A stretch of DNA of 64,000 nt from Escherichia coli. GTDB taxonomy: Bacteria > Pseudomonadota > Gammaproteobacteria > Enterobacterales > Enterobacteriaceae. Within the stretch, counting starts at the first letter, position 1, and each line of letters opens with the position of its first letter. The stretch lies in assembly GCF_044647545.1 (NCBI RefSeq), contig NZ_CP172818.1; one strand, written 5' to 3'. Below, piece by piece: positions 1-64,000 of this stretch. The notes beneath the pieces were generated by a model. The model worked only from the letters and a program-made list of their open reading frames with translations, did no database searches and had not been told where the DNA came from. Position numbers and translations under genes: made by a program.

Positions 1-69
1 AAGGAGGCAGTATGGCAGTTTCAGCAAGAAATCAATTAACCGGAACAGTTACGCAGTAGCAATGGGCGC

Positions 70-390
70 TTGAATGATGAAGTAGAACCGACGCCGCAGG
101 TGTGCAAAACTTGCAATTGTTACACACAGCAGCCAGCAGGCTCTTGGCCGGGAAAAAGGAAAAAAAGGCGCCCCCCCGAAAAAGCCCCCGGGGGGAAACG
201 CGGAAAAGAAAAGCGGGGGGGAAACTCCCCCCCCCCACCCGCTGCGCGGCGCGCGGGCAAACACCCGCGAAGGGCGGGGGGAGCCCCCTCCAAAAAAAAA
301 AAGGGGGGGTTTTAAAATGGGGGGGAAAAAAAAAAAAAAGGAAGGAAAAAAAAACCCCCTAAAAAAAAAACACCAAAAAGGAAAAATTTG
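70..390. other. Anomalous low-complexity tract with long A, G and C homopolymer runs; unlike the rest of the window
   Basis: Direct reading: runs such as a14, c10, g7; the two ORFs across it encode Lys/Arg/Gly/Pro-rich nonsense. Confidence 0.6.
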
Positions 391-412
391 CCGGAGAGTA
401 TGGCTCTCCGGC
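390..412. terminator. GC-rich hairpin (gccggagag / ctctccggc) downstream of ygbA, with T-rich flanks on both strands; putative bidirectional terminator
   Basis: Inverted repeat read directly. Confidence 0.5.
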
Positions 413-416
413 AGAT

Positions 417-761
417 TTATTTCTTTGGACGATATTTTTCTGGCAACTCCGGCACCGGACGCTTGTCATCGATGAGATGACGCACGGTTAAGATCGGATG
501 ACGCCACAGCATTCGCGGCCCGGCCCAACGCATAATCTGTTTCATCTCTTCACGCTTTGCTGGCTGGTAACAGTGCACCGGACACTGCTTACAGGCTGGT
601 TTCTCTTCGCCGAACACACATTTATCCAGCCGCTTTTGCGCGTAGGCAAACAGCGCGTCGTAATGCTCCGGCTCCGCTGACGCCTGCGGGCATTTCGCTT
701 GATAAAGATCGATCATTTTTTTAATCGTCAGTTTTTCACGAGAGATACGCTTGCCGGACAT
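417..761 (-). CDS. ygbA: Small Cys-rich protein YgbA (nitric oxide-responsive in E. coli)
   Basis: 114-aa ORF; position upstream of and divergent from mutS; Cys motifs CPQ and CKQCPVHC. Confidence 0.8.
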   Translation of the reverse strand: MSGKRISREKLTIKKMIDLYQAKCPQASAEPEHYDALFAYAQKRLDKCVFGEEKPACKQCPVHCYQPAKREEMKQIMRWAGPRMLWRHPILTVRHLIDDKRPVPELPEKYRPKK

Positions 762-1047
762 GCTGCCTCCATACTCTTAAGGTGTATTTATATTACAACT
801 TAATTTGAAAGGGGACTATGGCTCTGAAGGAGGAGGTTTATTCAACCGACGCAATTTTGCGTACTTGCTTCATAAGCATCACGCAAAAGCTGCAAAACAG
901 CATCTTTCCCGGAATCACCATCAAGAACTCGCCGTTCGCTTCTTCCCCTGAAATGATTAACTCCGGTATCATGTGCGCCTTATGTGATAACAACGAAAAT
1001 AAAAACCATCACACCCCATTTAATATCAGGGAACCGGACATAACCCC

Positions 1048-3609
1048 ATGAGTGCAATAGAAAATTTCGATGCCCATACGCCCATGATGCAGCAGTATCT
1101 CAAGCTGAAAGCCCAGCATCCCGAGATCCTGCTGTTTTACCGGATGGGCGACTTTTATGAACTGTTTTATGACGACGCAAAACGGGCGTCGCAACTGCTG
1201 GATATTTCACTGACCAAACGCGGTGCTTCAGCGGGAGAGCCAATCCCGATGGCGGGGATTCCCTACCATGCGGTGGAAAACTACCTCGCCAAACTGGTGA
1301 ACCAGGGCGAATCGGTTGCTATTTGTGAACAGATTGGCGATCCGGCGACCAGCAAAGGGCCGGTCGAGCGCAAAGTTGTCCGTATCGTTACGCCGGGCAC
1401 CATCAGCGATGAAGCGCTGTTGCAGGAACGTCAGGACAACCTGCTGGCGGCTATCTGGCAGGACAGTAAAGGTTTCGGCTACGCAACGCTGGATATCAGT
1501 TCCGGTCGTTTTCGCCTGAGCGAACCGGCGGACCGCGAAACGATGGCGGCAGAACTGCAACGTACGAATCCAGCGGAATTACTGTATGCGGAAGATTTCG
1601 CCGAGATGTCGCTGATTGAAGGTCGCCGCGGCCTGCGTCGTCGCCCGCTGTGGGAGTTTGAAATCGACACCGCGCGCCAGCAGTTAAACTTGCAATTTGG
1701 CACTCGCGATCTGGTCGGTTTTGGCGTCGAGAACGCGCCGCGCGGACTTTGTGCCGCCGGTTGTCTGTTGCAATATGCGAAAGATACCCAACGCACGACC
1801 CTGCCGCATATTCGTTCTATCACTATGGAACGTGAGCAGGACAGCATCATTATGGATGCCGCGACGCGTCGTAACCTGGAAATCACCCAGAATCTGGCGG
1901 GTGGTGCGGAAAATACGCTGGCTTCTGTGCTCGACTGCACCGTCACGCCGATGGGCAGCCGTATGCTGAAACGCTGGCTGCATATGCCAGTGCGCGATAC
2001 CCGCGTCTTGCTTGAGCGCCAGCAAACTATTGGCGCATTGCAGGATTTCACCGCCGAGCTGCAGCCGGTACTGCGTCAGGTCGGCGACCTGGAACGTATT
2101 CTGGCGCGTCTGGCTTTACGAACCGCTCGCCCACGCGATCTGGCCCGTATGCGTCACGCTTTCCAGCAACTGCCGGAGCTGCGTGCACTATTAGAAAATG
2201 TCGAAAGCGCACCGGTACAGGCGCTGCGTGAGAAGATGGGCGAGTTTGCCGAACTGCGCGATCTGCTGGAGCGGGCCATTATCGACACACCGCCGGTACT
2301 GGTGCGCGACGGTGGTGTTATCGCGCCGGGCTATAACGAAGAGCTGGATGAGTGGCGGGCGCTGGCTGACGGCGCGACCGATTATCTGGAGCGTCTGGAA
2401 ATCCGCGAGCGTGAACGTACCGGCCTGGACACGCTGAAAGTCGGCTTTAACGCGGTTCATGGTTATTACATTCAGATCAGCCGTGGACAAAGCCATCTGG
2501 CACCCATCAACTATATGCGTCGCCAGACGCTGAAAAACGCCGAACGCTACATTATTCCAGAGCTAAAAGAGTATGAAGACAAAGTACTCACCTCGAAAGG
2601 TAAAGCACTGGCACTGGAAAAACAGCTTTATGAAGAGTTGTTCGACCTGCTGTTGCCGCATCTGGAAGCGTTGCAACAGAGCGCGAGCGCGCTGGCGGAA
2701 CTCGACGTGCTGGTGAACCTGGCGGAACGGGCCTATACCCTGAACTACACCTGCCCGACCTTTATTGATAAACCTGGCATTCGCATTACCGAAGGCCGCC
2801 ATCCAGTGGTTGAACAGGTACTGAACGAACCGTTTATCGCTAACCCGCTAAACCTGTCGCCACAGCGCCGCATGTTGATCATTACCGGTCCGAACATGGG
2901 CGGTAAAAGTACCTATATGCGCCAGACCGCGTTGATTGCGCTGATGGCGTATATCGGCAGCTACGTACCGGCGCAAAAAGTCGAGATTGGCCCGATCGAC
3001 CGTATCTTTACCCGCGTAGGCGCGGCAGACGATCTGGCATCCGGGCGTTCAACCTTTATGGTGGAGATGACCGAAACCGCCAATATTTTACATAACGCCA
3101 CCGAATATAGTCTGGTGTTGATGGATGAGATCGGGCGTGGAACGTCCACTTACGATGGTCTGTCGCTGGCGTGGGCATGCGCGGAAAATCTGGCAAATAA
3201 GATCAAAGCGTTGACGCTGTTTGCTACCCACTATTTCGAGCTGACCCAGTTACCGGAGAAAATGGAAGGCGTCGCCAACGTGCATCTCGATGCGCTGGAG
3301 CACGGCGACACCATTGCCTTTATGCACAGCGTGCAGGATGGCGCGGCGAGCAAAAGCTACGGCCTGGCGGTTGCAGCTCTGGCAGGCGTGCCAAAAGAGG
3401 TTATTAAGCGCGCACGGCAAAAACTGCGTGAGCTGGAAAGCATTTCGCCGAACGCCGCCGCTACACAGGTTGATGGTACGCAGATGTCCCTGCTTTCTGC
3501 GCCAGAAGAAACGTCGCCTGCGGTCGAGGCACTGGAAAACCTCGACCCGGATTCACTGACTCCGCGTCAGGCGCTGGAGTGGATTTATCGGTTGAAGAGT
3601 CTGGTGTAA
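1048..3609 (+). CDS. mutS: DNA mismatch repair protein MutS
   Basis: 853-aa ORF; Walker [10 protein letters not shown]; N-terminal [17 protein letters not shown] matches E. coli MutS. Confidence 0.97.
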
Positions 3610-3615
3610 TAACAA

Positions 3616-3642
3616 TTCCCGATAGTCTTTTGCTATCGGGAA
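3616..3642 (+). terminator. Hairpin (ttcccgatag / ctatcgggaa) just after the mutS stop
   Basis: 10-bp inverted repeat with a 7-nt loop. Confidence 0.5.
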
Positions 3643-3714
3643 TATTAACGACAACTGACGAATCAAATAAAAATACCCTGTATAATAGGAAATCTTATTT
3701 TACAGGGTAAAACC

Positions 3715-4371
3715 ATGCCATCTACACGCTATCAAAAAATTAATGCCCATCACTATCGTTATATATGGGCCGTTGGTGATATTCATGGTGACTATCAATT
3801 ATTACAATCCCGCTTACATCAACTCTCTTTTTGCCCTGAAACCGACTTACTTATTTCCACAGGCGATAATATTGATCGTGGGCCGAAGAGTCTTAACGTG
3901 CTGCACCTGCTAAACCAACCCTGGTTTACGTCGGTTAAAGGCAACCACGAAGCGATGGCGTTGGATGCATTCGAAACTGGCGATGGAAATATGTGGCTTG
4001 CCAGCGGTGGTGACTGGTTTTTCGATTTAAATGATTCAGAGCAACAAGCGGCAATAGATCTGTTGCTGAAATTCCATCACCTTCCACATATTATTGAAGT
4101 TACTAACGACAACACAAAATATGTCATCACACATGCAGATTATCCGGGGAATGAATATCTCTTTGGTAAAGAAATAGCGGAGAGCGAATTACTCTGGCCT
4201 GTTGATCGTGTGCAGAAATCGCTTAATGGCGAGTTACAACAAATAAACGGCGCTGATTATTTTATATTTGGACATATGGTGTTTGATAACATTCAGACGT
4301 TCGCAAACCAGATTTATATTGATACCGGATCGCCGAAAAGCGGGCGGCTGTCATTTTATAAAATAAAGTAG
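3715..4371 (+). CDS. pphB: Serine/threonine protein phosphatase 2 (PPP family)
   Basis: 218-aa ORF; metallophosphatase motifs GDIHGD, GDNIDRG, GNHE. Confidence 0.9.
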   Translation: MPSTRYQKINAHHYRYIWAVGDIHGDYQLLQSRLHQLSFCPETDLLISTGDNIDRGPKSLNVLHLLNQPWFTSVKGNHEAMALDAFETGDGNMWLASGGDWFFDLNDSEQQAAIDLLLKFHHLPHIIEVTNDNTKYVITHADYPGNEYLFGKEIAESELLWPVDRVQKSLNGELQQINGADYFIFGHMVFDNIQTFANQIYIDTGSPKSGRLSFYKIK

Positions 4372-4372
4372 T

Positions 4373-4398
4373 CTCATGCTTCTTCTGTGAAGCATGAG
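4373..4398. terminator. Hairpin (ctcatgcttc / gaagcatgag) between the convergent genes pphB and ygbI
   Basis: Inverted repeat read directly; no clear T-run on the plus strand. Confidence 0.4.
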
Positions 4399-4420
4399 TA
4401 ACCGAGATGTTCTGCAGGCC

Positions 4421-5190
4421 CCTACTCATTTTTCGCTACCAGCAAAGAGAGATCCTGCTTCGCCAGCACGCAACTGGCGCTCTCCGGCGAAGCCGCATAT
4501 CTAATAATCTGATCAAACTAGTAATGGTAACGCCAGCCATGTCGCCACCTGACCATATTTCGTCGCATCACAGACCAAAACTCGCTGGCGGCTGGCACTG
4601 GCAATCGCCCGTTTCACCGTGACTTTATCTTTCCGCTGGCGTAAATCCCCCGCACACTCCATGACGATGCAGAAATAAAAACCTGATCAATCATCAGGCT
4701 GCGCAGCATGGTCGCAGCGGCTTCCCCGACACAGGAACGGTTTTCCCGACACACTGCACCGCCAGTGTGAATAATTGTGCAATTACTGTTGTCAGCAAGT
4801 AGTTCGCAATAACGAAATCGTTTGTGACCACAGTCAGTGACTCCATGTGAATCAGATGCTGTGCTATCGCTAACGTGGTCGTTCCCGCATCCAGATAGAT
4901 ACAACTTTCCGGCTGAACAGACTTTTGCCGCCAGCTTGCCAATAGCCGCTTTTTGCGTCATTGCCAGCGCAGTTTTACCTAAGTTCGCCATGCGCCACGC
5001 GTCCCGGAGACTGGACGCCTCCGGACACCCAGCACAACGGCTCCCTGCTGCTCCAGTTTTTGTAAATCCCGACGAATGGTCATATGTGACACATTACTCA
5101 TTCTGTCCGTTAGTTCAGCAATACTGACAATGCCTTTTTCAGCTTATCTCAAGGATCATCTGGCGACGCTCTACGGGTATCAACTTTTGC
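4421..5190 (-). pseudogene. ygbI: DeoR-family transcriptional regulator YgbI, disrupted by multiple frameshifts in this sequence
   Basis: Segments matching YgbI (IAELTDRMSNVSHMTIRRDLQKLEQQGAVVL; VSGGVQSPGRVAH; KTALAMTQKAAIGKLAA; CIYLDAGTTTLAIAQHLIHMESLTVVTNDFVIANYLL; NSNCTIIHTGGAVCRENRSCVGEAAATMLRSLMIDQVFISASSWSVRG) lie in different frames on the minus strand; longest intact ORF is 125 aa. Confidence 0.75.
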
Positions 5191-5382
5191 TCCTTCCTTT
5201 GTCCTGCTGACATTCTACGCTATTTGCCTGCGAAACGTGCGCGGCGCAACTAACGCTTAGTTCACATAAAATAACACACAATGTTAATTTATGTGAATCA
5301 GCTCACCATATCGTTATCTTCCAGCGCTTATATTCACAATATCAAACAAAATATCACTTAAATTAACCAACAAGGAGAGCAG

Positions 5383-6291
5383 ATGAAAACGGGATCTGAG
5401 TTTCATGTCGGTATCGTTGGCTTAGGGTGAATGGGAATGGGAGCAGCACTGTCATGTGTCACGAGCAGGTCTTTCTACCTGGGGCGCAGACCTGAACAGC
5501 AATGCCTGCGCTACGTTGAAAGAGGCAGGTGCTTGCGGGGTTGCTTGATAACGCCGCGACGTTTGCCGAAAAACTGGACATTATGCTGGTGCTGGTGGTA
5601 AATGCGGCCCAGGTTAAACAGGTGCTGTTTGGTGAAACGGCGTTTGCACAACATCTGAAACCCGGTACGGCAGTAATGGTTTCTTCCACTATCGCTAGTG
5701 CTGATCGCGCAAGAAATTGCTACCGCTCTGGCTGGATTCGATCTGGAAATGCTGGATGCGCCAGTTTCTGGTGGTGCAGTAAAAGCCGCTAACGGTGAAA
5801 TGACTGTCATGGCCTCCGGTAGCGATATTGCCTTTGAACGACTGGCACCCGTGCTGGAAGCCGTTGCCGGAAAAGTTTATCGCATAGGTGCAGAACCGGG
5901 ACTAAAGAGTTCGACCATTAAAGTTCTTCACCAGTTAGCGGGCGTACATATTGCTGCCGGAGCCGAAGCGATGGCACTTGCAGCCCGTGGGATCCCGCTG
6001 GATGTGATGTATGACGTCGTGACCAATGCCGCCGGAAATTCCTGGATGTTCGAAAACCAGATACGTCATGTGGTGGATGGCGATTACACCCCGCATTCAG
6101 CCGTCGATATTTTTGTTAAGGATCTTGGTCTGGTTGCCGATACAGCCAAAGCCCTGCACTTCCCGCTGCCATTGGCCTCAACAGCATTGAATATGTTCAC
6201 CAGCGCCAGTAACGCGGGTTACGGGAAAGAAGACGATAGCGCAGTTATCAAGATTTTCTCTGGCATCACTCTACCGGGAGCGAAATCATGA
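5383..6291 (+). pseudogene. ygbJ: 3-hydroxyisobutyrate dehydrogenase-family enzyme (L-threonate dehydrogenase YgbJ/LtnD), disrupted by an in-frame TGA and frameshifts
   Basis: MKTGSEFHVGIVGLG followed by TGA at about 5428–5430; homologous pieces in three frames (ORFs 5529..5792 and 5698..6291). Confidence 0.75.
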
Positions 6292-7454
6292 TCAAGATTG
6301 GCGTTATCGCCGATGATTTTACCGGCGCGACGGATATCGCCAGTTTTCTGGTGGAAAACGGTCTACCAACGGTACAAATTAACGGTGTTCCAACAGGTAA
6401 AATGCCGGAAGCAATCGACGCACTGGTGATCAGCCTGAAAACGCGCTCCTGTCCAGTGGTTGAAGCCACACAGCAATCGCTGGCGGCTCTGAGCTGGTTG
6501 CAACAGCAAGGTTGCAAACAGATCTATTTCAAATACTGCTCTACTTTCGACAGTACGGCGAAAGGTAATATTGGCCCGGTTACCGATGCCTTAATGGATG
6601 CTCTCGACACGCCGTTTACGGTCTTCTCTCCGGCCCTGCCGGTCAACGGACGTACGGTTTATCAGGGGTATTTGTTCGTAATGAATCAACTGCTGGCCGA
6701 ATCCGGGATGCGCCATCACCCGGTAAATCCCATGACCGACAGCTATCTTCCCCGTCTGGTTGAAGCGCAATCCACAGGGCGCTGCGGCGTCGTTTCGGCA
6801 CATGTTTTCGAACAAGGTGTGGATGCCGTTCGTCAAGAGCTGGCTCGCTTACAGCAAGAGGGCTACCGCTACGCGGTGCTTGATGCGCTGACCGAACACC
6901 ATCTGGAAATTCAGGGAGAAGCCTTGCGCGATGCCCCACTGGTAACGGGCGGTTCTGGTCTGGCGATTGGCCTGGCCCGGCAGTGGGCGCAAGAAAACGG
7001 TAACCAGGCTCGCAAAGCAGGGCGTCCGCTCGCTGGGCGCGGCGTAGTGCTCTCCGGTTCATGCTCTCAAATGACCAACCGCCAGGTAGCACATTACCGT
7101 CAAATTGCACCAGCCCGTGAAGTTGATGTGGCACGCTGCCTCTCAATTGAAACTCTGGCCGCTTATGCACACGAACTGGCAGAGTGGGTTCTGGGCCAGG
7201 AAAGTGTACTTGCTCCACTGGTTTTTGCCACCGCCAGCACTGACGCATTGGCAGCAATTCAACAGCAATACGGTGCACAAAAAGCCAGTCAGGCAGTAGA
7301 AACACTGTTTTCTCAACTAGCGGCGCGGTTAGCAGCGGAAGGCGTGACACGCTTTATTGTCGCAGGCGGTGAGACCTCCGGCGTAGTCACACAGAGCCTG
7401 GGAATAAAAGGGTTTCATATTGGCCCAACCATTTCCCCGGCGTGCCGTGGGTAA
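6288..7454 (+). CDS. ygbK: Four-carbon acid-sugar kinase family protein (3-oxo-tetronate kinase, YgbK/OtnK)
   Basis: 388-aa ORF; N-terminal MIKIGVIADDFTGATD typical of this kinase family; start overlaps the ygbJ stop. Confidence 0.85.
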   Translation: MIKIGVIADDFTGATDIASFLVENGLPTVQINGVPTGKMPEAIDALVISLKTRSCPVVEATQQSLAALSWLQQQGCKQIYFKYCSTFDSTAKGNIGPVTDALMDALDTPFTVFSPALPVNGRTVYQGYLFVMNQLLAESGMRHHPVNPMTDSYLPRLVEAQSTGRCGVVSAHVFEQGVDAVRQELARLQQEGYRYAVLDALTEHHLEIQGEALRDAPLVTGGSGLAIGLARQWAQENGNQARKAGRPLAGRGVVLSGSCSQMTNRQVAHYRQIAPAREVDVARCLSIETLAAYAHELAEWVLGQESVLAPLVFATASTDALAAIQQQYGAQKASQAVETLFSQLAARLAAEGVTRFIVAGGETSGVVTQSLGIKGFHIGPTISPACRG

Positions 7455-7545
7455 ACGCACTGGATAAGCCTGTCTCACTCGCCCTTAAATCTGGCAACTT
7501 CGGTGATGACGCCTTTTTTTCACGAGCCCAAAGAGAGTTTTTATC

Positions 7546-8184
7546 ATGAGCGATTTCGCAAAAGTAGAGCAGTCTTTGCGAGAGGAGATGACGCGGATTG
7601 CCAGTTCATTCTTTCAGCGCGGCTATGCAACCGGTTCGGCTGGCAATCTGTCGCTGCTTTTACCTGACGGGAATTTACTGGCGACACCGACAGGTTCATG
7701 CCTGGGCAATCTCGATCCGCAGCGGCTTTCCAAAGTCGCCGCGGATGGCGAATGGTTAAGTGGTGACAAACCCTCGAAAGAGGTGCTCTTTCATCTGGCG
7801 CTGTATCGCAACAATCCGCGCTGTAAAGCGGTGGTGCATTTGCACAGCACATGGTCGACGGCGCTTTCCTGCCTGCAAGGGCTGGACAGCAGCAACGTTA
7901 TTCGTCCGTTCACACCATACGTGGTGATGCGGATGGGAAATGTCCCGCTGGTGCCTTATTACCGACCGGGCGATAAACGCATCGCACAGGATCTGGCGGA
8001 ACTGGCAGCAGACAATCAGGCTTTTTTACTGGCAAATCATGGCCCAGTGGTTTGCGGTGAAAGCCTGCAAGAAGCCGCCAACAATATGGAAGAGCTGGAG
8101 GAAACGGCAAAGCTGATTTTTATTCTCGGTGACCGCCCGATCCGTTATCTGACCGCAGGTGAAATTGCGGAATTAAGGAGTTAA
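7546..8184 (+). CDS. ygbL: Class II aldolase/adducin-family protein (3-oxo-tetronate 4-phosphate decarboxylase, YgbL/OtnC)
   Basis: 212-aa ORF; operon context. Confidence 0.85.
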
Positions 8185-8188
8185 TGCA

Positions 8189-8965
8189 ATGCCTCGTTTT
8201 GCAGCTAATTTATCCATGATGTTCACCGAAGTGCCTTTTATTGAACGCTTCGCCGCAGCGCGAAAAGCCGGGTTCGATGCTGTGGAATTTCTGTTTCCCT
8301 ATAACTACTCCACCCTGCAAATCCAAAAGCAACTGGAGCAAAACCATCTGACACTGGCGCTGTTCAATACCGCTCCCGGAGATATTAATGCGGGGGAATG
8401 GGGATTATCCGCCCTTCCCGGACGTGAGCACGAAGCACACGCAGACATCGACCTGGCACTGGAATATGCATTGGCGCTCAATTGTGAACAAGTCCATGTG
8501 ATGGCAGGCGTCGTGCCCGCTGGCGAAGATGCTGAACGGTACCGGGCAGTATTTATCGATAATATCCGCTACGCTGCCGACCGCTTTGCGCCACACGGCA
8601 AGCGAATATTAGTTGAAGCACTCAGCCCCGGCGTTAAGCCTCATTATCTCTTCTCCAGCCAGTATCAGGCACTGGCTATTGTTGAAGAGGTTGCGCGAGA
8701 TAACGTGTTTATTCAACTAGATACTTTTCATGCGCAAAAAGTAGATGGCAACCTGACGCATTTAATCCGCGACTACGCCGGGAAATATGCGCACGTACAA
8801 ATTGCCGGACTACCTGATCGACATGAACCGGACGATGGAGAAATCAACTATCCGTGGCTGTTCCGCCTGTTCGATGAGGTGGGATATCAGGGCTGGATCG
8901 GTTGTGAATATAAACCTCGTGGCCTCACCGAAGAAGGGCTTGGCTGGTTTGACGCCTGGCGCTAA
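8189..8965 (+). CDS. ygbM: Hydroxypyruvate isomerase-like TIM-barrel protein (2-oxo-tetronate isomerase, YgbM/OtnI)
   Basis: 258-aa ORF; operon context. Confidence 0.85.
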
Positions 8966-9053
8966 TTCGTTAAATCCCTAATTACAACGTACCCATACAT
9001 CCCCCCATCTACGGATGGGGTAGGTTAACTATAACTTTCAGACAGGGTTTCCC

Positions 9054-10418
9054 ATGTCCACAATTACATTGTTATGCATTGCGTTAGCTGGCGTAATCAT
9101 GCTGTTGCTGCTGGTCATCAAGGCAAAGGTACAACCATTCGTTGCTTTGCTCCTCGTCAGCCTGTTAGTCGCACTTGCGGCAGGTATACCGGCGGGCGAA
9201 GTGGGTAAAGTGATGATCGCCGGGATGGGCGGTGTGCTTGGTTCCGTCACTATTATTATTGGTCTGGGCGCTATGCTGGGGCGTATGATCGAACACTCTG
9301 GTGGTGCAGAGTCACTGGCTAATTATTTCAGTCGCAAGTTAGGTGACAAACGAACTATCGCTGCGCTGACTCTGGCAGCGTTCTTCCTCGGTATTCCCGT
9401 CTTCTTTGATGTCGGCTTTATTATTCTTGCGCCAATCATTTACGGTTTTGCCAAGGTTGCCAAAATATCGCCACTCAAATTTGGCCTGCCTGTCGCTGGG
9501 ATCATGCTCACTGTTCACGTGGCGGTACCGCCGCATCCAGGCCCTGTCGCCGCAGCGGGGTTACTCCACGCAGACATCGGCTGGCTAACCATCATCGGTA
9601 TTGCGATTTCTATTCCCGTAGGGGTTGTTGGCTACTTTGCAGCGAAAATAATCAATAAGCGCCAATATGCGATGTCAGTAGAAGTACTGGAACAGATGCA
9701 ACTGGCTCCGGCCAGTGAGGAAGGCGCGACAAAATTAAGCGATAAAATAAATCCACCGGGCGTCGCGCTGGTCACCTCGCTAATTGTTATTCCTATCGCG
9801 ATTATCATGGCGGGTACGGTTTCCGCAACACTGATGCCGCCTTCGCATCCCCTGCTTGGTACGCTACAGCTGATCGGCTCACCAATGGTAGCTCTAATGA
9901 TTGCGCTGGTGCTGGCATTCTGGTTATTGGCTTTACGTCGCGGCTGGAGCTTACAACACACCAGCGACATTATGGGCTCAGCGCTTCCTACTGCGGCGGT
10001 AGTGATTTTGGTTACTGGTGCTGGAGGGGTATTTGGCAAAGTGCTGGTGGAATCGGGCGTCGGCAAAGCCCTTGCCAACATGCTACAAATGATTGACCTG
10101 CCTCTGTTACCAGCCGCATTTATTATTTCACTGGCGCTGCGTGCATCGCAGGGGTCAGCAACCGTAGCAATACTGACAACCGGCGGGTTACTCTCAGAAG
10201 CGGTGATGGGATTGAATCCGATTCAGTGCGTATTGGTGACGCTGGCAGCCTGCTTTGGTGGGCTTGGTGCGTCACATATTAATGACTCAGGGTTCTGGAT
10301 TGTGACCAAATATCTGGGGTTGTCGGTAGCAGACGGTCTGAAAACCTGGACAGTGTTAACGACCATTCTCGGTTTTACCGGATTCTTAATTACCTGGTGC
10401 GTATGGGCGGTAATTTGA
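9054..10418 (+). CDS. ygbN: GntP-family acid-sugar permease
   Basis: 454-aa highly hydrophobic ORF. Confidence 0.85.
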   Translation: MSTITLLCIALAGVIMLLLLVIKAKVQPFVALLLVSLLVALAAGIPAGEVGKVMIAGMGGVLGSVTIIIGLGAMLGRMIEHSGGAESLANYFSRKLGDKRTIAALTLAAFFLGIPVFFDVGFIILAPIIYGFAKVAKISPLKFGLPVAGIMLTVHVAVPPHPGPVAAAGLLHADIGWLTIIGIAISIPVGVVGYFAAKIINKRQYAMSVEVLEQMQLAPASEEGATKLSDKINPPGVALVTSLIVIPIAIIMAGTVSATLMPPSHPLLGTLQLIGSPMVALMIALVLAFWLLALRRGWSLQHTSDIMGSALPTAAVVILVTGAGGVFGKVLVESGVGKALANMLQMIDLPLLPAAFIISLALRASQGSATVAILTTGGLLSEAVMGLNPIQCVLVTLAACFGGLGASHINDSGFWIVTKYLGLSVADGLKTWTVLTTILGFTGFLITWCVWAVI

Positions 10419-10430
10419 CCTTAATAAAAA

Positions 10431-10457
10431 GGTCCGATGGGCATCGGACCTTTTATT
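10431..10457. terminator. Rho-independent bidirectional terminator between ygbN and rpoS (ggtccgatg ggc atcggacc + TTTTATT; A-run upstream)
   Basis: Perfect 9-bp stem flanked by A and T tracts. Confidence 0.8.
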
Positions 10458-10511
10458 GTGCACAGAAAAGGCCAGCCTCATAAGAGACTGGCCTTTATGA
10501 CAGATGCTTAC

Positions 10512-11504
10512 TTATTCGCGGAACAGCGCTTCGATATTCAGCCCCTGCGTTTGCAGGATTTCGCGCAAACGGCGCAGGCCTTCAACCTGAATCTGGCGAA
10601 CACGTTCACGGGTGAGGCCAATTTCACGACCTACATCTTCCAGTGTTGCCGCTTCGTACCCCAGCAAACCGAATCGACGTGCCAGTACTTCACGCTGTTT
10701 GGCGTTCAGCTCGAACAGCCATTTGACGATGCTCTGCTTCATATCGTCATCTTGCGTGGTATCTTCCGGACCGTTCTCTTTTTCATCGGCCAGGATGTCC
10801 AGCAACGCTTTTTCGGAATCACCACCCAGCGGGGTGTCTACCGAGGTAATGCGCTCGTTAAGACGAAGCATACGGCTGACGTCATCAACTGGCTTATCCA
10901 GTTGCTCTGCGATCTCTTCCGCACTTGGTTCATGGTCCAGTTTATGGGACAACTCGCGTGCGGTTCGCAGGTAAACGTTCAGCTCCTTTACGATGTGAAT
11001 CGGCAAACGAATAGTACGGGTTTGGTTCATAATCGCCCGTTCGATCGTCTGGCGAATCCACCAGGTTGCGTATGTTGAGAAGCGGAAACCACGTTCCGGG
11101 TCAAACTTCTCTACCGCGCGGATCAGCCCCAGGTTGCCCTCTTCGATAAGATCCAGCAAAGCCAGACCACGATTGCCATAACGGCGGGCAATTTTTACCA
11201 CCAGACGCAAGTTACTCTCGATCATCCGGCGGCGAGAGGCAACATCTCCACGCAGTGCGCGACGCGCAAAATAAACTTCTTCTTCGGCCGTTAACAGTGG
11301 TGAATAACCAATCTCACCAAGGTAAAGCTGAGTCGCGTCCAGCACACGCTGTGTGGCTCCCTGCGATAACAGTTCCTCTTCGGCCAAATCGTTATCACTG
11401 GGTTCCTCTTCTACTAAGGCCTTTTCGTCAAAAACCTCAACTCCGTTCTCATCAAATTCCGCATCTTCATTTAAATCATGAACTTTCAGCGTATTCTGAC
11501 TCAT
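10512..11504 (-). CDS. rpoS: RNA polymerase sigma factor RpoS (sigma-38)
   Basis: Sigma-70-family protein starting [21 protein letters not shown] (330 aa); the ORF track extends 12 codons upstream to an earlier ATG. Confidence 0.95.
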
Positions 11505-11566
11505 AAGGTGGCTCCTACCCGTGATCCCTTGACGGAACATTCAAGCAAAAGCCTGGTTCCGCCGAT

Positions 11567-12706
11567 TTATCGCTGCGGCAAATAACGCAGCGGGTTTACG
11601 GATTTCCCCTTGTAACGAATTTCAAAATGCAAGCGTGTTGAACTGGTTCCGGTGCTACCCATGGTTGCTATTTTTTGCCCCGCCTTCACTTCTTGTTGTT
11701 CCCGGACCAGCATTGTGTCGTTATGGGCGTAGGCACTCAGGTAATCATCATTATGTTTGATGATAATCAGATTACCGTAGCCGCGCAGCGCGTTACCGGC
11801 ATAAACAACGCGGCCATCTGCAGTCGCGATAATTGCCTGTCCTTTGCTGCCTGCGATATCAATCCCCTTGTTGCCCCCCTCAGAAGCGCCAAAGGTTTCG
11901 ATCACTTTGCCCTCAGTCGGCCAGCGCCAGGTGGAGATAGGCGTACTGGTTGATGTACTGCTGACAGTCGGCTCGGTTGTGCTTGCTGTTGGTACCGTTA
12001 CAGGCGCTGTGACCGTGGTCGCAGTTGGCTTGTTGTTCGGCAACATTTTGTTAGCACTCTGTTCACCCGAAGACTCAGAATACGTAATTGTCGGTTGCGA
12101 AGCAACAGCAACGGTGGAATTTTGTGCAGGCTTGATCACAACTCCTTGCTCTGCTGCGTCGGCCTGGGTAATGGCATTTCCGCCAGTGATTGGCGTACCG
12201 GAAGCATTCCCCACCTGTAAGGTCTGACCGACGTTCAGCGCATATGGTGCCTGAATATTGTTGCGCTGAGCAAGGTCACGGAAATCGTTGCCAGTAATCC
12301 AGGCGATATAGAAAAGTGTGTCGCCTTTTTTCACGGTGTATGTACTGCCGCTATAACTGCCTTTCGGAATGTTCCCATACTGACGGTTGTAGACGATTCG
12401 TCCGTTTTCCATCTGTACCGGCTGCTGAGCTACTGGCTGCACAGGCTGGATTTGCGGTTGTTGAGTAGCCTGAATTTGTGGCTGCTGTACCGGCTGAATT
12501 TGCGGTTGCTGCGCTGTAGACGTCGTCCCCATTTTCGACGGCGGCGTAATCAACATACCAGAATTGGTATTTGTAGGCGCATTGCCATTAACGGAGCTGA
12601 CCGGTGCCGGTGGATTTGAAGTGTCAGAACAGCCTGCCAGCCATAGCGAAACCAGTGACAAAGCCGCAATGCGGCGAACGGTGAATTTTGGGCTTCCCGC
12701 GCTCAT
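11567..12706 (-). CDS. nlpD: Murein hydrolase activator lipoprotein NlpD (LysM + M23 peptidase-like)
   Basis: 379-aa ORF; lipobox LAGC; Gln/Pro-rich repeat; C-terminal M23 domain. Confidence 0.95.
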
Positions 12707-12845
12707 TTATCCCCCAGGAAAAATTGGTTAATAACCAGTGACATAATTACCGTGCAAGGCACCATACTGAACACTGGAAAAGATGTTCACGATACGCTGA
12801 CTTGCGGCAAAATAACCAGGAAAAATCCAGGTATTTCCTCACGTT

Positions 12846-14207
<1,362 letters not shown>

Positions 14208-14227
<20 letters not shown>

Positions 14228-15257
14228 AATCACCTGTTGTGTTGATAAGTTCCCTGACAACGCTGGTTGCAAAACTACCCGCCGGAAGCCAGAAACGGAT
14301 TTCTACGGTGACGTCATCCCACCAGTTCCAGCTTAATTGTTGCGGATACAGCAGCATCGCTCTGCGCGCGGCTTCAACTTTTTCGCGCACCAGTAAGGCT
14401 TGTAATTCAGTTTCTGCGGCGACAGCTGCTTGTTCGAATGCCAGCGCTTCACGCTGAGTTCCCCATTCGCCACTGCCCGGCAATGCGGCGGTTATCATCA
14501 GCTCTTTATCGTTGACGCGACGCTGTAATTCCACCAGTTCTTCGGTGGTTGCGACAAACCAGCTACCACGTCCGGCTAATTGTAGCGCATCGCCGTCAAC
14601 AACTTGATTAACGTCTGCTTTTTTGAGGCGCTCAGCAACAATCTGATTAAACAACGCACTGCGGGCTGCCGACAACCAAAAACTCCGTTTATTGCGATCG
14701 CGCACCGGAGTATTGGTTTGCGCCCAGCGCAGCGCGCCCTGCAAGTTGCTACCGCCAATCCCAAAACGTTGGGCACCGAAGTAGTTCGGTACACCTTTTA
14801 CGCAAATATCGATCAGACGTTGTTCAACGTCATCGCGATTGCTCACTTCGCGCAGAACCAGGGTAAAGGCGTTACCTTTCAGCGCGCCTAAACGCAGCTT
14901 GCGCTTGTGCCGCGCATACTCCAGCACCTGGCAGCCTTCCAGTTGAAAGGCGCTCAGATCGGGCATCTCTTTGCCCGGCACGCGAGCGCATAACCACTGT
15001 TCCGTAACAGCATGTTTGTCTTTTTGCCCAGCGAAGCTGACTTCACGGGAATGAATTTTCAGGAATTTCGCCAGTGCATCCGCCACAAAACGGGTATTGC
15101 AGCCGTTTTTGAGGATTCTAACCAGAATATGCTCACCTTCACCATCAGGCTCAAAGCCCAAATCTTCCACCACCACAAAGTCTTCCGGATTGGCTTTCAG
15201 CAGCCCGGTGCCTTGCGGTTTACCGTGGAGGTAAGTGAGATTATCAAACTCAATCAT
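14208..15257 (-). CDS. truD: tRNA pseudouridine(13) synthase TruD
   Basis: 349-aa ORF; operon position. Confidence 0.93.
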
Positions 15258-15733
15258 TTTGTTGCCTTAATGAGTAGCGCCACCGCTTCACAGGCAATCC
15301 CTTCCCCACGTCCGGTAAATCCAAGTTTTTCCGTAGTAGTGGCTTTCACGTTAACATCATCCATATGGCAGCCGAGATCTTCGGCAATAAACACGCGCAT
15401 TTGTGGAATGTGCGGCAACATCTTCGGTGCCTGAGCGATGATAGTGACATCGACGTTGCCAAGGGTATAACCCTTCGCCTGAATACGACGCCAGGCTTCG
15501 CGTAGCAGCTCGCGGCTGTCGGCACCTTTAAATGCCGGATCGGTATCCGGGAACAGTTTGCCGATATCCCCCAGCGCCGCCGCGCCAAGCAATGCATCGG
15601 TCAACGCATGGAGCGCCACATCGCCATCAGAATGCGCCAGCAATCCTTTTTCGTAAGGAATGCGTACGCCACCAATGATAATTGGGCCTTCACCGCCAAA
15701 GGCGTGTACGTCAAAACCGTGTCCAATTCGCAT
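15254..15733 (-). CDS. ispF: 2-C-methyl-D-erythritol 2,4-cyclodiphosphate synthase
   Basis: 159-aa ORF; [14 protein letters not shown]. Confidence 0.95.
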
Positions 15734-16443
15734 TATGTATTCTCCTGATGGATGGTTCGGGTGAGGTAAAACTCGGCCAGTGCCAAATCTTCCGGGCGCG
15801 TGACTTTAATGTTATCCGCGCGGCCTTCGACCAACTGCGGATGAAATCCGCAATATTCCAGCGCCGAGGCTTCGTCGGTAATGGTAGCGCCTTCATTTAG
15901 AGCGCGCGTCAGGCAGTCATGTAACAGCTCACGAGGGAAAAATTGCGGCGTCAGCGCGTGCCATAAGCCGTTGCGATCAACGGTATGAGCAATGGCATTT
16001 TTGCCCGGTTCGGCACGTTTCATCGTATCGCGCACTGGTGCGGCGAGGATCCCCCCCGTGCGGCTGGTTTCGCTCAACGCCAACAGGCGCGCGAGGTCAT
16101 CCTGATGCAGACAAGGACGAGCGGCATCATGCACCAATACCCACTGCGCGTCGCCAGCGGCTTTCAAACCTGCCAGCACGGAATCGGCACGCTCATCACC
16201 GCCATCTACAACGGTGATTTGCGGATGATTCGCCAGAGGAAGTTGTGCAAAACGGCTATCGCCAGGACTTATGGCAATGACGACATGTTTCACCCGGGGA
16301 TGCGCCAGCAGCGCATGCACCGAGTGTTCAAGAATGGTTTGATTACCGATTGAGAGATATTGCTTAGGACATTCCGTTTGCATTCGACGGCCAAATCCGG
16401 CCGCCGGAACCACGGCGCAAACATCCAAATGAGTGGTTGCCAT
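15733..16443 (-). CDS. ispD: 2-C-methyl-D-erythritol 4-phosphate cytidylyltransferase
   Basis: 236-aa ORF; 1-bp overlap with ispF. Confidence 0.95.
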
Positions 16444-16461
16444 GTTAATTCCTGGGCTGAT

Positions 16462-16773
16462 TTATCGATTGTTTTGCCCCGCAGACTGTGCGCGCTTCGA
16501 CGCGTCAGGCACCAGACGATAAAAAGTTTCGCCCGGCCTGGTCATGCTGAGTTCATTACGCGCACGCTCTTCGAGCGCCTCCTGGCCGCCATTGAGATCG
16601 TCAATTTCGGCAAAAAGTTGATCGTTTCGCGCTTTAAGTTTCGCGTTTGTAGCTTGCTGTGCCGCCACATCATCATTGACGCGGGTATAGTCATGTATAC
16701 CGTTCTTACCGAACCACAGCGAATACTGTAGCCAGACCAGAATAGCCAGCAACAGCAGCGTTAGTTTACCCAT
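16462..16773 (-). CDS. ftsB: Cell division protein FtsB
   Basis: 103-aa ORF; N-terminal transmembrane segment followed by coiled coil. Confidence 0.93.
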
Positions 16774-16966
16774 CCTGCCCCCTGAAAAACGGCATCATCA
16801 TCCCATGCATCCGAAGACGACTCTACATCCTCTGTTGGGGATACCGCGACAACGCGGGCAAATGTACCACATTTGTCCATTGTTACGTATACCCAGGGCG
16901 TGCAGAACATAATCTCATTATTAGTTACGGTTTGAATTATGAACAGAGGAGACAAGAAAGTACAAA

Positions 16967-17290
16967 TTAGCCCAGTAGCCACATAAACAGTGCGCCAAAC
17001 ATAATGCCTACTGTCACCAGGGTGAAAACAATACTGTAGCGTAGCTTTCCGTCCATCAATGAATGCAGCGCAATCCCCACCACTACCGCGACAGGCATCA
17101 GTGCCAGAAAGAAAGGCCAGGTGTAGATAAAGAAGAACAGCGTGTTAGAGCCATAAATCAACATCGGCATCGCCAGCGCAAATAACCATGAGATAAAACC
17201 GACCACGGCACCAGGCAGTGACCATGTGGTTTCTTCATCCTCAGTAAGGCTGTCGTTATTTGTTAGTGTAATGTTATGGCTATTACGCAT
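16967..17290 (-). CDS. ygbE: Inner membrane protein YgbE
   Basis: 107-aa hydrophobic ORF; position. Confidence 0.8.
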   Translation of the reverse strand: MRNSHNITLTNNDSLTEDEETTWSLPGAVVGFISWLFALAMPMLIYGSNTLFFFIYTWPFFLALMPVAVVVGIALHSLMDGKLRYSIVFTLVTVGIMFGALFMWLLG

Positions 17291-17339
17291 ATTTGATCCT
17301 GTTACTTTGACGAACCGGGCATGGAAACCCGGTGGTGTC

Positions 17340-17945
17340 TCAGGATCTGATAATATCGTTCTGTCTCAACAGATCTAATAATTGCTGTACCAAATTTGTT
17401 ACTAATTGTTCACCATTGAGATGAATTTCTGCCGATTCAGGCGCTTCGTAAACGGAATCTATTCCCGTAAAGTTGCGCAGTTCACCGGCACGCGCTTTCT
17501 TATATAAGCCTTTTGGATCGCGGGCTTCGCAAATCGCCAGCGGTGTATCGACAAACACTTCGATAAAGCGCCCTTCTCCTACGCGTTCGCGAACCATCTG
17601 GCGTTCGGCGCGGTGTGGCGAGATAAATGCGGTCAGCACCACCAGTCCGGCTTCAACCATCAAATTCGCCACTTCACCGACGCGACGGATATTCTCTTTA
17701 CGATCGGCATCGCTAAAACCGAGATCGCTGCATAATCCGTGGCGAACATTGTCGCCATCCAGCAGATACGTACTGACGCCGAGTTTATGTAACGCCTCCT
17801 CCAGCGCCCCGGCGACCGTTGATTTACCGGACCCGGAGAGGCCGGTAAACCACAGCACTACACCACGATGACCGTGGTGTAGCTCGCGTTGTTGCACAGT
17901 GACTGGATGGCTATGCCAGACGACGTTTTCGTCATGCAGCGCCAT
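17340..17945 (-). CDS. cysC: Adenylyl-sulfate (APS) kinase
   Basis: 201-aa ORF; P-loop GLSGSGKST. Confidence 0.95.
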
Positions 17946-19372
17946 TATTTATCTCCCAGCAAATCGCGCGCGCCCCAGTGCGGAAAGTGGCGGCGAACCA
18001 GAGCATTCAATTCCAGTTCGAATACACTGAATTGAGATGGCGCAGCAGTTGCCTGGCTAACTGGCTCGTGCACCATACCGGCACCTACGGTCACATTGCT
18101 CAGGCGATCGATTAAAATCAGCCCACCGGTCACCGGATTTTGCTGATAACGATCTAACACCAGTGGCTCGTCAAAGGTGAGATCTACCAGGCCGATGCCG
18201 TTCAGCGGCAGGTTTTCAACTTCGCGTTGGGTAAGGTTATTAATATCAACCTGATAACGAATACCATCAACACGAGCACGCGTCTTCTTACCGGCAATTT
18301 TGATGTCATAACTCTGGCCCGGGGAAAGCGGCTGTTCCGCCATCCATACCACATCCACCGACGCGCTCTGCACAGCCGGTAACGCTTCGTCTGCCGCCAG
18401 CAGCAGATCGCCACGGCTGATGTCGATCTCATCCGTCAGCACCAGGGTGATCGCTTCTCCGGCAAAGGCTTCTTCGCGATCGCCATCAAAAGTCACGATC
18501 CGCGCGACGTTTGATTCCACACCAGAGGGCAGCACTTTGACACGTTGCCCGACTTCCACGCGACCGGATGCCAGCGTTCCGGCGTAGCCACGAAAATCGA
18601 GATTCGGACGGTTAACGTACTGCACCGGGAAGCGCATTGGCTGAGCATCCACCACTCGCTGGATCTCCACGGTTTCCAGCACTTCTAGCAGTGTCGGACC
18701 GCTGTACCACGGCATACTTTCACTTTGCGAAGCCACGTTGTCGCCTTCCAGTGCGGAGAGCGGCACAAAGCGGATATCCAGATTACCCGGCAGCTGCCCG
18801 GCAAAAGTCAGATAATCTTCACGAATACGGGTGAACGTCTCTTCACTGTAATCCACCAGATCCATTTTGTTGATCGCCACGACCAGATGTTTGATCCCCA
18901 ACAGTGTGGAGATAAAACTGTGACGACGGGTTTGATCGAGCACGCCTTTACGGGCATCGATCAGTAAGATCGCCAGTTCACATGTCGATGCGCCAGTCGC
19001 CATATTGCGGGTGTACTGCTCGTGCCCTGGGGTGTCGGCGATAATAAATTTACGCTTCTCGGTAGAGAAATAGCGGTAGGCCACATCAATAGTGATGCCC
19101 TGTTCGCGCTCAGCTTGCAGGCCGTCCACCAGCAGTGCCAGATCCAGCTTTTCGCCCTGGGTGCCGTGACGCTTACTGTCGTTATGCAGCGATGAGAGCT
19201 GATCTTCGTAGATTTGGCGGGTATCGTGTAGCAGGCGACCAATCAGGGTACTTTTGCCGTCATCGACGCTACCACAGGTCAGAAAACGCAGCAGGCTTTT
19301 ATGTTGTTGCGCAATCATCCAGGCTTCGACGCCGCCTTCATTGGCGATTTGTTGTGCAAGTGCGGTGTTCAT
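17945..19372 (-). CDS. cysN: Sulfate adenylyltransferase subunit 1 (GTPase)
   Basis: 475-aa ORF; GTP-binding motifs [18 protein letters not shown]. Confidence 0.95.
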
Positions 19373-19373
19373 C

Positions 19374-20282
19374 TTAAAAATACCCCTGACGTTTTTTCAG
19401 CTCCATAGACCCCGCCTGGTCGCGGTCAATCACGCGGCCCTGACGTTCACTGGTGGTGGAAACCAGCATCTCTTCGATGATCTCCGGCAGTGTTTGTGCA
19501 TTTGACTCCACCGCACCGGTCAGCGGCCAGCAGCCCAGCGTACGGAAACGCACCATCCGTTTTTTAATCACTTCGCCCGGTTGCAGGTCGATACGGTTGT
19601 CATCAATCATCATCAACATACCGTCGCGTTCCAGAACCGGACGTTCCGCAGCGAGATACAGCGGCACAATGTCGATATTTTCCAGCCAGATGTATTGCCA
19701 GATATCCTGCTCGGTCCAGTTAGAGAGCGGGAAGACGCGGATGCTTTCGCCTTTGTTAATTTGCCCGTTGTAGTTGTGCCACAGCTCCGGGCGCTGATTT
19801 TTCGGATCCCAGCGATGGAAGCGGTCACGGAAAGAGTAGATTCGCTCTTTAGCGCGGGATTTCTCTTCGTCACGACGTGCGCCACCGAAGGCGGCATCAA
19901 AACCGTATTTGTTCAGCGCCTGTTTCAGGCCTTCAGTTTTCATAATATCGGTATGTTTCGCGCTGCCGTGTACGAATGGATTAATCCCCATCGCCACGCC
20001 TTCCGGGTTTTTATGCACCAGCAGCTCGCAGCCGTAGGCTTTCGCCGTACGATCGCGGAACTCATACATCTCGCGGAATTTCCAGCCGGTATCGACATGC
20101 AGCAACGGGAAAGGCAGCGTACCTGGATAAAACGCCTTGCGCGCCAGATGCAGCATGACGCTGGAATCTTTACCGATAGAGTAGAGCATCACCGGATTTG
20201 AGAATTCTGCAGCCACCTCGCGAATAATGTGGATGCTTTCCGCCTCCAGTTGCCGCAGGTGAGTAAGTCGTTTTTGATCCAT
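19374..20282 (-). CDS. cysD: Sulfate adenylyltransferase subunit 2
   Basis: 302-aa ORF; PAPS reductase-like fold. Confidence 0.95.
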
Positions 20283-20533
20283 AACCGTTCCTTTGCAATA
20301 CCGCTATTTTCTTGCCATCAGATGTTTCGACTATAGGGAGCGCAGGAGAACGAATGAAATTACCAATTAGAATGAGTAGTTCCTTAACGGAATAACGATT
20401 TGGCAAAGCTAATGTCAAAAAGTGCTTAAGGCACCAGATTTCGGGCGTTTAGGAAGATTTGAAATTGTTTTAGCGCATCGGCAGTTTCATACTATGGCGG
20501 TAAAAAAATTTGCATGGTATTTAAGGACTCACT

Positions 20534-21571
20534 ATGTTTTCCGCATTGCGCCACCGTACCGCTGCCCTGGCGCTCGGCGTATGCTTTATTCTCCCCGTAC
20601 ACGCCTCGTCACCTAAACCTGGCGATTTTGCTAATACCCAGGCACGACATATTGCTACTTTCTTTCCGGGACGCATGACCGGAACTCCTGCAGAAATGTT
20701 ATCTGCCGATTATATTCGCCAACAGTTTCAGCAAATGGGTTATCGCAGTGATATTCGGACATTTAATAGTCGGTATATTTATACCGCCCGCGATAATCGC
20801 AAGAGCTGGCATAACGTGACGGGAAGTACGGTGATTGCCGCTCATGAAGGCAAAGCTCCGCAGCAGATTATCATTATGGCGCATCTGGATACTTACGCCC
20901 CGCTGAGCGATGCTGACGCCGATGCCAATCTCGGCGGGCTGACGTTACAAGGAATGGATGATAACGCCGCAGGTTTAGGTGTCATGCTGGAATTGGCAGA
21001 ACGCCTGAAAAATACGCCTACCGAGTATGGTATTCGATTTGTGGCGACCAGCGGCGAAGAGGAAGGGAAATTAGGCGCTGAGAATTTACTCAAGCGGATG
21101 AGTGACACCGAAAAGAAAAATACGCTGCTGGTGATTAATCTCGATAACTTAATTGTTGGCGATAAATTGTATTTCAACAGTGGTGTAAAAACCCCTGAAG
21201 CAGTAAGGAAATTAACGCGCGACAGGGCACTGGCAATTGCGCGTAGTCATGGAATTGCCGCAACGACCAATCCGGGTTTGAATAAAAATTATCCGAAGGG
21301 TACTGGCTGTTGTAATGACGCCGAAGTTTTCGACAAAGCCGGTATTGCGGTACTTTCGGTGGAGGCGACCAACTGGAATCTTGGAAATAAGGATGGTTAT
21401 CAGCAACGCTCAAAAACACCGGCCTTCCCGGCGGGAAATAGCTGGCATGATGTAAGGCTTGATAATCAACAGCATATTGATAAGGCGCTTCCTGGAAGAA
21501 TAGAACGTCGTTGCCGTGATGTTATGCGGATAATACTACCGCTGGTGAAGAAACTGGCGAAGGCGTCTTGA
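20534..21571 (+). CDS. iap: Alkaline phosphatase isozyme conversion aminopeptidase (M28 family)
   Basis: 345-aa ORF with signal peptide; immediately upstream of the CRISPR array. Confidence 0.92.
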   Translation: MFSALRHRTAALALGVCFILPVHASSPKPGDFANTQARHIATFFPGRMTGTPAEMLSADYIRQQFQQMGYRSDIRTFNSRYIYTARDNRKSWHNVTGSTVIAAHEGKAPQQIIIMAHLDTYAPLSDADADANLGGLTLQGMDDNAAGLGVMLELAERLKNTPTEYGIRFVATSGEEEGKLGAENLLKRMSDTEKKNTLLVINLDNLIVGDKLYFNSGVKTPEAVRKLTRDRALAIARSHGIAATTNPGLNKNYPKGTGCCNDAEVFDKAGIAVLSVEATNWNLGNKDGYQQRSKTPAFPAGNSWHDVRLDNQQHIDKALPGRIERRCRDVMRIILPLVKKLAKAS

Positions 21572-21652
21572 TGGGTTTGAAAATGGGAGCTGCGAGTTCT
21601 ACCGCAGGGGCGGGGAATTCTAAGTGATATCCATCATCGCATCCAGTGCGCC

Positions 21653-22418
21653 CGGTTTATCCCCGCTGGCGCGGGGAATCGCCGGAAAATATTCATGATG
21701 GGGGTGGTTATGGCGGTTTATCCCCGCTGGCGCGGGGAATCTCGGGGCCGCCGTGTTCACATTTGCCTAATTTCCCGGTTTATCCCCGCTGGCGCGGGGA
21801 ACTCTATCATAAACGAGGTGAATTTATGGAAACTGTACGGTTTATCCCCGCTGGCGCGGGGAACTCGTTAGTTTTCGAAAAAATTGTTTTCTTACGCTGG
21901 TTTATCCCCGCTGGCGCGGGGAACTCAATTATTGTCGTGGACAAATGCCGGTGTTATTGCGGTTTATCCCCGCTGGCGCGGGGAACTCATTCGAGACAAT
22001 CTCTCAAAATTAATGAAATCGGTTTATCCCCGCTGGCGCGGGGAACTCCAGGTATCAAGAAATAATCGAAGCCTTCATGACGGTTTATCCCCGCTGGCGC
22101 GGGGAACTCAATTGATTGCTGGGTGATATTGGAAAATGTTGCGGTTTATCCCCGCTGGCGCGGGGAACTCCTACCGTACAGATCCTGACCGGATATTATT
22201 TTTTTGCGGTTTATCCCCGCTGGCGCGGGGAACTCCGACGTTCGACGAAATGCGCGATGGCGGTCGGCGGTTTATCCCCGCTGGCGCGGGGAACTCTTCT
22301 GCGTCCCCGATGTCTGGCCCGACTGGTCCGGTTTATCCCCGCTGGCGCGGGGAACTCTATATGACCGGAACACTTCCGCCTGACGTTTGCGGTTTATCCC
22401 CGCTGGCGCGGGGAACTC
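21653..22418 (-). CRISPR. CRISPR array, type I-E repeat (plus strand CGGTTTATCCCCGCTGGCGCGGGGAACTC), 13 repeats and 12 spacers; leader at the high-coordinate end
   Basis: Repeat starts at about 21653, 21714, 21776, 21838, 21898, 21960, 22020, 22081, 22142, 22207, 22268, 22329, 22390; the two leader-distal repeats end GAATCG/GAATCT. Confidence 0.97.
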
Positions 22419-22523
22419 TCTAAAAGTATACATTTGTTCTTAAAGCATTTTTTCCCATAAAAACAACCCACCAACCTTAATGTAACATTTCCTTATTATT
22501 AAAGATCAGCTAATTCTTTGTTT
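22419..22523 (-). promoter_or_regulatory. AT-rich CRISPR leader between the last repeat and cas2
   Basis: AT-rich non-coding segment adjoining the consensus repeat; leader role is from established knowledge of type I-E arrays. Confidence 0.7.
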
Positions 22524-23727
<1,204 letters not shown>

Positions 23728-23742
23728 TTTATTACACCTAAA

Positions 23743-24342
23743 TCACAGTGGAGCCAAAGATAGCAAGCCACATCCCATCGATTTAGCTGGCCCAATACCT
23801 TGCTGTACAAGATCTATTAACGCTGGCGCGTCGTTGATGGTGATCACCCCTTCAAAGCAAACCGTTTGAATCTTTCCACTTTTACCATCACCAGAAAAAT
23901 ACTGTGGCCGTTCCGATATGGGATGCACATCTTCAACGCGCGCCGCATTGCCCAATTTACGTTGCAACCACGCGATTTGTTCTGCTTCTTTTATTAACGG
24001 AACCCGACAGCGTTTAATATTCCCTTTACTGTCCAGGCGCTTTTGATTGTCGAGAATAGTTTTGATCGGATTTGCCCGAAGCCGAAAATAGAGTGGAACA
24101 CCAACCTGAAGTTGAAATTCAACCTGTTTAGTTTTAATGACTGTCGCAACGGCAGTTGAAACAGGCATTTGCGCTGACTGCAATAAAACATGACAGCCTT
24201 CTGGTGTGTTTCGCTTCTCAACATGAAAAAGAAAATCACGAGCAGCATCCGGTCTGTTTGGAAATAAATGCCATAATCCCTGGTGAAGTTGGTAAAGATC
24301 CCTGCTCCAGGCCCTGGCAATGATGACTTTACTGAGATACAT
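23743..24342 (-). CDS. casE: Cascade pre-crRNA endoribonuclease CasE (Cas6e)
   Basis: 199-aa ORF starting MYLSKVIIARAW. Confidence 0.95.
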   Translation of the reverse strand: MYLSKVIIARAWSRDLYQLHQGLWHLFPNRPDAARDFLFHVEKRNTPEGCHVLLQSAQMPVSTAVATVIKTKQVEFQLQVGVPLYFRLRANPIKTILDNQKRLDSKGNIKRCRVPLIKEAEQIAWLQRKLGNAARVEDVHPISERPQYFSGDGKSGKIQTVCFEGVITINDAPALIDLVQQGIGPAKSMGCGLLSLAPL

Positions 24343-25003
24343 CCATACCTCCTTTAATCACATACCATTCTCGGGAAGCAAATTGTCGAGGTAAGGTGAT
24401 CATCGGTTCGTCGCGCGCCGTAAATTTTAAATAATGCCCTGTAACTGATTCCTCACTATAAATATCGCCGCCAACGGGCTCATAATTTAATAGCGCCTTC
24501 TGAGGATCCGATGCCTTACATGTCCCCAAAAAAAGCGGGTGTGTTAGTGGGCAACTTCTCCGCCCCAGGTAGGGTGTATACCGAGGCTTTAATACTGCTT
24601 TTTCAAGTTCTGAGATAACCATCGTTGCATGGGGTGTTAACCAGAGAGCGACGGTAAAGGAGGCATCACATAAATATTCGCGCCATGTTTGAATCGTTTC
24701 ATGACTTTTCAAACCACGGTAATCTTCTCGCGCTCCAAGGACTGTATGGTAATCACGCAACCCCGTTACAGACACACGACGATCGTCAAGAATGAGTTCA
24801 TCGCAGCGCACTGCAAATTGCACACTCTCTGATAACGCCTGTAATGAAGAAGTATCATCACGTTGGATCCCAAGACAAGCACCGAGTAGCCCTAATAACC
24901 CGCTTCGGGTCGGAAATCTTCCGGTAGGTCGCGTTCCTTCAAAGGTCGGCTGCCCCCAGGCTTGCATTGGCCCAGCAAGCCGCAAGATCAAATAAGATCT
25001 CAT
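24329..25003 (-). CDS. casD: Cascade subunit CasD (Cas5e)
   Basis: Start taken at MRSYLILRLAGPMQAWG (224 aa); overlaps the casE start. Confidence 0.92.
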   Translation of the reverse strand: MRSYLILRLAGPMQAWGQPTFEGTRPTGRFPTRSGLLGLLGACLGIQRDDTSSLQALSESVQFAVRCDELILDDRRVSVTGLRDYHTVLGAREDYRGLKSHETIQTWREYLCDASFTVALWLTPHATMVISELEKAVLKPRYTPYLGRRSCPLTHPLFLGTCKASDPQKALLNYEPVGGDIYSEESVTGHYLKFTARDEPMITLPRQFASREWYVIKGGMDVSQ

Positions 25004-25005
25004 GT

Positions 25006-26097
25006 TCACGCCTCGCCATTATTACGAACCCAGGATTTTAACTGTTCTAAAGTAGGCATTTGTTTAACTTGAGCAGTAATTGGGTCTACATCAGATAAGC
25101 TGAATTGCGCAGCAGCTCCGTTCAGACCATATCCATTGGCAACGCGATCCCAATATTGATTAAAAGCCTGTATAGACGGTTGCAAAAAGCCATCTTTCGC
25201 TTTAACCGCTTTTTCAAAAGCATTTGCCATAGAAAGTGGCATATCGGAGAAATTAACCATTACCATATCCGCAGGGTTAAAAGCGGCATAAGTACGCTGT
25301 TTTGCTCCAGGGACCTCTGTTGCCAGCATATGAACAACATGGGTTGCAATTTCCAGAGCCTGCTCCCTGGAGGCACCACCTAAATTTTCCTGAAGTTGAG
25401 CGAGGTTAATGTTGGCATAACGATAAAAAACACCCGATGAAAATTCCTGAGTTCCCAGATGTGCAGAACCTTGTTCCTGTAAATCATCTACAGCGGTGAA
25501 CCAGTCAATATCAGAATCAACCTGATGAGTAGTGATCGCATGCGCAATGGACATTGCACCATCAACTTTTCCCAACTCACTCATCATGCCGCTGGTTGCC
25601 ATTCTTCCACTAAGCGCAATATCAACACCCTGCTGTAAATTCACACGTATGGCGGCAATATCTTCCTTAAGAACTTTGAGCAGCTTTTTATCATCCAGAT
25701 TATCAGCCTCTGCTTTTGCAACCTGCTCACAGAACCAGGCTATTTCTCCCACAACCCAGGGAGTAACCGCATCGGCAGAAATCTTTTCGGCTTCATCAAC
25801 TAATTTACCGGAGAGCAGCGCTAATGTCTTATCGATGATTTTTTGGTCAAAACGTTCACCAAGTTTTTGCCGAAGAACATCACGTAATTGTGCAAGATGA
25901 ATTGTTCTGAGACTGGATTCACCAATATTTTGTGCGTAATAATCACTTTTACGCATCGCACGTTTAAGGCTTTGACTTGAAATTCTTACTCGTCTTTTCC
26001 CGCCGAAAATAGCGTCTTTCTGCATGTTCATATCGTCGCGGTTCAGACATGAAGGGCTGTGAGAAATCAGAACATGAATATTGATAAAGTTAGACAT
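25006..26097 (-). CDS. casC: Cascade backbone subunit CasC (Cas7e)
   Basis: 363-aa ORF. Confidence 0.95.
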
Positions 26098-26109
26098 AGA
26101 AAGGTTTCC

Positions 26110-26592
26110 TTACGCATTTTTGTTTGTGGTCAATACAAAATCTTCCAGAAGTTGCTGGCGTTCGCGCTTTCCCCACCAGGTCAACATCCTGGCCATTAAT
26201 GGCCAGTCAAGTACGGGTTCGGCGTGAGTAAGTAATCGACGTAACTGGACCATATCGGCTGTTCTGTCAGCCCGAATTAATTGAAAGATACGGCGCTCGT
26301 TAATTCTTCCACTATTGGCTAAAGCTCTTCCCAACGAGATACCTGTTGTTTGCTCCGGTTTTTTGTCCTGATGTCGGATGACATTCTTTCCTGCGCTCAG
26401 GCAAAACACCATGCGCAAAAGAGCCTGCTGGTGACGTGGGTTTTCCCAACCAAAAGGTTGCACCAGCCTATAAAACGCAGGGATATCGCGTAATTCATCA
26501 GGTTCTGAAACACGTCTAATTTGCGCACATGCTCCATTATCCAGTTGTTGCCAGGCTCGATATAAAGCCATTGCATCAATTTCATCAGCCAT
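26110..26592 (-). CDS. casB: Cascade small subunit CasB (Cse2)
   Basis: 160-aa ORF. Confidence 0.95.
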   Translation of the reverse strand: MADEIDAMALYRAWQQLDNGACAQIRRVSEPDELRDIPAFYRLVQPFGWENPRHQQALLRMVFCLSAGKNVIRHQDKKPEQTTGISLGRALANSGRINERRIFQLIRADRTADMVQLRRLLTHAEPVLDWPLMARMLTWWGKRERQQLLEDFVLTTNKNA

Positions 26593-28093
26593 TTGATGGC
26601 CCTCCTTGCGGTTTTAACTCCCGTAAATGTTTGTATAGCGTGGCGCGGGCAAGCGCTAATGTGCTTATTAATTTAGGATGATGTGCATAGGGAGCTTCAG
26701 ATTGATTAAATAGCATTTCACACAATTGATGAAGTTTGTCTCGTAAATCAGCTATTACCTCATCAGCTTGGGAAAAATTAATATTCGCCAGTACATCGGG
26801 AATTAATAATTCACTCTGTCGATAGAAATGCCTTTCTGCAGTCTCATGAACAGAGACTCCGGCCCCTTTGAAATCTTTATTTTTAAACCCTTCTGCAAAG
26901 GTATATAACGCCTTGCGTAAGGCTGTTTTATATCCCAAACCAACAGTCACTATTTCGTTTATCACATTGCCGTATTGTTGCCACCCCTGATTAAACATCA
27001 ACACATCATGACGCCGTTCAAGAATAGATGCTTGATTATTACGATATCCCCCCATAATCAATTCAAGAGGACTTTGCGGCGCAATATTTCTGAATTGATT
27101 CACAACCGCCGCCACGCGATTTCCATTTTCATTTTGAATAATCTTATCTACCACAACTCGGCTGATTTGTGTCCATGATGGTGCGGAGGTGGTGAAAGCA
27201 AGAAATTTTTCCTCAACCTCCCCTTTCTTGACTGTTACCAGACAAGGGGAATGCGGATGGGGCCATAGCCCATTAACTGTAAAGGTAAATTTTTCCTTAA
27301 GAAAACCGGTATAACGCAAATTGCTTTCCTGTCCACAGCAAGAACATTTACCAATCCCAATGGGATCGCATAATTCAATATGCGCTGGTTGCCAGAATAA
27401 GCCACGGACAAACCCAATTGACGAAGCTGGCACAGATTCATTGGGTTTGACAGGCTTAACCCAGGTAGGTTGGTTTTCCGTATGTAATTCATTGGGAAAT
27501 TGTTTTTGAAGACGAGGTATTGTGAGGACATTGAGTAATACCGTCGAGCGAAGATCGATCCCACATACGAAGGTGGTTATAGGTGTTCCTCCACGTAAAC
27601 CGCTTTTAAAGCCACCACCAAAACCAGGTGCCTGATTCGCCTGGTTGAATAACGCAATCGCAGTGCATCCACCACATAATGCTTCACCCTGCCCCGGTTG
27701 ATTGACAAATGCACAATTCGTCGCGCCGCTTACCCCAGCCAACAGTTTTTCCATTGGAGTCACATCATTTGCTTTGACACCTTTGGTCTGCATAAAGGGA
27801 TGTTCTGCGTGATTAAGGTAGAACATATCTATCCACGGCGCGATGAGTTGTTGAAACTCATCTTCAGTGAGCGGATTCATTATGCGATGTCGAAATTCAA
27901 CGTCATCTTTTGCCGGGGCGATAATTTGCCCAATGCAAACCAGCAGTGCTAAAGCGGCCAGTTCCATATCGTCACGGGGCAAACTTAATCGCCACTGATC
28001 TCTACTGCAGTATAGCGATTGCAGATTTATGATTTGGACTTCCCCCCCGTTTCGCGGGCGTACAGGGATCCAGTTATCAATAAGCAAATTCAT
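26585..28093 (-). CDS. casA: Cascade large subunit CasA (Cse1)
   Basis: 502-aa ORF; 8-bp overlap with casB. Confidence 0.95.
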   Translation of the reverse strand: MNLLIDNWIPVRPRNGGEVQIINLQSLYCSRDQWRLSLPRDDMELAALALLVCIGQIIAPAKDDVEFRHRIMNPLTEDEFQQLIAPWIDMFYLNHAEHPFMQTKGVKANDVTPMEKLLAGVSGATNCAFVNQPGQGEALCGGCTAIALFNQANQAPGFGGGFKSGLRGGTPITTFVCGIDLRSTVLLNVLTIPRLQKQFPNELHTENQPTWVKPVKPNESVPASSIGFVRGLFWQPAHIELCDPIGIGKCSCCGQESNLRYTGFLKEKFTFTVNGLWPHPHSPCLVTVKKGEVEEKFLAFTTSAPSWTQISRVVVDKIIQNENGNRVAAVVNQFRNIAPQSPLELIMGGYRNNQASILERRHDVLMFNQGWQQYGNVINEIVTVGLGYKTALRKALYTFAEGFKNKDFKGAGVSVHETAERHFYRQSELLIPDVLANINFSQADEVIADLRDKLHQLCEMLFNQSEAPYAHHPKLISTLALARATLYKHLRELKPQGGPSNG

Positions 28094-28507
28094 TTGTTCT
28101 CCTTCATATGCTCCGACATTTCTCCTGCATTTCTATACGTCGGCACACTTCCGTTATCGGTAAAAACAAAGAAAAAATACGGCGTAATTAATTCAATAAT
28201 CACATTCACTGCAAAAATATATTCATTGGTTTAATACAATTAACCTATGCATATATTAAGATGTGTTGAATTGTTTAAAGACAATAATGCATGCATTTCA
28301 AATCTGCAAGTTATTCGTTTTATTATCAAAGAAATTTTTAGTTATAATAATTACCATAAATTTTATTACATAAAATATTCATACTGTGAATATAAAATCT
28401 CATACCGGGAAATTAAAAGAAGATGTACATTGTGCACCTTCCCTACTTAAGTAGGGATAAACCGTTATTGGTCTTGTTATCGTCATTGATACCAATCATT
28501 CCCGAAG
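28094..28507 (-). promoter_or_regulatory. Strongly AT-rich cas3–casA intergenic region; site of the casABCDE12 promoter (Pcas), known in E. coli K-12 to be H-NS-silenced and LeuO-activated
   Basis: AT-rich 414-bp gap read directly; promoter role from established knowledge. Confidence 0.7.
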
Positions 28508-31174
28508 TTATTTGGGATTTGCAGGGATGACTCTGGTCATCCCTTCATCCCGAGTGTAGGTAATAACAATATTATTACCCTGCCAGATCCATCCATCCTG
28601 ATTCTGTTTCCCTTCCAGCCAAAGTACCCCATCTTCATCTACTACTTCAGAAAAATTACGTTTCCAGGTGAAGGGTACATTGACGCGATTAAGTGCTAAC
28701 GCCTCATACTGCTGTTCATGACTTAGGTCCTCGTAGACCTGGCCATCGAGCAGTTGTTTACCTGAAGACGTTTGTAAATAAGGCAATAATGGCAGGCTCA
28801 TTTCCCCATCCCTCGTTACCGCAAGAATTGTTTCATCGTTATCCTGCAAGCTATATTCTTCAGCCCACTGCAGAACCTTGCGAGCCTTGAACCTCTTTTC
28901 ACACTCAGCACTTTCATACTTATCCATGCCTTTGATGACCCATTCTGGCTCATCCATTTCAGCATCATCGTAAATGCTATCCAGCCATTGCCGGTAGGCA
29001 TCAGGGAAAAATAAGGATGCTCCATTAAGTTCCTCAATATGTTGCTGCGTCCGCCACATGACTCTAACGTTGCTATAAATATGCTCATGTCGTCCGTAAC
29101 CTTCGCCATCAGGCAGCAAAACGCTGGCAAGAGGAACCTCAAAACCAGCGGGACGATATTTGCGATGATGGCGATGTAAACGGCCCAATCGTTGGAAAAG
29201 TAAATCTGCGGGGCAATGCTGAGTAATTAACCAATCAAAATCAACGTCGAGTGATTGTTCCACGACCTGGGTGGCGACAAGTATCCGTCCAACATTTCGC
29301 TTCCCATTTTTGCCGAAATTGCTAATAACTCGATTCTCTTTTTCACGACGATCGTTCAGCGTAAAGCGCGCATGAAACAAATCTATATCTACTTGCGTGT
29401 TATTTAGTTCCTTTAACCGTTGGTGGCATAGTTGTGCAACATCAACCAAATTGCAGATAAGACAGACTTGTGCACCCGCATTTGCCGCTACGATCATTCG
29501 CTCTAACATCCTAAGGTCAGGTAACATGTCAGCTAAATAAATAGGTTCTGGCCGAATCGAAAAGCGGGGCGGGAGTTGTTCTGAATGAGCTAACAGATCA
29601 AAACGTTGTGCACCATTCACACCTCGCCAGTTAATGAGTGGATATGCGGAGTTATTTTCCTCTGGATCTGTATGCAGACCATAAGTATCCAGAAGTTTCT
29701 GTTTTTGTTTCATTGGTAGAGTTGCGGAAAGAAGAATAACACTCCCCCCCACATCAGCCTGAGCCTTGAGCACAGCCTCCAGCAAGCCGTTCATATACGT
29801 GTCGTAAGCATGAACTTCATCAACAATTAAAACACTTCGACCAATTCCCAAACCACGGATAAAGCGGTGTTTAACTGGCAATACCGATATCAACACCTGA
29901 TCAATCGTGCAAACGCCGATTTGCCCAAGAAACACTTTCTTATTGCTTTGTGACAACCACTGACAACACTGAACCCATGCTTCTTCTTGCCCCTGCTCAG
30001 TAAATGCGCGTGATTTTATTGATTGAAAAAGGTGGTTAAAACGTGAATTACCATGAGCAAGAATAAGATTTGGGGAGGTAAATAAACGGCTCGCGTTCGC
30101 TTCCATTCTGCTGAGCATTGCATTTGCAGTAGCTTGTGTAGGGAGGGCAAAAATAACACTATCCGCAAGTTGTTGGTCAATAAGTTTCCAGGCATAGGCC
30201 AGCGCTGTTTCGGTTTTACCTGATCCCGTAGGTGCCTCAATCACCGTCAGCCCGGGAGCTGCAGGAAGAGCATCAACTAACACTTGTAATTGTCTGGGTT
30301 GATAGCCATTGTCCAGTAGAGCATGAACACCTTCATAACATCGCTTATTTGATACAAGGCCGCTCAACTCCAATACCCGGCTCGCATCCTGCTGTCGGTC
30401 CTGGAAATACGTTCTTAGAGCATTTATGTTGGAAGGTGCATCCTCTTTAAACAGAAAGGTATTCGTTGTAGTCCAGGAGCCTAACCAGTCAGCAAGCGAG
30501 CAAAAACCTGCTAACAGTGATGAACAATCAGGTGGTATATCGTTTATAGATAACCCGGCTGGCGTTAAAAATAATGCTTCGAGTACAGATATCCACTCCT
30601 CACGAGCCTGTTTATCTTGCGCAGCATAAGATGCCAGAGAAGCTGGCATTTCCCAACGCGACTTATCTTGATCCTGGGAATGTAATATAAAACCATGATG
30701 TCCTGTAACGGCCTCTACCCATGGAAACCAGGACTCATAAGGATGAGGAGCGGCATCAAAAAAACTGAAAAAATCCCCGGGAGATTGCTCTGAAAGTGAA
30801 TCCTGGTTAAACCAATACAGACCGGCTGCACCATGATTAAATTTACGGCACATTTGTGTTGATGGACCATTAAGTGATGGCGTTGCAGGATTTAATTTCA
30901 GCCAACTTTCTGCTGATTTATATTGGAATCGTATATCAAACTTTCCGATATCATGAAGGGCAATGAAAAATAACAGCCAGGCTTTCACCATCTGTTTTGA
31001 TAGCATTTCATTTTGGCAAAAAGCATTTTGTAGTACGACTGATTGTTCCCACCAGCAATCTGCAACAGCTGCAACATCCAGGCAATGATAAATCAACAGA
31101 TGAATATCATTTCCTTTCGTCAGGCTTTTTGAGGATTTCCCCCAGTAATGACATATATATTTAAAAGGTTCCAT
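28508..31174 (-). CDS. cas3: CRISPR-associated nuclease/helicase Cas3 (HD nuclease + SF2 helicase)
   Basis: 888-aa ORF starting MEPFKYICHYWGKSS; helicase motifs APTGSGKTE and DEVH. Confidence 0.96.
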   Translation of the reverse strand: MEPFKYICHYWGKSSKSLTKGNDIHLLIYHCLDVAAVADCWWEQSVVLQNAFCQNEMLSKQMVKAWLLFFIALHDIGKFDIRFQYKSAESWLKLNPATPSLNGPSTQMCRKFNHGAAGLYWFNQDSLSEQSPGDFFSFFDAAPHPYESWFPWVEAVTGHHGFILHSQDQDKSRWEMPASLASYAAQDKQAREEWISVLEALFLTPAGLSINDIPPDCSSLLAGFCSLADWLGSWTTTNTFLFKEDAPSNINALRTYFQDRQQDASRVLELSGLVSNKRCYEGVHALLDNGYQPRQLQVLVDALPAAPGLTVIEAPTGSGKTETALAYAWKLIDQQLADSVIFALPTQATANAMLSRMEANASRLFTSPNLILAHGNSRFNHLFQSIKSRAFTEQGQEEAWVQCCQWLSQSNKKVFLGQIGVCTIDQVLISVLPVKHRFIRGLGIGRSVLIVDEVHAYDTYMNGLLEAVLKAQADVGGSVILLSATLPMKQKQKLLDTYGLHTDPEENNSAYPLINWRGVNGAQRFDLLAHSEQLPPRFSIRPEPIYLADMLPDLRMLERMIVAANAGAQVCLICNLVDVAQLCHQRLKELNNTQVDIDLFHARFTLNDRREKENRVISNFGKNGKRNVGRILVATQVVEQSLDVDFDWLITQHCPADLLFQRLGRLHRHHRKYRPAGFEVPLASVLLPDGEGYGRHEHIYSNVRVMWRTQQHIEELNGASLFFPDAYRQWLDSIYDDAEMDEPEWVIKGMDKYESAECEKRFKARKVLQWAEEYSLQDNDETILAVTRDGEMSLPLLPYLQTSSGKQLLDGQVYEDLSHEQQYEALALNRVNVPFTWKRNFSEVVDEDGVLWLEGKQNQDGWIWQGNNIVITYTRDEGMTRVIPANPK

Positions 31175-31479
31175 TAATAGCCTCCCTGTTTTTTTAGTAT
31201 TATCGATGATATCAGTGGACTATTTTTCGATGCTGCTCATAAATATCGAATTACAGTGATATACACATGTCTTGCCTCCCTGCAAAGAAGAGACTAACAT
31301 CCGAATTGCTTAGGTTCGAACGCTGGCCTCAGGTTGATAGAAATATCGCCTGGGGCTTTTGTCCATCTGGTACCTCGCGAATGCTTAATGCCAGACAGCC
31401 TCAAGCACCCAACGCCATTCTATACCTGTTAATTCTTCCAACGACGTTCACGTTTAAAATCAGGAATGCTGCTCGCAAA

Positions 31480-31516
31480 ATAAAAACGCCCCCATCATTT
31501 CTGACAGAGGCGTTTA
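31480..31516 (-). terminator. Putative terminator after cysH (stem aaacgcc / ggcgttt followed by a T-rich tract on the minus strand)
   Basis: Inverted repeat with a large loop, then TTTTTATTTT on the minus strand. Confidence 0.5.
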
Positions 31517-31532
31517 ATTTATCCGGCAATAT

Positions 31533-32267
31533 TTACCCTTCGTGTAATCCACATTCCCTTTTTAAGCCAAAGAAACGCGTTTCTTCTTCCGCCATGCCGG
31601 GTTCCCATTTACGGGTTGTATGGGTATCGCCCACCGATAAATATCCTTCGTCCCATAATGGGTGATATTTCAGGCCATGTTTTTGCAGGTACTGATATAT
31701 CGTTCGGTTATTCCAGTCGATAATCGGCAGCACTTTAAATACGCCACGCTGAATTGCCAGCACCGGTAAATTGGCGCGGCTGCCGGATTGTTCACGGCGC
31801 AGGCCAGCAAACCACGTTTGCGCATTCAGTTCTTTCAGCGCCCGGTTCATCGGTTCGACTTTGTTGATGTCATTGTACTTTTCAATGCCTTCAACGCCCT
31901 GCTCCCACAGTTTGCCGTAGCGTGCTTCCTGCCAGGCGGCGCTTTCAGTAGCACGGTACACTTTCAGGTTGAGCTTGAGTTTGTCCGTTAACTCGTCAAT
32001 AAAGCGGTAGGTTTCCGGGAACAGATAGCCGGTATCGGTGAGGATCACTGGAATATCCGGGTGAATCTGATTCACCAGATGCAGGCTCACCGCCGCCTGA
32101 ATGCCAAAGCTGGAAGAAAGTACATATTCACCAGGCAGATTATCCAGCGCCCAGGCAACGCGGCCTTCAGCGTCCAGTTTTTCCAGTTCGGCGTTAGTTT
32201 CCGCCAGCGCCAGAATGCGATCTACCTTCGGCAGTTCGTTCAGGGCGTTTAGATCGAGTTTGGACAT
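31533..32267 (-). CDS. cysH: Phosphoadenosine phosphosulfate (PAPS) reductase
   Basis: Start taken at [14 protein letters not shown] (244 aa); C-terminal ECGLH motif. Confidence 0.95.
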
Positions 32268-32286
32268 AGATTCCTCACTGTTTGCC

Positions 32287-32328
32287 TTGCCTGATGCGAC
32301 GCTCACGCGTCTTATTAGGCCTACAAGA
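32287..32328. repeat. REP (repetitive extragenic palindromic) element between cysI and cysH
   Basis: gcctgatgcgacgctcacgcgtcttattaggcctacaag matches the REP pattern. Confidence 0.7.
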
Positions 32329-32340
32329 CCGGGCTGATGG

Positions 32341-34053
32341 TTAATCCCATAAATCGCGCGCCGGATCGAGCACCGGGCGAATGATGCCCGCACGCACCGT
32401 AAAGTCGCCGAAGCCTTCACCCGCTTCGCGCTCTTTCGCCCAGCGCCCTATCAGTTCATCAAGCGACGCCAGGATTTCCGGCTCGGTGATGTTTTCTTTA
32501 TACATCCGTGGGATACGTGTCCCAATGCGGTTGCCGCCAAGATGCAGGTTGTAGCGACCCGGCGCTTTCCCCACCAGGCCCACTTCCGCCAGCATCGCGC
32601 GACCACAACCGTTCGGGCAGCCTGTTACACGCATCACGATATGCTCATCGCTGACACCATGTTTCGCCATTAAATTATCGATGTTGTCGATAAAAGACGG
32701 CAGGAAACGCTCCGCTTCCGCCATCGCCAGCGGGCAAGTCGGGAATGACACGCAGGCCATTGAGTTTTCACGCTGCGGCGTGACGGCATTCATTAACCCG
32801 CTTTCTTTGGCGATCTTCTCGATCTTCGCTTTCTCGCTTTCCGGCACGCCGGCGATGATCAGATTCTGGTTCGCCGTAATGCGGAAATCACCTTTGTGGA
32901 TCTTCGCGATCTCCAGCAGGCCAGTTTTCAGCGGACGCCCCGGATAATCAAGGATGCGACCATTTTCGATAAATAGCGTCAGGTGCCAGTTATCATCAAT
33001 GCCCTTAACCCAACCAATACGATCGCCGCGTCCGGTGAACTCATACGGACGGATCGGTTCAAATTTGATCCCCGCGCGACGCTCCACTTCCGCTTTAAAC
33101 GTCTCAACCCCCACGCGCTCCAGCGTGTATTTGGTTTTGGCATTTTTACGATCGGTTCGGTTACCCCAGTCACGCTGAGTTGTCACGACGGCTTCCGCCA
33201 CCGCCAGCGTATGCTCCAGCGGCAGATAGCCAAACTCACTCGCCGTGCGGGCGTAGGTTTTCTTGTTGCCGTGTTCGATAGAAAGCCCACCCCCCACCAG
33301 CAGGTTAAAGCCCACCAGCTTGCCGTTTTCGGCGATTGCCACGAAGTTCATGTCGTTGGCATGCAGATCGATATCGTTCTGCGGCGGGATCACTACCGTG
33401 GTTTTGAATTTACGCGGCAAATAAGTCTGACCGAGGATCGGTTCTTCATCGGTGGTGGCGACTTTTTCCTGATCGAGCCAGATCTCCGCATACGCGCGGG
33501 TACGCGGCAGCAGATGTTCAGATATTTTCTTAGCCCATTCATAGGCTTCCGCGTGCAGCTGCGACTCGTAAGGGTTCGAGGTGCAGAGTACGTTACGGTT
33601 CATGTCGTTAGCAGTCGCCAGCGCATCAAGACCGACCGAGTGCAGCATCTGGTGCACCGGTTTGACGTTCTTTTTCAGAATGCCGTGGAACTGAAACGTC
33701 TGGCGGTTGGTCAGGCGAATGCTGCCATAGATGGTGTTTTCACCGGCAAATTTATCGATCGCCTGCCACTGTTTGGTGGTAATCACCCCACCCGGCAGAC
33801 GACAGCGCAACAGCATCGCGTGGCGCGGCTCCAGCTTCTGTTCAGCACGTTCGGCGCGGATGTCGCGGTCATCCTGCTGATACATGCCGTGGAAGCGGAT
33901 CAGCAGGAAGTTGTCGCCCTTAAAGCCGCCGGTCAGACCGTCGTTTAAATCTTCCGCAATGGTGCCGCGCAGGTAGTTGCTTTCAAGCTTCATGCGCTCG
34001 GCGTCTGTCAGTTTTCCTTCGACCACTAAAGGCCCTGGATGTTTTTCGCTCAT
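32341..34053 (-). CDS. cysI: Sulfite reductase (NADPH) hemoprotein beta subunit
   Basis: 570-aa ORF; siroheme/Fe-S Cys cluster ([17 protein letters not shown]). Confidence 0.96.
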
Positions 34054-35852
34054 TAGTAGACATCTCGCTGATAACGGCGCTCTACGCGCAGCTCACTTAA
34101 AAATTCATCCGCCGCTTCGGTGTCCATGCCACCAAATTCGGCAATCACTTCCAGAAGTGCCTGTTCAACGTCTTTCGCCATGCGATTAGCGTCGCCGCAG
34201 ACATAAATGTGGGCACCGTCATTGATCCAGCGCCACAGCTCTGCGCCCTGTTCGCGCAGTTTGTCTTGTACATAAACTTTTTCTTTTTGGTCGCGCGACC
34301 AGGCAAGATCGATACGCGTCAGCACGCCCTCTTTGACGTAGCGCTGCCATTCCACCTGGTAGAGGAAATCTTCCGTAAAGTGCGGGTTGCCAAAGAACAA
34401 CCAGTTTTTCCCCGGCGCTTCGTCGGCGGCGCGTTGCTGCATAAAGGCGCGGAACGGCGCGATGCCGGTGCCTGGGCCAATCATAATGACCGGCGTTTCC
34501 GGGTTCGCCGGCAGACGGAAGTTGTCGTTGTGCTCGATAAAGACGCGAACTTCGCCCTCCTCTTCGACACGGTCAGCCAGGAAGCTGGATGCACCGCCCG
34601 CGCGAGCACGGCCTTCGATGTCATAACGCACCACACCCACGGTCACGTGGACTTCGCTTTCCACTTCCGCCTGCGAAGAGGCGATAGAGTAAAGACGCGG
34701 CGTCAGTGGACGTAACAGGCCAACCAGCGCTTCTGCATCCAGCTGTGCTGGCGCGAAACGCACCATATCAACAATCGGCGTGGTGGCCGCATAGTGCTGC
34801 AACTTCGCTTTATCGCCCACTAACGGCAGCAAGGATTCGCTGCGCGTCAAGGTGGCGTAATTCTCAACGATGTTGGCCGTGTTGACGGTCAGTTCAAAAT
34901 GCCACTGTAGCGCCTCATTCAGCGGCAGGGTTTTGCCCTCAACGGTGACAGGTTCATCACCTTTCAGCCACAGCAGTTCGACAAGTTCTTTCACCAGTGC
35001 CGGATCGTTCTGATACCAGACGCCCAGCGCGTCACCCGGCTGGTAACGCAGGCCCGAGTCACCTAAGTCAATTTCGATATGGCGAACGTCTTTTTCAGAG
35101 TTACGCCCGGTAATTTTCTGGTTAACAGAGAGGCTCGCCACCAGCGGCGCGTCTTTGCTGTACGGGCTGGTGTGGATTTCATTTACCGCGCCAGTAGCGA
35201 CGGATTGCGAAGGTGCCGCGACAGGCGCACGCGATTTAAGCGCATCAACCACGCGGGCGCGCCACTCGCTGGCAGCGGCCTGATATTCAACGTCGGCATC
35301 GACACGGTCGAGCAGGCGTTCACCGCCCTGTTCCGCCAGCTTGCTGTCAAAATCTTTCCCGGACTGGCAGAAAAATTCATAAGAGCTATCGCCGAGGCTA
35401 AACACGGCAAATGCGGTGTTTTCCAGCTTCGGCGCTTTTTTGGAGAACAGGAACTTATGCAGCGCGACGGCTTCTTCCGGCGGTTCCCCTTCCCCTTGCG
35501 TTGACGTCACCACGATGAGCAGTTTTTCGCTGGCGATTTGTTTGAATTTATAGTCGCCCGCGTTCACCAGCTTAACGTTCAGTTTTGCCGCCAATAAATC
35601 ATCGCGTAATGCTTCAGCAACCCGGCGCGCATTGCCGGTTTGCGAGGCGGAGATAATAGTTATACCCGGCATTTCTGCGGCGGGCGCTGGCGTCGCTGCA
35701 AGCGCAGCAGGCTGCTGGTTGAGCACGCCCCAGAAATAGCCAGAAACCCAGGCAAGCTGGGTAGGAGTTAAATCGGTCGTGGCCGCCTGAAGGCGTGCCA
35801 GTTGCTCCGGGTTCAACGGAAGCAACGCGGAAGGTGGGACCTGTGTCGTCAT
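34053..35852 (-). CDS. cysJ: Sulfite reductase (NADPH) flavoprotein alpha subunit
   Basis: 599-aa ORF; flavodoxin and FNR-like domains; 1-bp overlap with cysI. Confidence 0.96.
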
Positions 35853-36167
35853 GCGTCGTTATGTTCCAGTAAGCAAAGCTGTTTCTGCGCCCTGTCAGCG
35901 CCCATAAAACAGAAGAGAAGGTAAGGTTAACGGGGTGAACGGTGTGGATTAAAGACGGGATAGCGATAACTAATAACCAAATCGACTAACCTGTTTTAGC
36001 AATAGTCTTTAACAACAAAATAGATTAACCAACCCAATGAAAAACAAATGAATATTGCCCATCAATAAGATAAATCAGCGATTTTGCGCAACAAAGTCGT
36101 TTTAGATAATGCGAAAAAACAGCCTTTCCGGTACTCTACGGCGGTTTTATCGTCATGTAGAGAAATT

Positions 36168-36533
36168 ATGATGTCCACCACGTTATTTAAAGATTTCACC
36201 TTCGAAGCCGCTCACCGCTTGCCGCACGTCCCACAAGGGCATAAATGTGGTCGCCTGCACGGGCATTCCTTTATGGTGCGACTGGAAATTACCGGGGAAG
36301 TCGATCCGCATACGGGCTGGATTATCGATTTCGCTGAACTGAAAGCGGCGTTTAAGCCAACCTACGAGCGCCTCGATCACCATTATCTCAATGATATTCC
36401 AGGTCTGGAAAACCCAACCAGCGAGGTTTTAGCAAAATGGATTTGGGATCAGGTTAAACCGGTTGTTCCGCTGTTAAGTGCGGTTATGGTGAAAGAAACC
36501 TGCACCGCAGGTTGCATCTATCGCGGCGAATGA
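36168..36533 (+). CDS. queD: 6-carboxy-5,6,7,8-tetrahydropterin synthase
   Basis: Start taken at [22 protein letters not shown] (121 aa). Confidence 0.92.
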
Positions 36534-36610
36534 TAAGAGTGTGTCGGCGGTCAATTTCCCTTAAGTAACGCTATGTTAGGGTGTTGTGTTCTGGATATTT
36601 GGGGCATGAC

Positions 36611-37882
36611 ATGGAAGACGACTGCGACATTATTATTATTGGTGCCGGTATTGCAGGCACCGCTTGCGCGTTACGCTGCGCGCGAGCGGGTTTATCCGTT
36701 TTGTTACTGGAACGCGCTGAAATCCCCGGCAGCAAAAATCTTTCCGGCGGGCGTTTATATACCCAGGCGCTCGCGGAACTCCTCCCACAATTTCATCTGA
36801 CCGCGCCTCTTGAACGACGCATCACTCACGAAAGCCTTTCCCTGTTAACGCCGGATGGCGCAACGACGTTTTCCAGCTTACAGCCCGGCGGTGAATCCTG
36901 GAGTGTATTACGTGCACGGTTCGATCCGTGGCTGGTTGCCGAAGCCGAAAAAGAAGGTGTCGAATGCATCCCCGGTGCGACGGTGGATGCGTTGTATGAA
37001 GAAAACGGCAGGGTGTGTGGTGTCATTTGTGGTGACGATATTCTCCGCGCCTGTTATGTGGTGCTGGCAGAAGGTGCCAACAGCGTCCTGGCTGAACGTC
37101 ACGGGTTAGTGACTCGTCCTGCTGGCGAAGCGATGGCGTTGGGGATCAAAGAAGTGCTGTCGCTGGAAACATCCGCTATTGAAGAACGTTTTCATCTGGA
37201 GAATAACGAAGGCGCAGCGTTGCTGTTCAGCGGCGGGATCTGTGATGACTTACCCGGCGGCGCATTTCTTTATACTAATCAACAAACGCTCTCGTTAGGG
37301 ATTGTTTGCCCGCTCTCTTCCCTTACGCAAAGTCGTGTTCCGGCAAGCGAGCTGCTGGCTCGCTTTAAAACGCATCCGGCAGTGCGCCCGCTTATCAAAA
37401 ACACGGAATCACTGGAGTATGGTGCGCATCTGGTGCCAGAAGGTGGCTTGCACAGTATGCCGGTGCAATACGCCGGTAACGGCTGGCTGCTGCTGGGCGA
37501 TGCGTTGCGCAGTTGCGTCAATACCGGAATTTCCGTGCGCGGCATGGATATGGCGCTAACTGGCGCGCAGGCGGCGGCACAAACGCTGATAAGCGCCTGC
37601 CAGCACCGCGAGCCGCAAAATCTGTTTGCGCTTTATCATCACAACGTAGAGCGCAGCCTGCTGTGGGATGTTCTACAACGTTATCAGCATGTTCCGGCGC
37701 TTTTGCAACGCCCTGGCTGGTATCGGGCGTGGCCTGCGTTAATGCAGGATATTTCCCGCGATTTATGGGATCAGGGTGATAAACCTGTTCCACCGCTGCG
37801 CCAGTTATTCTGGCGTCATTTACGTCGTCACGGCCTGTGGCATCTGGCGGGCGATGTTATCAGGAGTCTGCGATGTCTGTAG
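36611..37882 (+). CDS. ygcN: FAD-dependent oxidoreductase, FixC/ETF-quinone oxidoreductase-like
   Basis: Start taken at MEDDCDIIIIGAGIAG (dinucleotide-binding motif); 423 aa. Confidence 0.85.
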   Translation: MEDDCDIIIIGAGIAGTACALRCARAGLSVLLLERAEIPGSKNLSGGRLYTQALAELLPQFHLTAPLERRITHESLSLLTPDGATTFSSLQPGGESWSVLRARFDPWLVAEAEKEGVECIPGATVDALYEENGRVCGVICGDDILRACYVVLAEGANSVLAERHGLVTRPAGEAMALGIKEVLSLETSAIEERFHLENNEGAALLFSGGICDDLPGGAFLYTNQQTLSLGIVCPLSSLTQSRVPASELLARFKTHPAVRPLIKNTESLEYGAHLVPEGGLHSMPVQYAGNGWLLLGDALRSCVNTGISVRGMDMALTGAQAAAQTLISACQHREPQNLFALYHHNVERSLLWDVLQRYQHVPALLQRPGWYRAWPALMQDISRDLWDQGDKPVPPLRQLFWRHLRRHGLWHLAGDVIRSLRCL

Positions 37883-38133
37883 CCCGTAATCTCTGGCGCG
37901 TTGCCGATGCGCCGCACATTGTTCCGGCTGACTCCGTTGAGCGTCAGACGGTACAATGGTTGATTAACGCTTGTCCGGCTGGTCTTTTTTCGCTCACACC
38001 AGAAGGTGACTTACGTATTGACTATCGCAGTTGCCTGGAGTGTGGCACCTGCCGTTTGCTGTGCGACGAAAAAACACTACAACAGTGGCGCTATCCACCT
38101 TCCGGATTCGGCATCACCTACCGTTTTGGATAA
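37873..38133 (+). CDS. ygcO: Ferredoxin-like protein, FixX-like
   Basis: Start taken at MSVARNLWRV (86 aa); overlaps the ygcN 3' end. Confidence 0.8.
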   Translation: MSVARNLWRVADAPHIVPADSVERQTVQWLINACPAGLFSLTPEGDLRIDYRSCLECGTCRLLCDEKTLQQWRYPPSGFGITYRFG

Positions 38134-38149
38134 ATAATAAGGATAATTT

Positions 38150-38725
38150 ATGCCCCTCTTACACCTGCTCCGCCAGAATCCGGTGATTGCTGCCGTTAAA
38201 GATAATGCCAGCCTGCAACTGGCAATCGACTCTGAATGCCAGTTTATTTCCGTGTTGTACGGCAATATCTGCACCATCAGTCATATCGTCAAAAAGATTA
38301 AAAGTGCCGGGAAATATGCCTTTATTCATGTCGATTTGCTGGAAGGCGCATCGAACAAAGAAGTGGTGATTCAGTTTCTGAAACTGGTGACCGAGGCGGA
38401 CGGCATTATCAGCACGAAAGCATCGATGCTGAAAGCAGCAAGAGCGGAAGGTTTTTTCTGTATTCATCGCCTGTTTATTGTTGATTCGATTTCGTTTCAC
38501 AACATTGATAAGCAAGTTGCGCAATCGAATCCGGATTGTATTGAGATCCTGCCTGGCTGTATGCCCAAAGTGCTGGGCTGGGTGACGGAGAAAATCCGCC
38601 AACCGCTGATTGCTGGCGGGCTGGTGTGCGATGAAGAAGATGCGCGTAATGCGATTAACGCAGGTGTCGTGGCGCTTTCCACCACGAATACCGGGGTCTG
38701 GACGCTAGCGAAAAAATTGCTTTGA
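38150..38725 (+). CDS. ygcP: GlpP-family (glycerol-3-phosphate responsive) antiterminator homologue
   Basis: 191-aa ORF starting MPLLHLLRQNPVIAAVKDN. Confidence 0.8.
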   Translation: MPLLHLLRQNPVIAAVKDNASLQLAIDSECQFISVLYGNICTISHIVKKIKSAGKYAFIHVDLLEGASNKEVVIQFLKLVTEADGIISTKASMLKAARAEGFFCIHRLFIVDSISFHNIDKQVAQSNPDCIEILPGCMPKVLGWVTEKIRQPLIAGGLVCDEEDARNAINAGVVALSTTNTGVWTLAKKLL

Positions 38726-38760
38726 CGGGATAATCGTAACGAATTGAATTTGTGTGATTT

Positions 38761-38830
38761 GTAGGCTGTACGCCACATCGGACATTCAGCGCCTGATGCG
38801 ACGCTTGACGCGTCTTATCAGGCCTACAAG
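38761..38830. repeat. Pair of REP elements in inverted orientation (BIME-like) between the convergent genes ygcP and ygcQ
   Basis: gtaggctgtacgccacatcggacattcagcgcctgatgcgacgcttgacgcgtcttatcaggcctacaag. Confidence 0.7.
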
Positions 38831-38871
38831 TCCCCAGGCCAGAACCGTAGGCAGGATCATCCAGCAACACG

Positions 38872-39732
38872 TTATTGGCAATCTGCGTGAATGTTTGTCA
38901 CCATTGCCTCCAGCACCACTTTCCAGTCATCAACCACGCCAACATCTGCCTGTGAAAATACCGCTGCGCTGGCGTCATGATTAATCGCCACCACAAACTT
39001 GCTATTGCATACGCCCGCCATTAACGCTGCTGCGCCAGAAGCGCCAACAACAATACACACCTCAGGTGCCAGCAGATGTCCGGAAATACCAATCACTTTT
39101 TCAGCATCAACGCCACCGTTCATCACTCGCGCCCGACTGTAGCCCACTTCGGCTCCCAGCTTTTCTGCCAGCATAGCGATTTCCTGGTTATCTGCCTCTC
39201 CGCCCTGCCCCACCACCAGCACCCGTCTGGCTTCAGCTAATGGGTCGCGGGTAACATTTTTCAGGTTTTCTAGGCTAACCAGCCAGTCGGGAAGCGCGCC
39301 GGGGACAATGTTCAGTTGCTGCATCCCAGAGGGCAACGTGGCGTTTTTATCTGCTCCCGCCTGACGCGCCAGCGAAAGGCATAGCGGGCGTTTGTCTGTT
39401 TGCAGCGTCGCCGTCAACGCATTTCCCCAGTGGGATTTGCGCACGCTTACGGTTGGAATATCTAACGAAGTCACCTGGCAGATGCTTGCACCATGTAAAC
39501 GCCAGGCCAGCCGGGTCGACAGTTCATCGCCAAACGTTCCCGGCGGAAAGAGAACAACGTCCGCAGGCGTTCGCTGCCACTGTTCCACCAACGCATCCAG
39601 CACCTGTTCCGCCACTACGGGCTGAGGTTCAATCTGCCAGTGCGCCAGGGTACAACCGCTGAAATCCTGCGCCGCCAGCCAGCTCGCTATTGCGGCATTC
39701 TCCTGATTTATTGTCACAATTGCGATATTCAT
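38872..39732 (-). CDS. ygcQ: Electron transfer flavoprotein alpha-subunit-like protein
   Basis: Start taken at MNIAIVTINQ (286 aa). Confidence 0.85.
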   Translation of the reverse strand: MNIAIVTINQENAAIASWLAAQDFSGCTLAHWQIEPQPVVAEQVLDALVEQWQRTPADVVLFPPGTFGDELSTRLAWRLHGASICQVTSLDIPTVSVRKSHWGNALTATLQTDKRPLCLSLARQAGADKNATLPSGMQQLNIVPGALPDWLVSLENLKNVTRDPLAEARRVLVVGQGGEADNQEIAMLAEKLGAEVGYSRARVMNGGVDAEKVIGISGHLLAPEVCIVVGASGAAALMAGVCNSKFVVAINHDASAAVFSQADVGVVDDWKVVLEAMVTNIHADCQ

Positions 39733-40508
39733 GGCTGCATCCTTTGGCGTAAATAGTTCTGCCATAGCTTTTGCGCTTTTTCTGCTACCGTTTGCCCATC
39801 AATCAGCGTCGCTCCGCGTCGTTGCTCTGCTCTTGCCAGATGCAGACACTGCATCGCTGGCAATTCGACAGCAACAGTTTTACGGATAATTGCTGCTTTC
39901 CCCGCAGCCATTCGCTGGCGCATTCCCGGTACTGGCAAGGCCACTTCACCACACTGGCGCACGGCAATCACCGCAGGCAAGCGAACCCGGCAACAGCGCA
40001 GCCCGTTTTCAGTACGCTGTTCAAGGGTGATAAACGGCGCGTCGAGAGTAAAACGCTCCACCTGGGTGAAGCAGGGCCAGCCCAGCATTTCCGCCAGCAA
40101 AAATGGCGTTTGCCCATTCTGCCCTTCGCTGCTTTGGCAGCCGGTAATGATCAGATCCAGCGGATTCTGACGCTGCCATTCGGCAATATGGCGAGCGACA
40201 AATTCCGGCGCAAAGCGCAGATCTGCCACCGTCTCCAGCAATACAGCGTCCTCAAACCCAAGAGCCATGAGATAGCGCAGCCAGTGCAACGCCCGTTCAT
40301 CCCCCATGCTCAACGCGGTTAAAGACATCGGCGTACCGTTTTTTCTCTGCGCCAACAGCAGCGCGGCGGCAGCCTGTTCATCAGCACCGAGTAAACTTCG
40401 CAGTAGCGAAACATCTGGTCCAATATTACCCTGAGCCGCCGCCTGCCACTCTTTTTCCGCCAGCATTCCGGCATCCGGTTCGGCTTTAAACGCTAACAGA
40501 ATGTTCAT
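39729..40508 (-). CDS. ygcR: Electron transfer flavoprotein beta-subunit-like protein
   Basis: Start taken at MNILLAFKAEPD (259 aa); overlaps the ygcQ start. Confidence 0.85.
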   Translation of the reverse strand: MNILLAFKAEPDAGMLAEKEWQAAAQGNIGPDVSLLRSLLGADEQAAAALLLAQRKNGTPMSLTALSMGDERALHWLRYLMALGFEDAVLLETVADLRFAPEFVARHIAEWQRQNPLDLIITGCQSSEGQNGQTPFLLAEMLGWPCFTQVERFTLDAPFITLEQRTENGLRCCRVRLPAVIAVRQCGEVALPVPGMRQRMAAGKAAIIRKTVAVELPAMQCLHLARAEQRRGATLIDGQTVAEKAQKLWQNYLRQRMQP

Positions 40509-41823
40509 TCGCACCTCCTACATTTCCCGCCGCCACCAGCGGGAGTGCTTTGGTTTCTGGTGCCCATAGCCAGGTCACAACAAAACCAACCAACAACACT
40601 GCCGCCAGGAGCAATAAGGTGGCTTGCATTCCCCACTGCGCCAGCACCCACGGCAGCAGGCCAGTACTTACCGCCGCCCCCAACCGACTCATGGCGGTGG
40701 CAAAACCGACGCCCAGCGAGCGAATGTCAGTAGGAAAACTTTCCGCAGGCAAAATGCCCACCAGATTACTGACTGCCGAAATGGTGGTGCTGAAGAGAAC
40801 AAAAAGCAGCAGCGTTAATGAACTGCCGGAAGGCAAACAGGCCATCACTACCAGCGTTGCCGCCAGCAGCAAAAAACTTCCCAGCAAAAACTTGCGATGT
40901 GCCAGCAGGTGCGTCAGAACTAATCCCAGCAGCGCGCCCACAATTAACAACGCATTAAGCATCAGGCTGGCGGTCAGCGCATCCTCCAGACCAATAGTCT
41001 GGGCGATGGTCGGCAGCCAGGTATAAATCACAAACCATGGGATTACGAGGCAGACAAAGAAGACGCTGTTAAACGCCGTGCGTCGCCAGTAGCGCGAAGA
41101 AAACAAGGTTTTGATGTGTTTATGGGTCGCCGCTGCCACTTCATCGCCCAGTAAAACATGTGGCCCCAAATAGCGATGCACAATAGCGTGAGCTTCAGCA
41201 AAACGTCCCTGGCGCAGTAGCCAGCGTGGCGATTCCGGCGTGCCCCAACGTAGCAGCGTAATCAGCAAGGCTGGTAACGCCGCTGATGCCAGCAGCCAGC
41301 GCCAGGCCTCCGGGTTTTCGGAAATAAAGTGATGTCCGGCAATACTTGCCAACACATAGCCTACGGTCCACACCACGCTGAATGCGCCCAGTAAAATACC
41401 GCGATGGCGGCGCGGGGAAAATTCAGCCAGCAAGGTGTGACCGACTGAGTAATCGCCTCCCAGACCAATGCCGATCAAAATGCGCAGCCCAATAAGATGC
41501 TCTGGCGTGGTGGCAAAAAATTGCAAGAACGAAGCGAGCGTAATCAGCAAAAAGCTGAAGGTGAAGATTTTTTGCCGACCAATATGGTCGGAGATCCATC
41601 CAAGAACCAGGCTGCCAAGAAACAAACCAAGGAGTGCTGAGCCGCCAATCATTCCCGCCATAAACGGCGTCAGTTGCATGGCTGGAGTAAGCTGAATAAT
41701 GGCGTAACCAATGACGCCGAGGACATAACCGTCGGTCAGGTGCGCACCGAAAGTGAGCGCAGCAATGCGGCAGTGAAAACGGTTAAGTGGTAAATCATCC
41801 ATTCGCACCGGTGAAGTGTTCAT
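40486..41823 (-). CDS. ygcS: MFS sugar-transporter-family protein
   Basis: Start taken at MNTSPVRMDD (445 aa); the ORF track's 475-aa version is a 5' extension. Confidence 0.85.
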   Translation of the reverse strand: MNTSPVRMDDLPLNRFHCRIAALTFGAHLTDGYVLGVIGYAIIQLTPAMQLTPFMAGMIGGSALLGLFLGSLVLGWISDHIGRQKIFTFSFLLITLASFLQFFATTPEHLIGLRILIGIGLGGDYSVGHTLLAEFSPRRHRGILLGAFSVVWTVGYVLASIAGHHFISENPEAWRWLLASAALPALLITLLRWGTPESPRWLLRQGRFAEAHAIVHRYLGPHVLLGDEVAAATHKHIKTLFSSRYWRRTAFNSVFFVCLVIPWFVIYTWLPTIAQTIGLEDALTASLMLNALLIVGALLGLVLTHLLAHRKFLLGSFLLLAATLVVMACLPSGSSLTLLLFVLFSTTISAVSNLVGILPAESFPTDIRSLGVGFATAMSRLGAAVSTGLLPWVLAQWGMQATLLLLAAVLLVGFVVTWLWAPETKALPLVAAGNVGGANEHSVSV

Positions 41824-41916
41824 CTTTACCCCTTCATTGTCCGGTAATAAGAACGGCTTCTCGCCTGAGAAGCCGAAAAGGCAACGCCCCGTCATCGCGG
41901 AACGCTGCCTCACACA

Positions 41917-43371
41917 TTATTTTTCAATCGGATAGATAGTACCCGTATTCATAATGCCGTTAGGATCGAACTGTTTTTTCAGCCCTTCCAGCAACGTCCA
42001 CGCGCTGCCGTGTTCCAGTTTGCTCCAGTGAACGCGATGTTTACCAATACCGTGGTGGTGCACCATCGAACCGCCGAGACGAATGGTTTCTTCGCAGATG
42101 ATTTTGTTGAGCGGATTGTGGTACTTGTCGATTTCCTCTTCCGGCTTACAGTCAACGACGTTGTAGTCGTAGACGAAGTACATGTTGGTACCGTTCTGAT
42201 AGCTATGAGAGGAGTGACCGCCCAGCATGGTGATGTCGTCGGCGTGCGGGAACTCGGTACGAATACGGTTAATAACGCTTTCGTAGATTTCGTGGATGCA
42301 GCTCCAGCAGCCGGACACTTCGGTGGTAAAGCCCATGTTGCCGGTTTTGAGGATCTGCACACGTTCAGCGGCCACTTTATCCGGCCCCCAGTTCAGGTGA
42401 TTAAACCAGGTTTCGATCAGCTTGCTGTCCACGCGCTGGCATTGCGGGTAACGTGCCACGATTTCAGCAATCCCTTCGCCCGTCGCCTTCGCAATGCGAG
42501 GGTTACCTTCAGCCATAAAGATCAGCACGCATTTACCATCGGCAAAATGGGTGAAGTGTTGGGTGCCATCTTCAACGTCATATAAACGAGCGATCGACGG
42601 ACGATACCCTTCCACCATGATTTCACGCAGGATGTTGAAGCCGGTTTTCATATCTTCCAGGATATAGCCGTAGAAGAGGTTGTTTTCCGGGGTGAATTTA
42701 AAGATTTTCACTGTTACTTCAGTGATATAGCACAGTGCACCTTCGTTGCCGATGATGATGTGACGAATGTCCGGGCCAGCCGCGCGGCGTGGCACGTTTT
42801 TAATACGTGTGACGGTACCATCTGCCAGTACCGCTTCCAGACCAACGACCATATCTTCGATTGCGCCGTAGAGTGTGGAGAACTGCCCGATACTGCGGGT
42901 TGCTACCAGGCCGCCCATCTGCGCCAGCGGTTTTGATTGCGGTGAATGCCCCGTGGTGTAACCTTTTTCACGCAACGCGTTTTCCAGCACCTCCAGCGGA
43001 ACGCCACATTGCGCCGTGGCCTGCATATTCTCAATATCAATATTAATGATTTGATTCATGGCAGAGCCGTCGAGCACCACCGAGTTTTCCACAACGGTTT
43101 CCAGCCCGCCTTCAGTGGCGGAAGCACCGGTACGCGGCACACCGTTAATTTTGTGCGCATTCATAAAATTCAGCACACGGGACACTTGTTCTGTGGAACC
43201 GAGTTTTACGACCGCTGCCGGAATCGGCAAAGTATAAATGCCATGAATATCCGGAAATTTGCGAAAACGGTCAATACTGTTTTTCTTTAATACTGTTTCA
43301 TCGGTAATTACGCGATCTGCACCAACAATTTCCTTTAGCTGGTCGACAATCGCTGCGCGAGATAAAGACAT
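41917..43371 (-). CDS. ygcU: FAD-linked oxidase (alkyl-DHAP synthase / D-lactate dehydrogenase-like)
   Basis: 484-aa ORF. Confidence 0.85.
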   Translation of the reverse strand: MSLSRAAIVDQLKEIVGADRVITDETVLKKNSIDRFRKFPDIHGIYTLPIPAAVVKLGSTEQVSRVLNFMNAHKINGVPRTGASATEGGLETVVENSVVLDGSAMNQIINIDIENMQATAQCGVPLEVLENALREKGYTTGHSPQSKPLAQMGGLVATRSIGQFSTLYGAIEDMVVGLEAVLADGTVTRIKNVPRRAAGPDIRHIIIGNEGALCYITEVTVKIFKFTPENNLFYGYILEDMKTGFNILREIMVEGYRPSIARLYDVEDGTQHFTHFADGKCVLIFMAEGNPRIAKATGEGIAEIVARYPQCQRVDSKLIETWFNHLNWGPDKVAAERVQILKTGNMGFTTEVSGCWSCIHEIYESVINRIRTEFPHADDITMLGGHSSHSYQNGTNMYFVYDYNVVDCKPEEEIDKYHNPLNKIICEETIRLGGSMVHHHGIGKHRVHWSKLEHGSAWTLLEGLKKQFDPNGIMNTGTIYPIEK

Positions 43372-43440
43372 AGTAATTCCTTCCTGATAATAAAAATGGA
43401 ATAATCATTAATAAGAGAAAACAGAAACCACCGTTATGGA

Positions 43441-44226
43441 TTAGCGCACTAAATAACCGCCATCGACCACTAATAAATGCCCGTTAACATAATTTGAAGC
43501 CGGACTTGCGAGGAAGACGGCTGCGCCCATTAAATCCTGTGTATCGCCCCAACGGTTTGCCGGAATATGATCAAGAACGCGCTGATTAGTTTCAGGATTA
43601 CTGCGTGTCGCCAGCGTAATATCTGTTGCATAATAACCTGGAGCAATACCATTTACCTGAATATTATATTGACCTAGTTCATCACAATAAGCTTTGGTGA
43701 ATCCAGCAAGAGCATGTTTAGTTGCAGAATATGCAGGTGACCATTGTCCACCTAAGTAAGAGAACAATGAACAGATATTAATAATTTTACCGCTTTTCTG
43801 CGGGATCATAATTTTTGCCGCTTCGTAGCTTAACTCGAATGCGGCGGTCAGGTTCACATCAATCATCGGGTCCCAGTCGGCACGACCGAAGTCCAGCACC
43901 TTATTCAGCTTACAAATACCGGCATTGTTAACCAGAATATCTACGGTACCGAAGCGCTCACAGCAGGCAGCGATAATCTTCTGCGGCGCGCCTTCTGCGG
44001 TGATATCCACCTGCATAAAATCAACTTCGACACCCTGTTTTTCAATCATTTCCTTTGTTTCGCCGTTATCTTTGACGAAGCTAGGGATAAAGACATTTGC
44101 GCCAGCTTTGGCCAACGCCATGGCAAATGCCTGGCCTAAACCGCTATTCCCGCCGGTAACAATTGCTGTTTTACCTTTCAGGGAGAAAAAATCCATTGAG
44201 AACGCATTGAGAGATTCGATTGACAT
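43441..44226 (-). CDS. ygcW: Short-chain dehydrogenase/reductase (SDR)
   Basis: Start taken at MSIESLNAF (261 aa); TGGNSGLG cofactor motif. Confidence 0.85.
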   Translation of the reverse strand: MSIESLNAFSMDFFSLKGKTAIVTGGNSGLGQAFAMALAKAGANVFIPSFVKDNGETKEMIEKQGVEVDFMQVDITAEGAPQKIIAACCERFGTVDILVNNAGICKLNKVLDFGRADWDPMIDVNLTAAFELSYEAAKIMIPQKSGKIINICSLFSYLGGQWSPAYSATKHALAGFTKAYCDELGQYNIQVNGIAPGYYATDITLATRSNPETNQRVLDHIPANRWGDTQDLMGAAVFLASPASNYVNGHLLVVDGGYLVR

Positions 44227-44250
44227 AGTTAGCTCCAATTTCCGTAAGGC

Positions 44251-44297
44251 AAAAAAAAAGAAAGGTAACTTCCCCCGCGAGAGGGAAGTTACCTTTC
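44251..44297 (-). terminator. Intrinsic-terminator-like hairpin (14-bp stem gaaaggtaacttcc, 9-nt loop) followed on the minus strand by U9, lying in the ygcW 5' leader about 25 nt upstream of the start codon; candidate attenuator
   Basis: Near-perfect inverted repeat 44260–44297 with the a9 run 44251–44259 on the plus strand (U9 on the minus strand). Confidence 0.6.
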
Positions 44298-44544
44298 TCA
44301 TTATCTCTGGTAACTGGAGATAATTTTTAGCATAAGGGCATAAGCGCTAATGTGATCGTAATCACAGTGTGATATTCGTATTATCAAATAATTTTAAAAA
44401 GCAGAAGCGTGACTACTCTCACACAACACCACTGCTTTCCATGTTATTTCTTATTGCAATTACTAGAGACCTGAGAAAAGTAATCCACCTGAAAGGGCGG
44501 CTTACTTTTCTCTTTTTTTTGTCTATTACAAATGGGAATACGAT

Positions 44545-45822
44545 ATGCAACACAACTCATATCGCCGTTGGATAACCCTCGCGATAATTAGTTTTAGCGG
44601 CGGCGTTAGTTTCGACCTGGCTTATTTACGTTATATTTATCAAATTCCCATGGCGAAATTTATGGGATTCAGCAATACCGAGATAGGTTTAATAATGAGT
44701 ACCTTTGGTATTGCAGCTATTATTCTTTATGCGCCCAGTGGCGTTATTGCCGATAAATTCTCACATCGCAAAATGATTACTTCCGCGATGATCATTACCG
44801 GATTACTGGGTCTGTTAATGGCAACTTATCCACCGCTGTGGGTAATGCTCTGTATTCAGGTCGCCTTTGCGATAACGACGATTTTAATGCTGTGGTCGGT
44901 GTCGATTAAAGCCGCATCGTTGCTGGGCGATCATAGCGAGCAAGGGAAAATTATGGGCTGGATGGAAGGGCTGCGCGGCGTCGGTGTAATGTCGCTGGCG
45001 GTGTTTACCATGTGGGTCTTTTCTCGCTTTGCACCGGATGACAGCGCCAGCCTGAAAACGGTCATTATCATCTATAGTGTGGTTTACATCTTGTTGGGGA
45101 TTCTGTGCTGGTTTTTTGTTAGCGATAACAACAACCTGCGCAGTGCCAATAACGAAGAAAAACAATCATTCCAGCTTAGCGACATCCTGGCTGTTTTGCG
45201 CATCAGCACCACCTGGTATTGCAGCATGGTGATTTTTGGCGTCTTCACCATCTACGCCATTCTGAGTTACTCCACCAACTATCTCACCGAAATGTACGGC
45301 ATGTCGCTGGTGGCGGCGAGCTACATGGGGATTGTGATCAACAAAATATTCCGCGCGCTGTGTGGTCCACTTGGCGGCATTATCACCACCTACAGTAAAG
45401 TGAAATCCCCTACCCGCGTAATTCAAATCCTTTCCATCATCGGCCTGCTGGCACTGACTGCCCTGCTTGTTACCAACTCTAACCCGCAATCGGTCGCTAT
45501 GGGGATTGGCCTGATTTTACTACTGGGATTCACCTGCTACGCCTCACGTGGACTGTACTGGGCCTGCCCCGGCGAAGCGAGAACACCGTCTTACATTATG
45601 GGCACCACGGTAGGTATTTGTTCGGTGATTGGATTCCTGCCGGATGTCTTCGTTTACCCGATTATCGGCCACTGGCAAGACACCCTGCCCGCTGCAGAAG
45701 CCTACCGCAACATGTGGCTAATGGGCATGGCCGCGCTTGCCATGGTGATCATCTTTACCTTTTTGCTGTTCCAAAAAATTCGTACTGCTGATAGCGCCCC
45801 CGCAATGGCTAGCAGCAAGTAA
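44545..45822 (+). CDS. yqcE: MFS transporter
   Basis: 425-aa hydrophobic ORF. Confidence 0.85.
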   Translation: MQHNSYRRWITLAIISFSGGVSFDLAYLRYIYQIPMAKFMGFSNTEIGLIMSTFGIAAIILYAPSGVIADKFSHRKMITSAMIITGLLGLLMATYPPLWVMLCIQVAFAITTILMLWSVSIKAASLLGDHSEQGKIMGWMEGLRGVGVMSLAVFTMWVFSRFAPDDSASLKTVIIIYSVVYILLGILCWFFVSDNNNLRSANNEEKQSFQLSDILAVLRISTTWYCSMVIFGVFTIYAILSYSTNYLTEMYGMSLVAASYMGIVINKIFRALCGPLGGIITTYSKVKSPTRVIQILSIIGLLALTALLVTNSNPQSVAMGIGLILLLGFTCYASRGLYWACPGEARTPSYIMGTTVGICSVIGFLPDVFVYPIIGHWQDTLPAAEAYRNMWLMGMAALAMVIIFTFLLFQKIRTADSAPAMASSK

Positions 45823-45848
45823 GCCAGGAAAATTACAGGAGAAAAATC

Positions 45849-47327
45849 ATGTCGAAAAAATACATCATAGGGATTGATGGCGGAAGTCAGAGCACAAAAG
45901 TGGTGATGTACGATCTGGAAGGTAATGTGGTTTGCGAAGGCAAAGGCTTATTGCAGCCGATGCACACGCCAGATGCCGATACCGCAGAACATCCTGACGA
46001 CGATTTATGGGCATCATTATGTTTTGCCGGTCACGATTTGATGAGTCAGTTTGCCGGAAATAAAGAAGATATTGTCGGTATTGGTCTGGGATCCATCCGT
46101 TGCTGCCGTGCGTTATTGAAAGCCGATGGCACGCCAGCTGCGCCGTTGATTAGCTGGCAGGATGCACGCGTTACACGCCCTTACGAACATACGAATCCTG
46201 ACGTGGCATATGTCACCTCTTTTTCAGGTTATCTGACGCATCGCTTAACCGGCGAGTTTAAAGACAATATCGCCAACTATTTTGGTCAGTGGCCGGTGGA
46301 TTATAAGACCTGGGCATGGAGTGAAGATGCCGCAGTCATGGAGAAGTTTAATATCCCCCGTCATATGCTGTTTGATGTGCAAATGCCGGGCACTGTTCTT
46401 GGGCATATCACTCCTCAAGCCGCGCTGGCGACACATTTCCCAGCTGGGCTGCCGGTTGTTTGTACCACCAGTGATAAACCGGTAGAAGCTCTGGGAGCCG
46501 GATTACTGGATGATGAAACGGCGGTGATTTCTCTTGGCACCTACATCGCGCTGATGATGAACGGTAAAGCACTGCCGAAAGATCCGGTGGCGTACTGGCC
46601 GATTATGTCTTCTATTCCGCAAACATTGCTGTATGAAGGTTACGGTATTCGCAAAGGCATGTGGACGGTGAGCTGGCTGCGCGACATGTTAGGCGAGTCG
46701 TTAATTCAGGATGCCAAAGCACAGGATCTTTCACCGGAAGATTTGCTCAACAAAAAAGCGTCTTGTGTGCCGCCTGGCTGTAATGGTCTGATGACGGTGC
46801 TGGACTGGCTGACCAATCCGTGGGAACCATACAAACGCGGGATTATGATCGGCTTTGATTCCAGCATGGATTACGCATGGATATATCGTTCGATACTGGA
46901 AAGCGTGGCGCTGACGCTGAAGAACAATTACGACAATATGTGTAATGAAATGAATCACTTTGCAAAGCATGTGATCATTACTGGCGGCGGTTCGAACAGC
47001 GATCTGTTTATGCAGATTTTTGCCGACGTGTTCAACCTTCCGGCACGCCGTAACGCCATTAATGGTTGTGCAAGTCTGGGGGCAGCGATCAATACGGCGG
47101 TAGGTCTGGGGCTATACCCGGATTACGCAACGGCTGTCGACAAAATGGTTCGCGTGAAAGATATCTTTATGCCTGTTGAGAGCAACGCCAAACGCTACGA
47201 CGCGATGAATAAAGGCATTTTCAAAGACCTAACCAAGCACACTGATGTGATCCTGAAAAAATCGTATGAAGTGATGCATGGTGAGCTGGGGAATGAAGAT
47301 TCGATCCAGAGCTGGTCGAATGCGTAA
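45849..47327 (+). CDS. ygcE: FGGY-family carbohydrate kinase
   Basis: 492-aa ORF starting MSKKYIIGIDGGSQSTKVV. Confidence 0.85.
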   Translation: MSKKYIIGIDGGSQSTKVVMYDLEGNVVCEGKGLLQPMHTPDADTAEHPDDDLWASLCFAGHDLMSQFAGNKEDIVGIGLGSIRCCRALLKADGTPAAPLISWQDARVTRPYEHTNPDVAYVTSFSGYLTHRLTGEFKDNIANYFGQWPVDYKTWAWSEDAAVMEKFNIPRHMLFDVQMPGTVLGHITPQAALATHFPAGLPVVCTTSDKPVEALGAGLLDDETAVISLGTYIALMMNGKALPKDPVAYWPIMSSIPQTLLYEGYGIRKGMWTVSWLRDMLGESLIQDAKAQDLSPEDLLNKKASCVPPGCNGLMTVLDWLTNPWEPYKRGIMIGFDSSMDYAWIYRSILESVALTLKNNYDNMCNEMNHFAKHVIITGGGSNSDLFMQIFADVFNLPARRNAINGCASLGAAINTAVGLGLYPDYATAVDKMVRVKDIFMPVESNAKRYDAMNKGIFKDLTKHTDVILKKSYEVMHGELGNEDSIQSWSNA

Positions 47328-47335
47328 GTGAGGAA

Positions 47336-47359
47336 GACCGGGCGGGAAACTGCCCGGCC
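47336..47359 (+). terminator. Short GC hairpin (ccgggc / gcccgg) after ygcE; weak terminator candidate
   Basis: 6-bp stem, no clear T-run. Confidence 0.3.
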
Positions 47360-47374
47360 TGAACATACCTGAAT

Positions 47375-47511
47375 GGTTATCCCCGCTGACGCGGGGAACA
47401 TAAGTTCGACAACTTAAAAAATGATAACAAGTCCGGTTTATCCCCGCTGATGCAGGGAACATAATAAAAACTTTAACTAGTTCGTTTATCCCTGTTGTTA
47501 CAAGGAATATT
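47375..47511 (-). CRISPR. Degenerate CRISPR remnant: three decayed type I-E-like repeats
   Basis: ggttatccccgctgacgcggggaacat; cggtttatccccgctgatgcagggaacat; cgtttatccctgttgttacaaggaatat. Confidence 0.75.
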
Positions 47512-47964
47512 AACTACACTCGATGTCTTTAGAATAAAAGACAATACGAATCGCACTTTATCAATTTTCACTTAAAGTATGAACTGGATATCTTTATTCA
47601 TAAGAACTATTCATCAACAGCGTATAGAGGCGGTTATGTAAAACCACTCATTAGCCTCAAAACAAAGACAAACTTCCAGATTTATTACTTAATCAATGAA
47701 TAACAAGCTTAAAAAATACACTGTTATTCTAAAGAAAAAATTAACAGGCATTAATTAATATTAAAAAAAATAATATATTAAAATTTCTTAACGGTTTAAG
47801 GATTATACAAATAACACTTTGATTAAATTTGATTTTTTGTATCGATAATTGTGAACTTATCTGGCATGGAGAACTATTTTGAACATGAGGTGTTATGTGG
47901 ATATGTTGCTTATTACAAGTACAGCTAATATAAAAACTTGAGAAAGAGATAACGGGTTATATGG

Positions 47965-48367
47965 TGGTTCATCCCCGCTGGCGCGGGGAACACGTCTTTT
48001 TGACCGGCCGGTAAATCGTCTGCCTGCGGTTTATCCCCGCTGGCGCGGGGAACACAAACCATTCTCGCAATCAAGGACTATTCCTAGACGGTTTATCCCC
48101 GCTGGCGCGGGGAACACGGTCGCAGGGAATACAAAGCCGTGCATCCTGCTCGGTTTATCCCCGCTGGCGCGGGGAACACTGGCTCTGCAACAGCAGCACT
48201 ATGACCCCGTCGGTTTATCCCCGCTGGCGCGGGGAACACGAAAAGCTTATGATCGTTAATGCCGCAAACACCGGTTTATCCCCGCTGGCGCGGGGAACAC
48301 ATTACACCTATGTGCGAGCGCCCGGTTTTTGCCGCTAGCGGTTTATCCCCGCTGGCGCGGGGAACAC
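47965..48367 (-). CRISPR. Orphan CRISPR array, 7 repeats and 6 spacers, repeat variant ending GAACAC (plus strand CGGTTTATCCCCGCTGGCGCGGGGAACAC)
   Basis: Repeat starts at about 47965, 48027, 48089, 48151, 48211, 48272, 48339; the first repeat is a variant (ggttcatcc). Confidence 0.95.
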
Positions 48368-48706
48368 TCTAAACATAACCTATTATTAATTAATGATTTT
48401 TTAAGCCAGTCACAATCTACCAACTTTATAGTATCACACAAACAACACATCCATTATGTTAAAGAGCACTTAATCCATTGATTAAAAAGGTAAATATTTA
48501 AAATAACTCTATACAAACTAAAATCTACCAAACTTTACCGCAATAATTTTCACTCCAGCGAAAAATTAACGCCACAGAATTTGTAGAGAATGATAATGAT
48601 TAGTTCAGGATGGGCAAGATGGATGAGTTTTCAGAGGCGACAAACAATATAAATGAGTAGAAGTCTTTACAGGTTCCACCCATTTATAACGCTTATAAAT
48701 GTTTAA
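48368..48706 (-). promoter_or_regulatory. AT-rich leader of the second CRISPR array
   Basis: AT-rich segment adjoining the most conserved repeat; begins tctaaa like the array 1 leader (tctaaaag). Confidence 0.6.
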
Positions 48707-49378
48707 TCAGGCAATATTTAGATATTTATGTGTTTGCATCGACAAACGCCAATTACGCGCAATGCAGGTTTCAATGCACAAACGTGTGGCATCATCCTTT
48801 TGGCTAATCGGCTGCAGTGCAATGACTCGCGGTTTATCATCGGTCAGCGTTGCCAGTAGTTCATCCAGTGCTTCAATATCACGTACGCGCCCCACTGGAT
48901 GCTTGATTTCGTTGGCTCGCTCCAGTGCCTGTGACAACACTTCATAGCCGCCGCGCATGTTCAACTTTGGTGATACGGTAACCCAGGTATTCGGTGTGCA
49001 GCGTACCTCATGAGTACCACTGGTTTCGATCTGGCAGCTAAAACCGTTCTTTTCGAGCAGATCAGTCAGTGGCAGCAAATCATGAATGCAAGGCTCACCA
49101 CCCGTAATCACCACATGCCGTGCGGTGTATCCCTGGCGACCAATGACAGCCAGCAAATCTTCACTGCTCGCAGCCCCCCACTTATCACTCTCTTTGGTCT
49201 TCGCCAGAATGCTGAAAAGGGAGACTTCCCGATCCTCAAGCTTTTCCCAGGTGTGTTTGGTGTCGCACCAGGCACAGCCAACCGGGCATCCCTGTAAACG
49301 AATAAAAATGGCGGGGACGCCGGTAAAGTAACCCTCACCTTGCAGGGTCTGGAACATCTCGTTAATCGGGTACTGCAT
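48707..49378 (-). CDS. queE: 7-carboxy-7-deazaguanine synthase (radical SAM)
   Basis: 223-aa ORF; Cys motif CPVGCAWC. Confidence 0.92.
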   Translation of the reverse strand: MQYPINEMFQTLQGEGYFTGVPAIFIRLQGCPVGCAWCDTKHTWEKLEDREVSLFSILAKTKESDKWGAASSEDLLAVIGRQGYTARHVVITGGEPCIHDLLPLTDLLEKNGFSCQIETSGTHEVRCTPNTWVTVSPKLNMRGGYEVLSQALERANEIKHPVGRVRDIEALDELLATLTDDKPRVIALQPISQKDDATRLCIETCIARNWRLSMQTHKYLNIA

Positions 49379-49671
49379 AGCATTCTCTGTGAAGTGGATA
49401 ATTGTTAATTATTGCAGATCCTGCCACAACAATCATGTCTTATTAACATTCTGTTACAGGCAGGTTTAAAGAAAAATGAGAAACAGATCGTTAATAATAA
49501 AAGGAAGTAACGTATTATGTCAGAAATAAATAAAGTAAAGGGATTTAATCATGTCAAAAACATTCACCGAAATTATACTTATTTTTTCTGTGTTCGTTTT
49601 TAATTATAACGAATCTCAAATTACCGGTGCCGCCGTCAATTTATTTATCCAGCTTTAATGGGACATTTATA

Positions 49672-50544
49672 ATGCGCTATTTCATACTAATATTCACATT
49701 CGTGTGTTCCTTTGTTGCAGCCCAACCAACTATTGTCCCACAATTACAGCAACAAGTTACGGATCTTACGAGTAGCTTAAACTCACAAGAAAAGAAAGAA
49801 CTGACGCGGAAGTTAGAATCTATTTTCAATAATACCCAAGTACAAATTGCTGTATTAATTATTCCCACAACCAAAGACGAGACAATTGAACAATATGCTA
49901 CAAGGGTTTTTAACAATTGGCGTTTAGGAGATGCCAAACGCAATGATGGGATACTGATCATTGTTGCCTGGTCGGATCGCACTGTCCGCATCCAGGTAGG
50001 TTATGGGCTGGAAGAAAAGGTAACCGATGCTCTGGCTGGAGATATCATCCGTAGCAACATGATACCCGCATTTAAACAACAAAAATTAGCTAAGGGATTA
50101 GAGTTAGCTATAATCGCTTTGAATAACCAACTCACTTCACAACACCAATATTCGGCTAATCCTTCAGAAAGTGAATCAGCGTCTTCCAGCGATTATTACT
50201 ACTTTGCTATTTTTTGGGTATTTGCAGTGATGTTCTTCCCTTTCTGGTTTTTTCATCAAGGCAGTAATTTTTGTCGCGCATGTAAAAGCAGTGTCTGTAT
50301 TTCAGCAATCTATCTTTTAGATTTATTCCTGTTCTCCGATAAAACTTTTTCCATTGCTGTATTTTTCTTCTTTTTTACTTTCACCACCATTATGGTCTTT
50401 ACCTGTTTATGTGTACTTCAGAAAAAAGCATCTGGTAGAAGTTATCATTCAGACAACAGCGGTTCCGGTGGCGGCTCAAGTGGCGGCGGATTTAGCGGCG
50501 GGGGCGGTTCTTCTGGCGGTGGCGGCGCGTCCGGTCGCTGGTAA
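49672..50544 (+). CDS. ygcG: TPM-domain membrane protein with Gly/Ser-rich C-terminal tail
   Basis: Start taken at [10 protein letters not shown] (290 aa); signal/transmembrane segment; C-terminal [20 protein letters not shown]. Confidence 0.8.
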
Positions 50545-50552
50545 CTCAACCA

Positions 50553-50584
50553 TAAAAAATGCCAGCCCGAAGGCTGGCATTTTT
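50553..50584. terminator. Bidirectional rho-independent terminator between ygcG and eno (A6 atgccagcc cgaa ggctggcat T4)
   Basis: Perfect 9-bp stem with a 4-nt loop, flanked by A and T runs. Confidence 0.85.
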
Positions 50585-50603
50585 AAATCAGATAAAGTCA
50601 GAC

Positions 50604-51917
<1,314 letters not shown>

Positions 51918-51988
51918 TCACTAGTTAAACTGAAACTCCAGACAAACAACGCGTACCCAGGGTACGCGTTGCCGTTCTAACTTTTTTC

Positions 51989-53641
<1,653 letters not shown>

Positions 53642-53853
53642 TTAGGTTGAAAAGACGATGGAATAACCAGGACGGGAAAGCAGTATACCCGAACATGACC
53701 TGTGCCACAAACTTTCATTATCCCTCCTCTTCGCCAGCGCACTATTGAAATCAGGAGTGAGAAAATAGCCCCTTTGGGGTAAATGTTTTTGACGCAAATC
53801 AAGCGCTTGTCATTTAAAAAATGACACAAATGGCGCTTGACCGCGTAATTCCC

Positions 53854-54645
53854 TTAGAGATCAATTTCCTGCCGTTTTACCTGTTGCCAGACTTCTTCCA
53901 TTGTTTCGAGGTCAACACCTGTCATTTCCAGTCCACGCGCGGCAACAATACGCTCCACTTCGCGAAAACGACGCTCGAATTTTTCGTTCGCTTTTTGCAA
54001 TGCGATTTCCGCTTTTGTCCCTAAATGACGAGCCAGATTGACCGTGGCAAACAGCAGGTCACCCATTTCCTCCTCCAGTTTAGCCTGGTCGACAACAGCC
54101 TGCTGCGCCTCGTACATCACCTCGTCGATCTCTTCGTAGACTTTATCGACTACCGGACCAAGCGTCGTCCAGTCGAAGCCAACGTTGGCGCAACGTTTCT
54201 GGATTTTTTGCGCACGCATTAAAGCCGGTAAACTACGAGGAATATCATCCAGCGCCGAATGCTGTGCTTTCTGCGCGCGTTCTTCGGTTTTGATTTGCTC
54301 CCAACGGGCGAGCACTTCACTACTGTTTTCGGCAGAACTGTCAGCAAAAACATGCGGATGGCGACGCTCTAATTTATCGCTAATAGCAGCGCAAATATCA
54401 TTAAAGTCAAAGCGCCCTTCTTCCTGAGCCATTTGTGCGTAAAACACCACCTGGAACAGCAGATCGCCCAGTTCACCGCGCAGATCGTCAAAATCTTCAC
54501 GGGCGATGGCGTCCAGCACCTCGTAGGTTTCTTCAAGGGTGTAAGGCGCAATGGTGGCAAATGTCTGCTCTTTATCCCACGGGCAGCCGTTTTCCGGATC
54601 GCGCAGGCGCTGCATAATAGTGAGCAAACGGTCGATTTGATTCAT
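53854..54645 (-). CDS. mazG: Nucleoside triphosphate pyrophosphohydrolase MazG
   Basis: 263-aa ORF; two MazG-type domains. Confidence 0.93.
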   Translation of the reverse strand: MNQIDRLLTIMQRLRDPENGCPWDKEQTFATIAPYTLEETYEVLDAIAREDFDDLRGELGDLLFQVVFYAQMAQEEGRFDFNDICAAISDKLERRHPHVFADSSAENSSEVLARWEQIKTEERAQKAQHSALDDIPRSLPALMRAQKIQKRCANVGFDWTTLGPVVDKVYEEIDEVMYEAQQAVVDQAKLEEEMGDLLFATVNLARHLGTKAEIALQKANEKFERRFREVERIVAARGLEMTGVDLETMEEVWQQVKRQEIDL

Positions 54646-54716
54646 TGAATTGTCCTGAAAATTGCGGGTCTGTCAGGTGGAAACCTGTGACCAGAATAGA
54701 AGTGAGTTAGTAACAC

Positions 54717-55052
54717 CTACCCAATCAGCACGTTAATTTTGGCTTTAATGAGTTGTAATTCCTCTGGGGCAACTGTTCCTTTCTTCGTTGCTCCTCTTGC
54801 CCGCCAGGCGATACTTTTTACCTGATCAGCTAACGCTACGCCATCACGTTCCTGACCGGATAGAACAACTTCGAACGGATATCCTTTTGATTGCGTTGTA
54901 CAAGGAACACACAGACACATACCTGTTTTGTTGTTGTACATGAACGGACTCAGGACAACAGCCGGACGATGTCCGGCTTGCTCGCTACCTTTTGTCGGGT
55001 CAAAATCAACCCAAATCAGATCGCCCGTATCGGGTACGTATCGGCTTACCAT
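54717..55052 (-). CDS. mazF: Type II toxin MazF (ACA-specific mRNA interferase)
   Basis: 111-aa ORF starting [19 protein letters not shown]. Confidence 0.95.
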   Translation of the reverse strand: MVSRYVPDTGDLIWVDFDPTKGSEQAGHRPAVVLSPFMYNNKTGMCLCVPCTTQSKGYPFEVVLSGQERDGVALADQVKSIAWRARGATKKGTVAPEELQLIKAKINVLIG

Positions 55053-55300
55053 TACCAGACTTCCTTATCTTTCGGCTCCCCCCAGTCGATATTCTCGTGG
55101 AGGTTTTCCGGCGTGATGTCGTTGACCAGTTCAGCAAGCGTAAATACGGGCTCTTTACGCACTGGCTCAATAATTAATTTTCCATCCACCAGGTCAATCT
55201 TCACTTCATCATCAATATTCAGATTGAGCGCCTGCATTAACGTAGCCGGGATCCGCACTGCAGGAGAATTTCCCCAACGCTTTACGCTACTGTGGATCAT
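55052..55300 (-). CDS. mazE: Type II antitoxin MazE
   Basis: 82-aa ORF starting [18 protein letters not shown]; 1-bp overlap with mazF. Confidence 0.95.
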
Positions 55301-55320
55301 AACCCTTTCCTCAAACCGCT

Positions 55321-55367
55321 ATCATATGTAGATACAGTATATATCAATCTACATTGTAGATACGAAC
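55321..55367 (-). promoter_or_regulatory. mazEF promoter/operator region with repeated tgtagata motifs and an inverted partner (alternating palindrome)
   Basis: tgtagatacagtatatatcaatctacattgtagatac lies 20–67 nt upstream of the mazE start. Confidence 0.7.
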
Positions 55368-55377
55368 AAGTTTCGGC

Positions 55378-57612
55378 CTAACTCCCGTGCAACCGACGCG
55401 CGTCGATAACATCCGGCACCTGGTTGAGTTTACCCAGCACGCGGCCCAGCACTTGCAGGTTGTAAATCTCAATGGTCATGTCGATGGTCGCCAGTTGCTG
55501 TTTGGTGTCGCTACGGCTGGCAACGCCAAGTACGTTCACCTTCTCGTTGGCGAGAATGGTCGTGATATCACGTAACAACCCACTACGATCATTAGCCACC
55601 ACGCGGACCACCAGCGAATATCCGGCGGAGTAGCTCTCGCCCCATACCGCGTCAACAATGCGTTCTGGCGCATGGGAGCGCAGTTCCGCCAGTTGTTCGC
55701 AATCGGCGCGGTGTACTGAAATACCGCGTCCCTGGGTAATGAAGCCGACAATCTCATCTCCAGGAATCGGCTGGCAGCAGCGCGCGATGTGGTGCATCAG
55801 GTTACCGACCCCTTCTACCACCACACGACCGTTATCTTTACTGCGGTTTTGCGGCGTGTAGCTTTTTTGCTGAAGCTGTTTCAGCGCGGCGGCATCCTGC
55901 TCTTCGGCACTCGGCTTATTAAATTGCGATTGCAGGAAGTTCACCATCTGATTGAGACGGATATCCCCGCCACCAATTGCCGCCAGCAACTCGTCGACAT
56001 CATTGAAGTTGTAACGCGGCAGCAGATGTTTTTCTGCTTCTTTCAGGCTGATCCCCAGATGTTCCAGCTCGTCGTCAAGGATTTGCCGCCCAGCCAGAAT
56101 GTTTTTGTCACGGTCCTGTTTACGGAACCAGGCGTGAATTTTCGAACGCCCACGGCTGGTTGTGACGTAACCGAGATTTGGGTTTAACCAGTCACGGCTG
56201 GGGTTCGGCTGTTTCTGGGTGATAATTTCAATCTGGTCGCCCATCTGCAGCTGGTAGGTGAACGGCACAATGCGCCCGCCAATTTTTGCCCCGATGCAGC
56301 GGTGTCCGACATCACTGTGGATGTGGTAAGCGAAGTCCAGCGGTGTTGATCCCGCAGGCAAATCAACGACATCACCTTTCGGCGTAAAGACGTACACCCG
56401 GTCGTCAAAGACCTGGCTGCGTACTTCGTCGAGCATTTCGCCGGAATCAGCCATCTCTTCCTGCCACGCAATCAGTTTACGCAGCCAGGCAATTCGGTCT
56501 TCATGTCCCGAACGTGCGCCGCCAGCTGCCGCGCCCTCTTTATATTTCCAGTGCGCAGCAACACCCAACTCTGCATCTTCATGCATCTGTTTGGTGCGGA
56601 TTTGGATCTCAACGGTTTTGCCACCCGGCCCCAGAACCACGGTATGAATAGACTGATAACCGTTTGGTTTCGGGTTAGCGACGTAATCGTCGAACTCATC
56701 CGGCAGGTGGCGATAGTGAGTGTGCACTATCCCCAGTGCGGCATAACAATCCTGTAAACGCTCGGCGACAATACGTACCGCACGCACATCAAACAGCTCA
56801 TCGAAGGCGAGGTTCTTTTTCTGCATTTTGCGCCAGATGCTGTAGATGTGTTTCGGTCGACCATACACTTCAGCTTTAACGCCTTCAGCTTTCATCTCAG
56901 CGCGCAGATGGCCGACAAACTCTTCGATATAGTGTTCGCGGTCGAGACGGCGTTCATGCAGCAGTTTTGCGATGCGTTTGTATTCGGTCGGGTGGAGATA
57001 ACGGAAGCAGTAATCTTCCAGCTCCCATTTCAGTTGCCCAATCCCAAGACGGTTCGCCAACGGCGCGTAGATATTGGTGCACTCTTTTGCCGCCAGTACG
57101 CGTTCATCTTCCGGCGCGTCTTTTACTTCGCGCAGATGAGCAATACGCTCTGCCAGTTTGATGACCACGCAGCGGAAATCATCGACCATCGCCAATAACA
57201 TCCGGCGAACGTTATCGACCTGTTCGGAGGAAACAGAATCGGTATGCGTCGCTTTCAGCTGGCGGATCGCCGCCATATCACGCACGCCGTGAATAAGGTT
57301 AACGACCGACTTACCGACGCTCTCACGCAGCACATCTTCGCTGACTACGTTGGCATCCGCCAGAGGGAACAGCAGCGCCGCCCGCAGCGTGTCAATGTCC
57401 ATACTTAATGTCGAGAGGATCTCCACCATCTCAACACCACGCCACAATAACAGACTGGCATCCGGATGCCCCTGCGTCTGTTGCAGACAATATGCCCAGG
57501 TTTCGGCTAAGCACTCACACGACTTCTGGCTGGTAATACCCAGACTTGCGATCCATTTTTCCGGATCAAATTCACCAGCCTTATTGATATGTGCACTTCT
57601 TACCGCAACCAT
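55378..57612 (-). CDS. relA: GTP pyrophosphokinase ((p)ppGpp synthetase I)
   Basis: 744-aa ORF. Confidence 0.96.
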   Translation of the reverse strand: MVAVRSAHINKAGEFDPEKWIASLGITSQKSCECLAETWAYCLQQTQGHPDASLLLWRGVEMVEILSTLSMDIDTLRAALLFPLADANVVSEDVLRESVGKSVVNLIHGVRDMAAIRQLKATHTDSVSSEQVDNVRRMLLAMVDDFRCVVIKLAERIAHLREVKDAPEDERVLAAKECTNIYAPLANRLGIGQLKWELEDYCFRYLHPTEYKRIAKLLHERRLDREHYIEEFVGHLRAEMKAEGVKAEVYGRPKHIYSIWRKMQKKNLAFDELFDVRAVRIVAERLQDCYAALGIVHTHYRHLPDEFDDYVANPKPNGYQSIHTVVLGPGGKTVEIQIRTKQMHEDAELGVAAHWKYKEGAAAGGARSGHEDRIAWLRKLIAWQEEMADSGEMLDEVRSQVFDDRVYVFTPKGDVVDLPAGSTPLDFAYHIHSDVGHRCIGAKIGGRIVPFTYQLQMGDQIEIITQKQPNPSRDWLNPNLGYVTTSRGRSKIHAWFRKQDRDKNILAGRQILDDELEHLGISLKEAEKHLLPRYNFNDVDELLAAIGGGDIRLNQMVNFLQSQFNKPSAEEQDAAALKQLQQKSYTPQNRSKDNGRVVVEGVGNLMHHIARCCQPIPGDEIVGFITQGRGISVHRADCEQLAELRSHAPERIVDAVWGESYSAGYSLVVRVVANDRSGLLRDITTILANEKVNVLGVASRSDTKQQLATIDMTIEIYNLQVLGRVLGKLNQVPDVIDARRLHGS

Positions 57613-57659
57613 CGTCCTCTCCTTTAGGGACCAGACCTGCCGAAATCGGCAAATCGCAA

Positions 57660-58961
57660 CTATTTAACGCGCGAGAAAAGTACCATCGATTCCAGATGTC
57701 CCGTGTGTGGGAACATATCCAGCATCGCCAGTCGCGCAATGGTATATCCTGCTTTTAATAACGCTTCGCTATCCCGAGCCAGCGTTGCAGGGTTACAGGA
57801 TACATAAACTATACGAATAGGTTCCAGTTTTATAATTTGCTGCATAACACCTGCGGCACCTGCTCGCGCCGGGTCCAACAACACTTTATCGAAGCCGTTT
57901 TTCGCCCACGGCTGCTTTGTGACATCTTCTTCAAGATTTTCGTGATAAAACGTCACATTGTGTAAGCCATTAAGACGCGCATTCTGCTGGCCTTTTTCAA
58001 CCAGCGCCGGAACGCCTTCTACACCGACCACACTGGCAGCTTGTGTCGCCAATGGCAGTGTAAAGTTGCCCATACCGCAGAACAGATCCAGTACGCGATC
58101 TTCAGGTTGCACATCCAGCCATTCCAACGCACGCGCTACCATTTTTTGGTTCACACCCGCATTGACCTGAATAAAATCGCGCGGGCTAAAAGTTAAGCGC
58201 AACCCATTTGAGTCATACCAGGGCATCTCACCAGAGACGGTTTCGAGTATCTCACTATCGGGGGCGAGATACAGATCCAGTCCTTCAGAATGCGAAAAGC
58301 ATTCCAGTTTTTCGCGATCTGCCGAACTTAGCGGTGCGGTATGGCGCAAAATCATTAGCGTGCCGCTGGTTGCCTGTACCAGTTCAACATGACCAAGATG
58401 GCGCATAGCTTGTAAGCTGCCCAGGCATGCCCTGACTTTGGGCAGCAATGCTTCAAGTTGGGGCACTAAAATGGGGCATTGTTTAACGTCGACAATGTCA
58501 CTGGAGCCCGCTTTGCGAAACCCCATCTGAAGTTGCTGTGTTTTCGGTAAGTAGTTCAGACTTAAACGCGCGCGACGGCGATAGCCCCAGGGAACATCGG
58601 CGATCACTTCAGAGACTTCGTGTTTCATTAATCGGGCGAGTGCCGCACTTTTGCTTCGCTGCTGTAAATCCACACTGGCGTGTTGTTGCTGACAGCCGCC
58701 GCATACGCCAAAATGAGGACAGCGTGGCGTTTCGCGTTCCGGACTATCGCTTAACCGGCGTACGACTTTAGCGCGGGCATACTGTTTTTTATCTTCAGTA
58801 ACAGTAACTTCCGCGTTTTCCTGCGGCAATAATCCGGGGATAAATAATGTTTTGCCGTTATGTCGCGCCACACCCTGACCAAAAGAGTCGAGGTCGTTGA
58901 CTGAAACGGTTATGATCTGACGCGTCGTCGTGCGTCGTTTTGCAGAGTAGAATTGCGCCAT
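57660..58961 (-). CDS. rlmD: 23S rRNA (uracil1939-C5)-methyltransferase RlmD (RumA)
   Basis: 433-aa ORF; Fe-S Cys cluster near the N-terminus; C-terminal methyltransferase domain. Confidence 0.93.
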
Positions 58962-59017
58962 TGGCGAGACTTTCTCAATTTAACAGTGTGACCTTAATTG
59001 TCCCATAACGGAACTCC

Positions 59018-61774
59018 ATGACCAACTACAGCCTGCGCGCACGCATGATGATTCTGATCCTGGCACCGACCGTCCTTATTGGTTTATTGCTGAGTATCTT
59101 TTTCGTCGTGCATCGCTATAACGACTTGCAGCGTCAACTGGAAGATGCCGGTGCCAGCATTATTGAGCCGCTTGCAGTTTCTACTGAATATGGCATGAGT
59201 CTGCAAAATCGCGAATCTATCGGTCAGTTAATAAGCGTACTGCATCGTCGCCATTCCGATATTGTTCGCGCGATTTCGGTTTATGATGAAAATAACCGAC
59301 TCTTTGTCACCTCCAATTTTCATCTTGATCCCTCATCAATGCAGCTCGGCAGCAACGTGCCGTTTCCTCGCCAGCTCACTGTCACTCGTGACGGCGATAT
59401 TATGATCCTCCGCACGCCGATTATTTCTGAGAGTTACTCCCCCGACGAATCGCCCAGTAGCGATGCCAAAAATAGTCAAAATATGTTGGGATATATTGCG
59501 CTGGAGCTGGATCTTAAATCGGTTCGCTTGCAGCAATATAAAGAGATCTTTATTTCCAGCGTGATGATGCTGTTTTGTATCGGTATTGCGCTTATTTTTG
59601 GCTGGCGCTTAATGCGCGATGTAACCGGTCCGATTCGCAACATGGTGAATACCGTCGACCGCATCCGTCGCGGGCAACTCGACAGCCGGGTGGAAGGATT
59701 TATGCTTGGTGAGCTGGATATGCTGAAAAACGGTATCAACTCGATGGCAATGTCGCTGGCGGCTTATCACGAAGAGATGCAACACAATATCGACCAGGCG
59801 ACGTCCGATCTGCGTGAGACGCTGGAGCAAATGGAGATTCAGAACGTTGAGTTGGATCTGGCGAAAAAGCGCGCCCAGGAAGCGGCGCGTATTAAATCCG
59901 AGTTTCTGGCAAATATGTCACACGAGCTGCGTACACCACTGAATGGTGTTATTGGCTTTACCCGCCTGACGCTGAAAACAGAATTAACACCAACGCAGCG
60001 CGATCACCTGAATACGATTGAACGTTCGGCAAATAATTTGCTGGCAATTATTAATGATGTTCTCGACTTCTCGAAACTGGAAGCAGGTAAGCTGATTCTG
60101 GAAAGTATTCCATTCCCACTACGCAGCACGCTGGATGAAGTCGTTACCCTGCTGGCACATTCTTCTCACGATAAAGGGCTGGAACTGACGCTCAATATTA
60201 AAAGCGACGTGCCTGATAACGTGATCGGCGACCCACTACGATTACAGCAAATCATCACTAACCTGGTGGGGAATGCAATTAAATTCACCGAGAATGGCAA
60301 CATTGATATTCTGGTAGAAAAACGTGCGCTGAGTAATACCAAAGTGCAAATTGAAGTGCAGATTCGGGATACCGGCATTGGTATTCCTGAACGCGATCAA
60401 TCGCGCTTATTCCAGGCCTTCAGACAGGCTGATGCCAGTATTTCCCGCCGTCATGGTGGCACCGGGCTGGGGCTGGTGATTACACAAAAACTGGTTAATG
60501 AAATGGGCGGCGATATTTCGTTCCATAGCCAGCCGAATCGCGGTTCAACTTTCTGGTTCCACATTAATCTCGATCTGAACCCGAACATTATTATCGAAGG
60601 GCCATCCACCCAGTGCCTCGCCGGCAAGCGCCTGGCCTATGTCGAACCAAACTCCGCAGCAGCGCAATGCACGCTGGATATTTTAAGTGAAACGCCGCTG
60701 GAAGTGGTTTATAGCCCAACGTTCTCTGCGCTGCCTCCCGCGCATTACGACATGATGTTGTTAGGCATCGCGGTGACCTTCCGCGAGCCGCTAACAATGC
60801 AACATGAGCGATTAGCGAAAGCAGTATCGATGACCGATTTTCTGATGCTGGCACTTCCTTGCCATGCACAAGTCAATGCTGAAAAACTTAAGCAAGATGG
60901 TATCGGCGCGTGTCTGCTGAAACCATTAACACCTACGCGCCTGTTACCTGCCCTGACGGAATTTTGTCATCACAAACAAAACACGCTTTTGCCTGTAACC
61001 GATGAAAGTAAGCTGGCAATGACAGTCATGGCGGTTGATGACAACCCCGCTAACCTGAAACTTATCGGCGCATTGCTGGAAGATATGGTGCAACATGTGG
61101 AACTTTGCGATAGCGGGCATCAGGCGGTTGAACGGGCGAAACAGATGCCGTTCGATTTGATCTTAATGGATATTCAAATGCCGGACATGGACGGCATTCG
61201 GGCCTGCGAACTCATCCACCAGCTCCCCCATCAGCAACAAACGCCGGTTATCGCGGTAACGGCGCATGCAATGGCCGGGCAAAAAGAGAAGCTGCTTGGC
61301 GCAGGGATGAGCGATTATCTGGCGAAACCGATTGAAGAAGAGCGATTGCATAATTTGTTGTTGCGCTATAAGCCTGGCAGCGGTATTTCCTCTCGCGTCG
61401 TGACGCCCGAAGTCAACGAAATTGTGGTGAACCCGAATGCGACCCTCGACTGGCAACTGGCACTACGCCAGGCAGCAGGAAAAACCGATTTAGCGCGCGA
61501 TATGCTGCAAATGTTACTCGATTTCCTGCCTGAAGTTCGCAACAAAGTTGAGGAACAGCTGGTTGGAGAAAACCCGGAAGGCCTGGTTGATTTGATTCAT
61601 AAACTGCATGGCAGTTGCGGCTATAGCGGTGTGCCGCGTATGAAGAATCTCTGCCAACTGATCGAACAACAGCTACGTAGCGGTACTAAAGAAGAAGATT
61701 TGGAGCCGGAGCTGCTGGAACTGTTGGACGAGATGGATAATGTAGCGCGCGAAGCCAGCAAAATTCTCGGGTAA
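59018..61774 (+). CDS. barA: Hybrid sensor histidine kinase BarA
   Basis: 918-aa ORF; HAMP, HisKA (SHELRTPLN), HATPase, receiver and HPt domains. Confidence 0.96.
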
Positions 61775-61848
61775 CGGACGTCTTGTCGAGTAGCAATCGG
61801 CTTTTTATGAAGCTGGTTTCAGACTGGTGACAAAGTGCCTGTGTTTAT

Positions 61849-61882
61849 GCCGGATGCGGCGTTAACGCCTTATCCTGCCTAC
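61849..61882. repeat. REP element downstream of barA
   Basis: tgccggatgcggcgttaacgccttatcctgcctac matches the REP pattern. Confidence 0.6.
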
Positions 61883-61965
61883 AAAATCAATTAAATTCAA
61901 TGAATTAAAAAGTATGTTGGCCTGATACGTAGCGCAACAGGCAATTTTGCGTTTGGCATCAGTCT

Positions 61966-61999
61966 CAAACCGGCTCCTGACAGAGCCGGTTTTTGTTTT
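61966..61999 (+). terminator. Rho-independent terminator (aaccggct cctgacag agccggtt + TTTTTGTTTT)
   Basis: 8-bp stem followed by a T-run. Confidence 0.7.
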
Positions 62000-62004
62000 C
62001 AGTC

Positions 62005-63345
62005 TTAACGCACCATGCACGGGCGCTTGTTATCAAACGTCCAGCCAGGAATCAGGTACTGCATTCCCATCGCATCGTCACGCGCGCCAAGCCCGTGTTT
62101 CTGATACAGCTCGTGGGCTTTCATCACCTGATCCATATCGATTTCTACGCCCAATCCTGGTTTTTGCGGCACCTGTACCAGCCCGCCTTTGATCTCAAAC
62201 GGTTCTTTGGTCAGACGCTGATTGCCTTCCTGCCAGATCCAGTGCGTATCAATAGCAGTAATTTTACCCGGTGCAGCAGCGGCTACATGGGTAAACATCG
62301 CCAGGGAAATATCGAAGTGGTTGTTAGAGTGTGAACCCCAGGTCAGGCCAAATTCATGGCACATTTGCGCCACACGTACCGAACCTTGCATCGTCCAGAA
62401 ATGCGGATCCGCCAGCGGGATATCAACGGATTGCAGGGAGAGCGTATGGCCCATCTGCCGCCAGTCGGTGGCGATCATATTGGTTGCGGTCGGCAGGCCA
62501 GTCGCGCGACGGAACTCTGCCATCACTTCACGCCCGGAGAAACCTTGCTCCGCACCACACGGATCTTCTGCATAAGCCAGCGAACCTTTCAGGTATTTAC
62601 CAATTTTAATCGCTTCGTTCAGCGACCAGGCACCGTTAGGATCGAGGGTAATACGCGCCTGTGGGAAGCGTTGCGCCAGTGCCACAATAGATTCTGCTTC
62701 TTCTTCCCCGGCCAGTACACCGCCCTTCAGTTTGAAATCGTTGAAGCCATATTTTTCATATGCCGCTTCCGCCAGGCGCACCACCGCATCCGGCGTCATC
62801 GCTTCTTCGTGACGCAGGCGATACCAGTCACATTGATCATCCGGCTGGCTTTGATACGGCAGCGGTGTGGCTTTGCGATTACCGACGAAGAACAGATAAC
62901 CGAGCATTTCGACTTCGCTACGCTGTTGACCATCGCCCAGCAGCGATGCCACGTTAACCCCCAGATGCTGCCCCAGCAGATCCAGCATTGCCGCTTCTAT
63001 CCCGGTAACCACATGAATAGTGGTCCGCAGGTCAAATGTCTGCAAACCGCGCCCGCCGGCATCACGATCGGCAAATGTATTACGCACCAGCGTCAGAACG
63101 TTTTTGTATTCACCCAGCGTTTTACCCACCACCAGCGGAATCGCATCTTCCAGCGTTTTACGGATTTTCTCGCCGCCGGGAATTTCCCCTACCCCAGTGT
63201 GACCAGAATTATCTTTGATAATCACAATATTACGCGTGAAGAACGGTGCGTGTGCACCACTCAGATTCATCAGCATACTGTCATGGCCCGCCACCGGGAT
63301 GACCTGCATTTCAGTAACAACAGGCGTCGTAAATTGAGAACTCAT
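62005..63345 (-). CDS. gudD: Glucarate dehydratase (enolase superfamily)
   Basis: Start taken at [23 protein letters not shown] (446 aa). Confidence 0.93.
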
Positions 63346-63365
63346 ATTTATGTCCTTTTTCAAAA

Positions 63366-64000
63366 TCAATGACGGCCGAAAACGGGACGTTTACGGTCAA
63401 AGGTCCAGCCGGGGATCAGGTACTGCATCGGGCCCGCGTCGTTACGCGCACCGCCAGGCAGACGTTTATAGGCCTCATGCGCCTTTTGTACCTGCTCCCA
63501 GTCCAGTTCCACGCCCAGACCGGGCGCATCAGGAACGGCAATTTTTCCATTTTTAATCTCCAGCGGATTTTTGGTCAGGCGACAATCGCCCTCCTGCCAA
63601 ATCCAGTGGGTATCGATAGCGGTAGGATTACCCGGTGCCGCCGCGCCCACATGGGTAAACATCGCCAGAGAGATATCAAAGTGGTTATTGGAATGGCAGC
63701 CCCAGGTCAGCCCCCAGTCGTCGCAAAGCTGCGCTACGCGGACTGCACCGGAAAGCGTCCAGAAGTGCGGGTCGGCAAGTGGAATATCTACCGCATTGAG
63801 CATCACCGCATGGCCCATTTCGCGCCAGTTGGTGGCGATCATATTAGTCGCGACGGGCAAGCCGGTCGCCCGCCGAAATTCCGCCATCACTTCACGTCCG
63901 GAGAAACCCTGTTCTGCGCCACACGGATCTTCGGCATAGGTGAGAACATCATTCAGCCCTTTGCACAGAGAAATAGCTTCATCAAGCAGCCATGCTCCGT
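63366..64000 (-). CDS. gudX: Glucarate dehydratase-related protein GudX, partial (N-terminus lies beyond the window end)
   Basis: Reading frame open to the window edge; C-terminal 174 aa paralogous to GudD. Confidence 0.85.

Follow-up and report, generated by a model that had tools for sequence, protein, structure and literature searches.

The chromosomal mazEF (chpA) toxin-antitoxin cassette and its operator between relA and mazG in an Escherichia coli genome

Described MazEF systems and the layout of the locus

The mazEF locus was the first toxin-antitoxin system to be described on a chromosome, and the toxicity of MazF, its neutralisation by MazE, and the proteolytic lability of MazE are established for the K-12 proteins. 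MazF dimers cleave single-stranded RNA at ACA, their own mRNA included. A MazE dimer uses its disordered C-terminal tail to neutralise MazF, forming a MazF2-MazE2-MazF2 complex, and ClpAP and Lon remove MazE. The operator is bound by the N-terminal AbrB-type domain of MazE (W9, N11, R16); MazF tightens this binding when the two proteins are in balance and weakens it when MazF is in excess. In K-12, mazEF (chpA; b2783/b2782) lies between relA (b2784) and mazG (b2781) and has an 'alternating palindrome' cab operator, mazG is co-transcribed with mazEF, and read-through from relA is possible. E. coli has a second chromosomal MazEF-family pair with the same folds, chpB (chpS/chpBK). The plasmid modules parD (kis/kid, R1) and pem (pemI/pemK, R100), and the mazEF homologue of pT82A, likewise have an AbrB-type antitoxin gene overlapping a PemK/MazF toxin gene and a palindromic operator upstream, but they are plasmid-borne and lack the relA or mazG context.

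We analysed a 64-kb stretch of E. coli DNA (hereafter the window) in which relA, mazE, mazF, and mazG lie on one strand (Table 1). This locus is almost certainly the type II toxin-antitoxin cassette mazEF (chpA) in its canonical E. coli chromosomal form; it sits between relA and mazG and has its own autoregulated promoter-operator. The open reading frames uphold the gene order given in a first-pass annotation of the window, although the region that it assigned to all four genes, 54717-57612, contains only mazF, mazE, and relA, with mazG just outside. The 1-bp overlap of the mazEF pair that it described is present as well: the mazE TAA (55054-55052) and the mazF ATG (55052-50) share the single base 55052, read 5'-TGGTAATGG-3' (TAATG). 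The antitoxin gene is thus directly 5' of the toxin gene and overlaps it on one strand, which is the arrangement of a type II MazEF (chpA) system. A 77-bp spacer separates the relA stop from the mazE ATG.

Gene order, strand, the TAATG overlap, and the length of the relA–mazE spacer are all as in K-12, whereas the window has an additional G behind the mazF stop, which makes its mazF–mazG spacer one base longer. Several E. coli chromosomes are 100% identical to the window over this region, and RefSeq names the same genes relA, mazE, mazF, and mazG in them. The chromosome of FDAARGOS_497 is collinear with the window only in part, as the left end departs, and its coordinates were used within 53800-57700 only. 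The locus, its operator, the protein structures, the antisense RNA, and the patchy distribution have all been published already; nothing in them is new, and as a discovery the locus carries little weight.

Table 1. Features of the mazEF locus, in positions of the window
Feature	Position	Strand	Assignment
relA	55378-57612	minus	Ribosome-dependent (p)ppGpp synthetase I, 744 aa
aMEF (ameF, b4844)	55012-55411	plus	Projected from K-12 annotation 2911051-2911450(+)
Operator site c GTATCTACAATGTAGATTG	55345-55363	minus	Exact match to published oligo; perfect 7+1+7 palindrome ATCTACA-A-TGTAGAT, 55347-55361
Operator site a TTGATATATACTGT	55334-55347	minus	Exact match to published oligo; ATATAT core 55339-55344
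Operator site b ATATACTGTATCTACATAT	55324-55342	minus	Exact match to published oligo; downstream arm ATCTACAT 55326-55333
P2 (stronger), -10 TATACT	55336-55341	minus	Putative; expected start ~55329
P3 (weaker), -10 TATGAT	55321-55326	minus	Putative; expected start ~55314-55316
Shine-Dalgarno region GAGGAAAGG	55303-55311	minus	Putative, from direct reading; 5' of mazE ATG
mazE (chpAI)	55052-55300	minus	Labile antitoxin and AbrB-type repressor, 82 aa
mazF (chpAK)	54717-55052	minus	ACA-specific endoribonuclease toxin, 111 aa
mazF–mazG spacer	54646-54716	minus	71 bp, mazF stop to mazG ATG
mazG	53854-54645	minus	Nucleoside triphosphate pyrophosphohydrolase, 263 aa

Identities of the encoded proteins

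Pfam assigns the four products to PemK_toxin, MazE_antitoxin, RelA_SpoT/HD_4/TGS/ACT, and MazG, and all four score far over the cut-offs of the NCBIfam equivalogs for MazF, MazE, RelA, and MazG. For MazF, the match to PemK_toxin (PF02452) is at 5e-24 (85 bits) and that to equivalog NF007386 reaches 226 bits (cut-off 120). The protein fits the toxin type of the PemK/MazF (SH3-like barrel) family and is orthologous to E. coli MazF, sharing 110 of its 111 residues with PDB entries 3NFC, 5CK9, and 1UB4. The sole change, M9T, is a natural allele, and MazF of the window is identical to that of UTI89. Direct reading of the translation places E24, R29, and T52, the catalytic and substrate-binding residues of MazF, in the protein. 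A MazF E24A variant is reported to be inactive (Nikolic 2018), and the 9 ACA sites in the mazF coding sequence and 2 in mazE agree with the counts in the same study and are identical to those of K-12.

MazE matches MazE_antitoxin (PF04014) at 3.5e-14 and NF007312 at 196 bits (cut-off 113). All 82 residues are those of PDB 1MVF and of 1UB4 chain C, and the N-terminal domain matches 2MRN/2MRU. Its N-terminal AbrB/MazE swapped-hairpin DNA-binding domain, followed by a C-terminal toxin-binding tail, fits the antitoxin type. The DNA-contact residues named in PMC4333400 and PMC4803016 (K7, R8, W9, N11, and R16) were all found on reading the translation. Since crystal and NMR structures of MazE and MazF have already been solved, for sequences identical to those of the window or one residue off, any question of whether the MazF fold or the AbrB-type fold of MazE is absent is moot.

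The product of relA scores 1678 bits against NF008124 (cut-off 728) over its full length and 472 bits against the SpoT model NF008303, under the cut-off of 947, which identifies it as RelA and not bifunctional SpoT; its Pfam domains are HD_4, RelA_SpoT, TGS, RelA_AH_RIS, and ACT_4. MazG matches PF03819 at 1.3e-39 in two stretches (tandem domains), TIGR00444 at 418 bits, and NF007113 at 370 bits (cut-off 208). Pfam, the NCBIfam equivalogs, the solved structures, and the RefSeq annotation therefore agree on the gene identities that had been proposed from the sequence.

The other members of the family are more distant. Against the ChpB and ChpS equivalogs, the window proteins score 55 bits (cut-off 129) and 35 bits (cut-off 101); these scores lie far below the cut-offs, so the locus is chpA/mazEF and a chpB identity was rejected. 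Kid matches MazF of the window at 7.8e-09 only. The pT82A homologues are 70% (MazF) and 46% (MazE) identical and keep W9, N11, and R16. Position 9 of MazF is variable, with Ser in a plasmid homologue, and the operator is unchanged in the window.

Relative to K-12, MazE and RelA are identical, RelA despite 58 nucleotide differences. MazF is one residue off through M9T, and MazG has one amino acid change, R181Q. The nucleotide differences are synonymous in 5 of 5 cases in mazE, 5 of 6 in mazF, and 58 of 58 in relA, a pattern that points to purifying selection.

Operator, promoters, and antisense RNA

The 77-bp spacer between relA and mazE carries two direct copies of TGTAGATAC and a single inverted one, ATCTACAT. 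On the plus strand, the direct copies of TGTAGATA(C) occupy 55327-55335 and 55355-55363, 28 bp apart. The inverted copy at 55347-55354 forms an 8-nt inverted repeat with 55326-55333, across a gap of 13 nt, and a 7+1+7 palindrome with 55355-55361. These coordinates confirm the direct and inverted tgtagata motifs that the first-pass annotation had reported upstream of mazEF. Its suggestion that they match the known MazE/MazEF operator also holds, as the oligos c, a, and b, which are the MazE-binding DNA of Zorzini et al. 2015 by ITC, EMSA, and NMR (PMC4333400), are present base for base and are the same in K-12. Secondary accounts use the letters a, b, and c in slightly differing senses, either for arms of the alternating palindrome or for the three ITC oligos. 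Site a is the DNA used in the MazE–DNA model, PDB 2MRU; its ATATAT core is a known feature that the earlier annotation did not mention. Judged by the sequence of the bound oligos, the block at 55324-55363 would constitute the autoregulatory operator, and the element that an earlier reader had recognised from raw sequence alone is a real one.

The tgtagata repeats might instead reflect chance or the structure of an AT-rich spacer, such as a relA terminator, with no protein-binding operator involved. The spacer is indeed AT-rich (36% GC), the window has one further copy of the 8-mer, at 17122, and 6 of 100 shuffles contained it at least three times in 64 kb. Finding direct and inverted copies together within 77 bp is a different matter, however: a direct repeat of at least 9 nt together with an inverted repeat of at least 8 nt appeared in just 1 of 5000 mononucleotide shuffles of the spacer. 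Among 6393 sliding 77-nt segments of the 64 kb, the same repeat architecture was found only in the spacer and in a low-complexity artefact at ~150-420. The block 55324-55363 is also invariant in five lineages (the window, K-12, UTI89, O157:H7, and an avian strain) while its flanks vary, the only spacer SNPs among them being at 55370, 55366, 55320, and 55318. The 46%-identical MazE of pT82A has a site-c-type 7+1+7 palindrome, ATCAACA-A-TGTTGAT, that carries a symmetric double change (ATCAACAATGTTGAT) and lies about as far from the ATG, although that plasmid combines a single palindrome with (ATAAACAC)n tandem repeats in contrast to the c-a-b triple site of the window. In genomes that lack mazEF, a different, GC-rich hairpin stands in this position. 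The spacer sequence is that of the oligos bound by MazE, and these published binding data refute the reading of the repeats as chance or structure, which we rejected and whose probability we regard as negligible.

According to published descriptions, the palindrome lies ~10 bp 5' of the promoter (PMC4333400), and P2 and P3 are 13 nt apart within the operator (PMC4803016); the b arm overlaps P2, and a FIS site is located upstream of P2/P3. The -10 hexamers in Table 1 are putative assignments that are consistent with these descriptions. A consensus scan for promoters and terminators returned promoter-like sites no more often than in shuffles and did not call the published P2 or P3, and we therefore only infer the positions of the two hexamers.

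An antisense RNA, aMEF, modulates the levels of mazE and mazEF transcripts and of their proteins (PMC8749433). It is a known feature of the locus that was absent from the first-pass annotation. We projected it onto the window from the collinear K-12 region, to which mazF–relA aligns without indels at a constant offset of 51960. The projected RNA spans the 5' end of mazF, the whole of mazE, the operator, and the final 34 nt of relA; an Rfam search for aMEF at a permissive E-value gave zero family matches. Relative to K-12, three synonymous SNPs (54945, 54963, and 54975) fall within the 75-bp aMEF promoter fragment.

Two further differences from K-12, at 55366 and 55370, are located just 5' of site c, where -35 or FIS elements are expected. 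None of the differences between the window and K-12 touches a known functional residue or binding site, and it is very unlikely that the window allele regulates or acts measurably differently. Any such difference may arise through altered FIS/-35 usage, antisense transcription, or MazF stability.

Distribution of mazEF and its place beside relA and mazG

We found mazEF at the relA–mazG site in 4418 of the 5425 complete E. coli genomes matching the region (~81%). In the other 1007 of 5425 (19%), relA and mazG are separated by 95 bp without mazEF, and a search for mazEF elsewhere in these 1007 genomes yielded zero DNA-level matches even with blastn at word size 11. A known caveat can thus be given a number: roughly a fifth of complete E. 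coli genomes carry relA–mazG but no mazEF. Nissle 1917 belongs to this group and has intact relA and mazG. In the empty allele, ~55 bp with a 12-bp-stem hairpin replaces the ~700-bp operator–mazE–mazF block. The 104-nt RNA that was folded, running from the end of relA through the 95-bp spacer, has an MFE of -33.3 kcal/mol (z -3.8). In such alleles (e.g., Nissle 1917), relA, mazG, and the outer flanks are at least 98% identical to the window, and homology resumes ~35-55 nt 5' of the mazG ATG. From these comparisons we infer that mazEF is probably an accessory insertion of the mobile type and that the relA–mazG operon around it functions in its absence, a view that is also stated in the review PMC7167474. 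The accessory status of mazEF is known but had not been part of the first-pass annotation.

We found MazE relatives on 598 plasmid records, of which 261 are conjugative. Genes for defence and addiction typically show such plasmid-borne relatives and a patchy distribution, and T4 Alt ADP-ribosylates MazF (cited in PMC4803016), which would be in keeping with a cassette selected mainly for phage defence, by abortive infection or by growth arrest once a phage shuts down host expression, with the relA adjacency incidental. We consider this account quite unlikely. MazF, MazE, and MazG have no match among the 5027 models of PADLOC-DB v2, which places none of them in its catalogued anti-phage systems, and no phage or mobile-element genes were seen flanking mazEF within the 64-kb window. 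Nothing in the sequence tells defence from plain addiction or selfish persistence.

Beyond its identity as the canonical mazEF cassette, the position of the locus between relA and mazG raises the question of function. The first-pass annotation had described the synthetase, the toxin-antitoxin pair, and MazG as linked. In its strongest form, this reading makes relA, mazEF, and mazG one integrated stringent-response module whose gene order is a selected circuit: ppGpp made by RelA stops mazEF transcription, MazE decays, and MazF is freed, while MazG lowers (p)ppGpp and is itself inhibited by MazEF. This is reportedly the programmed cell death model of Aizenman 1996 and Gross 2006. The genes are adjacent on one strand with short spacers, there are reports of mazEFG co-transcription and of a relA–mazEF unit, including in PMC7167474 and PMC4803016, and the latter review describes the circuit. 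The physical and transcriptional link thus stands. Functional coupling, however, is contested (PMC7167474; bioRxiv 10.1101/048728) and receives no support from the 19% of genomes in which relA and mazG are intact and 95 bp apart without mazEF. An obligate relA–mazEF–mazG module would call for mazEF at every relA–mazG junction of the species, and this linkage is not conserved. The 1007 empty sites therefore weaken the case for an obligate ppGpp–toxin–MazG module, a point already in the literature, and because about a fifth of the genomes lack mazEF, adjacency is no proof of shared function. The cell-death phenotype has been irreproducible, and the strains were relA-deficient with a mazG deletion (bioRxiv 10.1101/048728). 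PMC6850273 casts doubt, for some homologues at least, on whether MazG hydrolyses magic-spot nucleotides. Overall, we regard the integrated module as unlikely. PMC7167474 denies a functional link and describes relA–mazG as an undisturbed operon where mazEF is missing; the same review places a parDE system at this position in Salmonella.

The relA–mazEF–mazG locus

The relA–mazE–mazF–mazG arrangement with a palindrome picked out by the first-pass annotation is the textbook E. coli mazEF locus with its published operator; the observation was confirmed and its interpretation is supported. The locus is already known and does not represent a new system. The range assigned to it, 54717-57612, holds mazF, mazE, and relA, with mazG just beyond it. 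The mazE stop and mazF start codons overlap by one base as described (TGG-TAA/ATG-G), sharing the A at 55052. Compared to K-12, an extra G directly follows the mazF stop codon at 54716, and the mazF–mazG spacer is 70 bp in that strain.

Features of the relA–mazG region of the window
Feature	Position	Strand	Length or sequence	Basis
rlmD	57660-58961	minus		six-frame ORF listing and direct reading
relA	55378-57612	minus	744 aa	six-frame ORF listing and direct reading
relA–mazE spacer			77 bp	direct reading
Operator site c	55345-55363		GTATCTACAATGTAGATTG	exact match to oligo (PMC4333400)
Operator site a	55334-55347		TTGATATATACTGT	exact match to oligo (PMC4333400)
Site a core	55339-55344		ATATAT	modelled in complex with MazE (PMC4333400, PMC4803016)
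Operator site b	55324-55342		ATATACTGTATCTACATAT	exact match to oligo (PMC4333400)
mazE	55052-55300	minus	82 aa	six-frame ORF listing and direct reading
mazF	54717-55052	minus	111 aa	six-frame ORF listing and direct reading
mazF–mazG spacer			71 bp	direct reading
mazG	53854-54645	minus	263 aa	six-frame ORF listing and direct reading
pyrG, eno	further downstream of mazG	minus-strand gene run

Of 5426 complete E. coli genomes, 5425 contain the 3.9-kb region, annotated as relA, mazE, mazF, and mazG, and several E. coli chromosomes match it at 100% identity. Pfam matches comprise PemK_toxin, MazE_antitoxin, the complete RelA domain set, and MazG, and the NCBIfam equivalog cut-offs for all four proteins were exceeded by wide margins. 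The alternative identities ChpB/ChpS and SpoT were rejected on NCBIfam scores below their cut-offs. MazE is identical to PDB entries 1MVF and 1UB4 at 82/82 residues, and MazF to 3NFC, 5CK9, and 1UB4 at 110/111. Because both sequences match solved structures, absence of a MazF or AbrB fold cannot be invoked against the assignment.

The sole MazF difference from these entries, M9T, is a natural allele shared with UTI89 MazF; this position is Ser in a plasmid homologue. The nucleotide differences from K-12 are synonymous in mazE (5/5), mazF (5/6), and relA (58/58), and these genes appear to be under purifying selection. A functional effect of the window strain's minor allelic differences, the sole candidate for novelty, is unlikely.

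Operator, promoters, and antisense RNA

The plus strand carries TGTAGATAC twice, at 55327-55335 and 55355-55363, and ATCTACAT at 55347-55354 is an inverted copy of this motif that pairs with the former across a 13-nt gap and with the latter across a 1-nt gap. The coding strand reads ATCTACA-A-TGTAGAT-TGATATATACTGT-ATCTACAT, in which the middle arm is able to pair with the upstream or the downstream arm. In our own reading, based on secondary accounts, this three-arm layout would correspond to the "alternating palindrome," the literature name for the mazEF operator (PMC4803016). A direct repeat of at least 9 nt together with an inverted repeat of at least 8 nt arose in 1 of 5000 shuffles of the relA–mazE spacer, and the only other occurrence of the pattern across all 64 kb of the window is a low-complexity artefact close to the left end; the arrangement is therefore not due to chance.

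The direct and inverted tgtagata motifs had been noted as consistent with the known MazE/MazEF operator, and this holds: the three oligos (c, a, and b) used by Zorzini et al. 2015 for ITC, EMSA, and NMR (PMC4333400) are all found exactly in the window. The 51-nt "cab" oligo has two mismatches, both terminal, one of which also mismatches K-12. Across the window, K-12, UTI89, O157:H7, and an avian isolate, the block 55324-55363 is unchanged, and the flanking positions 55370, 55366, 55320, and 55318 vary.

A homologue on plasmid pT82A, with MazF 70% and MazE 46% identical to those of the window and MazE W9, N11, and R16 kept, carries ATCAACA-A-TGTTGAT 58-72 nt 5' of the start codon, which differs from site c by a symmetric T>A/A>T change. 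Such a change is what a palindrome bound by a dimer should show, and it further supports the operator assignment. Unlike the chromosomal c-a-b layout, the plasmid upstream region combines this site-c-like palindrome (ATCAACAATGTTGAT) with approximately five tandem 8-bp units (ATAAACAC).

Inside the operator, promoters P2 and P3 are separated by 13 nt, with a FIS site upstream (PMC4803016). Candidate -10 hexamers, TATACT at 55336-55341 and TATGAT at 55321-55326, agree with secondary descriptions of the P2/P3 region (including PMC4333400). A generic promoter scan of the sequence did not pick up the P2/P3 -10 hexamers. The antisense RNA aMEF, annotated in K-12 and characterized in PMC8749433, projects to 55012-55411 on the plus strand, and its 75-bp promoter fragment has three synonymous differences from K-12. 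MazF acts on its own mRNA, cutting it at ACA (Nikolic et al. 2018); the ACA sites in the window number nine in mazF and two in mazE, as given in that study.

Presence and absence of mazEF

The proposed linkage of relA, mazEF, and mazG stands physically and transcriptionally, but functional evidence for it is weak. A 701-bp query spanning mazF, mazE, and the operator matched only 4418 genomes, sensitive blastn included. The remaining 1007 of 5425 complete genomes, such as Nissle 1917, lack mazEF and the operator and have relA and mazG at no less than 98% identity, 95 bp apart. By alignment, the cassette begins directly after the relA stop codon and ends approximately 35-55 nt upstream of the mazG start. 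In its place, the empty allele carries sequence that includes a hairpin with a 12-bp stem (MFE -33.3 kcal/mol, z -3.8, for a folded 104-nt RNA). In Nissle (L003, 1047-1141) and PRO_A-1551 (L004), the 95-bp spacer corresponds to window 54680-55377, and the hairpin stem GCUGGAUAUGGC/GCCGUAUCCAGC is followed by a short U-run and then mazG.

mazEF has been described as an accessory insertion for which no functional connection with the neighboring genes has been demonstrated, and a parDE system occupies the relA–mazG spacer in Salmonella (PMC7167474). The absence counts, the empty-allele structure, and the plasmid relatives all match this view; presence/absence was known qualitatively from the same review, and 1007/5425 is new merely as a number. 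MazE-family genes are frequent among plasmids, with 598 records, of which 261 are conjugative. The pT82A homologue (NZ_CP046026.1; L005, 1929-2110) has a hok/gef gene on one side and, on the other, a parA/parG partition locus. The 2020 review names UTI89 as a strain without these TA systems at relA–mazG, whereas RefSeq UTI89 has mazE and mazF there (NC_007946.1 3065213-3065796, L006), with a MazF sequence identical to that of the window. The programmed-cell-death reading of mazEF is contested (bioRxiv 10.1101/048728). Neither MazE nor MazF matched a PADLOC-DB v2 model.

Observations elsewhere in the window and in other genomes

At window 50-400, a TOBE-domain gene that is intact in E. coli FDAARGOS_497 decays to frameshifts and then to homopolymer-rich sequence (AAAAAGGAAAAAAAGGCGCCCCCCCGAAAAA..., GGGGGGAAACTCCCCCCCCCC), with normal sequence restarting near 385 at the ygbA-side hairpin. 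This disorder resembles an artefact of sequencing or assembly in the source record rather than biology. Two type I-E CRISPR arrays, at 21653-22416 and 47434-48365, share the repeat CGGTTTATCCCCGCTGGCGCGGGGAAC, with 13 copies in one and 8 in the other, counting degenerate copies; cas3–cas2e genes adjoin the first array in a related genome. In the laboratory strain NZ_CP018801.1 (971193-976428), an IS2-family element interrupts relA, which makes this a relA1-type allele. The wastewater isolate NZ_CM129852.1 matches only from mazE onward and has the locus divided between two places, a pattern suggestive of a disrupted mazF or mazG.

Follow-up and report, generated by a model that had tools for sequence, protein, structure and literature searches.

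The DNA analysed here, a stretch of 64,000 nucleotides from Escherichia coli that we refer to as the window, terminates inside the E. coli gudP-gudX-gudD operon. The features at this end of the window are as follows.

61967-61992, no strand assigned: 10-bp GC-rich hairpin, AAACCGGCTC-loop-GAGCCGGTTT, from a terminator scan in which the plus strand was scored
62005-63345, minus strand: gudD, D-glucarate dehydratase, a complete CDS of 446 aa plus stop with an ATG start (MSSQFTT...); RefSeq 'gudD: glucarate dehydratase'
63346-63365, minus strand: the 20-nt spacer between gudX and gudD, whose reverse complement reads TGA TTTTGAAAAAGGACATAAAT ATG
63366-64000, minus strand: the 3′ part of gudX, glucarate dehydratase-related protein (GlucDRP/YgcY); RefSeq 'gudX: enolase C-terminal domain-like protein'

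The visible part of gudX consists of the TGA stop (63366-63368) and the 210 C-terminal codons of 446 (63369-63998), or 47% of the gene, in a reading frame that is uninterrupted up to the window edge. The preliminary description of this DNA had given 174 residues, a count that starts from an internal GTG/Met used by the ORF lister. The same lister proposes a 454-aa gudD with a TTG start at 63369; this is an in-frame upstream extension rather than the annotated start, and we rejected it. The part of gudX beyond the window was read from locus L001 (NZ_CP033850), which comes from an identical genome and encodes the same proteins as the window. Mapping to this locus places the true start of gudX outside the window, some 706 nt from its end, and gives the gene a length of 1341 nt, with gudP beginning 1 nt upstream of it. 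The gene names and the tandem arrangement that had been assigned earlier both hold, the former in the RefSeq annotation of identical E. coli chromosomes and the latter in two minus-strand genes separated by the 20-nt spacer. A 2.3-kb stretch of the locus is present in 5,425 of 5,426 complete E. coli genomes (megablast), several of them at 100% identity, and chromosomes of this last kind are annotated with barA (+), gudD (-) and gudX (-), with gudP in the same neighbourhood. The gudX-gudD spacer contains AAGGA, which resembles a Shine-Dalgarno sequence and precedes the gudD ATG by 8 nt, and a promoter/terminator scan found no promoter-like or terminator-like site between the two genes, which is consistent with co-transcription. 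On the other side of gudD, the hairpin lies between the convergent barA and gudD genes, 13 nt beyond the gudD stop, flanked by a T-run on the plus strand and by an A-rich run on the opposite side. It is likely to act as a bidirectional intrinsic terminator that ends the gudPXD transcript, its use on the minus strand being what we infer. The barA-gudD spacer also contains a REP-like sequence with its core at 61849-61861.

Both genes are already known, as annotated E. coli genes whose proteins and whose complex were solved between 2000 and 2013. The gudD of the window is that of E. coli GudD/GlucD (EC 4.2.1.40; b2787, ygcX; PDB 1EC7-1ECQ, 1JCT, 1JDF), and its product differs from the K-12 protein by two amino acids, S171Q and E394Q. 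The gudX of the window is that of E. coli K-12 GudX (YgcY, b2788; 4IL0, 4GYP chains C/D), in the same gudP-gudX-gudD position beside barA. Compared with the gene of the K-12-derived strain JM109, the allele of this strain, as read from L001, differs at 54 of 1341 nt and 8 of 446 aa (A2T, D58E, D66E, V76I, K125Q, E142D, V164L and Q379K), and none of the eight differences falls at a catalytic or clade-diagnostic site. At the nucleotide level this strain and K-12 differ by 4.0% in gudX and 3.3% in gudD, compared with 1.1-1.9% in the flanking genes other than the small yqcA, which differs by 3.1%. GudX has been crystallised by itself (4IL0), and entry 4GYP contains both sequences under the title 'heterotetrameric complex of GlucD and GlucDRP from E. 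coli K-12 MG1655'; this entry provides a physical GudD-GudX hetero-oligomer, whose role in vivo is putative.

Within the window, GudX aligns with residues 238-446 of GudD with 153 of 209 residues identical (73%), no gaps and E=4e-116 (BLASTP), and the full-length proteins, each of 446 aa, are identical at 284 of 448 positions (63%). The similarity is unevenly spread, from a minimum of 33-37% at residues 61-105 to a maximum of 97% at residues 256-285, a segment that includes the metal ligand E260, and the window thus covers only the better-conserved half of GudX. The Pfam domain MR_MLE_C, a modified TIM barrel at the C-terminus, is found in both proteins, at 173.5 bits in GudX, 163.7 in GudD and 125.5 in the GudX fragment of the window (cut-off 29.4), and the capping domain MR_MLE_N scores 33 bits in GudX; with this barrel and an N-terminal capping domain, GudX belongs to the enolase superfamily (MR/MLE-type). 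The paralogy and the superfamily membership proposed in the preliminary description are borne out by these comparisons, and the three shared motifs it quoted occur in both translations; neither low identity nor different domain families were seen in the pairwise alignment that it had suggested as a check. The two proteins have the same fold (TM 0.93-0.95), the same length and the same catalytic and ligand residues, and differ in 37% of their sequence; a GudX model superposes on solved GlucD and GlucDRP structures with TM values of 0.92-0.97. They are separated by the glucarate dehydratase equivalog model TIGR03247 (cut-off 828.7 bits), which GudD passes with 899.2 bits and GudX fails with 750.7. 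GudX therefore belongs to the GlucD subgroup but should not be classed among the glucarate dehydratase equivalogs. Its closest solved relative outside E. coli is the GudX-clade protein of Actinobacillus succinogenes 130Z (3N6H/3N6J/3PFR), with 795.8 bits and 72-75% identity as against about 650 bits for the GlucDs (1EC7 etc.). That entry is annotated just as 'mandelate racemase/muconate lactonizing protein'. The single-copy GlucDs of Pseudomonas, Bacillus, Bradyrhizobium and others (for example P. putida GlucD, 1BQG) share the subgroup and the catalytic residues with GudX, but cluster with GudD, to which they are 72-77% identical.

We next consider the active site, for which the preliminary description had proposed comparing the catalytic residues of the two copies. 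In the published GlucD numbering, we take D235, E260 and N289 to be the Mg2+ ligands and H32, T103, Y150, N237, H368 and R422 to be the residues in contact with glucarate. Catalytic and ligand roles other than those of the four Catalytic Site Atlas residues named below are presumably as described in the GlucD papers of Gulick, Gerlt and Rayment. H32, T103, Y150, K205, K207, D235, N237, E260, N289, D313, H339, N341, D366, H368 and R422 of GudD are all the same in E. coli GudX, so that every GlucD catalytic and ligand residue is kept, and all 15 are invariant in the sequences collected (27/27 of the GudX clade and 40/40 GlucD/GudD). Four of them, K205, K207, N237 and H339, are those listed for 1ECQ in the Catalytic Site Atlas (PMC4922564). 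The KxK motif at the end of strand 2 (K205/K207 in GudD, with K207 as a general base, and K204/K206 in GudX) lies within FKLKGG of both proteins and is kept throughout the 27 GudX-clade sequences; for GudX, where this region is not covered by the window, L001 supplied the sequence. Equally kept in 27/27 are the GudX Mg2+ ligands D234, E259 and N288, the last two of them inside the window, and the His-Asp dyad H338/D312, which is the second acid/base catalyst, together with N340, all inside the window. Since the catalytic residues are the same in both proteins, the catalytic apparatus has not diverged, and since the glucarate-contacting residues are unchanged in GudX, no difference is apparent in the binding pocket proper.

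The differences between the two clades are found elsewhere, for the most part in two loops of the N-terminal capping domain, the 20s loop and the 100s loop. In the enolase superfamily, the loops of this domain cover the bound substrate and determine specificity. Twelve positions are fixed differently between the GudX and GudD clades, and nine of the twelve are within residues 28-140, in the N-terminal capping domain: L28I, S29G, Q102W, D105E, I110V, H111N, T114A and Q140K (GudD to GudX), the ninth being an additional Gly near residue 89 in GudX. The other three, D294N, S322A and G418P, are C-terminal. GudX also has a 2-residue deletion at GudD 108-109. The sole internal low-confidence segment (pLDDT <50) of the GudX AlphaFold model comprises residues 96-103, which would fit a mobile lid. 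Two deposited mutants of E. coli GlucD, S29G.P34A (3PWG) and P34A (3PWI), carry replacements that are present in the GudX clade, S29G in 26/27 sequences and P34A in 22/27; these mutations are GudD-to-GudX swaps, and those positions have thus already been probed by others.

We turn to the age of the pair. The two genes are adjacent, on the same strand and of equal length with 63% protein identity, as would be expected if gudX had arisen from gudD by recent tandem duplication and were now losing its function, whether through neutral decay or at an early stage of subfunctionalisation; weak GudX activity, reportedly described by Hubbard and colleagues in 1998 and indirectly supported by the TIGR03247 score of GudX below the cut-off, would also agree with such a history. 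Several lines of evidence refute it, and we regard it as very improbable. First of all, the two genes are only 65.6% identical in nucleotides, with a longest identical run of 20 nt, and NG86 estimates give dN=0.29 and dS=1.66 (saturated). Second, in a neighbour-joining (NJ) analysis the GudX clade is monophyletic in 81 of 100 bootstraps, and a group of GudX with the enterobacterial (paired) GudD was recovered in 0 of 100. Third, GudX, paired GudD and single GlucD are equally far from the main outgroup (mean corrected distances of 1.241, 1.243 and 1.238, respectively), indicating no rate acceleration in GudX. Fourth, E. coli GudD is closer to the GlucDs of Pseudomonas and Bacillus (73-77%) than to its neighbour GudX, and single-copy GlucDs as a whole (Pseudomonas, Bacillus, Paenibacillus, Bradyrhizobium, Variovorax and Acinetobacter) show 70-77% identity to GudD and about 65% to GudX. 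Finally, the constraint on gudX, its presence in nearly all E. coli genomes and the age of the pair as judged from its distribution, which we describe below, speak against a recent and decaying copy as well. The marks of a recent in-situ tandem duplication (copies that are closest relatives, low dS, conversion tracts) were thus not found in gudX and gudD.

The outgroup available for these comparisons is small, as about 10 full-length sequences of the distant set were usable and most other matches were fragments. The ten representatives are non-monophyletic and form two groups that attach at different places in the NJ tree. For this reason we relied on bipartition support and relative distances rather than on a rooted tree, and the exact position of the root is uncertain, given a distance-based tree and such outgroups. 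With a distance method and non-monophyletic outgroups, the GudX-GudD split appears to predate the radiation of the sampled GlucDs. Judged from the sequence comparisons, the split is ancient and does not derive from an in-situ duplication in the Enterobacterales.

The 97% identity at residues 256-285 may also raise the question of gene conversion between the tandem copies, which could account for the high C-terminal similarity, all the more so as natural recombination has occurred near that segment, in the Pantoea stewartii gene described at the end of this section. In the same segment, however, the nucleotide identity is 80%, and where the two proteins share a residue, the codons agree in just 45% of cases; no identical run longer than 20 nt occurs anywhere between the genes. 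These differences at synonymous sites indicate that the protein-level conservation is maintained by selection and not by gene conversion, which we consider the most improbable of the explanations discussed here.

Conservation within and between species points in the same direction. Ortholog dN/dS values are 0.016-0.088 for gudX and 0.025-0.111 for gudD, and the E. coli and Citrobacter proteins are 96.4% identical for both GudX and GudD; by these measures, purifying selection on GudX is as strong as that on GudD. Of the 5426 complete E. coli genomes, 5407 carry gudX at a coverage of at least 80%, all sampled rows list it as an ordinary CDS, and its ORF is intact in all 38 loci from which the full gene was recovered. 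The signs of a pseudogene or of decay, namely relaxed dN/dS, disruptions and patchy presence, were not seen in gudX. The low dN/dS and the near-universal presence in E. coli mark it as an old and maintained gene, and a gene that is both old and constrained must do something.

In a distribution scan with one genome per species, which returned 80 loci, the gudX-gudD tandem, mostly with gudP before it, was found in the Enterobacterales (Citrobacter, Enterobacter, Pantoea, Erwinia, Dickeya, Pectobacterium, Serratia, Rahnella and Budvicia), the Orbaceae, the Pasteurellaceae and one divergent proteobacterial MAG. The Pasteurellaceae, to which the tandem of Cricetibacter (L034) belongs, thus keep the pair too. 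Throughout three gammaproteobacterial orders gudX is nearly always directly upstream of gudD, with junctions that are short or overlapping. The gudX-gudD pair is older than the split between Enterobacterales, Pasteurellaceae and Orbaceae. GudX-clade genes that have no gudD beside them also occur. In Halomonas eurihalina MS1 the gene is directly downstream of KdgD (5-dehydro-4-deoxyglucarate dehydratase), and no gudD lies up to 5 kb away; in Paludibacterium yongneupense DSM 18731 the genes are arranged garK-gudP-gudX-like, again with no adjacent gudD. Two GudD-type genes form an independent tandem in Lucifera butyrica.

On the basis of these data, the identity and the evolutionary status of the gudX/gudD pair are close to certain in our view. 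It is also highly likely that GudD is an authentic D-glucarate dehydratase and that GudX is an anciently diverged paralog of the GlucD subgroup, neither a recent copy nor a decaying one. The observation made in the preliminary description is confirmed as correct, though it is not new, and its interpretation is partly supported: divergence after duplication stands in a deep sense, whereas a duplication in situ in the Enterobacterales is contradicted by dS, by the bootstraps and by the equal outgroup distances, and the pair, ancient and constrained and with gudX a core E. coli gene, is not a candidate for recent divergence.

GudX takes its place among the conserved enzyme paralogs of E. coli K-12 without an established physiological role, and a search of the paper library used here for the function of GlucDRP/GudX returned nothing relevant. 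Glucarate dehydratase proper converts D-glucarate or L-idarate to 5-keto-4-deoxy-glucarate. We propose that GudX would be a folded acid-sugar enzyme that depends on Mg and combines a competent general-base/acid pair, Lys206/His338, with an altered lid, and that this lid would make GudX alone a poor glucarate dehydratase. It might then act in the GudD pathway, either as a subunit of a GudD-GudX heterotetramer or as an enzyme for a related diacid sugar imported by GudP. Any specific physiological role for GudX is at best tentative, and our confidence in one falls short of an even chance. The roles of partner subunit and of altered-lid dehydratase/epimerase fit the data and are not mutually exclusive. 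The invariant catalytic set and the stand-alone GudX-clade genes in glucarate-type clusters favour real catalysis; the crystal complex and a place next to gudD that is kept almost everywhere point to partnership.

If partnership prevailed, GudX would mainly be a non-catalytic or weakly catalytic, pseudoenzyme-like partner that tunes the stability or the kinetics of GudD in the heterotetramer. The GlucD-GlucDRP heterotetramer of 4GYP, the position of gudX almost always directly upstream of gudD in three orders and a score under the curated glucarate dehydratase cut-off would all be in line with this. A purely structural role, on the other hand, would not need the 15 catalytic and ligand residues that are kept in 27/27 sequences, and GudX crystallises by itself; in addition, stand-alone genes of the clade occur beside KdgD in Halomonas or garK-gudP in Paludibacterium. 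We consider a mainly auxiliary GudX unlikely, although within reasonable bounds.

Alternatively, GudX might be an independent dehydratase or epimerase that channels another GudP-imported diacid sugar into the 5-keto-4-deoxy-glucarate pathway. Whole catalytic machinery under different lid loops would be what such a shift in substrate predicts, strong purifying selection on gudX agrees with it, and so do the Halomonas eurihalina gene that follows KdgD with no gudD nearby and the garK-gudP-gudX-like order of Paludibacterium. The glucarate-contacting residues are however all unchanged in GudX, and we consider this shift unlikely to the same degree as a mainly auxiliary role. In a broader form, GudX might constitute a distinct ancient functional class in the GlucD subgroup, be it an obligatory tetramer-modifying subunit or an enzyme for another diacid sugar, which we hold to be a real, though tentative, possibility. 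Such a class would be recognisable by its conserved lid substitutions, I27, G28, W103, E106, N110, A113 and K139 (GudX numbering). That Halomonas eurihalina and Paludibacterium have GudX-clade genes with no gudD next to them speaks against an obligate heteromer. With the residues for chemistry whole in GudX, the places to look are the lid loops and the heterotetramer.

The only GudX phenotype that we found comes from Tn-seq in Dickeya solani, where gudX is a fitness gene on galactarate. In this species the operon is gudP-gudX-gudD-garL-garR-garK, with garD separate (Tn-seq supplement). As garL-garR-garK lie downstream in the same operon, gudX insertions are expected to be polar on garL. Polarity on garL-garR-garK is thus the simplest explanation, and we rejected the phenotype as evidence for GudX function.

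Finally, at the syntenic site Pantoea stewartii carries only one gene (L032:5001-6335), and this gene is a natural gudX::gudD chimera. Its N-terminal part of about 260 residues is GudX-type (9/9 diagnostic sites), and its C-terminal part of about 190 residues is GudD-type (3/3 diagnostic sites), with sliding windows over residues 260-380 or so showing 95-100% identity to the GudD of Pantoea sp. IMH. The crossover is located near the most conserved segment, and the chimera represents a ready-made domain-swap experiment.

In Pantoea stewartii subsp. stewartii CCUG 26359, the syntenic yqcA-gudP-...-barA locus holds a single dehydratase gene rather than two, and this gene joins the two paralogs.

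L032 (contig NZ_VZPF01000011), 5001-6335: gudX::gudD chimeric dehydratase gene

The N-terminal ~260 residues of its product are GudX-type, with all nine of the clade-diagnostic sites in that part in the GudX state, and the C-terminal ~190 residues are GudD-type (3 of 3 sites). In sliding windows over about residues 260-380, identity to the GudD of Pantoea sp. IMH is 95-100%. The chimera is a natural domain swap, with GudX supplying the capping domain and the barrel's first half and GudD its second half, and it likely arose by unequal crossover within the most conserved segment, residues 258-285.

Two further species carry a GudX-clade gene, and a search within 5 kb of it detected no gudD in either.

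L043, 4313-6338: region with the GudX-clade gene of Halomonas eurihalina MS1
L030, 2344-6332: region with the GudX-clade gene of Paludibacterium yongneupense DSM 18731

In H. eurihalina, the GudX-clade gene directly follows one for 5-dehydro-4-deoxyglucarate dehydratase (KdgD), and another KdgD paralog is located 3 kb further along. The gene order in P. yongneupense is garK-gudP-gudX-like. These arrangements, considered over the 5 kb around each gene, suggest that GudX-type proteins are able to act as the only nearby dehydratase of the pathway.

In the Firmicute Lucifera butyrica, two dehydratase genes lie side by side, downstream of gudP.

L059, 3584-6323: two tandem GudD-type genes of L. butyrica

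Their products share 68% and 76% identity with GudD of E. coli, and neither is GudX-type; this tandem is a separate duplication of the same enzyme.

The differences in the 20s loop that emerge from the clade comparison were already under test by the depositors of PDB entries 3PWG and 3PWI, the S29G.P34A and P34A mutants of E. coli GlucD, since the substitutions give GudD the amino acids that GudX-clade proteins usually have there (G in 26 of 27 sequences, A in 22 of 27). A search of one literature library found no paper linked to these entries.

Between 62005 and 64000, comparison with the alleles of the K-12 derivative JM109 (L082) shows a nucleotide divergence of 4.0% for gudX and 3.3% for gudD, most of it synonymous (8 and 2 amino acid changes, respectively). 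The flanking gudP, barA, rlmD, truC and yqcC differ by 1.1-1.9% and the small yqcA by 3.1%. Alleles of gudX with at least 99% identity to the one in this strain occur in just 136 of 5418 genomes. The raised divergence of the pair may reflect recombination of this segment or a weak constraint on codons.

The spacer between the convergent barA and gudD holds two palindromic elements, and two reading frames run antisense to the paralogs.

61849-61885: REP-like palindromic unit, GCCGGATGCGGCGTTAACGCCTTATCCTGCCTAC, ~75 nt past the barA stop
61967-61992: 10-bp GC-rich hairpin flanked by T/A runs, 13 nt beyond the gudD stop
62356-63372, plus strand: 338-codon reading frame antisense to gudD
63571-63939: similar case, 122-codon reading frame antisense to gudX

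The hairpin is probably a bidirectional terminator of the convergent barA and gudPXD transcripts. Each antisense frame lies wholly inside a conserved coding gene of the opposite strand, and both look like shadow frames produced by high-GC third positions rather than genes.
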